Positions 1-64,000 of a stretch of 64,000 nucleotides of DNA are shown here, in pieces (position 1 is the first letter of the stretch; every line of letters starts with the position of its first letter). The DNA comes from Schizosaccharomyces osmophilus (taxonomy: Eukaryota). Location: NCBI RefSeq assembly GCF_027921745.1, contig NC_079238.1:930001-994000 (forward strand), written 5' to 3'. The position numbers and the translations under genes are program-made. A model generated the notes under the pieces. It was not told the DNA's origin. It did no database searches and saw nothing but the letters and a program-made list of their open reading frames with translations.

Positions 1-174
1 TGAACGTCTCCATCCACTTGAATCTTTAACTAGTGAAGAGACGAAGAGATAAACCAAAGGCTAGCTGTAACATAAATTAGCCTGTTTCGATTCATTATTG
101 TTCATTCATCTATAGCTCTTCGTTCTTACTTACCTCAGACCAAACACCAAGTGAACCAAATTTGGTGAAACAGG

Positions 175-3100
175 ATGAATACATCAGGGAACTTGGAGCA
201 TGGAGATTCAAACATGGAAATGGATACAGCGATGGTTTCAGAATCGAAACCTTCCCTTGTTTCTGAATTACTCGAATTCACACTTCAACATCCTTACAAC
301 TATGAAGGGCACGTGAAACTCGTAGAAGAACTCAAACAACATGGACTAAAAGATGATTTGCATGCCGCAAGAAAACGATTTCAAAGCCTATTTCCTCTCT
401 CAGAAGGTAAGTTGGATAAATGTGAACGTACCAGTTGGTGTTCTGAGTCTTACTTTTTTGTGATCTTGTTACAGGAACACTCTCCGTTCAATCCTGGAAA
501 TGATCGAAGCCATTCACTAATCACTTATGTTTAGATATATGGATTGAATACTTGGAAGACGAAAAGGCAGTGTGCAATACCCTAGAAGACTACGAACGAA
601 TTGTCGGTTTGTTTGAAAGTGCAGTGACAGACTATCTTTCGATTCGTCTTTGGCAACTATATTTAGAGTTTTTATTAACACTCGTCGACCCAAGCACATT
701 TTCTTCTGAAAATGCCGAGCTGCAAGACGTGGTTTCTCTGCAAGATGTCTACACCTTATTTAAGAGAGCATATGAAATATGCAAATACCATTTTAATCAG
801 GTAAGTGAGAAGATGGACTTTGGTCATTTTGCTAATGTCGTTTTTATCTAGAGCCAAAAAATTTGGGAACAATTTTTGGAGTTTCTTGAAGAAACTGGTG
901 AAAACCTATTTGAATCCGGCCAAACAATAACGTTGCGAGATAGAATGTACGAATTTTATATTGAAAGATTAGAAATACCCCACAGTCAGATCGAGGAAAC
1001 ATTCTCATCATTTTCGTCTTTCGTTACCAAAAATTGGTCACAAGAAGAATACGAAGTCATTATGTCGAACACGAATAAAATATATGAGACGAACCTGTCG
1101 AAACATAAGAAAATATATGATAACGAATTGCAATTGAGTGCTTCTAATCATTCCTTAGAATGCTACATGGACCTCCTTAATTCTGAATCTAGACGAAGCA
1201 CCTCTATTCATCAATATGTTGCTACACTTTATGAAAGAGCTATAAGCTTCTACCCTCTTGTAGGTGATCTATGGCTTGAGTACTTGGCTTGGGTGAGCAA
1301 ACCTGACTTTCCTCCTCAGGCTTATGCTATTGCAGAGCGTTCTGTTCGAAATTGCCCTTTTGTAGGGAAATTATGGGCCATAAAGCTTCTATACATGATT
1401 GTTGCTGGATTGTCTAATAGTGCAATTCACCAAGAGAAAGAAACATGTTTACAGATGGATTTGTTTTCTGGATTTGATGAATACTGTGCCTTTTTCTCTG
1501 AATATCTTAAACTTTGTATATATATTTCCTCTAATGAACTAGACCCTACGCTTTATATCAAAAATGAGATTGAAGCCATCGAGAACTTCATGCACCATCA
1601 TTTTCCCGGGCTTCGAGATCATAATATGCGGATAGAAAGTGCCAAAATTAATTTACTTATTTCTCTAAATGATTATGAGAGTGTCGAAGCTAGTTGGATT
1701 AGACTTCAGAAAGATTTCCATAAGAGCGCAAAGTTTTGGATTCTTAGATATGCAGCTACATTACGATACAACCCAGAGCTAGCCATTGACACTTTGAGAA
1801 AAGGTCTGTATAAGGATCTCGACAATCCCATGCTATTGTTTCAATTTTATGAATCGGTTGTAACACTTAATCATGATTGTTTTACCTCAATTTCTCAGTT
1901 CTATGATTTTACGCAAGCGAAAAGTTTATATGTCAAGAGGAGCCTTACTTCTCATTTACAAAACCAAGAACTGACATTCTCAACGGAAGTTCAAGAAAAG
2001 GCAGTTAGTTCACCTGATCGTGCCAAGAAGCGGAAGCCTGAGGATGACGAAAGTTTGTTGAAAAAATCAAGATTACCAGAAAAACATCGGAACAGAGAAG
2101 AATTCACTATTTTAGTTAGTAATCTTCCAGATGATATTAGCGAGAAGGATTTGCAGCAATTTTTTAGAGACTGCGGCAAGATTTTACAGATATTTATCTA
2201 TGATGACAAAGATGGGAAAAAGTTAGCACAGGTTGAGTTTTCCGAAACCAGTGAGGTTCTTGCTGCTAAGACTAAAGATATCAAACAGATCAAAGGACAT
2301 GAAATTTCTGTTCAAGTTCATGTTGATACCACCCTTTATGTTACAAATTTTCCGCCTACGTTCGATGAAAATAAAATGACGGATCTTTTCACGAAGTACG
2401 GCCGTGTTGTACAAATTCGGTTTCCAAGTTTAAAATACGACACAAACCGGCGTTTCTGCTATATTCAAATGAGCACACCGGAAGAAGCCTACCATGCATT
2501 ACAATTACACTCAAAAGTGTTCGAAAATCGTTACGAGTTGAAGGTTTTTATTTCAGACCCCAACAAAAGCGGAGCTAGAAGTGGGGCTGTGTACGAAAAA
2601 AGAGAGCTTTATTTGACCAACGTCGACTTTAGTGTTAATGAAAGTCAAGTCCTTGAGTTTTTCCTAAACTATGGCACCGTTGAAAGTGTTCGATTACCTT
2701 CAAAAGCTTCCACAAAAGGCCACATGGGGTTCGGCTATGTGATCATGTCTTCTAGTTCCGAAGCCGAGAATGCTTTAAATGCTGCCGGAAAGGTCCTAGG
2801 AAAGAGAGTTTTGAACGTTGTAATTTCCCAGCCCAAGAAAGCTATCAGCAAAGAAAAATCTACTAAAGATAAGCGACCAGCGTTTACTAAAATGCTTAAT
2901 AAGGATGCAACCGATAGTACTAGTCCACCGATGTCACTTAATCAGGTTCATAGTAAAAGCCTAGGAATAGTTAACGTCGATCAAACGGTCAATGAAGCAA
3001 GATTGAGGTCGGTATTCGAGCCACATGGAGAAATTTTTAGAGTCGTTCTACATCCTGAGCACGAAGGTGCAATTGTTGAATACGTTGACATACATAATGC

Positions 3101-3386
3101 TGGTAAAGCGGCACTTGCCGTGGAGGGTATGAAATTGAGTGGTCGAGAATTACACGTAACAACGGTGAACGAAATGATGCATAACAGTCCGGAATATAAC
3201 CAAACATTCGTCCCTAAACTACGTCCACGGAAGGCTGGCGCTAGATTAGGCATTCAAAAATTCCAGAATTCAGCAAATCAAGCTGACACTCAAAAAGAGT
3301 CAAAGAATGACGAAGACGACACTATGCAGATTGATCCTCCTAAGACCAATGATGATTTTCGACGATTTCTATTTAAAGGCACGTGA
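175..3386 (+). CDS. prp24: U4/U6 snRNP recycling factor Prp24/SART3 (HAT repeats + RRMs); exons 175-406, 535-800, 852-3386
   Basis: HAT-like N-terminus, several RRMs (LYVTNFP, RFCYIQM, GFGYV), C-terminal Lsm-interaction motif TNDDFRRFL; GTAAGT..CTAA..AG introns join the three ORFs in frame. Confidence 0.9.
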
Positions 3387-3432
3387 AGCTAAACACTGCT
3401 AAGTGATATTGTTATTTATAAAGTCTATGGTG

Positions 3433-5625
3433 CTAATGCATAACTAAGTTTGGCAGAGTTTTACCATAAGTGTTAACAATTTTAGCTTTCTTTTGCGAAT
3501 TTTGATGAAGATCTTGCAGCGTAGCGATATTTGCTATACAGCAACACATTAAACCTTTTAGATAGTTTGTTTGTAAATCATAGGATAAATCATGTTGACA
3601 ACTCTCCATCGGTAATTTCAGTACCTTTAATAAGGATTTCTTCGATTCTTCAAAAGATTGTAATGTTCCTTCCAAAAGTCTTTCTTTTGGTAAAGACTGA
3701 TGGTATTCAATATTTATATGCAATCGAGACAAGGATATCAATTTCATTTCGCTTAGGTTTGCAAACGGATTGTAGTGAGCTTTGAAGTGGGATAAGATTA
3801 CTTTCTCTTCCTTAAAGAATGACGGACAGGAGAAAATTCCATATTTCAATAACGTCAATGATAACTGTTTGTTAGTTTCAAGTCAATTAAAATTAGAACT
3901 TACAAAAAAATATCCAAAATAAACGCTCTTTTTTGCTTCCAGTTCATCTATCAAGTAGCTTATATAATTGTAATTGAATTCGCCAGGCTTTGCTCGGCTT
4001 ATAACTTGTTGAAGATGTTGTAAGTGCATTTCAAAAACCGAATTTAAGTAAGAAAATAAATACGGCCATTCATGAGGTTTATGAAGGTCTTGCTCAAAAG
4101 AGGTGGTGAGGATTAACTCCACAATAACGAATTTTAGGTGAAGAGCAAAATCAGAGAATTTACCGATCATGGCTTCGTCCAGCGAAGCGAGTGCACCTAA
4201 CTTTCCGTCTATACTGTTTGCTTGTAAGTGGCCTATTACGCAGTCGGGAAGTAAGTTGATTAAATTTCGGCGAAATCGGCATGGGTTATGTGTGGTAATC
4301 CTCAAAAGATCTAATAGAAAGCCAGCAAAATGACTCACAAAGCTCTCAAGCTCGGACTGAATTTCTATATTTAAATGTCCGGACACTAGGCACATGGATT
4401 CAGGGTCATAAAATGAAGAGGGAAGGCAAGAAAATTGATGGACGCAAGACAAAAAGAAAGTTATAGGGTTGTAAATCATACAGACGCTACCACTAGCCAA
4501 AAGAAATGTTTGCAATGATGAACGGACATATGGTTCAGACACTCTATTTGAATGTGTAGTATCGATGCAAAATGACAAGATAGAAATTGGGGAGGTTGGC
4601 GACTGAGTTCGTAGAGTAATTTTCATGTCATTAGCAAAGTACTGTAATCGTTTGTATGCATCCATTACATTACAAGAAGGAACATGACGAGGAGGAGCAG
4701 TGACAATAAGCTGTGCTTGTATTCGACTATCCCAGAATTGCTTCATAGTATTTTCCCGAACAGTCTCCGCAACCAGTTGTGACTCATTCAGTGATTCGGG
4801 AACATAGTGACTTATATTTTCTAAATTTTCATAAATATCTTTTATAGAATTTCTTTCATAGACGTGTAAAATCGAAACGCGCAGTTGAAGTCGCGTCCGA
4901 ATATTCATGAATAAGTCACGAGTACTAGAGTCCTTCCTGATTTCGCTATCGAGATACTGAATCCCTTCAGACAAAAGGTCATAAATTTTTTCGACAGGAT
5001 AAGTTTCTAGAAGGGATAGTTGATAGGAAAAGGAGCTCATATCTTCCTCGTCATACATATTACCAGTCAAAAATTCTCTTCGCACATAATCACAACTTTT
5101 AATAACCCCCAGGACGTATGGAAAGAGGACTAGATCTGTTAATGTATCTAACTTTTTTCTGGAAAATCCCATATCCTTAACTCTGGAGGTGGGAGTTTTG
5201 CAGATATCAAAAACATGCTTACTGCAGAGTATACTTTCTGACATTGGAATACCATAATGCCAATCACTTTCAGCTGTAAAGATACCGTCCATTATTACAA
5301 GAGTTTCAACAGGATTAAGAGCTTTAGCGACATCAACATTCTTTTCAGAGTAATCGATTCCACTATCCATTTTCGGATCCATGATCTCGAATGCACTGAT
5401 AGAATCCAGTAAGGTAAAACTAGGATGATAAACAAGTTCCTCTTCTTTTAAAGTATGAACAGCGTTGAAATAACTGGAGGTACAGTCCATATATCCATCT
5501 TTGTCAGCATATTTGTCATTATCCTGACCAGCAGGAGCTCTTAAGAACTGATTTTGAGTATCCCCACCATAAAATAAAGAAGAAAAACTAAAATCAGGCA
5601 TAATTTCAATGGAACGTCCTTCCAT
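3433..5625 (-). CDS. mak10: NatC N-acetyltransferase auxiliary subunit Mak10/Naa35; intron 3865-3903
   Basis: Motif FTLLDSISAFEIMDPKMDSG and HNPCRFRRNL; 39-nt GTAAGT..CTAAC..CAG intron joins the 581-aa and 141-aa ORFs in frame. Confidence 0.9.
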
Positions 5626-5855
5626 CAATTAACTACGAAGTGTTGTAGTAGCTGATGAGTTTCAGTAGATTAAGGTGTTCTTCGTTGTGTACACCGAAAA
5701 GCAAGTAGTTAAATTTATAATGTAAGATTCATTTTTAAAATAATAGCTAGTTGATAGAATCAAATCTAGATAAATACCAAACAAAAAACGGTAATATTGT
5801 AAGGACTTCCAGATTTCATTAGAGGTATACGGATTACAAAAAATAAAGGAAGGAT

Positions 5856-7433
5856 CTAATTAAAAATAGCATTCATAACTTTCCGTTTCAGGTTTTCGAT
5901 TTCATTGTTTTTTTGGCGTAACTCGGCATTCAATTTTGCGATTTCCAGCTTCAATGTTGATACCGAATCCAGGGATCCTAATGTATTTACAGCAGAGTTT
6001 GTCCTTTGAGTGGCAGCATCTTTTAAGATAGTAGGCTCTACCAAGGCTTGTAAATTTGGAGCTTTTTCGGCGTTGAAAGTATGGCATACGGTCGCACTAA
6101 GGGGTCCCTGGTGAACAGACCATATAAGTCTATCATTATTAGCTTCAATAATTTCAAGCTGTGAGGAAACGAGAGCTAGCATAGTATGAGAAATGTTCCT
6201 CATGCTGTTAACCCTTGAGGATGGAACACATGTGGGTATGTAAGTAGAAATTTCATCTGTATAGCTATTGAGTAAGTAATTAACCTTTTCCGTTGGTAAA
6301 TGAGCTGCGTGTGAGAATGCAGCCCGTAGCATAGTATTTTGAGCATGCATTAATTTGTCAAACCGTTCGTACCAGTTGGTATCTATGTTTACTGGAATTG
6401 ATACTTCGGATTGCAATTGTTTTAATTTGTTCCTAGCGCCTGGAGGACGCCCTCGTTTTCGTGGAAGCCCTCTTTCTTGCTCAAGATTATCAGCATCAAC
6501 ATTTGCAGACCGAGACCAAGAGTCACTTAGGGTGTCGCTTTCTTTTGGAGAAGCAACGTTTCGCAACTCGTCTGGCCATTGCTGCCAACTGTTGGTGGGG
6601 TCTATTGAGTCGGCAACGGATACTGATTCTGAATCGCGGAAAGAGTTTTCATGTCTGCTGGAATGAGTTGTCGCCCTTGGCAGTTGTGCTGCTTCATTTG
6701 ATGAATCAAATACATTCGTACTTTGCTGAAGTGACGAACTGGGAATATTTGAAGGATGGTTTCGATTATGTTCGACGGGATCCACCGCCATGTTTTGTGA
6801 GGTAGGCATTAAAAGCGAATGAGGAGTCGGGCAATTGTCAGTATCATCATGAACGAATCCCAGGCTTTGGCCATCGGTTTCTAAATTGTGATCCGCCGAA
6901 GGCATCCAGTGGGACGGAGAACCTGAAGCGTGCAGTACATTGATCGAATTGCTATGGTGAGAAACCACACCAACACGCAACGCTTTAATAACCAAGTCAT
7001 CATTTATATTAACATTACATCGTAATTGAGGTTGGCTTTCCGGAATTTCTAAATAATATGCATTGGGTCGGCTCAGAAGATAATCAAAGAAGGCGTCCAC
7101 ATGCATTTGATTCATCCATCGCTTCAAACGAACAACATACTGCTGAATTTTTTGAGTGGATTGCTCATCCTTTCTTTCAACACCCAAGAAACCAACCAGT
7201 TTAGACCAGGAGCTGATCACTTTCTGATGGTATTGCCGAATTAACAGAAACAAGACCCAGATATCAAACTTTTGGCCCTCGGATTTTGGAATAGAGTTGA
7301 ATGCGGTTGCTAGTTGTCTTGTATCGGCTCCTGCATACCAGGGATTGCAGCATAAACAGAACTGGCAAAATTTTTCCGTTATGTTGTCCGCATTGATATC
7401 GAGCTTAGAAGGTAAAAGAGTATAGAAATTCAT
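5856..7433 (-). CDS. abp2: ARS-binding protein 2 (AT-hook)
   Basis: QSTQKIQQYVVRLKRWM..MHVDAFFDYL Abp2 motif, AT-hook RKRGRPP, C-terminal coiled coil. Confidence 0.88.
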   Translation of the reverse strand: MNFYTLLPSKLDINADNITEKFCQFCLCCNPWYAGADTRQLATAFNSIPKSEGQKFDIWVLFLLIRQYHQKVISSWSKLVGFLGVERKDEQSTQKIQQYVVRLKRWMNQMHVDAFFDYLLSRPNAYYLEIPESQPQLRCNVNINDDLVIKALRVGVVSHHSNSINVLHASGSPSHWMPSADHNLETDGQSLGFVHDDTDNCPTPHSLLMPTSQNMAVDPVEHNRNHPSNIPSSSLQQSTNVFDSSNEAAQLPRATTHSSRHENSFRDSESVSVADSIDPTNSWQQWPDELRNVASPKESDTLSDSWSRSANVDADNLEQERGLPRKRGRPPGARNKLKQLQSEVSIPVNIDTNWYERFDKLMHAQNTMLRAAFSHAAHLPTEKVNYLLNSYTDEISTYIPTCVPSSRVNSMRNISHTMLALVSSQLEIIEANNDRLIWSVHQGPLSATVCHTFNAEKAPNLQALVEPTILKDAATQRTNSAVNTLGSLDSVSTLKLEIAKLNAELRQKNNEIENLKRKVMNAIFN

Positions 7434-9125
7434 ATTTCTTCTGTATATTACAATTTCTAAGTGTGCTATAATGCCCGATTATGAAACGAAACGATTTAGA
7501 AAGTATGTAATCGCAGAGATCAATTACTCTAGAAAATAAGAAGAGAAATCCCCTCAGAAAGATAAAATCTATGAATTTGTAACTTTATCCGTACCTTGAA
7601 TTGTTTCCCGGCAGACCAGCTGAAGATTTTTGGAACAGGATGCTTGAAGAAAACATAAGAGCTTTATGGAAGTAGCAGCGAGACCTGTTTCTACAAATAC
7701 TTCAAGTCTGTTTCCTTATTAGACAATTTAAACAGCCATGTATCTATTTGCCAAGCTTCATTAGCCAAATTTCGTATATCACAATTTCGCCAAAATTAGG
7801 CTCAAAGATTATACTGAATATGGTACAAAGCAAAAACCCAAGTCAGCCTTTATGAATTCAAGGAATACAAAAAGGATCAGGAGGATGGAAAATGGTAAAC
7901 AAAAGAAATGCTAGTCAAAACGTATAAAATACTCGCATTTTGTTACTTGTATAATGTCACTTGTAAAGTACCATGAGAAAACAAGGAGTTATTAGTTTTT
8001 ACGTTTCTACGTTTCTACTTTGAAGAAAAAAAAAAAAAAAAAAAACAATTATATATTTAAACCAATTTTAATATAGTAGCTGTTCTATGTTGAACGGAAT
8101 GGCAAAGATATATTTGGGGTTCAAATCAATTTCGAGATATTCGTTTCTGTATATTTTCGGCAAGGTCTCATATTTGTGAGCTTCTAGAGTAATTAACTTT
8201 TTTTTATTCATGATAAAGATATTACATTAATAAAAGAATAAAATATTATTGGTGGTAAAGGCCAGAGTCGAAGAAGGCATCTGCTTTGTTTTTGCTTTTT
8301 TTTTGGCAAATTTTTTGCGATCGGTATGCTTCACCAATATTTATTTACAATTCGTGTAAATTTTTTGGATATTTTTTCTTTAAATTACTCTTTTTCTTAG
8401 ACAGGCAGGAGGACAGGTAAAGCTAGTTATCCTTGTCGATGATTGTAAACAATTGGGTTTTGAAAACAAGTATTGACAAATCCTAGAGCGGTTTCTTCAT
8501 ATTAAACTTGTTGAAAAAATACAGATTAAAATTCTAATTTGAAATACACGGAAGCATGGATTTAATATATTTTTTATTTTTCAAACACGAAAATCATTTT
8601 CTGTATTCACATCAAAACGAAGCTACAGATTTCCAAGAGTTCATCTATAATTAAGATTTTTATAATGAATTATATCCATTACACAAAGTGTGGAAGATTC
8701 TGTTTGCTGTTCTAATTGTCGATTCTATGTTTATATCGTTCCATGTAATCTCTATATCACGGGCTATGTTTTCTTATTTACATTTTTTGTAGTTGCTCTT
8801 CTTCAGTTTATTAATTTATTTCTAAATCCATCTTTACGTTTTGCTGTATATATATTGTACTCGAAATCCAACATACAAAATGTTCAGAAAATCCTAAACA
8901 AGCTTAATGAAGGCTATTAAAAATATATATACTAATTTTTATATAGTTAGGAATCTGTAGTGAAAAAGTACTGAAAGTAGCCCATCCCATTCTAAATCAT
9001 GTAGACCCCAAGTCGCGTTCCTACTACACGTAAATAAGAAATAGAGGAATCATTAAGCAATTCACTTTTTTTTTATGAAATAAACGATTAAATTCGTTTC
9101 GGATGTAATTATTTAAAAGAATACA

Positions 9126-11212
9126 ATGAATGAAGGGTCCAGTGTCCCAGTAAAACACAGAGAAAACCAATTTTTTGAAATTGGCGTTGTGGGCAGGTAT
9201 GCTAAATGCAACAAAGTTTCTCATATATATCAATGTTATGAGAAATCCTTTCTTTAAAGTTCATATTAAGAGGTGTTTATTAACATGGGATAGAAAAACT
9301 GGATTCACTGTTCCTCAAAATGTCAAAAAAGGAGCTGATGGTTTTGACGACATGGACGCGTATTTCTTGTCGGATGGGTCAATTCATTTGGAAGATGAAC
9401 AAGATGAGCCATCCAATCAAGAAATTGTCCCACAAAACACTGCACCGCTTGTTTCTCCTGGTGTTAATGAACAAAATCATGATTCACCTGTTAATCCTCT
9501 TTCTGATTTGTCTCAAGAACGAGAAAATGAACCTCCGTCTTCACCTTTACTGATGAACTCTAAAGCCTTACGAGCTAGTCGTGAATTTTCTGCGCCATTG
9601 ATGGGTAAGTACTTTGCTTTCGTATTTTGGTTCTGTTCATGCTTCTCAGGAAACAAAAAAAAGTTGAGAACTATTTACTAATGTCCGTATAGCTTCAAAA
9701 TCGCTCACTCGTTCTTCTCACCTATTTGATGAACCTAATGATCTTACATATAACCATACTGACCTATCCTACCAAAAGAAAAACAATAAAGTAGTAGATT
9801 TTTCAAGGATGAAGCTATCACCCGATAAAAACAACTTTGAACCTAGAAGAAGTTCAGAGTTTCCGAACAAATCAGCTCCTTCGAATAGCAATCCATCTTC
9901 ATCAGAGTTTTCCTTCAAAGAAAAACTACCTGTTAGCAAACAAATTCAAGAACTAAAAAGGTCAAAAGCCTGGAACTCTCCAAAGAAAGGTTCCGAAGTG
10001 GATGAAATCCGCATTCGACCTACACATAAAGCGCTACCATCAATTTCACCTTCGAAACCCCAAGTACAGACGGCGCGTACCCAGACAATCAATGATATAA
10101 TCAAGGAAGCAACTCCCTTAGCTTCACCTCAACCTGAATCAGATTCTTCAGATGTACCAATCTCGCAAATACCCCGGTCTTCACAAAAAGTTACCGAAGT
10201 TGATCAAGAGAATATACAACCTGAAGGAACTCGTACAGAAAAAATAATGAAAAGGCGAGGGCGACCACGAAAACAAAAAATTGAAGCAGAAAAGGAAATT
10301 GATAGACCAAGTATTGAAGAAAAAGTCGAAAAGGGAATACAAGAAGAGAAGAAACGACGAAGAGGAAGACCAAGAAAGAAAGATTTATCACCTTCACCTG
10401 ATAAAGAAAATGTTCAAGAAGATGCGCAAGATATGTCTGATGAGGAACCTCGGAATGAAAAGCATGAAAATATTGCTGAGGGTTTGCGGCGATCCAATCG
10501 TACCAGGATAGCTCCATTAGCCTTTTGGAAAAACGAACGCGTTGTTTATGAGCTTCAAAAAAATAAAACAGAAACTCCAGCTTTACCTGAAGTAAAAAAT
10601 GTCATCCGCATCGAAGATCCTGCCTCGCAACGGAGGAAAAGGAAAAAAATTCGATCCGAAGGGCGCAAACAAGGAACAAAAGAGCCATCACCTACAGTGC
10701 CACTGGAAGAAGATGGCAATGAGCTAGCCCCGTTTGAAGAAGAAGTGAATTGTCCGGTATTGTCTTGGAACCAAAAAAACCAGAAAGTTTCAGAAGCAAG
10801 GACAATTGGATATGCCTTGCCGTCGGTTAAATTATATCAAATTCGGAATCAACAAACTAAGTTTGCGAGTTTATTCAGCGACCCAAACTTTTTTGGGGCA
10901 GGGATCCTGGAACTTCCTATGGGCGCAGAAAAACCCGTAAAACCATCCAAACATAACCTTATGTCCTTTTGTATTCTACAAGGGTACTTAGAAATTATGG
11001 TTAATACGACAACATTCAGAATGAGAAGGGAAGGAGTATTTATTGTTCCTAGAGGTAAGTTTTCTACCTTTTTTCAAGTTGAAGCTAACTTTTCAGGGAA
11101 TTATTATAGCATAAAAAATATCGGTCATGATGTTGCTCGTTTATATTATACACAAGCAGCCGACACGCTGGACGACGAAAGACGGTATAACAAAGAAACA
11201 GCTGTTAAATAA
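9126..11212 (+). CDS. cnp3: CENP-C/Mif2 kinetochore protein; exons 9126-9196, 9294-9604, 9693-11054, 11097-11212
   Basis: Spliced N-terminus EIGVVGRKTG, AT-hooks RRGRPRK, CENP-C motif RRSNRTRIAPLAFWKNER, cupin end VPRGNYYSIKN after removing a 42-nt intron. Confidence 0.92.
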
Positions 11213-11346
11213 TCTCCTGGGGTAATCTTGTATATAATGTATATATATTATCATCTAATTAGACATTTGTTTGCAATCGTCGCATGCTTCCTTCGCTGTA
11301 ACTTGAAACGCCTCAATATCAATATTGAATTGAAACCAAGAGTAAT

Positions 11347-11702
11347 TTACTTTTGAATCATGTCTTTAAACTTCAGCGTTCTACTATAACTATCGATCAT
11401 GTCGCTGAGTCTGTCGACATTGATCTTTGAGGAGTCAATAGACATTTTTTTACCATCCTCTATAAAAATGGTTAGAAATTCAAATGAATTAAAGCAAGGT
11501 GTCTGCACTTACTATATAGAACTTCTATAGTTGGATTGACAGTAGAACCTTTAGGCGCGACACTGCTTGTTAAAAACATGCCGTAATTCGACCTCGCACT
11601 GTCTTTGTTTGCTAAAGCTAAAAGAAGTCTTGCGGAACGGCTTGCCTTTGAGAAAGGATTTAAGTTCGTTATGGATAGTTTGTTTATGAAGCCAAAAATC
11701 AT
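11347..11702 (-). CDS. mrpl44: Mitochondrial ribosomal protein L44 (mL53), one intron
   Basis: MIFGFINKLSITNLNPFSKASRSARLLL..PTIEVLY spliced (GTAAGT..CTAAC..TAG) to KDGKKMSIDSSKINVDRLSDMIDSYSRTLKFKDMIQK*; resembles yeast Mrpl44. Confidence 0.8.
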
Positions 11703-12029
11703 GTTCAACAGCAATTTTCTGAGTGGAGAGTCTTAAATTGTCCTTATAAATTCAAAAAAGCAAATCTTCTCTATTTTTTGATCGTAGAAGCCTATATCAT
11801 GGATATTCTGCTCTGGTGTTCTGGGTAAGCTAAGCTTAGACTGGAAGGCAATACGTTCCTCTCAAATATTTTCACTCATCGAATCTCAACTACTTCATTT
11901 TATTTATTGTAATTACTTTTCTGAAATTTTACTAAGCTTACGTTTATATTCAGAACCAATTTTTTTGAAGAAAGCTACTTGTTTAAATTCCAACAGAACG
12001 TGGAATTGTGTTGGAAAACAGCTTTTATC

Positions 12030-13404
12030 ATGAGTTTGAGAGCCAAAACGAAAAATCCAGCAAGTATTTTTAGTCATGAAACACTTCTTCACATTTTTGA
12101 AAGCCTATCGTCTCGCGATATCGTTGCATTAGAAAGAGTATCCAAAAATTGGAAATCAATCGCTCAAACCTCATCTGTAAGCAATTTTCTGGAGGTATAT
12201 CTTTATTAACTGTAATTAGGTATGGCATAATCTTTTTCTTTCAGAATTTGGAAAAAGTCGTATTCGACGCAGAGCTCGTGTTAAGAAAACCCGTAAAAAC
12301 TGGAAGAATGAATTCAAGAGTGAGAGCAATTGGGATTCTGGAAACTGTAGGAAAGAGGTTTTTTCTCTTTTTAAGAATCGAAACAGCGTTCAGACAGATA
12401 AATCGAAGTTGGATATTACCCTGCTCCATAAAGGGCGCGTGTACACATGTAGTACAACGATGTTATATGAATGGTCTTTCCATGAAAACAAAATGACATG
12501 TTTGAATGCCTTACCGTTCCCTGAGAAATACAAACTTGATTCTCCTACTGCTATGTGTGTTGATGGTAAAAACTTCTATATAGCGTTGGAGTCTGGAGCC
12601 GTACTTCAAGCAACGCTTACTCAAAATGGGTTCAGTAACTTAAACAGTATTTTAGAAATTGATACCCCATTTATATCTCTTTCTATACGACACAATTTGC
12701 TCTGTGGATTGACGAAAGATGAGTCGTTTTATATGTTTAGGAACAAAAACTTGTCTACAGCTACTTTTCAGTTGCTTGGAAAGTTTTCTGTTTCTGGCGT
12801 GAAGGTTCCCATTTCAATCCACATAGAAACTGATTTTTCTAATTCACATAAAGTACTCATTGTACAACTGACCTATAGCGAATATATGATTGCCCATGGG
12901 TGGACCATTGGATCACAGGAGTTTTGGATTACGGACTCAAGGATTGTAAAAAACCGAGTCGGGCAACGTCAAGCTTCTGATATTGCTTTTTCTTCACAAC
13001 CCGCCTCAGGCGTTTATCAACAAGGTCCTTATGTCTTGAGTTCTCATGCAGATAATACATTAATGCTACACTATATCTCTTCAGGCCTCGATTCTACTTG
13101 CATTCAATGGGGTGTCCAGCTTCAAGGACATGTTTGTGGCGTGGAAAAGTCTAAACTGTTTGACTGTGGAAAAATTGTATCTGTTTCCAGAAATTGTACT
13201 GAGATTTGTTTATGGGACCTTCAAAACTATAGAGAAGCAAAAGAATTTCAGCCATTTATGATTGAGTCAAAACGGATTTTTAGTCAGTATATCCGAGATT
13301 ATGAACAAAACAAGACTCAAGTGCAGGACATTGAGTTATTTGACGATACAGTAATGATTACACTTTCAGATGGAAATGTTATGGCATTCCTTTTTTATGC
13401 TTAA
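12030..13404 (+). CDS. pof12: F-box/WD-like protein; exons 12030-12176, 12220-13404
   Basis: F-box (FSHETLLHIFESLSSRDIVALERVSKNWK) spliced in frame to VWHNLFLSEFG; WD-like repeat LQGHVCGV..ICLWDL; recalled gene order. Confidence 0.75.
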
Positions 13405-13704
13405 CGCGATTTCAACCGTGGACTAATTTCATTTCCTATGTTATTTATGGTATTTAAGTTACACCAACAATCATTTTGATAAACAAATACAAACATGGTG
13501 GTTATCTGTAACAGCATATATTGATAGATTTTTTTTTCAGCAAGCTAGTTTAGACGTGTTTATTCAAACTAAAATGGACTAGGTTTTTTTTTGGTAAGAG
13601 ACGTGATTTTCCACATCCTCTTTTCTTATGTTTTATAATTTACGTTTCGTTTTTGCTTTCTACTTGATTTTATATATTTTGTTAGGCTGTTTTATTTGAA
13701 CCGA

Positions 13705-13725
13705 ACCCTACCCTAAACGTGACTG
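13705..13725 (+). promoter_or_regulatory. Homol-E (ACCCTACCCT, 13705-13714) and Homol-D (CGTGACTG = CAGTCACG reversed, 13718-13725) ribosomal-protein promoter elements
   Basis: Matches to the known fission yeast ribosomal-protein gene promoter boxes ~80 bp upstream of the rpl19 ATG. Confidence 0.85.
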
Positions 13726-13800
13726 TCCGCATACATCAAAAGAATTGGGCAAGAGTACAACTGGAAGGACCGTCCGTCCACCAAAAAACAGCGAGAAAAA

Positions 13801-14382
13801 ATGGCCAACCTCAGTACGCAGAAGCGCCTTGCTTCTTCCGTTTTAAAATGCGGCAAACGTAAAGTTTGGATGGATCCCAACGAACTTAGCGAAATCAGCA
13901 ATGCTAACAGCCGTCAAAACATCCGTAAGTTGGTTAAGGACGGTTTGCTCATCCGCAAGCCTAACTTAATGCACTCTCGCTTCCGTATCCGCAAGACCCA
14001 TGCTGCTAAGCGTCTTGGTCGTCACACTGGTTATGGTAAGCGTAAGGGTACTGCTGAGGCTCGTATGCCCTCTGCTGTTGTCTGGATGCGCCGCCAACGT
14101 GTCTTGCGCCGTCTTCTCCGTAAGTACCGTGAAACTGGCAAGATTGATAAGCACCTTTACCACAGCCTTTACTTGGCTGCTAAGGGTAACACCTTTAAGC
14201 ACAAGCGTGCTTTGATTGAACACATCCAACGTGCTAAGGCTGAAGCCAACCGTACTAAGTTACTTCAAGAGCAACAGGATGCTCGTCGTACTCGTTCCAA
14301 GGCCGCTCGTCTCCGTAGAGCTAAGGTTGTCGGAGAAAAGCGTGAACAAGCTTACACCGCTGCTGAGCAAATTGAGGAGTAA
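13801..14382 (+). CDS. rpl19: 60S ribosomal protein L19 (eL19)
   Basis: [46 protein letters not shown]; strong codon bias. Confidence 0.98.
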
Positions 14383-14791
14383 ATGAGTGTACCAAATCTT
14401 TCCCTATAAAATAAGTTTTGCTGCATAATTTATTACGATATCAAACTGTCTTAAACGATTGTGATGACATGTAACGTAAAATACTTCAAATGTGATGAGT
14501 AGAGACAGTAGTATTTCACGCGATGAGTAAATTATGGTGGAGTTTTTCTTTATATTGTAGGGCAAAATATTAAATTCGTGAACGTGAAACCGAAATTCTT
14601 ATGGGTGTAAATGCCAAGTTGGCATTTCGCGTAGTTGACGAGGGCACTTTAGGTCTGTTTGTCGATATCCCTTTGTCCTACACCACCATATTAGAACAAT
14701 TTATATGTTATAGAAAATCTAATAGAAGCTACTAGTCATTAATAAGAGAATTAACTTGCTTATTAGATTATTAATTTTAAACAATTAAAAA

Positions 14792-15970
14792 ATGTCGACG
14801 CTTCTAATTCAAATTGATGAAACATTGATGTTTTTGGGCATTCCTGAAGAAGAAAGCCCTCGAATACGGCATTTGCACAATAGCAATAACATTGCTAAAA
14901 ATCTTGCAGACCAGTTGATGTATTCAATTATACGTCTTTGTTCCACACTGCCCGGAATAGTATTGCAAAATACTTGTGTCGTTTTAGTCGTTGATCTTTT
15001 CTTGAGCAAGAAGGAGAGAGAATCTATTTGCGAAGTATTATTCTTAAACCTAAAAGTGAAAGCAATACTGTGGATGTATTCAACTCTTACAATGACATTG
15101 AGTGCCGAATCCAAAGATGCACTTATCATTGACATAGGGTGGTACGAAACGAAAATCATCCCCATTGCCGATTTAAAAATCCTTAGCAACTTAATCCGTA
15201 TATCTGACAAAAGTACTATGTCAGTGATGAAGCACATGCACAATTGCTTAGCAGCAGTTCGTGCAGCCCCGAATCCGACAAATGCTTCTCAGCGTGAACT
15301 AGTACCTTTCTCGTTCCAAGGCCTTCTTTCATCTCTTCTTAACTCTACAGTTTATCCTTATGCAGACCAAGATGTTCCTTGCGCAATGAATGCCGAAGAA
15401 ATCGTCCGTATTTTTCATAATTCCCCGAGGAGCTTAATGACCTTCGCTCCGAAGCCGTCTCATCATGCTTATCAAGAGGAACTTCTCTTCTTTGATAACT
15501 GCAAAAATGACCAAATTAAATTACCACTTTGGATACCGGCTGCTTGCTTAGAATCACTTTTCCATGGTACAGATTCTATGCATTTAGACCTTGTAGAACA
15601 AGCCTTACCAAATCTTCTGCAACAGGTCATTCAATCTCTTCCCCTTGATCTGAAAAGGCCTTTAGCAAGCAAAGTTTTACTCGCAGGACCTTTAGCTTCT
15701 ATTCCGGGTATGCTAGAGCGTTGGAGGCATGAGATGATTGCTCGAGGGATCACTATCCAATGCCTTCAATCACATATTCAAACCCCGTTTCCTGCCTGGT
15801 ATGGAGCCACTATTTCCTGCAAATCGCAAATGGGGGATATCAATGAAAACAATTCTTCAGCCTCTGTTGAATGTGCCAATCAAAAATTCCCTCCGTCTCC
15901 TATGCTCTTCTCCAATTCCCAGTATTCCCATGGATTACCCTTACCGGAATGGTGGTTTCCCCAAACTTAA
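14792..15970 (+). CDS. arp10: Dynactin actin-related protein Arp10
   Basis: Divergent actin fold (ALIIDIGWYETKIIPI, LPLDLKRPLASKVLLAG, AWYGA); recalled gene order. Confidence 0.75.
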   Translation: MSTLLIQIDETLMFLGIPEEESPRIRHLHNSNNIAKNLADQLMYSIIRLCSTLPGIVLQNTCVVLVVDLFLSKKERESICEVLFLNLKVKAILWMYSTLTMTLSAESKDALIIDIGWYETKIIPIADLKILSNLIRISDKSTMSVMKHMHNCLAAVRAAPNPTNASQRELVPFSFQGLLSSLLNSTVYPYADQDVPCAMNAEEIVRIFHNSPRSLMTFAPKPSHHAYQEELLFFDNCKNDQIKLPLWIPAACLESLFHGTDSMHLDLVEQALPNLLQQVIQSLPLDLKRPLASKVLLAGPLASIPGMLERWRHEMIARGITIQCLQSHIQTPFPAWYGATISCKSQMGDINENNSSASVECANQKFPPSPMLFSNSQYSHGLPLPEWWFPQT

Positions 15971-16160
15971 GACAGTAAACCGTCTCAGTAAACATATAAT
16001 AACGAGGATGGGGTTTCTGTTCTTTATAATACATTAAACGAGTTAGTGAGCTTATGCCGCCACAGTATAATAGTGCTTGGCAGTCTTGTTTGCAATTTCT
16101 ACGTGCAGAAAGCAAAATCCATTCATTGTGGTGAATTGCTTAAAAAATCTCGCAGGAGAC

Positions 16161-19100
16161 ATGAAAGCTGCTGCGCAGAATAATAGTACGAAAAATTATG
16201 TGGTACGTACTCAATGGGAACCTAATTATATCCGGAAGATAGCTAATCAGAGTTTGTTAGTTTTTACCGTTTTCCAAACGAGTAGACAATTTGAAAATCG
16301 ATGTTGCCCATAAAGTACGCCGGGCAGCTGATTTAGAAGATGAAAATGTAAGTATTCGAAGGTGTTTTGGAATTGAAAAAAAAAAATTTAAAACTGACAA
16401 GTTCTAACAACGAATAGCTTGAGTCGTACTTTATCTCTTGTTTAAATAAATGGGTAGAATTGAATCTTTCGACTCATTTTAATAATTTTTTCCGAGATAT
16501 TTCTCCTTATACGCAATCGCTTCCTCAGTTAATTTTTCACCAAGAGACTGTTTTCTCCATCCTCGAAAAATATGCTAGTGAAGGTAATTCGCTTTCTTTA
16601 CAGCCATTGTTGGAGTTGGTCACCCAGTTTGCTCGCGATTTAACAACTGAGTTTGCTGTGTATGTGGATCGTACATTATTGTTACTATCCAAACTTGTGC
16701 GTAGTACCGAGCTAGAAGTTGTCGACTGGTCTTTTCACGCAGTTGCATACCTTTTTAAATATTTGAGAAAGATTCTAGTTCCTCAATTAAGCCATATTTA
16801 TGATGTTCTGTCTCCATTATTAGGTAAACAAAAAGAAAAGGCTCATGTCATCCGGTTTACCTCGGAAGCTCTGTCCTTTTTGTGCCGCTTATGCAAAGAA
16901 GAAAATGCTTATCCATTTGTTCATCATATTTTGAATGACTTAAATGAAAACTACTCGACTCAGTATTTGGAGGGTATTGTTATCCTTTTTTCCCGCATTA
17001 TCGAAGGCGTTGGTTCTAGTGTTCATTCGAAAGGTATCACTTTCTTAAGAATCCTTATGGATCCTTCTATTTATGCATTACCCAAAGCTACACCTGTTTG
17101 TATCCCCGTTTTGATTTCCATCATTCATCATTCCACTGTAGAGTCTTTTGTGGAAGTTCAGGATGTACTTATTCAAAAGATTAGGGAGAATCCTTTTCTT
17201 TATATAAAATCATTTGTTACCGTTGTCGCTACCCGAAAGGGTGGCAGACTTTCAAACTCTTCGACTTTCCTTGAAGTTTACAAAAAACTGTTAGAGACAA
17301 TTGATTGGGAATCTGCAGAATATTCTAATTTAACAATAGTATACCAATTGGGAGCATATCTTATTACGTATCCCGAGGTTCCTGCTGTTATTCCTCACAG
17401 CACGCATATTTTAAGCTTCCTACAGCAAGGCCCTCCCTCATTGTTTTTATCGTTTGCTGACTTTGTTCAAAAGTTAAATCATCAAAGATACGTTTCTTTT
17501 GTTAAGCCTGTATTGTCCAAATATGTATCCTCGCATCCTGATTTGGATATGATTCACATGGCTGTTATGGAAATAATATTCGACAAAGAAGTTTCTTTAA
17601 CTCCCAACATACTTAATATGGTTAGTGAAAGTTTGTCTAAAGTATCTTTCCTGACCGAAAGTGGGGAGCCTTTGACTGAAAATGAATTGGCTTCCGTATG
17701 GTCTCAATTAATTCTAATATCTTGTTCCAGTATGGATGGAGATCAACTGTATGATTGTTGTTTGCGGCTTTTAGAAAAAACGGAAAGTTTATCTTCACCC
17801 TCTTTGCTTTTTGGAAATTTGGTGGGCTTAATTTTAGGAATTCTCAACGAAAAGTTAAGTAAAAATTTAAAGAACAACTCATCACGCGTACACAAGCTAA
17901 TGAATGTGGTGCTGCCTAAGTTTGAACTGTATTCCTCAAGCAAGTATTTCTTGGAAAATTTGATACCATTTGCAGCAATGAAAGCTGGTTCTGTTGAGAA
18001 ATTTATGGATCCCATAATTAACTCCTTGCTAAAAAATCTGGTAAGCGGTGCTGCTGGCCTTAGGGGCGTTTCAATAAATTTAGTTCTCACTATAATTGAA
18101 CGCGTCAACGGACAGTGTTCGGCCCCTTTGCTACATATCAGGGATTTAATTCAAATGCCACTTAGCCCTTCAACGAGCCGTGATGCAGTTGTACTTGCTC
18201 GGAACATTGTCAGCAAAATAAATCTACTTTCAGCACAAGATCGGAAAATCGCTTTATATTCTTTACTTGGATGTATCATAGTTAGGTTTACTCCTGTCTG
18301 GAAGGATTTCGCAAAGGCGATAACAAACTTGGTCAATAAAGAATTAGAGGGAGAGTTCATGAGTATAATGTTTACTTGGCTATCTTCTCCCAATCCCCCG
18401 GCAAATTTGCTTACTGAAGAGCAACAGTCAACGCTTCGTTTTGAGCCTTCTGAAGTCAATTATCTTTCTTCATTAGACAGATACGAGTTTACTTGTCCTT
18501 CTTTTGCAGCTTCTGAAGAAACATTTAGCACTTGCCTGTTCAATTTTGAGGAACCTAGGGTGCAGAGCATAAAAAATTTGTTAAAGCCGTTGGAAGACGA
18601 TTATTCGAATCTTCCTTCGTATCGTTCTCAAAGCTTACGTATCTTGAATGAATCCTCTGATTTGGTTTATAGCCATATCGGTCAAATCGATGAGTATCTC
18701 TTTAGTCTTCAACATGGATTCGAATTAAATACGGATTGGTCTCGGCAAGATGTGTATATGCTCTTAGGCCTTTATTCACGTCTTCAAGGACAAGAACACA
18801 CCAAAAATGCAAGTAAACGAAAGGAGTTGTTTCTGTGGGGGCTTAGTGTTAGTGACTCCAAGGTGCAATCTTCTGCACTGGATGCATTGTTATGCTACAA
18901 AGACGAGAGCTTAAATGTCTACGAAGGAAATTTAAAGAACTTGCTTGATGACAAAAAATTCAGAGATGAACTGACAACTTTCCTTTTTGTTAATCCGGAG
19001 GACAGTATAATTCAGGAACCTCATCGTTTAAATCTTATGCCTGTTGTCATTGGAATCTTGTATGGGAAAATGACCTCCGCAGCCTATGGCGGTCAAAAAA

Positions 19101-22100
19101 ATCAAAATGCTCGACGATCCACTGTTTTATCTACCCTTGGAAATATGAGGATTTCGGATCTAGAATTATTGATAGGTTTGATGCTCAGGCCCTATGAAAA
19201 TTTGCCTCGTTATTTTGTTGATGAAACAGATCCACTTGGTCTTGTGAAATCATTACCTGCGATATCTCAAAGACGTCAAATTGGTTTCCTCTCAATGGTT
19301 GAAGAACTTCTTAAGCAAATCGCTTCGAAGTTAACACCTGTGGCACCCTCGATTCTCAATGCTGTTTTGTACAGTTTGTTGTTTGTAGATCACTTGCTTG
19401 GTTCCAATAACGACTCGGCCTCCCCTGAAGTCAAACTCGCCCACACTATTCGCCATAACTCATTAAAAGTATATTTGTCGTTTTTGACCTCCTGCCCTGA
19501 AGTCGATTTTGGTCCGTATAATGTGTTCTTATTTAAATACTTCGTTTATCCTAAACTTCCTAAGTTTGCGACTGAGAATACTCAAAGCGTTTCTACGCTT
19601 ATGCAAATTTTCAGAGTATGGTTTGATAGTACTACATATTTGTCCTCAATCTTAGAGTTTGGCAGTTCCGTAGTGGAGGTTTTGCTAGATGTTATCTGTC
19701 AATCTACTGTTAAGGTACCTGTTATTCTCTTTGTTTTTGAGGTTCTTAATAGTGTCGTCTTGCACGCGCAATCTGAAGATACGGAGGAAAAATTTAGACA
19801 AAATGTTGCTTCATTAGTGATACTCCCCAACGTAAATTTAATTTTTCAAAATCTGTCCGATGTACTTGGAAAGCCGGCTTTTGCGGACAACAGTCGAGTT
19901 TTAGATGGATTAGTCGTGGTACTAACCAATATCTCTGAGTTCATCTCTAGCGAACTCGATTCGTCGCATTTACTTGACTTACTCGTTCAATTTTTGAAGA
20001 AGCCAAAAAGACTGGTGCCAAACCCTGTAAAAGCAAATATACTGGAGCTGTTCGCCCGTTTTCTTCCCAACAATAAACCATGGGTGCAAGCTTCATTAGT
20101 GGAGTCCACAAAATTTGAAGCATTGATGCAAATGTACGCTCACATTGAGGAACCTTCATCTCGCAAATCTTTGAACGGCATATTAAGAGCTTTCAGCGAT
20201 GTTAATACCGATATTGCATTTGGTTCTGTCTTTGCAGAAGAGGTTAACTCATTTTCTCAAAAGCGACTTGATGAACCTGATTTTGAACGTCGACTGTCAG
20301 CTTTTACTTCACTTAACGAAAAACATTATGCCGATATCACTAATTTAACTTGGTTACCCGTACTCTATAACTGTTTTTTCTTTATTCGAGATGAAGATGA
20401 ATTGTCTATTAGGAGCAGTGCGACACTTGGAATCAAGCGCTTCATTGATACGATATCTTTGGAAGATGAGATTAGTGCTTTCAAAGCATCGTTATTTCAA
20501 AATTCTATCCTTCCTAACATAAAAACAAACATGAGGCATAAAAATGAATTTATTAGACAGGAATTCGTATCTTTGCTTAATTATTCGATTACGAATCTCC
20601 CTACATTTGAAAGTATTTCTGACATGCACGCCTTGATTTTTGATGGAGATGAAGAAGCCAACTTCTTTAATAATATTCTTCATATTCAATTACATAGAAG
20701 ACGACGTGCAATGAGGAGATTGGCAACTATATGTGATACAGGAATTATTAAAAGTTCAAACATCTCACATATATTTTTACCTCTGTTAGAACATTATTGT
20801 TTTTCCATAAATATTCCTCAGGCGTTGATTGATGATACTGTACTAACTATTGGCGATATTGCTAAATGGTTGCAATGGAACCAATATCAGGCAATTTTGA
20901 AACGCTATATTGGATTGCTAAAAAATGTGTCTATGGATCAGAAGATCGTTATCCGTTTGATAAATGCTTTAGTAACTGCCTTAAGACCATTAGAGGTTGC
21001 TGTCGCATCTTATAACAAACCAGATGAGATGGACATGGAAGTAGACAAACCAGATGAAATGGACATGGAAGTAGACAATAATGATAAGTTGACATACAGG
21101 AATGCTCTTACCGATAGCTTGCCAGAAAAGTCGAAGTTGACTGCTTGTTTCGATCATCAAATTCTTCCTCCCTTGCTTCTTTACCTTCATATAAGAGAGG
21201 AATCAACAGTCATGCTTCGTGTTTCAATTGCTTTGTCAATAGTACAGTTAATTGCTTTGCTTTCGGATGAGCAGATCGCGTTACGCTTACCTTCTGTACT
21301 AATCGACATTTGCCATATCCTTCGAAGTCGAGCCCAAGATTCACGAGATGCTACTCGAAAAACTCTATCCTCTATTGCGAAAGTTTTAGGGCCCAAGTAT
21401 TTCTCGTTTATCCTTAATCAACTGAGAATCTCTTTGCAAAGAGGTTACCAATTGCATGTTCTTGGGTATACTGTGCATTCACTCCTGGTCACGGTTGAAG
21501 AGGTATATCCTTATGGTTCTCTTGACTACTGTTTGGATAACCTCTCCACTATATTTGTTCATGAAATATTTGGTGAAGTAGGATTAGAGAAAGACGCAGA
21601 AGAATACAAGTCCAACGTTAAAGAGATTAAAGGGAATAAGAGCTTTGATTCCTATGAAATTGTTGCTCGTATGTCTGGTATCGAAAGCCTTGGTATACTT
21701 TTACGTCCTGTGAAGAATGTTTTATCTGAAACGACATACCCTAGATCCTTAAGAAAAGTGGATGAATTGTCTCGAAGATTGTCTATGGGTGTTATGGCTA
21801 ATAAGCAAAGCGCAACTCAAAAGGCTTTGATTTTTTGCTATAATGTTTTTGATTACGTGGCGAAACAGAATGCTATTATCTCTGCGAACGATAATCATGA
21901 AGGACAGCAGAGGAAACCCAACCATTTCGCCAAGAATTCGAAAAAGCTTGTTAGATTTGCATTGGATGCTCTTCGTGGGATTATTACAAGACATAAGGAG
22001 CTACTTACCTCTCAAAATATGGCTGGATTTGTTCCCATTATCGGTGATGCATTGTTAAGCGATTCTGAAGAGCTAAATATATCTGCTCTACGTATTATAG

Positions 22101-23812
22101 TTGTTTTACTCCCATTGAAAATGTCACAGCTTTTTTCAGGAAGTTCTGTTTTCATTTCCCAGGCTATTAAGTTGATACAGAACTCTCCGACTACGAACTC
22201 TGATTTGTGCCAAGCTAGTCTTAAATTCATTGCTAGTATTTTGCCTTACGAAGGTGTTGAAATTAAAGAATCTGCTTTAAGCTATCTTTTGGAAAGGATA
22301 AGCAGTGACATAGAAGAGCCTGATCGCCAGGGTGTTATGTTTTCTTTAGTTAGAGCTAGCATTGTTCGAAAAGCTATGTCAGCGGAACTTTATAAACTAA
22401 TGGATAAAATCCGTGATATGATGGTTACTAACCATACGAAATCAACCCGCCAAACTTGTCGTCATTTGTACTATGGTTTCCTTTTGGATTTCCCACAAGG
22501 GAAAACAAGGTTTGCGAAGCAAATGTCCTTTATCTTAAAAAACCTTGAATATGAATTTGCACCCGGCAGAGAATCAATAATGGAATTATTGCATGCTATT
22601 CTAAATAATTTTAGTAACACTCTCCTGAGAGAGTATCTTCATGGAATATTTCTTGCTCTGGTAATGGTTTTGGTCAATGACCCTGAACCACATTGTCGGG
22701 AGATGTCTGCTGAACTTATAAGAATGGTTTTCCAGCGAGTAGACGAAGAAAGTTATACCTTAATTAGACAACTTTTGTTTACTTGGATTTCAAACAAGTC
22801 TAATACTGGTAAGAATTTAAGCCGAGTTGGAATGCAACTGTTTGGGCTGCTATTTGAGATTTATGGATTTGAAAAAACTCAAGAAGTTAAAGTTTTCACT
22901 GGAGTATTGATTGATGTTGTTCAAACGGCAATAGACAAAGCTGATGATGCCCTAGATGAGTGGGAAATGCTTTATTTCGGTCTTCAGTCATGGCTTAAAC
23001 TTGTTATTGCTAATCCAGAAAAGGCTTGTAGTCGTGATTATGAACAAATTTGGACTCGCCTTCGTTATGTTCTTCTTTTTAAGCATTCGTGGGTTCGACT
23101 TTCTGTTTCACGCCTTTACGGTTACTTCTTTGCGATAGCTGGCAACTCGAGTTTCAATCAAGTGAACTTAAAAGCGTCTGAAGTAGAATTTGAACTGGAT
23201 TTCGTTTTGCAAATTTCAAATGCAATGCAGGCTCAATTACGCAGTTCTTCCCTTACTGAGGAATTGGGAACACAAGTTGTTAAAAACTTGGTATTCTTAA
23301 CTCGCTGGTTTAACAGTATCCGAAATGCAAACTCTGAACCCTTTTTGGAGATTTTTGGACGTATGTATAAGAGCTTAAGGAAACAAAGGGTTGAGAGCAT
23401 GGATCTCAGCAAGAAATACATGATTCAATTCTTCGTGATTATTATTCGAATCTTTTCAACTGATGAATTACTACCTGTTATAAAGGATATTTTAAGCGCT
23501 TTGTATAGATATACTGAGTTGAATGAGGCGGAAAAAAACTTACAACAAGAACTTGTAGATACTGTGATTGAGTCTCTTGATGTCCTTCAGTCCAAGGTTG
23601 GAACAACTGAATATATCAATGCATATCAAGAAGTTCGTCAAGCTAGTCTAGATGTTAGACGCGAACGACGTGAGAAACGAGCTATCGAGCATGTTGTTGA
23701 TCCAGGGACTGCTGCTAAGAAAAAGCTACGTAAATATGAGAAGAAGCACGATGTTCGCAAAGGAAAAACACAGCATCAAAAGATGTTGAATGCTGTCTTT
23801 AAAAAAAGGTAA
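16161..23812 (+). CDS. utp20: U3 snoRNP/SSU processome HEAT protein Utp20; two short 5' introns (about 16203-16260 and 16348-16417)
   Basis: Large HEAT-repeat ORF with RLDEPDFERRL, NILHIQLHRRRRA, LQRGYQLHVLGYT motifs; upstream exons MKAAAQNNSTKNYV/FLPFSKRVDNLKID splice in frame. Confidence 0.93.
21017..21076 (+). repeat. 30-bp in-frame tandem duplication in utp20 (KPDEMDMEVD x2)
   Basis: aaaccagatgagatggacatggaagtagac / aaaccagatgaaatggacatggaagtagac. Confidence 0.9.
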
Positions 23813-24067
23813 AAAAGGGAATACACGGTAGAATATTAGGATAATGACTTAATAATATGGATTTTGGTAAAATAGAGTCATCAGATATATATTAATCTAC
23901 ACTAATTAAGAAATATAGAGGTGGAATATGAAGAGGTCAAAAAAGCAAGTAAAAGCGACAGTAGTAATGTAATATTGGGTTTTCATATAGATAAATAATG
24001 TATGACTTGATATAAATATGCAATGAAGGATGGACGCAATATAAAGTTACGGAAAACGGAAGATGCA

Positions 24068-25312
24068 TCAGTTTCTTGTTTTTGGTCTACCGCGGCCACG
24101 ACCTTTTGATTTTCGTCCGCCTACGTTTGACGGTTCATCATCACTTACACATTCATCTAGATTAAGACCAGCATCACGGCATCTTCCACAGGGTCTTTGA
24201 CGATCACACCCCTTCTTTGAACGCCGACAGCGGGAACAGCGACTTTTTGAGAATGAAGAAGAATCAAAGTAAGTTGGAAACGAGCCTGTGTTGATGTGGG
24301 AATTTGAGAGGTTTTCCGATCCTTGATTCGTTGAAAGTTCTTTATTATCTTCACTGTTGTTTGAAGTAAGTTGTTGAAAACTTGAAATTGTCTGACTAGA
24401 CGAATGCCTCAAACTATTATTTGAACGGCGTCGCTTAGAAAAAGAGTGTAAAGATTCGCAGATTGATGAGTCACTCTGATGAGGATCTACCAAAGGATGA
24501 GTTTTGGACATGATAGGCAATTTCCCGGAATTGGGGTTTTCAGACTTAGTATGTGTAGACGAGGTTTTGGAAGTAGAATCAGAATTTCGGTGATCAGAGG
24601 AAGAAGTATTGCCCAGTCGAATAAGTTGCCAAGCAACATCTTCGTCGGAAAGGGAACGTTTTTTTGTAAATTCCCTGGGATGCTGATCTATGGAAGAAGT
24701 GACTGACGGAGGAGAGGCAGGCAAAGATGGATTTGAGTATGCGGAATACGAATTGGATGTTTTCATCGGAGAGCGATTGGTTGGGTTCAAAATGGGGGAA
24801 ATTGAGCTTTTTTGTTCTCCTTTAGAACTTGAAGCGGAAGAAGCACGAGTCTGTGGAGGTTGGTCAAAAGGAAAAGCGGATCCAGGTGGAGAATGGTGAA
24901 CCAGGTTAGAGATCTTAGAAACGGGGTGCCGAGCAGCAGCTGAGGCCGAGGAAGAATCAAGGACACCAGGAGCATGATGAGAGCTAGGAAAAGGGTTTGG
25001 ACCCGAGTTGGAGGATGTATGGTAAGTGGCACTGAGGGGAGTAAGAGGATGGCTAGGTTCAGGGGAAGAAATCAAGAAAGATATGTGTGGTGGAGGATGA
25101 GAGGAGGAATGCAGGGTTGTGGTAGAGGCGGGACGTGAAGAAGCAGACTTGAAAGCAGGCCGCACAGGAGCTGAAGTGGTATTGGCTGAAGAATTGGAAG
25201 AATTTATACAGGCGACAGCAGAGGAAGGAGCCATGGAGGTAGGAATCGAGGAAGGAGGAGCGGCAGAGAAAATGGGACCCGTCATGGGTTGTAAAATGCT
25301 TTGTAAATCCAT
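24068..25312 (-). CDS. Zn(II)2Cys6 transcription factor with Ser/Pro-rich N-terminus and C-terminal AT-hook
   Basis: CSRCRRSKKGCDRQRPCGRC..EC cluster and GRGRPK at the C-terminus; first ATG (MDLQSILQP) at 25312. Confidence 0.85.
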   Translation of the reverse strand: MDLQSILQPMTGPIFSAAPPSSIPTSMAPSSAVACINSSNSSANTTSAPVRPAFKSASSRPASTTTLHSSSHPPPHISFLISSPEPSHPLTPLSATYHTSSNSGPNPFPSSHHAPGVLDSSSASAAARHPVSKISNLVHHSPPGSAFPFDQPPQTRASSASSSKGEQKSSISPILNPTNRSPMKTSNSYSAYSNPSLPASPPSVTSSIDQHPREFTKKRSLSDEDVAWQLIRLGNTSSSDHRNSDSTSKTSSTHTKSENPNSGKLPIMSKTHPLVDPHQSDSSICESLHSFSKRRRSNNSLRHSSSQTISSFQQLTSNNSEDNKELSTNQGSENLSNSHINTGSFPTYFDSSSFSKSRCSRCRRSKKGCDRQRPCGRCRDAGLNLDECVSDDEPSNVGGRKSKGRGRGRPKTRN

Positions 25313-25482
25313 TGGGAGAGAAGTGAAAAGTATGTGAAAAGTGGAAAAAATAAGAGAACAGAAACAGCTAGAATCCGATGAGAGAAAGAAAGACAAGAGT
25401 GGAATCGTTGAATTGTAGAAGCAAAGGTAGAAAAAGAGAGACACAGGAATGAAGGAAGAAACAATGAAAGAAATAAAAAGGA

Positions 25483-25486
<4 letters not shown>

Positions 25487-25517
<31 letters not shown>
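25487..25517 (+). repeat. (GA)n microsatellite
   Basis: About 15 GA units. Confidence 0.9.
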
Positions 25518-25521
<4 letters not shown>

Positions 25522-27620
25522 AGGAAAGAAAAGAAAAAGAGAAACCGTTCAATAAATAAACTAGGGGCTAAGGAATAAATAAACGAGAAGAAAAGGAAAG
25601 TGAGAGGAAAAAAAGTGGATGAAAAAGATTCGCAGTTGAAAAGAAACCGGAAGTTTTAAGAAAAGGGAAATATCTACCAGAAACGAATTGGGGAATTTGA
25701 AAACACAATATACAAGAGGGGAAAGGAAAAAGGAATGAAACCAACGACGACAAGTTCCTATTCAGTGTCTACAAGACAAGAGAGAGTGATGGAAAAAATA
25801 GAAAAGGAAAAAAAGTGTCAGTTGGGAAGCAGCGGGAAAGAAGCCGACAAAACAAGAGCGAGGGCAAGGGAGCCAATTGGAAGGGAATCGAAACGACAAA
25901 ATAGCAAAGTTGCTACAGGAGGAAAGAGAAGATGGGTGAGTGAATGGGAAAGCCAAGAAAAGAGCGACGATGAAAGGGTTGCAAAAAAGCGAGCAAGGAG
26001 GATCGTTTATGTCGCAGTAAATAAAACCAAAAAAAGGAAGATAGGAAAGCTAGAAAAGGTTGCGAAAAGAAAAGAAGAAGGAAAAGGACAACGAAAAAGC
26101 AAAGTAGGAGAGGAATCAGAGACGAACAAACAAAGCAAAGAGAGAAAAAGAAAAAGTGTCGGGCAGTCGGGACGTCCGTCCTGCGAGGAAGAGGAAAAAG
26201 ATGAGCAGAGAGCTTCGATAGAAAACGCAAAAAAGAGCCAAATAGACTGGCGAAAACAAAAAGCAAACACTTGAAAAAAGATAGAAAGAAGGGGAGGGAA
26301 AGTGGAAAGTAGAAGATGAAATTGCGGAAGTAGAAAGTATGGGGATCCAAGTTGACGATCCTCGGTTATGACACATTACCAGTGGAATTAGCAAGTTCGC
26401 TATAATATTACTAAATGGTACGAAGCGAAATGAAGGGGAAGGCTAACCGAAAAGAAATTTTCGCGAAACATTTGAGGCGGTTTGTTTTGCACAAGAAGGA
26501 GCGCTTTATAAGAAAACAAATTAATAGAAAACAATGAAAGTGTTTTCTATTAATTTGTATTCTTTTTTGGTGTAGATTCTTTGGAACGATCCCTTTGGGA
26601 AAAGGTTGTGAGCTAGGTATGTGAAGCGACGGGAAGGCGGGATTTTCAGGGGAAAATTTTTTAAGAATATTGTTAGGCGAAGGATGATATCATGTTGGTG
26701 AGAAAAGAAAGAAAACAAGAGAGAAAACAAGGATATTACCATTTGTGGTAATCGTTTGTATTTTTTAAAGTAATTTAAGAGTGTTTAAGAGATATTTCTT
26801 TGGTAATACGTTTCTCTTTTTGGTGAAGCTGAAGCTGACAGGAAACCCTCAAGAGTTTGTTGCGAGTAAGCAAGATGAATCTCTTTTCAGACAATAATAC
26901 AATAGAAAAGAAAACCTTTAATTAGAAATTCAACAAGAATGCTTGGTTTCCGTAACGATCAACTTTATCTTTCTGGCTTAGAAATCCTAGAAAAAGAAGA
27001 AAGACGTAAACAATGTTGTAGAACCGTCAGAGGTGATATTTGTTGGATGATAGAAATTGAATTGGGGGAAATGGGATAGAGAAGAAAAGAAAGTACCTTT
27101 TTCCTTTTTCCTTTTCCACAACTTTATGACTTTACGACTTTATGAATGCTTGTAAAATCGCTTTTCAATCGCAAAAAGACAAATTCCACCCACTAAACAT
27201 TGCCACTTCCTTTTCTCTATTGTTTCCCTTGGTGTTCAAAGAAGCATTCATCAAGCAAATGGTCCGGTCCTCCTTGGGATTTTTCAAAACAATAACAGAA
27301 TGCAATTCAATATAGCGTCATTCTTGCCATACAAAAAGAAATAAAAAGGAATCAATTGAAGTATCTACTGTGTCTGTTTTATGCTTTCGTCCATCTAGAA
27401 ATCCTCTTCTTTCATCTTTTATCTTTCATCCTTATTGCTACTGAATACCTTGGCACTGTTATTCTGTCTACAAGGATGCTACAAAGGTTGCTCCTACAGG
27501 TTCTAGGAAACCACGAAATAAGCAACAACAGGAAAAAAAATAAAAAAAATAAAGTAAAGAATAAAAAGCAAAAACAAAAACAAAATCAAAAAATTGAGAG
27601 CGAAAACATAATAAAAAAGA

Positions 27621-27692
27621 TTCCGTCAGGGGGAATCGAACCCCCGCCGCATCGGTGAGAGCGATGAATCCTAGCCACTGGACCATGACGGA
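27621..27692 (-). tRNA. tRNA-Glu (CTC)
   Basis: TCCGTCA..TGACGGA acceptor stem, CATCG-CT-CTC-AC-CGATG anticodon arm, GGTTCGATTCC T-loop; 72 nt. Confidence 0.96.
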
Positions 27693-28357
27693 TTTCTCTT
27701 ATACAAAAGAAAACGAAAACCTACTAGTTCATCTTTGACGAAATGGTATCGCTGGCGAACAGGCTAATGAAGGTTTGAAAGACTTCTTGTTTTGCTACAA
27801 GTATTCATATTTATTTTTATATCTATTTATATTTATTCTTTTCCTTTCAATTGCACAATTGCTTACTACAAGAACCACGACCACGCTCGTCTGTAAGTGC
27901 CATTCATCTCAACGTCATGTTCCTTTTGCTTGCCTTTGCCATTGTAAGATTCGGTGAATCAATCTGTATCTCAAATTTGTTGCCCATCCTTGACATCATT
28001 GCCTGCTGAATCGAGGCTTGGTGTGATCGAAAATCTACTTTTATACCACTTCAGGTACTCCTGTTCGCTTTAATCTTTGCCATTCCCATTCAACAACTCA
28101 TACTTTCATCTTCCTCTTCCCCCATCGAATTCACTCTCTCCCTCTTCATTTCCAAGTGAAATCTTTTGTTTTCCAACCTTTCTCTAATTGATTTGCTTTT
28201 CACAAGGTTTTTCTCTTTACTTTACTCTACTCTGCTATTTAATTTTTGATTTTTTGATTTTTTGACTTTCTGATTTTCTGAGTTTTATTTTCAATTTCAA
28301 TTTCAATTGCTCTATTTGTACTTCCTTTCAAGCTTTCTGCTTTTCTTCCAGCCAGCT

Positions 28358-29794
28358 ATGCTCTCCACGACGCCCATCATCACCCCTACTGAAGACGACA
28401 GTACGGAGCAAGATTTAATCTCCAATATACCAGGTGCATACACTGAATTCACCCAGCAGCACAAACCAAAATCTCTTGCTACCGCCGCCAACTTTCAAAC
28501 TCTTCCTAAACTTCACCATGAAACTCCTTTTCAGTCTCATACTGCTTTGCCCCCTCCCGGCAATGACTATGATTATGACTATGATATTGACGACGACGAT
28601 TTCGACCGCTCCTCCTCGTACAGTCACTTGACCGACGAGTACCACGGTGATCGCGATCCCAGAGACTATTACGGCGATCTCGCCATGTACGCTTCTCTCC
28701 ACCACCATGGTGACATGCAGGACATCCCACGGTTTCACGACAAACCATCTGCTTCCCGAAAAGGAAATCAGGCGAAAAGCCCTATTACTGCTTATCCCCA
28801 TGCAGATCCCCACGACAGTAATCTCAATTACGAAATGGGCGACTCTCAAACTCTCCCAATGACCGAAAGCTTTGCTGATTTACTGGACCCTCACGCCCAT
28901 TCTTCTGATCACAGCCATGAAGACGCTTTTGGCAACTCACACACAGACCGCGGCTTTACTTATCCCCCCAATATGCCCGCTTTTAATTTCTCCACCATCA
29001 ACCATTCCTCCTCTGGCTTCAATTCTTCTTCCTCTAATGTCCAGATGAATTTCGTCAATGGTGAACCGGTGTTTCCTCGCGCCACCTCCAGTACGTACAA
29101 TCCCGAAGCGGACGCTGTCTCTAACCTCTCCTCAAAGTCCTTTGTAAATCAAGAGTATGTCATGGGTGGAAACCAACACAAGGGCAATCAAGCGCAACCT
29201 CAGTATGATGCCGTTTACGGCCCCCAAGTGAATCCAAAGTCGATTTCTGACCAACTCCTCGATGTTTTTCCTAAACCTTTCCGTCAAACCGAGGCATCCT
29301 CTTCATCGCCATCAACTTCAGATACCATGGAAGGCCAGCACGAGCAGGCCGAGGATCCAACTCAACCCGCGTCTCGTAACACTCAATCCAACTCTTACCC
29401 TCAAAGGAGGGGATTCCGACTTTCTCACGAAACCGATATCCTCTACAATGACGCTTCAGTTCGGCCTGTCCACACGTCTGTTGATAGCGGACCCAGGCGC
29501 TTTTCAAGCACAAAACGCACGCAGCAATCTGAGCCCAAGCGTTCCTCCGATGCAGCGCCCATTGAGGCCGCCCACCGATCGTTCATCCTGAACAATGACG
29601 ATGTCGATCCTACGCCTAGCATAGATTCTACCAGTCAGGAATCGCAAGATCCCACCGTCAATACACAATCCTCTAGCCCTTCCTACTGTCATAATGGAAG
29701 GCGCGTTCACAATAACACTTTGACACCTTATCCCTCTGTTTCCGACACTACTTCGATGGATGTGTCCTCGATAACGAGTTATGATCTTCGATAA
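28358..29794 (+). CDS. Low-complexity Ser/His/Asp-rich fission-yeast-specific protein (position fits S. pombe mug147)
   Basis: Long ORF from the first ATG (MLSTTP); identity inferred only from recalled gene order. Confidence 0.7.
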   Translation: MLSTTPIITPTEDDSTEQDLISNIPGAYTEFTQQHKPKSLATAANFQTLPKLHHETPFQSHTALPPPGNDYDYDYDIDDDDFDRSSSYSHLTDEYHGDRDPRDYYGDLAMYASLHHHGDMQDIPRFHDKPSASRKGNQAKSPITAYPHADPHDSNLNYEMGDSQTLPMTESFADLLDPHAHSSDHSHEDAFGNSHTDRGFTYPPNMPAFNFSTINHSSSGFNSSSSNVQMNFVNGEPVFPRATSSTYNPEADAVSNLSSKSFVNQEYVMGGNQHKGNQAQPQYDAVYGPQVNPKSISDQLLDVFPKPFRQTEASSSSPSTSDTMEGQHEQAEDPTQPASRNTQSNSYPQRRGFRLSHETDILYNDASVRPVHTSVDSGPRRFSSTKRTQQSEPKRSSDAAPIEAAHRSFILNNDDVDPTPSIDSTSQESQDPTVNTQSSSPSYCHNGRRVHNNTLTPYPSVSDTTSMDVSSITSYDLR

Positions 29795-30359
29795 CCAGAA
29801 TAAGTTCCTTTTGTTTTTTGTGCGTGTTTTTACGAATATCATTTATGAATCTCTTTCTTGTTGGTACCCGATTGGTGGTTTCTTCGTTCTTGAGATACCA
29901 TGTATTGTTTTGTTCATTTATGTATTTCATGATTTCTTTACGACGTTTGATGTTATTGAGTTAGGCTAGAGTTATTGGCTTACAATTTACTTTCATTTGT
30001 TTTGTAATCAATGAACTTTTTATTTGTTTTTTCCCGTTTCAAACCAAGTCAAGTGAAAGTTATTTAAACCTCCAAACTTATACTACCTATAGCTTGAGAT
30101 TCCCATATCATCGTCGTCGTTTCCGATCAAGTGGGTTTATTTTATTTATTTATATTTATATTTATTTTTATTTTTGTCTGATCGCAGTGTTTAACAACAT
30201 TCTTGTGGGCAAAGCCAGTGATGTCAAGGGACTCATCATATTAAATCATCTTTGTTCATGATGTCAAAGAAATAATACCTGGATTTTCTGGTATAAATAC
30301 TTGAATGCCTCGACATGTCTAACATCCTTCTATATTTAGATTTCTACTATCACTCTAAC

Positions 30360-30650
30360 ATGCAAAATTTAATGAACCTTGGAGGCCCTAAAGCCGGCTC
30401 TGGCGGCGGTGGAATTGCTGATGATCCTATGGGCTTCGCATCCCATGCCAACTCTGATTTGAAGCAAGCACAAACTATGAAGAAAATCAACGATGTGATC
30501 CCAGGAGACACGAAGCAAAAGATGGCTATTATGAACAAAATTAATGATGCTACCGGTGGTAATGCCATGAAGGTAATTATGCAAATCAAAGAGAGCTCTT
30601 CCTCTCCTCAAGAAGCTTTCAGCAAAATCCAGAGTCAATTCAAATTATAA
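30360..30650 (+). CDS. Small Schizosaccharomyces-specific protein (~96 aa; possibly tam13 ortholog); ATG at 30315 is an alternative start
   Basis: Protein-like ORF with internal MKKINDV/MNKINDA repeat, TATAAATA at ~30293, TGATGTCA CRE-like sites upstream. Confidence 0.65.
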   Translation: MQNLMNLGGPKAGSGGGGIADDPMGFASHANSDLKQAQTMKKINDVIPGDTKQKMAIMNKINDATGGNAMKVIMQIKESSSSPQEAFSKIQSQFKL

Positions 30651-31020
30651 ACATAAATTCATGCATCATCGCATCCTTTCGACCTTTTTCATATTTATAT
30701 AAATCCAAACATTTTCATGATTTGGTCCGTTATAACAACCTTGGTTGTTCTCTGACATATGTTATGATAGTTGCTTAGAAATCAAATGATGAATTCGTAA
30801 CCAACTTAGACTTGTTTTTTGTGAACGGATAAGTATTTCATACCAGTATTAGATCTATCTGATTTGTACTACTTGTCTACAATGCGTAGTAGTCGCTTCT
30901 ATCTTCTATCAAAATACATACATTATAATATTCCTAAAGCCATGTAAACCAGAAACCCAAAAAAACAAAATTTCACGTCCATCTATCTATCTTTCAATTT
31001 CTTACAGGAATTCGAGCAAT

Positions 31021-33369
31021 TTAACCACTCGATACCTTAGTGGAAACACCTTCAGCAAATTGATTGTAAAAGTCCAACATGCCTTGGTTAATTCCCTTTC
31101 TGAGTGCAAGCAACGCTTTTTCAAAATGTGCTTGTGTAATTTCCGTTGCTTCAACATTCTCGTGCATAGCAACTAACCCAGCATCTTGGCACAGAGCAAC
31201 TATTTCTGCTCCTGAACAACCCTCCGTGCGTAGCGCGATATCCTCCAAGTCGATGCCTTCAGTAAACTTCATCTGTCTGGTTTGAATCAGAAGAATCTGT
31301 CGACGTGCTTCAAAATTTGGTGGCCCAACATAAAATAGTCGATCCAATCTTCCAGGTCTCATCAAAGCCGGATCAATCACGTCCGGTCGATTCGTTGCTG
31401 CAAGAACAAGTACATTCTTCAACGCCTCTATACCATCCATCTCATTTAGTAATGCCGTAACAACTCGATCTCCACTGTGATCCCCACCTCTGCTGCCGGT
31501 CAGGGCGTCAATTTCGTCAAAAAAGATGACAGATGGACTCGCTTGCCGAGCTTTTTGGAAAAGCTGACGAACAGCTCGCTCACTTTCACCGATGTATTTG
31601 TTAAACAACTCAGGGCCCTTGACAGAAATAAAGTTCAATCCCGTTTCAGTCGCTATCGCCTTCGCAGTTAACGTCTTCGAACATCCAGGTGGACCGTACA
31701 GCAAGATTCCCTTAGGGGGACGCACGCCTAACCTAGAAAAAGTTTCTGGGTGCGTCAAAGGCCATTCGACTGATTCTTTTAATTTTTGCTTGACATCTTC
31801 CTGGCCTCCTATTTGTGACCACTTCACATTGGGTGACTCGATGATAAATTCCCGCATCGCACTTTGTCGCACCGAGGTCAACGCTAGTTCTACATCATCT
31901 AGCTCTACAGCCCCCGGGGTTTCCTTCGTAGTAGCGTCACCGGCCTCATTTCGTATTCTTAAAGCTCTCTTGATTGCGCGTAAAGCAGCCTCGCGAACAA
32001 CAGCGGTTAAATCAGCACCCACATAGGCATGAGTGCGACCAGCCAAATCTTCCATTTCTTCAGGGCTAAGTGTATTTGGAACATTTTCAAAAAGAAGCTT
32101 TAATATGTCCAAACGAGCATTCTTATCTGGTATTCCAACCTCAATCTCTTTCTCCAGCCGTCCTGGTCGTCGAAGAGCTTCATCTATAAAGTTTGGACGA
32201 TTCGTGGCCGCAAATACGGCCACCTTACCAGCACTTGACATGCCATCAAGCAAAGTTAGTAAACTTGCAACAGCTCTGCTTTCTGCTTCGCTAATATCAG
32301 CAGTTCGCTTAGGCGCAATTGCATCAACCTCATCAATAAATATAATAGATGGCTGCTGGGAGCGAGCATCATCAAAAATCTTTTTGAGTCTAGCTTCTGT
32401 TTCACCCATGTATTTGCCAACCACAGATGGACCATCAATCCGGAACACACGCGCATTTGTTTCAGCTGCTATTGCCCGTAAAATCATGGTTTTACCAGTT
32501 CCAGGAGGTCCATAAAGTAGAATACCTCGAGGAGGAGAAATGTGAAAATATTCAAATAATTCGGGACTTTGAAAAGGAAGTTCGATGACATCTCGAACTT
32601 GTTGTATCTGATGATCTAAACCTCCAATAGAGGAGAATGTTACAGGTGGAGATGAAGTCTCCTGCTGATTCTGAGATATTTCGACCACAGATGAGGAAAG
32701 TGAAGTTTGTGATTGAAACATTTCAGATTGAAAAGCACCTTCGACATCCATCTCGGAAGATGCAGTAAACCGATAAAGACGAGGTTCCTCCAAAGAAAGA
32801 TCAGATATTGCTTCCAACAGGTTGCTGGGAGAACGGACGTGAATTTCATCAACTTTAATGCAGCCCGGTGGGAAACTATCACCATCATGTTGTAAATGGT
32901 TACTGATTGATGGAGGGACTGAACCAGGTATTAATGATTTTGTTGTGTTTGAGCTTTGTGCTGAATAAAGCATGCCCAGATGCACATAACGCATTTCCAG
33001 TAGGGTCTTCTTGATCTCAGATTCCGAAAAAGGGGTTCCTTCTGAATTTGGACCACAGGTTATCTTTAAACTTTCTACATCCTTCAATGGATGAGCGTAT
33101 TTAACGGCGTTTACTCGCTGACCAACTTTTACATTTGCCCATTCCGCGAACTGCGAGCTGATCCCTACTTCAAAGGGACCCAAATTGACTCCTCGTGGGA
33201 CTTGGACAATACCAATTGACGAACCATCATAATGTTTTACAGAAACGAGCTGTTTCTGAACGAATCCCAGTCGTTTTAAAGCTGCAGGAGAAAAATACAC
33301 ATATCGAAGATCCCTCCAAGAACCATCTCCTTCTATCAACTTTACCGATAGTTTAATGGGAACAGACAT
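31021..33369 (-). CDS. afg2: AAA ATPase Afg2/Drg1 (ribosome biogenesis)
   Basis: Two AAA modules: GPPGTGKT and the Afg2-typical GPPGCSKT; IFIDEVD / IFFDEID Walker B. Confidence 0.9.
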   Translation of the reverse strand: MSVPIKLSVKLIEGDGSWRDLRYVYFSPAALKRLGFVQKQLVSVKHYDGSSIGIVQVPRGVNLGPFEVGISSQFAEWANVKVGQRVNAVKYAHPLKDVESLKITCGPNSEGTPFSESEIKKTLLEMRYVHLGMLYSAQSSNTTKSLIPGSVPPSISNHLQHDGDSFPPGCIKVDEIHVRSPSNLLEAISDLSLEEPRLYRFTASSEMDVEGAFQSEMFQSQTSLSSSVVEISQNQQETSSPPVTFSSIGGLDHQIQQVRDVIELPFQSPELFEYFHISPPRGILLYGPPGTGKTMILRAIAAETNARVFRIDGPSVVGKYMGETEARLKKIFDDARSQQPSIIFIDEVDAIAPKRTADISEAESRAVASLLTLLDGMSSAGKVAVFAATNRPNFIDEALRRPGRLEKEIEVGIPDKNARLDILKLLFENVPNTLSPEEMEDLAGRTHAYVGADLTAVVREAALRAIKRALRIRNEAGDATTKETPGAVELDDVELALTSVRQSAMREFIIESPNVKWSQIGGQEDVKQKLKESVEWPLTHPETFSRLGVRPPKGILLYGPPGCSKTLTAKAIATETGLNFISVKGPELFNKYIGESERAVRQLFQKARQASPSVIFFDEIDALTGSRGGDHSGDRVVTALLNEMDGIEALKNVLVLAATNRPDVIDPALMRPGRLDRLFYVGPPNFEARRQILLIQTRQMKFTEGIDLEDIALRTEGCSGAEIVALCQDAGLVAMHENVEATEITQAHFEKALLALRKGINQGMLDFYNQFAEGVSTKVSSG

Positions 33370-34643
33370 CCCAATATGAACTGTTAAACCTTCTGCCTTG
33401 GTTTATGGCTGATGACAAAAGTATTTCTTGGTATACGGAAGCACACTCAACCTCTTAAAATAGTAAACATTGAAAGATTCACAAATTCATTCAAAGTCTT
33501 CGTTTTCAGGTGTTTACGAGATACAAATCCAAATGAAGCTTTAAAAAATTAAAAACAATTCATCTAATTTATAAGGAACTAAATTGAAGGATACTTACTG
33601 AACGGAGTTATTTATTAACAGTAGTAAGGTATTTTTTAAGATATAACCAGTAAGAAATCCAGAATTACAAAACATGCGTTAACAAGAACACACACTTTTC
33701 TTTATATATCTGTCGGCTCTATTTAAGTTTCTAAAATTGAAATTGAAACGAAAGACGACAAAATACATCTTTAGCTACAAAATGAATAGATTCCAAATAT
33801 ACCATAGTCATGTTATCGAAGATATTATGGGTAATAAAACGAAAATAAACAGGCACGAAAGAACAGTAAAGATTATATAAGATAATAAACAATTTAATAT
33901 GAACATATCAAATACCAGCATTGCACTGTAACAAAAGAAGTATAATACAACCCAGGGTATTTGACAAGAAACAAAAATAATGGTCCACAATAAAGACTTC
34001 ATACTTTCCAAACATTCCAAGATGCAAAAGAAATAAAGGTATTAGGGTATTAACAATAATAGGAAAAGTAACAACGCCCACAAACAAGAAAAACAATAAA
34101 CGACAGTTTGTATGTATATATTTATAACGCTTGATTTTTTTTTGTAAACCATCTGCCTTCAGGGCAAAATTGTGCTAGAAACCAAAAAAAATATAATCCT
34201 CAATCACCAGCATTTCAATAACCCAGACTCCAGACGATTTGACAGTTTTATATAAGAAAAAGACATAACACCAAAACTCCTTCATAGCAAAACATACATG
34301 AATTGCAACCTAAACAAACCACAATCCTAACAACACTTGAAAAAAAAGACAGCTTAATAATAGTAGGATTGATTGAACAATTGTGAACGAAAAATCACAC
34401 CTGCTCATATTAAGCATCGTAAATAACTCTAGCACAGCATAACTCCAAAACCATCCTCAAAAATAAAAAGAATTAAAGAAATTAATTTAGTCTCCTTCCT
34501 TTGAAATCCCACAAGTAAACTTTTAACAATATTAGATAATAAAGAATGATGCTTGGTTTATTATATAAAGAAAGGTAAAACGAAGAGACCATAACATGTT
34601 CGTATTTACACAAAAACGTAAGAGGCAATTGTCAAACGAAAGA

Positions 34644-36650
34644 CTAATTAAAACGAAGCTCACCTTGTCTAGGCAATAATGACTGCTGGAGGCGAGGGTA
34701 TGTTCCCGGAAAAACTTTCGGGAGCTTTGCTGAAACTCTGGGTAATCCATAATCAGTACCAATAGCAGGATTCATGATTTGAGAAGCATATGGATAAGCA
34801 GGCATTGTAAGCTTTCCGGTAGGAGCCTCACGGCGCAGCAGAGGGGAAACAGGGTTCAACAAGGAACCACCGCTAAGACTCGCAGACTTCGCCAAAGTAG
34901 GGTTCACTAAAGAGGACGTGTCTAAACCGGATGAACCAGACTTTGCGTTCTCATTACGAGGGGTTTGAAGAAGCAAGTTGGACTTACGGCTTGCTGCACC
35001 ATTGCTATTACCAAGTCCCGCTGTTGGGGCAGCAGCGGGTTGATAAGCTGAGTAAGCAGGTGTTGCATCAATAGAAGGAGGAACGCCATTCAAAAGACCA
35101 TTTGAGGGAGATAAAGTAAGCGAGCCAAAATCCCGAGTCAATCTTGAAGAAGCACTATCCAACGAAGGTGCAGTCATAGAAATACCACTCAAAGCAGGCG
35201 ATAAACTTTTGCTTGTCATTCCAACTTCTTCCATCAATCTGTAGTAAAGAGGGGTAGGTTGCACATGCAAATTATTAAGAACGCGCTTGATCACCATATG
35301 AAATTGAGTCAAGTATTCATGGCCGATTGATGGATAAGTAATGACTTTGTGAACAAAAGAGGGACCCACTGCCTGATCTTGCAATATATATGTAAGGACG
35401 CTATCATTTTCAGAGAAAAAGATATTCTTGAGCAAGAGATTCCGAGACTCGGGTTCCTGCTTGTTGTTGATTAACTTGAAAATGAGGGTAGAAGCAAGTT
35501 TGTGAGTGCACGTTGTATGTAAATGAGCTGCAAGGTGAATGGCTAAAAGACGATGTCTATTCTTAAAGAAAGAGTTGTCTAAAAGCCAAGTTAGGAGAAG
35601 CATGCCATTGGTATTAATGGCAAGTAAGTGAGAGTTGATAATGATAGCAGCAACAACAAGAGCTTGCTGCTCAAAAGTAGCATGCTCATTCTCCAAACAA
35701 GCACGAATAGCTCTAGCACCAAAGCGGCTTTGCCCAATTTCGCAACAATGCCTGGCCATGGTTTCGAAAAGAAAGCAGTTATTAGGGTATCTGAAATGCA
35801 AGCAGCATTGTGCCACATAATTGCCAAATTGATCGAAATATAGTAATGCAGCATAAGGGCGAAGATGTGCAACGATCAGCTCCATTTGAAAATCGGTAGA
35901 TGCGACATCAATGATCTTTTGCGCAGCCCATGTGCCGTTCTTGTGAATACCTATGGCAGCAAGGTATGGAGCGATACGCTCAAGCATAGCCTCCTTGACA
36001 GGATCAGAACAGTATTCGAAAAATTTTTGTATAACTGTGTTACCAAGATAATCACTTGATAGTTCAGCTACATCGTCTAGCATGCTAGTAGCAATAACTT
36101 CAATTTCCTCTTGTGTATAAAACCCACTGTCGATATTCTTTCGGATTTCACGAAGTTTTGACGCCTCGAATTGTCTCGACCGTAAAGTTTCAAGAGAAGG
36201 ACGAATTTCCGTAGCAACCTGACTTTTTTCAATGGCGCTGGCAATCATTGATTCAACCGTCTCTAAATTAATTTTCATTTCAAATTGCTTGGCAATTTCT
36301 AATAAATCAAGACGATTTTTTAAAAGAAAGTTAGCGGCTGCAGTGGAATGCGACCGGAGCACTGGCTCTTTGGGTTGAGCAAAAGAGACTGTCGAAGAAG
36401 CAGGACTGCTGTTCTCAAAGCTAGACGTTGGCCTAGCAAGGATAACTTGAATAGGACCATGATTCTCAAAAACAGCGCGATTATGTAAAGCATCCCTAGC
36501 AATTATTGCTGACCCCAAGGACTCATAGCTTACAATGGCCGAATTATCTGGCGACAGCATCCATACATCTTTTACTTTACCGTAGGACGAAAAAAGTGCA
36601 TGCATAGCACCACTAGAGGTCCCTACGGGTAATTTCGACACATACAGCAT
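34644..36650 (-). CDS. puf1: Pumilio-family RNA-binding protein with RRM (Puf1/Jsn1 type)
   Basis: N-terminal RRM (MLYVSKLP), PUF repeats (SDYLGNTVIQK, HKNGTWAAQK, DQFGNYVAQC). Confidence 0.85.
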   Translation of the reverse strand: MLYVSKLPVGTSSGAMHALFSSYGKVKDVWMLSPDNSAIVSYESLGSAIIARDALHNRAVFENHGPIQVILARPTSSFENSSPASSTVSFAQPKEPVLRSHSTAAANFLLKNRLDLLEIAKQFEMKINLETVESMIASAIEKSQVATEIRPSLETLRSRQFEASKLREIRKNIDSGFYTQEEIEVIATSMLDDVAELSSDYLGNTVIQKFFEYCSDPVKEAMLERIAPYLAAIGIHKNGTWAAQKIIDVASTDFQMELIVAHLRPYAALLYFDQFGNYVAQCCLHFRYPNNCFLFETMARHCCEIGQSRFGARAIRACLENEHATFEQQALVVAAIIINSHLLAINTNGMLLLTWLLDNSFFKNRHRLLAIHLAAHLHTTCTHKLASTLIFKLINNKQEPESRNLLLKNIFFSENDSVLTYILQDQAVGPSFVHKVITYPSIGHEYLTQFHMVIKRVLNNLHVQPTPLYYRLMEEVGMTSKSLSPALSGISMTAPSLDSASSRLTRDFGSLTLSPSNGLLNGVPPSIDATPAYSAYQPAAAPTAGLGNSNGAASRKSNLLLQTPRNENAKSGSSGLDTSSLVNPTLAKSASLSGGSLLNPVSPLLRREAPTGKLTMPAYPYASQIMNPAIGTDYGLPRVSAKLPKVFPGTYPRLQQSLLPRQGELRFN

Positions 36651-37995
36651 TGTGGTTGTGCTGAAGAAAAAAATGCGCAAAAATCCTTGACAATATACAA
36701 AAATTCTCGTTTACCCTATAATGCTGTGCACTATTGTGGATAACGATCTCTAAGGTACCTACGGTAATTTCTGTAGGAAAGAGAACGGTTCGAGAAAAAA
36801 AGCGAAAAAAGCAAGGAATTGAAAAGATTGACGCGTCTCTAAGGTTTGTTGTCTAATAATTAATCTGTTCGACCTCCTTTTAAGCTTCTTTGTACGGTCC
36901 AAGAGAGCTAAAAAGCAAATCTCACAAGCTCGAGCTTTTTTAGCTGCTGAGCAGAGGTAAAAGAAAAGGAAGCTCTTCTTTTTTCAGTAATACAATGAAT
37001 TCGTTAAAAACCGCGCAAAAAACCTCTAAATGTTGTGTTTCCCCTCTGTTTCCCAGTATAGGTGGTGAACAACTGCGTACTCGTATATACACAAAATGGC
37101 AAACCAAACTGTTTTCTAAATGCTAGCAACTTGGCATATTCGGTATATAACTACCATATCCGTTAAATCGTTTAAAGACGTCTCCTTTGGCTGGCTTACA
37201 AAACAACAACGAAACAGAATTATAAGTTTATGTAGCATTAAAAAATGCAGGTTGTTTATGGCGTGAAGATGGTTTTATTCTATTCTATTAATTTAAAGAA
37301 CTTCTTGTTCAATCGTTCATAATGGAGTAAAGCTTCTGAAAAACACAAATGTCAAGGGACTATGGTTCATATCTATGAGTTAGGAACATCTTTCTCGAAA
37401 AAGATCCATGAATCGGTCAACTTTTTTTTTATTTTAATAAAATTTACTTAGTTTTTATTTTTTTGCCCAGTTCTACCGTTCAGGAAGAGACATTTCTGAA
37501 AACATATTTATATTCATATAGTCGACATATAGGAATATGCTTTGAATACACGGCACCAGAAGCATATACCCTTACAAATATCATGAACAAATATGAATGG
37601 AATAGAGTATCATGGAGGAGAATAAAACACTCAATTCTGTATATATATACTCAGAAGGAAGACTGTCGTATACTACTTTTCTACTCTTTCCATTCTTTCA
37701 TGTATACATACACATCGTTCTATACTGACGCATAGTACAACAAATTCGATCTAACATATGTATTTATTCAAAATAGTTTAAAGAAACAGCATCAACAAAA
37801 AAAAACCAAAAATTCCATAGAAACGCTCCGAGGTGTTTGAATATTACAGGACATTAGCAAACCCTCATTGACCAAAACTGTTTCGTAGAAAGTCTAAAAG
37901 AAACAACGAATCCAAGGTTAATGTTACTTGACAAAAAACAACACCAACAACAACTAAAAGCACCTCACAAAAAATAAAATCACTACAGAACAGAT

Positions 37996-39255
37996 TTAAG
38001 GCAAACGTGATTTCTGGTATTTAACCGCCTCTTGCATATAGTTATCAAAGAGGTAGTGGGTATCCATAGGACCACCACGAGCTTCAGGATGGAATTGAAC
38101 AGAAGAAATAGGGCGAGTAGTATGGGAAATACCTTCATTAGATTGGTCATTTAAATTAACCCATGTAGACTTCCAATCTGCAGGAAGGGATGCGATATCA
38201 ACGGCATAACCATGGTTTTGGGAAGTAATGTGGCAGTTACCACTAGCAATATCGAAAGCAGGAATGTTATGACCACGGTTTCCGTACTTGAGCTTAATAG
38301 TCTTAGCACCAGCGGCCAATGCAAGGACTTGGTGACCCATGCAAATACCCATAATAGGTCCATTGTAGGTGTTCATTAATTGACGAAGATTGCTGACAGT
38401 CTTGGTAAGGTGAGTAGGGTCACCAGGGCCATTGGTTAAGAAAACACCATCGTAGTTGCTAGCAATGTTTTGGATAGGGTAATCATAGGGGAAAACGGTA
38501 ACACTAGCACCACGACTGACAAGGGAACGGAGAATGTTTTCCTTGACACCACAGTCAATAACGGCAACATTCAACATTCCGTCACCACCGCTAATGAAGA
38601 AAGGCTCACGAGTAGAAACTTGACTAACCAAATTGACGGCACTGGGATCAGCGAAAGCTTCATCGTCATTAGCATCGTATTCTTCACCGATGCTGATTTT
38701 AGCAAGACTACTACCTTGTTCACGCAAGAAAGTAACGATAGCACGGGTATCTACGCCAGAAATGGCAGCAACACCTTCACGGGCACACCATTCACCAAGA
38801 GATTCAACAGCAGTCCAGTGAGAGTACTTGGTAGCATAGTCGTTTACAACTACACCAGCACATTGAATGTGTGGAGATTCAAAGTGGCGAAGAAGACCGT
38901 GTTCATCACGCTTCGAACCACTTGGAACACCATAATTGCCAATCAATGGTTGAGTAAAGACCAAAATCTGTTGTTTGTAGGAAGGATCGGTCATAGATTC
39001 GACATATCCGACAGGAGAAGTGGTAAAGACAGCTTCACCAGAGATGTTACGGTTGGCACCAAAAGAAGTTCCATGGAAAATGGGACCGTTACGGATAGTA
39101 AGGGTAGCAATGTCGTTCGTAGTTTGTGGTGTAGGAAAGGGAGTTTGCTTGGGTAAAATACGTTCATAGTTGGTAACAGGAGGGAGCTTGGAATAGAAGC
39201 GTTGCCCACATCGGAGAGAAGTATTCAAAATAGAAGGCTTCAAATAACGAAACAT
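37996..39255 (-). CDS. arg5: Arginine-specific carbamoyl-phosphate synthase small subunit, mitochondrial
   Basis: [39 protein letters not shown]; presequence-like MFRYLKPS. Confidence 0.95.
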
Positions 39256-40320
39256 TTTCGACAACAAAGGTTTCGTAACACCAGACGATACGGAGAGAAA
39301 ATAATTAAACAAAGTAATTCTAATAGACAAAAAAAAATCAAATAGTTTCCTTGATCCCTTTTTCTCCAACTTTCAAGCACCGCGTGTTGTGATAAAACGA
39401 AGCTGAAAGCTAAAGTATTCTTTATACGAGAAATATCCTCTATAAAAAAATGCGACTCCAAAAAATCAAGAATAGTCGCTAATTAAACGAAAGAAAAGCC
39501 TCAATCCCTATAATATCCAGAATTGACCTGTCAAGGGAAAATGGTGGTAGTAAAGGCGAAGTTTGTGATTGATGGTATATTTACATGTTGGCAAATACTG
39601 ATCTGCATGGCGATCTAACGATCCTAATTAGATTGCCAAGATAAAAATGCCTCCCATACAGAAACAATTTTTTTTTTAAATTAACGGTATTATATAGTAA
39701 TATAATTATAAGTATAGTTTAATAAAATCAGTATATAACTATCTGAGGCAATTCCCCTAGCAATCGGCTTCTTCATAGGCCAGCAGGTTTTACGAATGCC
39801 TTTTCTAGTTCTTAAAATTAGAATATGAACAAAAGAGAACTACACGGGAACTCATTATCAAGCTAGCTTCATTTCACGAGATCGAGTTTGAAGCAGCTGT
39901 TGGAAAAAATAAAATAAAATAAAATAAAGCATTTTTTATATGCAATGGTCATAACACTGATGATACAGTGTCAGCGATTACTTTTGTCCACTTGTAAAAC
40001 CAAGAACCAAGCGAACCTGTAATATATTATGTAAGGAACCAAGAAAACAAACATGAAAAACGAGAGACGATACATTTGCGGGGAAACCATGCAAGATAAT
40101 TAACTATAATAGATCTTTCTAAATCATTCTCTTGCGTAGTAGAAACGAAGAATTAGTAAAAGTGAGAGAGAAGGAGCGATTCTCATTCAGGGTTCTCAAA
40201 TTTTGGTTCTTTGGTACAACCTATTTCATTTCAATAAACACAATGCACCAAACGTACCACTAAGAAAAAGAGCAGTGCACGTTCACACAAAACCAGCAAC
40301 CATGAATGGATTGAAAATCA

Positions 40321-41431
40321 TTAGGCGGACTTTGGCTTTGGTTGTTGCCAAATGCCAAAGGAATAATTCAATCGGATGACTAGTAGATCGATGGCCATAC
40401 GAATACTATCTTTTAATAAAGTCATTTTGCTACCACCGACTTCATGCCAAGTAATGGGAATTTCGTAAATTGGCAATCGAAGAAAACGAGCAAGAGTTAA
40501 AACTTCAATGTCAAAAATCCAACCTTCAACATGCATTCGAGAATATATGTTTCGATACGCAAAGCGTGAAAACAATTTGAAGCCACATTGTGTATCGCCG
40601 ATTTCACGAACTCCCAGAACTTGCAACAGCTTGTGAAAAGAATGCATCAAAAAATTACGTATAAATGAACGCTTAACAACTGCTTCTGTGTTTACCATGT
40701 GAGCACGAGAGCCAATGACAACACCCCCAGTAGCATTTTTGGGCATGTGTTCAAATAGGAGTTCAATATCAGAAAACTTGGATGCACCATCAGCGTCTGC
40801 AAATATAGCATACTGTCCACGAGCATGAAGCATACCCCAAGTAACTGCACCTCCTTTTCCTCGATTTTTCTTCAAGGAACAAACACGGACATGATCTCCC
40901 AAATTAAGGGAACCAGAGAACTGTAACACTGAATCCACGGTTGAGTCCGTACTTTCATCATCAACTACAAGAACCTCCCATAGACGCTTTCCTCGATTCC
41001 CAAAAGTTCGATAGCGTTTCTCCAAATGATCTACCGTTTCTTTCAGCATATCAACTATTCTATCCGATTCATTGTATGCAGGGACAACCACAGTAAGTCG
41101 TATTTGCTCATCATCACAGTTCTTCTTCAATGTTTTGTATTCTTTACGACCATCCTCTATATATACACAGCGATTCTCACCCTCGATTTGCTTTCTTGGG
41201 GAATGTGATCGAGTTAAATAGGTGTAAATCTAACACATATGTTAACAAATTATAACTGAAATCAACAAAGAGAAAGCTGAGATGGAAGTCCACTGGATAT
41301 TTTTAAGGACTTCGTAAGCAATCATTTTCACGCATTATACGCAAAAGCTTTCAATATACTGTATTAAATCTTACAAAAATTCCAAAAATGAGCCCCAAAA
41401 GACAAGAACTGAGCGCAATTGAAATAAACAT
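40321..41431 (-). CDS. alg5: Dolichyl-phosphate beta-glucosyltransferase; short hydrophobic exon 1 spliced to the main exon
   Basis: [40 protein letters not shown]; exon 1 [19 protein letters not shown] followed by a GTAAGA intron. Confidence 0.93.
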
Positions 41432-42180
41432 GTTGGTGGGACCTTCTTTAAAGAAGGGCTTTGATATTTTAAAAGAAAGCATTAATGACACCCATGTACA
41501 AACTAATAAATATTATAAACGTATAAGGAATGCTTGAAAATGACACCACTGTTGGTACAGCATGCACTTTCTAGGAAGGGTGTTTGGTTCTGGAGAAGTA
41601 AGTCGTTATGTCATGATTTTGGGCATTTCATTCTTCATCAACGATCCATTTAGATACATTAAAATGGAAACATATAATCAAAATTAGCTTTCTAATGATT
41701 CAATTAAAAGCATTACACGAGATGCTTATAAGTATAATATTGTATAGTACTAACGAGGTTTATTATGAGGCAATCAATATAAACTGAGTCCATTACATTC
41801 TCACTTTTACCATAAACTACTAAAGAGTAGAATTGCGCATTCTGTGATTTAGGATACTTTAAGTGAAGTATTGGCAAGATAGTTTCTTATTGCCAATTGA
41901 TCTAAAAAACCTAAAATTATATTGCCTCCTAGTAGACGCACATTTTGGTTTTTTTTCGTAAGAACATCAGATACGTTTTTACGATTTTTTGTTTTTTCCC
42001 ATTTCTTTTTTATCGACTTTAGTTTTTTTTCTTTTTATCCTCTACTCTAAAAGGGAAAGGTATTAAAAAGGATAAAAAAATTCTAGATAAAAATTTGATT
42101 GGGAACTCTGATAGTAGAGCAAAAAACCTCTGTTTAAACATATTTAAGGCTTTCGATTCTTGCTGTGTCTATAGAAGTTC

Positions 42181-43638
42181 ATGATGGACTCTCGATCGTT
42201 AGTTGACTCCATTTATTTTGTGGATTCCACTCACCCATCTCAACAAGAAAACAAATTTATTGGTTTCATTCCAGATCAAAGGATTGCAATAGTTCCAGAG
42301 TTTACCTTAGAGTGTGGAGAAGTTTTATACGATGTACCTGTGGCTTTCAAAACATGGGGAGCATTGAATAAAGACAGGAACAATTGCCTTCTTCTCTGTC
42401 ATGCTCTCAGTGGCTCTGCTGACGCAGCAGATTGGTGGGGTCCTATGCTTGGCCCAGGCCGTGCTTTTGACCCTACCCACTTCTTCATCGTCTGTCTCAA
42501 TTCTCTAGGAAGTCCTTACGGAAGTGCTTCTCCAGTCACCTGGAATTCTGAAACCAAGTCAATTTATGGCCCCGAATTTCCTTTGACAACCGTCCGCGAT
42601 GACGTTGCTCTCCATAAGCTGGTATTGCAGCGTCTTGGCATTGAGCAAGTTGCCATGGCGGTTGGTGGGTCTATGGGGGGTATGCTAGTTTTGGAATGGG
42701 CCTTTGATACCAACTATGTTCGCTCTATTGTTCCTATTTCAACGTCATTGAGACATTCAGCTTGGTGTATTAGCTGGTCAGAAGCTCAACGCCAAAGTAT
42801 TTATTCTGATCCGAAATTTAATGACGGATTTTATGATTTGGATGACCAGCCATTGAGTGGCCTAGGTGCTGCGCGTATGTCTGCGTTGCTAACCTATCGT
42901 TCAAAGTGTTCGTTTGAACGTCGTTTCGCTCGTAAGTTACCAGACTGTAATCGTCATCCTTATCCTGATCGTGTCCCTACTCCGATGACTCCTGGAGATG
43001 CTAACTGGGTTGTTCACAACGAGGGTAATTGTAATCGTCGTGAGCGTCCATCTAAATCTGGGGGATCTTCCCCTGAATCATTGAATAACGGAGTTTATAA
43101 GGTGCCTTCTACTCCATCGTTGTCTCAGAGTACAGAAAGTGTTTCAGGTACGCAAAGTCCTTCATTGCGTCGTCCCGCGAACACCTACTTTTCTGCTCAA
43201 TCTTACCTGCGGTATCAAGCAAAGAAGTTTGTGGGTAGATTCGATGCCAATTGCTATATTGCGATTACAAAGAAGCTTGATACTCATGACGTTAGTCGGG
43301 ACCGTGGATCAGAAGATCCCATGGAAGTTATGAAACACCTTACGTTACCCGTTTTGGTGTTGGGAATTGAAAGCGATGGACTGTTCACTTATGATGAACA
43401 AGTAGAGATTGCTTCCTGTTTTCCGAATGGCAGTTTAGAAACAATCATTTCAGCCGAGGGCCACGATGGTTTTTTACTTGAGTTTACACAAGTCAACTCT
43501 TATATTCAAAAGTTTCAAGCAGAACATCTCGCTGACATTATGTCACAGAAAAACGCTTCAGCTGAGTTGGAAATGGAGTCTCTTAATGCCCAACGCGAAA
43601 GTGTTTTTGGTGAAATGGAAGATATTACTTCCTGGTAA
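42181..43638 (+). CDS. met6: Homoserine O-acetyltransferase (S. cerevisiae MET2 ortholog)
   Basis: CHALSGS, GGSMGG nucleophile, RFDANCY, GHDGFLLE. Confidence 0.93.
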   Translation: MMDSRSLVDSIYFVDSTHPSQQENKFIGFIPDQRIAIVPEFTLECGEVLYDVPVAFKTWGALNKDRNNCLLLCHALSGSADAADWWGPMLGPGRAFDPTHFFIVCLNSLGSPYGSASPVTWNSETKSIYGPEFPLTTVRDDVALHKLVLQRLGIEQVAMAVGGSMGGMLVLEWAFDTNYVRSIVPISTSLRHSAWCISWSEAQRQSIYSDPKFNDGFYDLDDQPLSGLGAARMSALLTYRSKCSFERRFARKLPDCNRHPYPDRVPTPMTPGDANWVVHNEGNCNRRERPSKSGGSSPESLNNGVYKVPSTPSLSQSTESVSGTQSPSLRRPANTYFSAQSYLRYQAKKFVGRFDANCYIAITKKLDTHDVSRDRGSEDPMEVMKHLTLPVLVLGIESDGLFTYDEQVEIASCFPNGSLETIISAEGHDGFLLEFTQVNSYIQKFQAEHLADIMSQKNASAELEMESLNAQRESVFGEMEDITSW

Positions 43639-44836
43639 AAAATCAATATGGCCTACTAAAAACTTATGGCTGGAAAGTCGCAGTCGAAATTTATGACTTA
43701 TCTATTAGATGAGTTTCATCTGAGACAGTTTCGTCTATATACCATTGATATATATCATAAAAAAAGAAAAAGCAGAAAAAATAATTTAGAAAAAGATCAT
43801 GTTCTTAGTTTAGTCAACTGGGGGATTCAACTCCTCTTGAACATATGAACAATGATACAAAAAGTTTGTGTGATGATTTGCATGTTTATTTTATGACTAT
43901 TTTAATTATGATGTCGGTTTCACTATGAGGTATATTGTTATTCTCCGTTTTATTCGTTTTCTGCTGTTGTCTTGTTAATAATAGGAGGTATACCTCGATA
44001 TCTAAGCAAGGTTTCTAGCAATTATTGCACAAAGGTAATTCTCGAAAGAAGGATAATTGATTTTTTTTGTGATGACCTCGTTTCTGTTTTGAAGCTGGCT
44101 ACTCACCCCTCCAACATGGGGATTCATATACCAAAAATGTATAGCATTGATTGATTCGGATGAGTGTTTTCTTTCATTTTTTGTTTAGGTTGTTTAAAAA
44201 TAAAAAACTTGTCTGTTTCTTATATGGAACAGAAATGTTTCTATATTTTACCTTTTGTCTGAGAGTTTGGTTGAATGGTGTATTGCATCTTGACGATATT
44301 ATATGAAGATGTAGATGGTAGCCATGAACATTGTAAAGCGCTTCTTTAAAAATAATCATGTTATTAGACACATGCCTATAACAACGCTAGCGTTGTGTGC
44401 TGTGAGTATTCTTGTACAAGCAATCATGAAAGATAAAAGCCCATAATTGGTAATTTCAGTTGTGAATCATGAGAATCGAGTTTTGCAAGGAAAGAAAAGC
44501 AAGCAAACGAAACAACAGCGAGCTTCTTTAGCAATTCATTTCCCTAAACCGTCTCACACTTTGTAACATATAAAGAACGCTCATGCGCCCATTCATGAAC
44601 AGACGATCCGATACTACCGATCATCACAAGACCCTTTATATTACTTTACCTGTTTACGGTTAGCGCTTTGACGTTTTGTTTACATGAAGATAGCGCGAAA
44701 TATCGCGAGCTTGGTATCTGGGAAATCTGAGCTTCAGTTCTTATCATAAGAAATCGAAGCAGTCACGGTTCAACTACAACGTACAACAATAAATATAGAA
44801 TAAGCCCTACCAAATTGGAAAATCTTTTGGATCAAA

Positions 44837-46051
44837 ATGTCTTTCCGTAACTCATCTAGAATGGCCATGAAGGCCCTCCGTACTATCGGAAGCCGTCGTC
44901 TGGCTACTCGCAACATCTCTGTTATGTCCCGTAACATTGCTGCCTCTACCACCCGTTTTGCACCTCGCATGACTGCCCCTATGGTTCAAACCCGTGGTAT
45001 GCGTGTTATGGATTTTGCTGGCACTAAGGAAAACGTCTGGGAGCGTAATGACTGGCCTCGTGAAAAATTGGTCGACTACTTCAAGAACGACACCCTTGCA
45101 ATCATCGGTTACGGTTCTCAAGGACACGGTCAAGGTTTGAACGCCCGTGACCAAGGCTTAAATGTTGTGGTTGGTGTTCGTAAGGATGGTGCTTCTTGGA
45201 AGCAAGCCATCGAGGACGGTTGGGTTCCTGGTAAGACTTTGTTCCCCGTCGAAGAAGCTATTTCCAAGGGTACTATCATCATGAACCTTTTGTCTGATGC
45301 CGCCCAAACGGAAACCTGGCCCAAGATTGCCCCTCACATCACCAAGGGCAAGACTTTGTACTTCTCTCACGGTTTCTCCGTCATCTTCAAGGACCAAACA
45401 AACATCCACCCTCCCAAGGATGTTGATGTTATCCTTGTCGCCCCCAAGGGATCTGGCCGTACCGTCCGTACCCTCTTCAAGGAAGGTCGTGGTATCAACT
45501 CTTCCTTCGCCGTTTACCAGGATGTCACTGGTAAGGCTCAAGAAAAGGCCATTGGTTTGGCCGTTGCCGTTGGTTCTGGCTTCATCTACCAAACTACCTT
45601 CAAGAAGGAAGTCGTTTCCGATTTGGTCGGTGAACGCGGTTGCCTTATGGGTGGTATCAACGGTCTCTTCTTGGCTCAATACCAAGTTTTGCGTGAACGT
45701 GGTCACTCTCCTGCCGAAGCCTTCAACGAGACCGTTGAAGAGGCTACCCAATCTCTTTACCCCTTGATTGGTAAGTACGGTCTTGACTACATGTTCGCTG
45801 CCTGCTCCACCACTGCTCGTCGTGGTGCCATCGACTGGACCAGCCGCTTCCGTGACGCCAACAAGCAGGTTCTTAACGATTTGTATGACAATGTCGAGAA
45901 CGGTAACGAAGCTAAGCGTTCTTTGGCTTACAACTCTGCTCCCAACTACCGTGAACTTTACGACAAGGAGCTTGAAGAAATCCGCAACTTGGAAATCTGG
46001 AGAGCTGGTGAGACCGTTCGTTCTCTCCGTCCTGAAGTCAACAAGCATTAA
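44837..46051 (+). CDS. ilv5: Acetohydroxyacid reductoisomerase
   Basis: IIGYGSQGHGQGLNARD, SDLVGERGCLMG, ACSTTARRGAID. Confidence 0.97.
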   Translation: MSFRNSSRMAMKALRTIGSRRLATRNISVMSRNIAASTTRFAPRMTAPMVQTRGMRVMDFAGTKENVWERNDWPREKLVDYFKNDTLAIIGYGSQGHGQGLNARDQGLNVVVGVRKDGASWKQAIEDGWVPGKTLFPVEEAISKGTIIMNLLSDAAQTETWPKIAPHITKGKTLYFSHGFSVIFKDQTNIHPPKDVDVILVAPKGSGRTVRTLFKEGRGINSSFAVYQDVTGKAQEKAIGLAVAVGSGFIYQTTFKKEVVSDLVGERGCLMGGINGLFLAQYQVLRERGHSPAEAFNETVEEATQSLYPLIGKYGLDYMFAACSTTARRGAIDWTSRFRDANKQVLNDLYDNVENGNEAKRSLAYNSAPNYRELYDKELEEIRNLEIWRAGETVRSLRPEVNKH

Positions 46052-46388
46052 ACCCCATTATAATGTTGATTTGTAGCAATGTTAGAAGCATCCGTATAAT
46101 AATCTTTTATTACTTACTTTATTATAGCATCTGTGCCCCCAATCACAAGTTTTTGGTTTAACTTTATTTTGAAAGATAGCTTTTGTACTGTTTAATAGTG
46201 TTTTATTTTTTATTTCGTTCCTTCTAATCTGTAATTTGTGAAAATCTCGTATTTCAAGTGTATTCCACTTTGTGTAAATCGAGAGTGTTTTTGATTGTAC
46301 AAAAGACTCATTATCAACTAGTTTTTACTTTTTTAGCTCGTATATAAATGTTGCTAGTAACTGTGAACCAAACTTTATAATAATTGGG

Positions 46389-47510
46389 ATGTCAATGTCC
46401 ATTTGCCAGTTGGGTACTTTCACAAAGACCTTAAAACACTCGTCTTTTCTTTTGCAGCCTCATGTTTTCTTTTTGAGAAGTAAGTCTACTTTCCAAAGAC
46501 CTATTGTACATGATTATATATATGGTGATCATCCGGTAAAGAATGCTCTTCAGGCCGGAAAACGAAGCTTTGATTGTTTATTTGCTCAATCCTCGAAGCA
46601 GCTAAGTGAATACCAAATGCTATTGAATGCATTAAAGCTGAATGTTCCTTGTCGCCTTTCCAACAAACATGAACTGAATGAATTGACGGATTCACGTCCT
46701 CACAACGTGTGTACTTATTCTGCTTTTTGAGTTTAAATCCTCTGTATTGGTAATCCTCAACTAACTGTTTTTACAGGGCATCGTTTTAAAGGCTTCAACG
46801 TTGGAACCTCCAATCATATCTGAGATCGACAATGTAGCACAGGCACATCTTTTGAGTTCATCCGCTGAAAAGGAAGTTCCTTCACTTGATGCAACCTTAC
46901 AGCCATCTCCTCCTTTGTATATTTATTGTGACGGTATATCAGACCCACAAAATTTGGGTGCCATAATTCGAAGTTCTGTAAGCTATTTCTTCTCGTTACG
47001 TTAAAGCTAACAAGTATCAGTATTTTCTAGGTGTCCAGGGAATTCTTTTGTCGAAAAAGCACAACTCAGTTTTATCACCGGTCGTCAGTAAAGCATCTGC
47101 TGGTGCGCTAGAGTTGATGAATATCTACCGGATTCAAAATCCTATTCAGTTTTTAAAAGACTGTAGTCTAAAAAATTGGAAAGTGTTTGCTACTGCCCCA
47201 ATGGGAAGCATGTCAAATGCAAATCAAACTTCCCTGCTTACTATGCCTGAGAGCCTGGCAGCGAAGCCAAAGATCGTTGTTTTTGGAGGAGAACGTATGT
47301 CTTTCATTGATTTCTATGAATAAATGCTAATGAAACTTTTTAGATGGATTAAGGACAAATATGATTAGACAATGCGAATACGTTATAACACTGCCATATG
47401 GAGATCAATATGTAGACTCGTTGAACGTTTCTGTCGCTGCAGGGATCATTTTACATTCTCTGAAAGATTACTCCTTAAAAATTACAGAAAACAATGAATC
47501 GAAACTTTAA
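46389..47510 (+). CDS. mrm1: Mitochondrial rRNA ribose methyltransferase (SpoU family), 4 exons
   Basis: IYGDHPV..AL, DSRPHN, DGISDPQNLGAIIRS, KASAGALE, final exon VDSLNVSVAAGIIL; three short introns. Confidence 0.88.
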
Positions 47511-47652
47511 CGGGCATTTGATTGGAACCTGACAGAAAAATAGACGAAAATGTTAAGATTAAGATTATTTAAATAAGATGTATAATATGTAAAGACCGAA
47601 TGTTTAATCCATTTTATGTAGTTCATAGTTTTAAGTCGTTGTAATATGGAAG

Positions 47653-48968
47653 TTATTTAAATATACAATAGGGATCTGATTTATATGTTTCAGATGTGAC
47701 TTGTATGTTTGAGAACGTGCTTAAGCTTGCCAAGATGGACGCACCTGTCCATGCTGCGTATCTTCGCTCTTGTGGAGTGTATATTTTGACGCAATTACGA
47801 ACATCTCCAGACCCTTGGAGTTCTTTCAAAAGTCTGTCTCCGAAGCCATTCAGCAATGTACATCCACCAGAGAGCACAATGTTATTGAGAAGGTCTTTAC
47901 GTAAATCAAGATCACTTCGCATAACGGCTTGTACAATTTGATGCTGAATACCGCCGTTTTCATAGCCAATGAGTTCGGGACGAAACAGCAATTCAGGAGC
48001 ACGAAAACATTCGGAACCTAGTTTTAGAGTTTGACCATCAGGAAGTGTAAACTGCCGTAGCTTTGTATTAAAGGAAGAGTTTGTTTTTTCCTCTGTTTGA
48101 AAGTTTGGCGAAATATAACAGCAAGCTTCCTTGATTTCACGAACGATTTCTGTTTCGGCAGATGTTACAAAGCGATAGCCTAGTTGTCGAAGCTGAAGCT
48201 GTAAGTAGTCGGTGATATCTTTACCGCCATAGTCATCGCGCTGGGCACTCGAGAGAACAAAGCCATCGAAGACCGGGACGGTATGTGTTAAGCCTTCTCC
48301 TACTTCTACCACTAGACCCGTCGTACGTGCGGTTGCGTATAAAGCGAGAACAGGCTGCAGGGAAAAGTTGAGTGCTGGGACGTTAAAAGTTTCAAAAAAA
48401 ATCTCAGCCATTCTCTCTTTATTTTTTGCATTATTGAACGGGGGTTCTGCTAATAGCACTGGATGATCTTCGGGTAGAGTTTGAAGTTCATTTGAATAAA
48501 CCCAAGACCAAATTTTTTCCATATCACACCAGTTTTTTACGAGACCACGCTGAACAGGGTATTCAAGTTTTAACAATCCTCGAAGCTCCTGCACTTTGGA
48601 ACCAATATACGTATCTTGCTGGAGGTGACTAGGCATTACACGCGTATGCTTTGTCCTTCCGATGCTGCAATTGCATGTTAGAAGGCAACATGACCTAAAA
48701 AAAAAAATAAATAAAAATAAAAATAAAAAAAAAAGACGTACACGTTAGAAAAAAGGCATTGGGGAACGTCGTCTCCCGAAAATCCTGCTTTGAGGAATCC
48801 TGATCCCTATAATGAATTGTTAATACGACGTTCGTTAGATATTGCTTGTTGGAAATCCAATGTTCCATACATTGTCAATGCAAACTGTCTGATTGGTAAG
48901 TCTATGTCGTTGTTAGCATGCAATTGTGAAAAAGCTTTAAGTCGTTTGGTAACGTACGCTTCTTCCAT
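47653..48968 (-). CDS. arp1: Dynactin centractin Arp1; three 5' introns
   Basis: Spliced MEEA-LTNQTVCIDN-GSGFLKAGFSGDDVP..-IGRTKHTRVMP; ELRGLLKLEYP, EDHPVLLAEPP actin-related motifs. Confidence 0.88.
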
Positions 48969-50107
48969 CTTGTCTTCTTTTTTTACGTATGGAAATGGGT
49001 AAGAAAAGACGCGTCAAACGGTATATTCGATAGAAATGTGACAAACGTTTCACTTGACAAGGCGAAGAGAAACAAAAGTCTTACCAAAGGGAATTGGCGC
49101 GTTTGATTTCCAAGTTAGAAACCAGAACGTTATTTTTGTGCGAAAAGGAAAAGAAAAACGCGTGTTTCGTTGGAAGAACGTCGAGTCGTTGTGAAGCAAT
49201 TGGGTAGAGGGAGTAGGTAAGAAAAGCAAAAAGGAAGAGTAAGGAATCAGTGCACATCGACTAAAAAGAAAGGTTTCATGAGAGAATTCCAGCACTTCTT
49301 GTACAATAAGGAATTTACGAAAAGAAACGGGTACGGTGGAACTATACAATTCGAATTTTAATATTTTACACTCTGAATGAACTTGAATGAAATTAGGAAG
49401 GAAATAGATAAATTAAAAAGTATCAAATTACAAAACAAAGATGAATTTCATGATGGACAATAAAAGTTCTTCAAACCATCTACTGCAACTTTGCAATGGA
49501 ATGGTCATGCTTTCAGAAGCGAAACAAGAAAAGCCAGGTTAGAGAGTGTAACCGTAAAAAAAAAACATTTTATGAGCCAGAATGGGCACTCGTAGATGGA
49601 AGTAGGTCCGCGACCATACGATATCAAATCATAGGATTATTACTTTTCATAAACAAAATGTCAAAAGAATACTGTAACCAAAAGTGAAAAAATAAAAAAA
49701 AAAAAAATGAAAAAGAAAGAGGTTATACGACCGACTATGTGATCAACACAAATATTTGATATGCGAAATGTTAGCCTCCAATCCAGGCAAATAAGAAAGA
49801 ACAACACGCAAAAGTAGAAAAGATGCTTTTTTTGTATGTTTCTAATTTCATAGCACCACGAATAATACTAAAGAAAATTCCTCCTTGTGTACAAACGCAT
49901 GTACATGGTTTTTTGTTTTATAAGGTCCTCATTCTCGTTTGCTCATTTTCTTCAACAGTACATAAAAGCGATATTCACAGAGACTGTCTGTGTCTCCGAG
50001 GGATTGTACAACGTTCTAGTTGAGCCTTGGTTTCTGAGTTCCCTTTGCTAACAGAAAAGGGAGGGGTGGGAAATCAACAGACATCTCAATTTTGAAGAGA
50101 AATCATT

Positions 50108-50404
50108 TTATGCTTGCCATTCTGCAGAGTCATTTTTGATTTGCTCGGAACCCCAATTGGGGCTGTTGAGATCATCACGAGCGTCTTGAACGTACATGGC
50201 ATATTCAGTGGGTTGTTCCAAATTGGAAATGGCCGATTCGGACTCGTATCGTTTCTCAGTTGCTACGGAAGGATCCATACGTTGAGCAGTTTGAGTTGAG
50301 AAAAGACATTGGCGTTGGAATCCTATGGCAGGTTTCACAGAGTAACGGCGCATAGAAGCACCAACGTTTCGAGTAAGAATTCTTGCAACGTTGTTATAGT
50401 TCAT
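50108..50404 (-). CDS. sro1: Small protein with mitochondrial-presequence-like N-terminus (stress-responsive orphan)
   Basis: 98-aa ORF, TATATAA on the minus strand upstream; name from recalled position between arp1 and cdc23. Confidence 0.65.
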   Translation of the reverse strand: MNYNNVARILTRNVGASMRRYSVKPAIGFQRQCLFSTQTAQRMDPSVATEKRYESESAISNLEQPTEYAMYVQDARDDLNSPNWGSEQIKNDSAEWQA

Positions 50405-51391
50405 TAGATAACAAATGGTCCTTAATAGAATTCAAGAGTCGATAGAAAATAAAAATAAAAATAAAAATAAAAAGTATTAAAAAATTCCAATCAACGAACC
50501 TGGCTGGTTTGAAGGTTTTGCAAACTTTTTCCCTCTTATATATAGCAAAATATAAAATAAAATTTAAAACCGAGACTTAAGAATAATAACAAAATAGGGT
50601 GAAAAATCACTCGATATCCTGGACGATGAGATTCGGTTTTCGAGAAATCAGTGATAATCTTTATGATTGTTTGTTAATCAACACAGAAAACAGATAATCC
50701 AAGGAAGGTGTGTTCAACTCAAAATCCTTAAAATCCTTTGAAGTTCTTTCTTTCTTTCCTTAGAACAAGAAAAGGAACTTGCGCAAGTCCTGAAAAGTGC
50801 TTAAAAGATAATTTAATGTTCAATTCGTATACCTTTTCAACATAGCTGCCGAGAGCCATATATATATGTGAATATTCCATCAATATCGCATGTTCAAATC
50901 AACACAACAGTGACGCCAATGCTGACAAGTCTGATGACCGATAAAAATTAGCCGCCTTCTCTTCTCTATTTTTTTTCCAAAAAAATGCGCCGACTAACGT
51001 AAAGCACTTTGCTCATTAAGCGAAGCGTCGGAAGGCGAAAATTTTACGTAAACGTAACACTGATATTTAAGTGAAAGAAAGCGATTTGGAAAAAATACTT
51101 CTTTACCACTCATGAGAGAAATTCGGACTTTGAACTTTTGTTTTAGAAACTTTTTTCAAATTAAACTCCGGTGATTTGGTCTAGCGAAAGAAATTTAGAC
51201 CCAGCCATATGAAGTAAACAAACAATGTAATAATGTCAATGTATGTCAATATATGCCAATGAAATAAAAAAGAAAAAGAAAATAAACATCAAAACAACGA
51301 ACCCTATTATGAAAACAATGCTGTCTTCGTGACACTGGGAATCGATCGGAATGGGAAATGGCTGGAACAAGCTGCAACTGATTCACACCCG

Positions 51392-53293
51392 TTAAGTGAC
51401 AATCTCCAAATCATCGTCTTCATCACTTTCGGTAAATTCGTACCGAAATTGGGTGTTTTTCAAATCCAAGGTGCGTGTAGAAGAGCCTTGGGTCTTGGAA
51501 TCGACGTTGTTTGGCAAGGTAGGATCAAACCCAATTCTTCGTAAACTTCGAGGGGAAAAAATTCTTTGTGCCATTGCATGCGATGAACTAGTTGGATTTG
51601 GAATTGGATTTCCTTGCTCCGATTGTTTCGGATCTCTTTTCTCTCTCGGCAAATTCCATGTCTTCAATCCCTCTCGTTCCGATTTCGACGTTTCAAACGA
51701 CGGAAGCTGCATCTTGGGATTCGACTTGACCGAAAGGTCTCTCCAGTCTTTCTGCTTGCTCTTTCCCGTATCGTCTTGGCCTCCCTTCACGAGGAGGCGG
51801 TGCCGACCCGCAGGCGTGGACGATCCATGGATAGCAGATAATTGCGAGGGTTCGAAAGAATTCGTTGCTGAATTCCTTGCTTGTAGTTTCAAATACTGAT
51901 GTCCCAAAGTGAGAGCAGGCGTATAGGCCGTATCGTTACTCCTAGAGGAATGCGAGGTAGACGAGGAGGATGCATCCGGCAAGGAGGATCGTTTCATAGT
52001 CAATCGTTGTAAAACCTCTCGTTCCAGCTCTGCTTTTGCTTGTTGTTTTTTGTATCGCTCTTTTCGATCCCTTTCCTGTTGAACTGCGTCTTCCGCATCG
52101 TAAAGACCTATTGCCAAGTTGGGTACCGCAGAATATTTTTCTCCCGCATAATATCCTTGGAATCCTTGACCACGAAGACGCTTTTCACGTCGTGCTCGTG
52201 GCTCATGCATGACCGTCGTGGTCGAACCAAATTCTGTTCGTCGCGACATCGTCCTTTGCACCGTCATGTCCACATGAAATTCACACACTTCTGACGATCG
52301 ATTGTCTAACCAATGCTTGCAAAGCTCTCCATTTTTCTTGCGGCTTTGACAATAGCCCAAATGCTTTGATTTCCCAATTTCCAATAGCACGTCGTAATCC
52401 GAATCCAGTTTTAACGAAAACTTTCCAGTGTCTGGGTTTTTCGGCTTAAGTATATCTGGACACAGCAAGGCAACAACCGTCCCCGGCTGTACTTTCCAGT
52501 ACCGCTCAAACGCTTTGCCAAACAGAAAGACCTCCATCTGCCACTTCAAATCCGTAAGCGTAAGCATGCAGTATTTACTTTTGTGAACAGTTTCTCGTGT
52601 GCCTGTATTGTAAGCCACAATCCCCATTACTACAAAGCTATCAACATCCGGTTGTTCAAATTTAGGAGGTACTATGAGTTTTAACAGTTGACGAATAAGA
52701 TATACATAACATCCTTGCAAGTTCTCCTTAACGTCTCCATCACTCATGTAGCGTACCATAATGACTTGGCGAGAATATGGCTCAATTTCGTTGCAAGGCA
52801 TCGGATACTTTGGTTCTTTGGAACTCTTTGTTTCCAAAATATTTGCCTTCCGCTGGAACGAAGTTTTTCTATTTTTTGCTGCTTGTTTCTTTCTCTCGTC
52901 CTTTTTCTTGTCACCATCTCGAGCTTCTGCTAGCCGCGCATGAAAAGGTTTGACAGCTGTTTCACCTTGCTTTCTTCCCAAGGAAATATCTTTCCCTGTC
53001 TTTCCTTTATCAATTCCCAACAAAAGTCGTTTCGGGCTCTTCATTTTGGACGGTGAGCTCACTGTAAGAACCCGAACAGGCTCAGGGGAACGAGGCACTT
53101 GAACCGCTACTTGTTTTCCTTCCTCATCAGTAGCTACTTTTCGCTTTTTTTGTCTTAGCTCTTCCATTCTTTTCTGGACCTCTAATAATTGAACTTGCAA
53201 TTGTTTTTCCTCCTCTGTCAACTCTTCCTTTCCTGAACTACCGTTCATATCGTCCAACCTAGAGTGCTCTGGTTTTTGATTTGATTCCGACAT
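51392..53293 (-). CDS. cdc23: DNA replication factor Mcm10
   Basis: OB-fold KYCMLTLTDL..VFLFG, CCCH zinc finger LGYCQSRKKNGELC..VCEFH, LLLGIDKGKTGKDISL. Confidence 0.93.
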   Translation of the reverse strand: MSESNQKPEHSRLDDMNGSSGKEELTEEEKQLQVQLLEVQKRMEELRQKKRKVATDEEGKQVAVQVPRSPEPVRVLTVSSPSKMKSPKRLLLGIDKGKTGKDISLGRKQGETAVKPFHARLAEARDGDKKKDERKKQAAKNRKTSFQRKANILETKSSKEPKYPMPCNEIEPYSRQVIMVRYMSDGDVKENLQGCYVYLIRQLLKLIVPPKFEQPDVDSFVVMGIVAYNTGTRETVHKSKYCMLTLTDLKWQMEVFLFGKAFERYWKVQPGTVVALLCPDILKPKNPDTGKFSLKLDSDYDVLLEIGKSKHLGYCQSRKKNGELCKHWLDNRSSEVCEFHVDMTVQRTMSRRTEFGSTTTVMHEPRARREKRLRGQGFQGYYAGEKYSAVPNLAIGLYDAEDAVQQERDRKERYKKQQAKAELEREVLQRLTMKRSSLPDASSSSTSHSSRSNDTAYTPALTLGHQYLKLQARNSATNSFEPSQLSAIHGSSTPAGRHRLLVKGGQDDTGKSKQKDWRDLSVKSNPKMQLPSFETSKSEREGLKTWNLPREKRDPKQSEQGNPIPNPTSSSHAMAQRIFSPRSLRRIGFDPTLPNNVDSKTQGSSTRTLDLKNTQFRYEFTESDEDDDLEIVT

Positions 53294-55598
53294 ATCCAAG
53301 AAAATTAAATGAACACTTGGTAAAGAAGTTTATAAATAATAGAAAGTCGTATTCAATAATAGCTTGTCTTTTTATAAACCGAATGAAATCTTCAAAACTT
53401 GCATCAAAACATAAGCATCCTTCTCTATATTTAGTTTTCCTTTCCAACAAGCAGATTCACGGTAAAAGATACTTTGGTTCAATTTCACCTTGTAAATCCA
53501 CCTATTTACGCTTCGTTTATGATCACCGACAAACACGCTCAAGAGAAGGAATACAGACCTATTATTCTCAGAAACACGTTTCCTGGTTAAGTGTAAATTT
53601 TAAACAGCATAAAATGCTAAACTTTTCGCTTTTTTTAGTGTATATTCGATGTAAACAAAGGGTATAGCCAGACCTTGTAGAAAGGATAACGAGATGAAGT
53701 GGATGCTTGTTGATATTGCTAACAACAAATGGTAAGCCAATTTCGTTAAAATGTAAACAAACGGTTGAGATTGTCGTAGCTTTTAACAATGCTGGATATT
53801 CTTCCGTTCTCTTTTCATGAAGAGGCTAGCAATATTGTTTTCTAAAAAGGATGTCAGAAATGATGTTGCATTTGCAAACTTATGTATCAAAGGATGATGA
53901 TGTATGAAAGAAACCACTAGAAATGATTGCTAGTCGTTGAGCGTTCGCGATTACATTGAAATCTTGTTTCCTAATGAGTAAAGCTGTTCATTACTGTGAC
54001 TACCAAGGTTTTCCAAAAAGATCATTACAAACAAATGAAAAGTGCTAATTTTTTTTCATTGCAATCAAACCGTGGCTTTCACATTTTTCATTAGCAAAGT
54101 AGGCCACAAAGCAAGAAAAAAAAATATTTTTCTCTATCAATAATTCAATCAACTCTCTTACCTCTGAAGAGAATTGTAATTTCAATTATTTGTTTGGCAG
54201 TTTTAATTAAGGCATTTCAATAAAGCCAGTCATGAGGGAACAACGAATTTTCGCTCAGGAATCCAGGTTTTTTAGTAAATTGAATTTTTTTATGTGAAAT
54301 GCTAAAAAAAGCTCCTATTTTCTCATAGGAGAAGTCTCATAAGAAGAGAATCTGCTTTGTTTATAAAAATGTAAACAAACGCAAATATACTAAGGTGTTA
54401 CTTATCATTGTGACTCAACACTGCGTAAGCGATGCGAAATATATTGCAGAAACAAACTTCTTCTTTCTTCATTTCTAGCAGTCGGATGGGATTTATCTTG
54501 CTTTTGGAGGAGTTGTAAAATGGATTGACTTGTAGTCGAATCCTATTTCAATTGATATTCGCATTTCATCGTCATTTGGGAGGTTTGCGTATAGAAGAAA
54601 ACTAGAATCGTTCAATTCTTTCGCTCTTGAAACTATACAAGTCCTGTTGGAATGTAAAAAAGAGACAAGTTGGGCTTTACGTACAGCAGTTCCAACGTTT
54701 CCTATGCTGATCTCGAGAAGGGACTTTCTTTATGCACGCCAGAGGCATAAAACAAGCAGCCCAATTCAGGTTCTTTTAAGCAGCAAAGAGAAACGATGTT
54801 TTTCCGTATAATTTCCTTGCAGTATTTATTCAGTTTTCTTTCGAGTGGTCTTGGAAAGTTATTCAGCGGTACTGGAAAAGGGGTAGAATTATTAGTTTAT
54901 AGAGTTGGTTTACTTATTGCGATTGGAATTTAAAATTATTTTTGATGTATGGTATTGCTTCCTTTTTATCCTTTATCCTTCTTAGTTTAATAGCTGTGAG
55001 CTCACCTGAAAACACGTATTAATGGCATACTTCCGAGCTATCAGCAAAACGACAATGCATTGGATCTTGCACCGCCTACTACGAACGAAGGAATAGAGAC
55101 GCAAGCAATAATACTAGTCAAACTTGGTTCCGCTCATTTGTCTTCTGTTCTCTAGTTTGTTTGGACTCTTTCGCTAATGCTGATCGCAATCGATATGGAT
55201 TGCTTTAATAAACCATCATTTATATTCCTTTTTTTATCTATTTCAAATCCAGTCGGAAATAGCTTGAAACTAAGAAACAACTTTGTATTAATATGAATTG
55301 ATGACTGCAATCGAAAGGCATGCGTTTTAATTTCTCATTTTTAAGGCATTGAGTTGGTATGACCGCGGAAATCGAAAACGAAAGACTTACTGCAGCTAAT
55401 CTATTAGTTATTATAAATATTGTTGCTGAAATGTTTACCAAAAAATTGTAATTTCATTACATTCACATTAGGTCCCTTTTTTTTGCTTCCTGTTACTTGT
55501 CGAGGAACGTCTCACAAAAAGGGAAATGAGAAAAGCATTTCCAAGCATGAATTTACGTTCAACATATCAAAAAATAAATAAAGAGAAAAAAAATGAAA

Positions 55599-55728
55599 AG
55601 CCTACAGCACCCTGGATTCCCATGTTGTCTCCAATCGTAGTACTAACGAGGCGAGGCCCTCAGACGTTTTCACTTAACTGCAGTGATCGGACGGGAACTG
55701 GTGTTTTCACCTAGGTGTGGCCGTAGAC
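55599..55728 (-). pseudogene. Degenerate 5S rDNA copy (130 bp; 6-nt and 5-nt insertions plus substitutions)
   Basis: Reverse complement GTCTACGGCCACACCTAGG..TGCTGTAGGCT; versus the copy at 60159 it has an extra TGAAAA and a duplicated GCCTC. Confidence 0.85.
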
Positions 55729-56399
55729 ATTGATTCGCTTTGTAAAAGCAATAAGAGCAATTCGTCTTGTTGTAGTTGATGGTCTTTAGCGTTGTGTGTT
55801 GGCCTGATGTCCTTTAAAATCCAATTCTACTCAGCTCTACCTTTGGTTATTTTTCAGGGCTGAATGAAAAATGCTTTGTTCAATTACAAAATTGATAAAG
55901 TGCAACACTTGGGATGAAAACAAACTGTTTTTCCCTTCTCTATTGATTCACGTTGTGCTAGGCCACCACCACCTAGGAAAGCTGGACTAATAAAGTTGGA
56001 ATATGCGAGAACACTCGTTACTCTTTATCATACAAAAGAGGAATAAATGATTTTTCTAGAGATATCGAGAATGACGAGTGAAGCTGTAGTAAACAAAAGA
56101 ATTCAAGGAATAAAAAAGCAGAAAATGGCATTTTCTTATTCAGATTGAAAAGAAAGAACTAAAACATGACGTGAGAGATGAATAAACTACACGGAACTTC
56201 GAGGAATCCCCAAGTGGTGGCAAGCTGGCCATGCCAGCAGCATCTAGAAAGTACTAGGGCTCTTAAGAAATGTTTGACCCATCGTTGTGTTCAGGTATAA
56301 ATAGGAGTGAAGTAGGGTCGATTCGACAACATTGACAAAAGAAGAACAAGAGTTAATTTTATAGTTTATTTTCAAGTGTGAAAACAAGCGCTATTTACA

Positions 56400-56831
56400 A
56401 TGTCTCTTCAACCTTTCTTCGAGTTGCATCCTTTCCAAGACGTCTTTTCTGACTTTTTGAGTTATTCTCCTCGTGTCCAACGCCAAAATCGTGTTGGCGA
56501 TTTGTCACCGGCAATTGATGTTCACGAAGGAAAAGATACCGTCGAAGTGGATGTAGAACTTCCTGGTGTCAAAAAGCAAGACGTACAAGTTCATTATGAT
56601 GAAGGAAAATTGACGATTTCTGGTGAATCTGTGAACGAGCGCAAGAGCGAAGGCGACAAGGGAAACCAAAGATGGTCGGAACGTCGCTTTGGTTCCTTTT
56701 CTCGAACAATCGCCATTCCAAACAAGGTAGATGCCGATCGTATTGAAGCTCAATTCAACCACGGTATTTTAAGCGTTGTCTTGCCCAAGATTGAGGAATC
56801 TCGCTCCAAGAAGCAAATCGCCATTAATTAA
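56400..56831 (+). CDS. hsp16: Small heat shock protein (Hsp20/alpha-crystallin family)
   Basis: LSPAIDVHE..VELPGVKKQDV..WSERRFGSFSRTI..FNHGILSVVLPK..IAI; TATAAATA at ~56297, CRE TGACGT at 56167. Confidence 0.92.
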   Translation: MSLQPFFELHPFQDVFSDFLSYSPRVQRQNRVGDLSPAIDVHEGKDTVEVDVELPGVKKQDVQVHYDEGKLTISGESVNERKSEGDKGNQRWSERRFGSFSRTIAIPNKVDADRIEAQFNHGILSVVLPKIEESRSKKQIAIN

Positions 56832-57965
56832 GCTAAAGGGCTTCTAGCGGTAAATGAGTTTATGATGATATGAATATAATGAGAATTTTTAATGGCCTTT
56901 TTTAATAAAATAATGTTTAAATGAAAATTTATCAAAATTACAAAGGTACTCAGTTCAATATTGTTTATATTAAGTAGCACGGCGATAAAAACAATGTAAG
57001 TTTACAAGTCTCCAATCTAAGTATTTTAGTCGTTGCATGCTTTTCCAACGTAGTTTAATTCTCGGTCTATGAACATATATCGAATGGAAATTGATAACTG
57101 AAAACTGCAAAGCTGTTTAACTGTTTTACTGACCATGTTATTTTCGAGGACTACGTGTATATATGCTAATGTATTGGAAGATGTCGTTTAATAAAATAAA
57201 AAAGTCAAAACTGCTTTATTGAATCACACCAGTCGAATCTTCGAATTTGAAGACTTTAGCTACGGAATCATAGAATATCTAGCTTTTTTTCTCAGACTAA
57301 CCAACGTATATGATATCTTTAAACATGGATATGAGAATGAAACTTTTGAGTTAAATTTAGAAATCATAGTAGACCTATTCCTTGAAATTATTCAAGGACA
57401 AAATGGTTTCTATTTCAATAGTACGCTATTGTTTTTAAATGGCTTGAATTGTTTCTTGCACCGCCTTATTAACGCCGTTTCTTGTAGAGTAAAACACTAT
57501 ACGCCGTTTATTTTGTCTTTCAGAAAGCTAATATCTTTACTACATCTTTTCAATATTCTGCAAATAAAATGGTAATCAATTAATAATACGAATTAAATTT
57601 CTTATAAAATATTAGGAAAAATCTATTCGAAGCATCGTCCGGCATATTACTGACGAGGACATTATAAAACGAATGTATTAGTTCAAACAGCAGAATCTTC
57701 ACTTCGGAAGACGATAAATGGGAACGTTTTTAGCAATATAAAGAATAACTCAATTTAGATATAAGAAAGAAAAAACTCGCAGGTTCAAATTATCCAAGAG
57801 TAGTTGATCGATCTTATACGTTCATTGTTCATGTAGGCGATAAAATAAAAAAGCTTTTCATGCCAGAAAAAGAAAGGAAAAATTAAGAAACCATAAAGTA
57901 AACATTATGCTAATAAACAGTCATTTCAAAAGATGACTCAATATGCTTGAAAAGCGCCTTCAAAG

Positions 57966-58832
57966 TCAACGAAACCCAGATAAAAGAAACTCGTTATCTC
58001 CCAAGGACTCTAATCCGACGGCATTACGAAGACGCTCCTTTAACTTTATCGTCTCATTTGGCCCATACTGAATTCCATAGCCGTCAAGATAACGAGTACA
58101 TTGATCTTTTGTCAAGTTCTCGATATCCTCAATTGAATGAATCTGGGGCAGATCAAAGTCTGGTTCTTGGCCATTTACAAATGGAACGACATCAATAGAC
58201 TTCCCCAAGGATCTCAACTGTATGTTGTGCAATCTATAGTATCGATACTCCTGCTTGCTCAGTTTCTGATCGATACTACGTAGGCTTTCTTCTATTACGT
58301 CCGACCGTTGATTTTGCCGGACTTCCAGGGCTTCCAGTCGTTGTATTTGACGGGTTTCCAGGGCTTCCAGTCGTTGAATTTGACGGGTTTCCAGGGCTTC
58401 CAGTCGTTGAATTTGACGGGTTTCCAGGGATACCATCTCCCTTTTAAGAGCAAGAAATCCGACATTAGGATCATTAAAAAAGTTAATAAACCATTGTGGA
58501 GGTTGACTATTATTAGACTCCTCTAAACTTTTGTAATGATTCAGACGTCTCTCAACTAGGTTTATCTGTTCAAGCGCGCGTAAATTACTATAAAGATAAT
58601 CCTTTTCAAAATTCATTTCCCTGGTTCGTAAAGTAATTCGTTCGAAACCTTGTTCTAACTCATGCCTTTGAAATAGATAGCTTTTTTCATTGACTGCACC
58701 TCTTAAGTCAATTAAATAGCGACTTAACTCTGTAATGTTTTCCTGTCTTGGAGGAGGAATACCTAATTCATTCGTATATAAATTCTCGTTGTTGGTTGAC
58801 AAATCTTCTTGTAAGTGTGAATCCATATTCAT
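57966..58832 (-). CDS. Mug2/Mug135/Meu2 (Tdk1-like, DUF1773) family protein, 288 aa
   Basis: PPQWF motif, repeat-rich coiled-coil stalk, C-terminal VPFVNGQEP..LPQIHSIEDIENLTKDQCTRYLDGYGI..LKERLRNAVG matching the recalled DUF1773 pattern. Confidence 0.75.
   Translation of the reverse strand: MNMDSHLQEDLSTNNENLYTNELGIPPPRQENITELSRYLIDLRGAVNEKSYLFQRHELEQGFERITLRTREMNFEKDYLYSNLRALEQINLVERRLNHYKSLEESNNSQPPQWFINFFNDPNVGFLALKREMVSLETRQIQRLEALETRQIQRLEALETRQIQRLEALEVRQNQRSDVIEESLRSIDQKLSKQEYRYYRLHNIQLRSLGKSIDVVPFVNGQEPDFDLPQIHSIEDIENLTKDQCTRYLDGYGIQYGPNETIKLKERLRNAVGLESLGDNEFLLSGFR
58323..58429 (-). repeat. 33-bp tandem repeat x3 plus partial (ETRQIQRLEAL)
   Basis: Plus-strand unit ttccagggcttccagtcgttg(a/t)atttgacgggt at 58323, 58356, 58389. 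Confidence 0.95.
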
Positions 58833-60158
58833 TTTCTTTCATAAAATCAAGTAAAAGATCAATTCAATAATTAACTTTATATTGTTATTGCAATGGTTGT
58901 GGTTGTGGTTGTGGTTGTGGTGATGGAAGCAGTTTAAAGATACTAATTAACGAAGCGATAGCTATATACTCGAGGTAGTTCGATCAGTACAATTATGTAC
59001 GATTGTATAATATAGCCAAAAAAGTTTACTCAAGTTTAACAATGGCTTGCTTTTTCACAAAATCTAGAAAAATTCACAGAAATATTACTGTTTAGTTGAC
59101 TTTAATGAAAGATATCTCAATTCACCGAAAACAAAGTATACCTAGTAATCACTCAACAAAAACATTCAACATAAGAACTCGTGTCATCATCAGTCAAATT
59201 TGTTTACAGTCTTTTAATTTATAAGTTTTTAGAAAGCTAATGGTATAAACTTTAGGTTGAAAAGGTTTCAGCGGTCCATTTGTTCTGTCTTTTCATAATG
59301 TAAACAGAAAAATTTTGGGGAATAACAAAAAATCCATGTTGCTTCCTAAGCAGAACCAGATAAAAGTAATATTGAATTTGAAGTAGAACTTGAACAATGT
59401 AAAACCCAAGAAAAGGCAAAGTTTGTTGTTGCACAATTATAGACAAGGAAATTGCTGTTTCATATGAGGATGCCTATACTGCTTTGGTGCCATTCTATGC
59501 TTCACTTGTGTTCGTCAAAAACTAATCGATATCATGCTTTCTCTTTCTTTTTCTTAAAATGGAAAGTTAATTACAAAACTGAGAACCTTGCAAGATGGTT
59601 GGTGTAAACGAAACGTAATTGTTGCTGAGAATCGATGTCAATAAACAAATGCTCTCTTGTGTAAAAGCTTGGCGAAAACTTTTTTTATTCAAATAAAACA
59701 AGAATGAGATTCAAGTAGAGCCAATAAAAAAGAGGAAATTATCTTTGAAGTCACTACTTTTATATCAATCTACCGGCGGCGGTTTTGCATGGAAATATTA
59801 AATTTGTAACCAAAACTTTTATTATTGCAACATTCGCGCGTACTCTGTTACAACAGAAATCTCACAGAATATGGGAATGTTTACCTAGCGAAAACAAACA
59901 ACGAGGACAAATCTAAAATTGTCTAATTAGTCGAGCATTTTTAATACGATGTGAGAATAGTAAGAAAGTGAGCTGTATTTTTTTTTTTTTTTTTTTTTTT
60001 TTTCAATGTTTGTATGCATTTATAGCATTTTGAACCCATGGAAGAAAAGTAAAAGTCGGATTCAAGTGACTCTACTATAGTATCGATTTAAAGAAGGGTC
60101 TTTGCTTGTATAGACCAACAAAACCGGATTGTTTAAAAAAGGAAACCAAAAAGTGAAA

Positions 60159-60277
60159 AGCCTACAGCATCCCGGATTCCCATGTTGTCTCCAACCATAG
60201 TACTAACGAGACCCTCAGACGCTTAACTGCAGTGATCGGACGGGAACTGGTGTTTTCGCCTAGGTGTGGCCGTAGAC
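60159..60277 (-). rRNA. 5S rRNA gene (intact, 119 nt)
   Basis: GTCTACGGCCACACCTAGGCGAAAACACCAGTTCCCGTCCGATC..TTAGTACTATGGTTGGAGACAACATGGGAATCC..TGCTGTAGGCT followed by T-runs (Pol III terminator). Confidence 0.96.
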
Positions 60278-60937
60278 GTTTGTTGTGGTCTGTAAAAAAA
60301 TTTAATCCAATATTGATCCAGTCTTTTTGGCTTGATGAACTACAAGATCCAATTCGGCTCAGTTTTATCTGGTAAATTATCACGGTTGAACGGAGAATGC
60401 TTTCATATTGTAAGAATAAGATTTGAAAACACACAGTTTTCTCTTTTCTATTGATTCACATTGTGGTCGCAGGAGCATCAAATTGAGTGTATGAGTTTAT
60501 GGGTTGAAAATGTTACTTAATATAAATTGGGTTCTACTTGAAATTTTTCATGGTCCGTCGACTTGACTCCCAAAGTAAACGGTAATTCAATGTTTTAAAC
60601 TATATCAATCGATTCTTCCAATCTGAAGATTTATACTTTCTATGCTGTGAACGAATTTTACCTCTGGCGGTAATCACTTTCGTTCTTACAATTAATGAAA
60701 GACACGACACAGTGTTGAGTAAAAAACTAGTTAATTACGATGGTATTTTCCTCAGAATAATTAAAAATCATTAAAAAGGGTGTCTACTCATGAAGAAAAT
60801 GAACGATGCCGTGAAACGAATAAGAAGATTCATGAGAGAGAAATGAGAAAAGCAATCAAAGTCTGCTGGACTGCAATTGACATCGATGTTTCCAAAGAAG
60901 GAGCGAATGTAAAGAACGAAAGCGGCTTCGGTAGAAC

Positions 60938-62122
60938 TCAAACTTCAGCCCTTTGCTCAGCAAGAGGTTGAAGTTCGATTTCTTCGTTACGAGGTGCTTC
61001 ATCTCCTCGATTTGTTCCTTTTGAATTGGTTAATAACGCCTTGTGATAGGAAGCATTTACCAAGTGTACATACCGAACATATGAACCACAGCATTTCCCA
61101 AGCCGTGTCCCAAGCCATTTATTCCGTTTCCTAAGCCATTTATGCCGTTTCCTAAGCCATTTATGCCGTTTCCTAAGCCACTCATGCCGTTTCCCATATC
61201 GACGACTACTAATCTAAGTCGTTCACGCGCATTTGCATTCACTATAACTGTTAGAACATTTCGCGGGTGTATGACATACTCGTCAAATAAAGAAACAAGA
61301 CAAAGTTAACAAAACAAACAGCATAGAAAAAATTGTTGTTTATCTTTTCAAATCCTGTGAACTTCTTTGCAGCATAATACGCGGTGAAACCGAGGACATC
61401 GAGAAAACACACACATAATACTGAGATACACATAGCTGACAATACGTTTTTGGTTAATCTTCCAGTTTGCCTGTACCATTCCGGATATGTTACAAGAATC
61501 GCTAAAAATAAGTCAGTTGTTCGAAGACAAGAAATTGTTGACTTACTGAATAGGAAAATAAAAATGGATCCAATAGAACCGCCAGCAAGCCCGTAAAAAA
61601 CATTCGTATACGGAGAAACCTTGTAACCAAAAACTATGGCTAGAAAAACAGTATTATATAAAATAGCTATAATAGTCATTATGCCTACGAAAAAGTTTTT
61701 CCACCACTCTTTATTCGTTAAAGGGTCCGACCTGATGTTATTAACAGTATCTTGGGCGGAATTTTGAGCGGATCCATCAGCCATTTCTAGATCAACATTT
61801 TTTTTTGAGACTAATGGATGTATTAGTAACTGTTTTTTCGTGGTTTACGAAAGGATAGAGGTGTTTGTCGCGCTTGCTGACAGTTATCGACCAGGTGATT
61901 GAATTCAAACCCAACAATCAAATAAACAAGCATGATTCTTCCATCATGAGCCGTTCAAACAAGAACACAAAGAATAAACCTTTCCGTTCTATTTCAACTA
62001 ATCTTACCTGAATACGGAGGAGGCGTACCATCTGAAGGAGACGACCGACTATCTGCCTTTTCATCATTGAGCGTTTTGGAAGAGTCATCAGAATCTGAAA
62101 TAGGAGAGTACTTGTTTTTCAT
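60938..62122 (-). CDS. wtf: wtf-family meiotic driver, 5 exons: 62122-62008, 61810-61547, 61501-61280, 61241-61074, 61017-60938 (282-aa long isoform; 235-aa short isoform from ATG 61784)
   Basis: Exon 1 MKNKYSPI..TPPPYS (PY motif), 197-nt intron 1, in-frame ATG early in exon 2, several TM segments, 21-bp Gly/Asn repeats in exon 4, acidic tail ending AEV; four GT-AG introns keep frame (849 nt); 5S rDNA nearby. Confidence 0.88.
61112..61195 (-). repeat. 21-bp tandem repeat x4 in wtf exon 4 (GNGINGL)
   Basis: Plus-strand unit aagccatttatgccgtttcct. Confidence 0.92.
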
Positions 62123-63043
62123 ATTTACAATGGCAAGTAGAGCTCAAAATAGCGCCGATATTTACACTCCAAATGAAATCAACTAGAATCGCCAAGAAAA
62201 GTCCGTAGGAACTGGTTCCGCTCTTCACAGATCTGTCAGAAAAAGGAATTGGACCTTGCTTAAAAAGCAAACTAATCTTACAACACGAGTGTTCCCTTAA
62301 AACCAAAGATGCGAGTTTGAAAAAATCTTGGTAATGGCTTTTCGCATGTCTCAATTCATAAAAGCAGCGACATTATGTCACTGACTGGTCACAGTCCTCG
62401 TTACGATTATTCAACGTTGGTTTTTCATTGCGATTTTTCGTAATAGTATAATCCAAAAGAGTCGTCGTTTATTACAAAAAGTAAACAAAGGAACATTTGG
62501 CAAAACAACCATGCTGTTTGCTTAAATTATAAAAACAGGATTAGAAATGCATATCTTTGTATTGGAAGTTTCCGTGATTTTGGCTTAATGAATTCCAGGG
62601 AAAAGGATTGAACACTCTAGATTTTCGTAGCCTTACTTTCAGCATTCGTAAATCCATCGGAAGCCTGGAAAAGCAACGTTCAAACTATCACGAACGATGT
62701 TTGTAGTGACAAGTACATCTTTCTTTTATTTAATTTATTTTGATTACACGATAGAAACAAACAAAAGCGATTTCGGACAGTTCATTCATTGTAAATATAT
62801 ATAGAATAGCGTACGCTTACTAGCTATCGGTATGTGTGTCAGAGAGGGTGGATGACAGCTTCACCTCTGCAAAACTCTAGCCATTGCCATTGTGGACTCG
62901 ATTCATGTAGTTTGGAGTTGTTACAAAGTAGATTTATATTAAGCTTATTAGTCGGATCAGATGTGTGCTACTGTTCTGAAAGTTCTGACATGAATTTGGA
63001 TGTTTACTGCCTATTTGAGTAGGTTTTGAAGGAATTTCAGAAA

Positions 63044-64000: not shown

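Follow-up and report, generated by a model that had tools for sequence, protein, structure and literature searches.

Tdk1 (mug135) of Schizosaccharomyces pombe is a single protein that forms toxic assemblies in spores, takes an antidote form when made at germination and kills via Bdf1/Bdf2, and the helix preceding its PF08593 domain is where it binds the host factor. The Tdk203 branch of the family does without Bdf1. According to the main text of the tdk family preprint (PMC12930445), tdk203 (SPOG_05700) of S. cryophilus is an active driver that brings non-carrier viability down to 5.4% under P.adh1, and a self-killing variant of Tdk203 is toxic even in S. cerevisiae, which argues that its target is widely conserved. 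The same text reports that tdk203 and tdk210 have no Mei4 sites and drive with no rise in meiotic expression, that there is no cross-protection among tdk1, tdk210 and tdk203, and that resistance follows physical interaction, with Tdk11 binding and resisting Tdk210 at only 51.4% identity. Furthermore, natural and reconstructed tdk alleles have lost killing and kept resistance, as in the Tdk1 haplotype HT3 and the reconstructed tdk315, pseudogenes account for 49 of the 93 tdk loci, and none of the S. osmophilus tdk genes tested shows drive (nine intact genes; PMC12930445). Statements from the literature draw on parts of PMC12930445, PMC11551426, PMC11551393, PMC9562144 and 10.64898/2026.01.24.701316, and Tong et al. 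2019 is cited through the last of these.

The window gene and its published counterpart

We analysed a window of 64,000 nucleotides of S. osmophilus DNA that holds one such gene (Table 1). The frame of 867 nt runs from ATG to TGA with one stop, and an in-frame stop lies immediately 5′ of the ATG. A Pfam search, one of the checks proposed by an earlier sequence-only reading of this DNA, found the PF08593 domain with an E value of 2.6e-20 and 72.9 bits against a cut-off of 23.8, covering profile positions 2-81 of 82. Among 177,635 distinct PDB sequences, two matched below E 0.001, both of them Tdk1 constructs (E 4e-24). The comparison of a predicted structure with Tdk1, a further proposed check, gave the Tdk1 entries 9ja5 and 9ja6 as the sole fold matches in the PDB below E 0.001 (E 6.5e-6).

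The predicted model of the 288-aa protein, made from an alignment of 6 sequences (mean pLDDT 64, pTM 0.29), has a helix over residues 33-105, an interruption at the PP motif (residues 111-112, with pLDDT below 50 at 107-110), a second helix over residues 122-208 and a small helical C-terminal domain. The second helix is the stalk ahead of the C-terminal domain and carries the 33-bp repeat (x3.8). The Z segment is present by sequence, aligning with Tdk1 from residue 16, and the model is of low confidence there (pLDDT 59-68). The single-exon frame with PPQWF, repeats and C-terminal domain described by the sequence-only reading is thus borne out by the frame itself, Pfam, repeat analysis and the predicted model, and its assignment to a Tdk1/Mug135-like family agrees with the PF08593 match, the Tdk1 matches in the PDB and the tree described below.

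Table 1. Features of the window around the tdk-family gene, in window coordinates.
Feature	Position	Strand	Remark
Degenerate 5S rRNA gene, 74.3 bits	55599..55728	-	left boundary of hsp16-tdk segment
hsp16-like small heat-shock gene	56400..56831	+	convergent with tdk gene
Transcript extent, runs X3 and X4	57556..58879	-	poly(A) loose end at 57556 in X3
tdk-family CDS, 288 aa, single exon	57966..58832	-	match to published tdk304 / SOMG_00451
PF08593 (Mug135_C / DUF1773 / IPR013902) domain, residues 202-274	58011..58229	-	
33-bp tandem repeat, 3.8 copies, 93% matches	58306..58429	-	11-residue unit in helical stalk
PPQWF linker, residues 111-115	58488..58502	-	PP motif of tdk family
Z-shaped N-terminal segment, residues 22-52	58677..58769	-	28/31 identical with RefSeq Tdk203 protein
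Forkhead-type motif GTAAACAAA	59199..59207	-	367 bases 5′ of ATG; 9/11 of FLEX 11-mer
GTAAACA core	59300..59306	+	468 bases 5′ of ATG
GTAAACA core	59878..59884	-	1046 bases 5′ of ATG
5S rRNA gene, 103.8 bits	60159..60277	-	right boundary; direct repeat of left copy
wtf-like multi-exon gene, ends approximate	60938..62123	-	PPPY motif in first exon
wag-like two-exon gene	63044..63929	+	divergent from wtf gene; GT-AG intron 63552-63606

The family preprint lists tdk304 (SOMG_00451) as 867 nt on the minus strand of chr1 at 987966-988832, with 94.1% identity to tdk605 (PMC12930445). These coordinates equal those of the window gene plus exactly 930000; length, strand and identity to Tdk605 agree as well, and no difference from the published description was seen. 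From these matching properties, rather than from a sequence alignment, there is little doubt that the window gene is tdk304 and is already published.

The drive tests of tdk304 in the preprint used an S. pombe host without tdk1 and tdk11. In tetrads, the tdk1 promoter construct gave 139 viable progeny out of 156, with 70 carriers against 69 non-carriers, and the construct with the strong constitutive P.adh1 gave 103 out of 108, with 51 carriers against 52 non-carriers (PMC12930445). The pooled carrier share that we computed from these counts is 0.50 (95% interval 0.44-0.56). Constructs of tdk304 in the strain table are with P.tdk1 and P.adh1 only, native promoters being mentioned in the main text, and all four occurrences of tdk304 in the tetrad table, from two strains, are crosses to non-carriers. 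The authors regard the tdk304 defect as intrinsic and also state that tests in a heterologous host can miss drive (PMC12930445). A literature search for tdk304 returned this preprint only, the supplements or a later journal version of which may hold further tests.

The sequence-only reading had proposed a possible second toxin-antidote driver and had named Mendelian transmission with viable non-carriers as one of the outcomes that would speak against it. That outcome is in print, although from the foreign host S. pombe: tdk304 was transmitted 1:1, with normally viable non-carriers, under two promoters. Further drivers of the family, tdk210 and tdk203, have been published already (PMC12930445). 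As a driver candidate the gene thus has little weight, since it is catalogued and negative for drive in a foreign host.

Relatives, transcription and upstream motifs

Among 7,996 candidates scored, the homolog search returned five matches, all from Schizosaccharomyces, the top one being S. octosporus EPX71658.1 (tdk605, SOCG_01873) with 271 of 288 residues identical (94.1%). Of the proteins found by a wide profile search, 231 reached E <=0.001 and 28 reached <=1e-10; many of the weak ones match the repeat stalk only, and those resting on it alone were left unused. In a tree of 18 proteins (six close relatives and the next 12 among the 150 profile matches listed), the window protein pairs with Tdk605 (98/97) and then with the active driver Tdk203 (100/99). 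The other proposal of the sequence-only reading, a driver-derived paralog, is supported by family membership and by this tree.

The species branch in the same order, (Tdk203,(Tdk304,Tdk605)), and horizontal transfer is therefore not required to explain the tree. The preprint authors read the closeness of tdk304 and tdk605 at non-syntenic sites as possible horizontal transfer, and we noted that they date the divergence of S. osmophilus from S. octosporus to ~30 Mya in that sentence and to ~16 Mya in the next paragraph (PMC12930445); the younger date would weaken the argument. The 94.1% identity is above the 88.9% mean of orthologs between the two species and inside the range of six nearby ortholog genes (63% to 97.5%), and for the latter reason selection is not proven.

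In the preprint, tdk605 is equal in length to the window gene and likewise without drive (54:54 and 83:80; PMC12930445). The two proteins differ at 17 residues, nine in the repeat stretch and eight outside it, and all 73 residues of the PF08593 region are identical. Within the repeat stretch 58306-58429, three successive units share one change relative to Tdk605 (positions 141, 152 and 163), which may be a sign of repeat homogenisation after the split of tdk304 and tdk605.

Comparison with Tdk203 is affected by the RefSeq protein (279 aa), which is mis-assembled, with a true length of 342 aa, and for which counts within the repeats are unreliable. With this RefSeq protein the window protein shares 235 of 293 columns (~80%), and the preprint gives 68.5% identity for Tdk203 proper, at 342 aa against 288 aa here (PMC12930445). 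The likeness to the RefSeq protein is high in the Z segment (Table 1), PF08593 (68/73) and the tail (13/14), and lower in the stalk just C-terminal of the repeats (16/25). The PP motif is nearly identical, the glutamate whose change turns Tdk203 self-killing is kept (E266), and Tdk203 lacks seven residues found at 80-86 of the window protein. A short stalk as the cause of inactivity was considered and is weakened, the repeat region of Tdk1 being dispensable for drive according to the published account. Tdk1 itself is reported at 23.5% identity and has the layout of N-domain, stalk and DUF1773 in common with the window protein.

Next, we examined transcription. Cover by runs X1 and X2 is even across the region, as expected of DNA, and the contigs of runs X3 and X4, which come from one sample, cover 57556 or 57724 to 58879, with none over 58940-59950, where X1 and X2 continue. 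The X3 contig ends in a T run before 57556, the poly(A) tail of a minus-strand RNA, and a GT-AG spliced joint at 63552-63606 is present in X4 and missing from X1. Among the runs listed none is registered as RNA; because of the cover pattern, the poly(A) end and the spliced joint, we took X3 and X4 as RNA libraries. The tdk gene is transcribed and polyadenylated, with a 3′ UTR of ~410 bases, in contigs of one sample that carry neither stage nor level. At the 5′ end the X3 and X4 cover runs into a masked repeat (58880-58930), and a TGGTTG microsatellite of 4.7 copies (58894-58921) lies 60-90 bases 5′ of the ATG, where the RNA-like contigs stop. X3 also has a poly(A) loose end at 56937 for the hsp16-like gene. 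Run X5, from a second sample, covers repeated parts only and no single-copy gene, and is uninformative on gene presence or absence.

The three upstream forkhead or FLEX-like motifs are where the sequence-only reading had placed them. In the 1326-base upstream gap GTAAACA occurs three times against 0.88 expected from the other non-coding DNA of the window (P 0.059), and the 9-mer GTAAACAAA once against 0.44 (P 0.36), the coding mask behind this background (ORFs of at least 100 aa) being rough. Within 500 bases 5′ of the genes checked, GTAAACA is found for 8 of 23 and the 9-mer for 6 of 23, and across the whole window GTAAAYA is found 43 times (23 in shuffles) and GTAAACAAA 11 times (1.5 in shuffles). 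The upstream motifs are thus not clearly above local background. All three sites fall short of the full 11-base FLEX GTAAACAAACA, and the one closest to the ATG is 367 bases away, whereas the functional FLEX site of S. pombe tdk1 is reported 116 bases upstream. Mei4 control through these predicted sites is possible but not supported by the counts; meiotic expression from FLEX-like sites is not needed for drive, because tdk203 and tdk210 drive without Mei4 sites. Elsewhere in the window, the sole full GTAAACAAACA is at 51214-51224 (+), just past the 3′ end of cdc23, and a GTAAACAAA site at 62481 lies between the wtf-like and wag-like genes.

Chromosomal setting of the gene

The gene order is cdc23/MCM10, degenerate 5S, hsp16, tdk gene, intact 5S, wtf-like gene and wag-like gene. 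The left 5S copy has insertions of ~5 and ~6 bases relative to the right copy, and the flanks of both 5S genes share a weaker likeness for ~230 bases upstream. The hsp16-like gene of the window falls in a 90% cluster whose 13 members come from S. osmophilus and S. octosporus. An hsp16-like accession is three numbers away from that of tdk605, and hsp16 expansions have been speculated, in the available text of the orthogroup paper, to be tied to selfish elements. The wtf-like gene contains a 21-bp coding repeat at 61102-61194, and the one exon tested gave no Pfam match over the cut-off. We infer that it is the published S. osmophilus wtf1, and the wag name is likewise given to its neighbour from position and orientation.

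In the available text of PMC9562144, S. osmophilus wtf1 sits between g85 and g88, and g85 has 94.056% identity to SOCG_01873, which makes g85 the window tdk gene. In the parts of the ortholog tables at hand, g82 on the left, which we equate with cdc23 by its order and length, corresponds to SOCG_01595/SPOG_04479, while g88-g90 on the right correspond to SOCG_01490-01488 and SPOG_04587-04589. Across 53294-64000 the ortholog numbers therein jump by ~105 genes between the two sides, in S. octosporus and in S. cryophilus. The wtf71 gene of S. octosporus is flanked by SOCG_01490 and 01492, whose S. cryophilus orthologs are three numbers apart (PMC9562144). These gene numbers, rather than a DNA alignment, suggest that ~100 genes were inverted in the lineage of S. 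osmophilus, with a wtf/5S site at either end and the present block as a breakpoint.

Like the window gene, which adjoins a wtf-like gene, tdk605 flanks a 5S-associated wtf gene (wtf77). SOCG_01873 lies beside the 5S-associated wtf77-wtf78 locus of S. octosporus with other neighbours (PMC9562144), and the adjacent wtf genes of the two species are reported as only ~44% identical. The ortholog tables suggest that tdk605 flanks its wtf gene at a different site than the window gene. In the second S. osmophilus lineage, no listed tdk locus is called syntenic with tdk304 in the main text of the preprint (PMC12930445).

The depth of X1 contigs rises on both sides of the tdk gene, which is itself at single-copy level. 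At 54200-55500, left of the degenerate 5S, the depth exceeds single copy, which shows that the genome has further copies of this stretch; tblastn found no wtf, wag, tdk or hsp16 remnant in it. A frame of 126 codons from stop to stop, with no early ATG, lies at 57195-57572 (+) in the interval from hsp16 to the tdk gene; X3 and X4 contigs leave most of it uncovered, and it is possibly a gene remnant. Excision of the 5S-to-5S segment was also considered; the X1 joints that skip the segment, with sides 25-39 letters long that fall at repeats, were not accepted as such.

Explanations and comparison with known systems

Collectively, these results lead us to lean, with moderate confidence, towards the reading that tdk304, an intact and transcribed gene that does not kill in S. 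pombe, is an antidote-only descendant of a Tdk203-type driver. We hypothesize that its killing defect is located in the protein, which would keep self-assembly through the stalk and C-terminal domain and, when synthesised during germination, would break up the toxic assemblies that a near-identical Tdk forms, by co-assembling with it. The antidote-only state is likely because the gene is close to Tdk203, intact, expressed and non-killing, and because other tdk alleles have lost killing only. An intact, polyadenylated frame in a family so rich in pseudogenes favours it, as do the identity to Tdk605 above the ortholog mean and the closeness of the Z segment, PF08593 and tail to Tdk203, the divergent stalk being the helix with which Tdk1 binds its host factor. 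Against it, no S. osmophilus tdk tested drives, so its own genome offers no known toxin to counter; the lack of cross-protection among tdk1, tdk210 and tdk203 and a repeat number far from that of Tdk203 mean that co-assembly could break. The killing-deficient part of the reading is weakened by the foreign assay host.

The gene may instead be a passenger, neither killing nor useful as an antidote, copied with the 5S/wtf/hsp16 repeat block and still undecayed. The negative drive tests of tdk304, the absence of an active tdk among those reported for S. osmophilus, the frequent decay of the family and the second lineage without a listed syntenic locus all fit this, as does a repeat-rich block with raised X1 depth on both sides of a single-copy gene. 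However, tdk304 and tdk605 are both intact, with an unchanged PF08593 and only eight differences outside the repeat stretch, and the tdk gene is transcribed; we consider the passenger reading rather unlikely.

Active single-protein drive confined to the native host, with a host factor or promoter context missing in S. pombe, is a smaller possibility still. It is in keeping with an intact, transcribed gene near the active Tdk203, with the authors' caution about heterologous tests, with a strain table of P.tdk1 and P.adh1 constructs and with the closeness to non-syntenic tdk605, whose possible horizontal transfer would fit a spreading element. Yet Tdk203, ~80% identical by its RefSeq protein, drives strongly in the same assay according to the preprint, the toxicity of its variant in S. 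cerevisiae points to a widely conserved target, neither tdk304 nor tdk605 drove when strongly and constitutively expressed, and the forkhead sites are not above background.

Domestication for a non-drive host function common to S. osmophilus and S. octosporus (for example chromatin-associated or spore) is very doubtful: a tree order that would allow vertical descent with constraint and the identity to Tdk605 over the ortholog mean speak for it, but the two genes are non-syntenic, the literature passages hold no phenotype and the gene is located among selfish-element repeats.

Returning to the antidote-only reading, its value would be that of a natural near-twin of an active driver, bearing on the published model in which killing is lost before resistance. 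Under it the gene would likely have reached its chromosome-internal site through recombination between 5S/wtf repeats. The 5S/wtf surroundings give tdk genes a concrete way to relocate, on which the main text of the family preprint is silent. There is a slim chance that tdk304 is an active driver restricted to its host and has moved between fission-yeast species and chromosome sites in a 5S-bounded block with wtf/wag, the block marking the inversion breakpoint; if true, two unrelated killer families would share one repeat-based route of spread.

The words rDNA and hsp16 do not occur in the main text of the preprint (PMC12930445), and in the literature since 2024 on tdk with 5S rDNA, Schizosaccharomyces and meiotic drive we found the orthogroup paper only, with one mention each. 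Our literature searches found no account of the present arrangement, in which two 5S rDNA copies enclose a tdk gene and hsp16 next to a wtf/wag unit; it is a minor new point of this study. The presence of hsp16 in 5S-containing repeats is known from S. cryophilus centromeres, as far as the available text describes them, and here hsp16 lies within the 5S-to-5S segment. Drivers of the wtf family near dispersed 5S rDNA are described with direct 5S repeats, and wtf spread by non-allelic recombination has been proposed in the available text (PMC9562144; 10.64898/2026.01.24.701316). While it has no sequence relation to wtf, the window tdk gene, like the 5S-associated wtf drivers, stands between direct 5S rDNA repeats.
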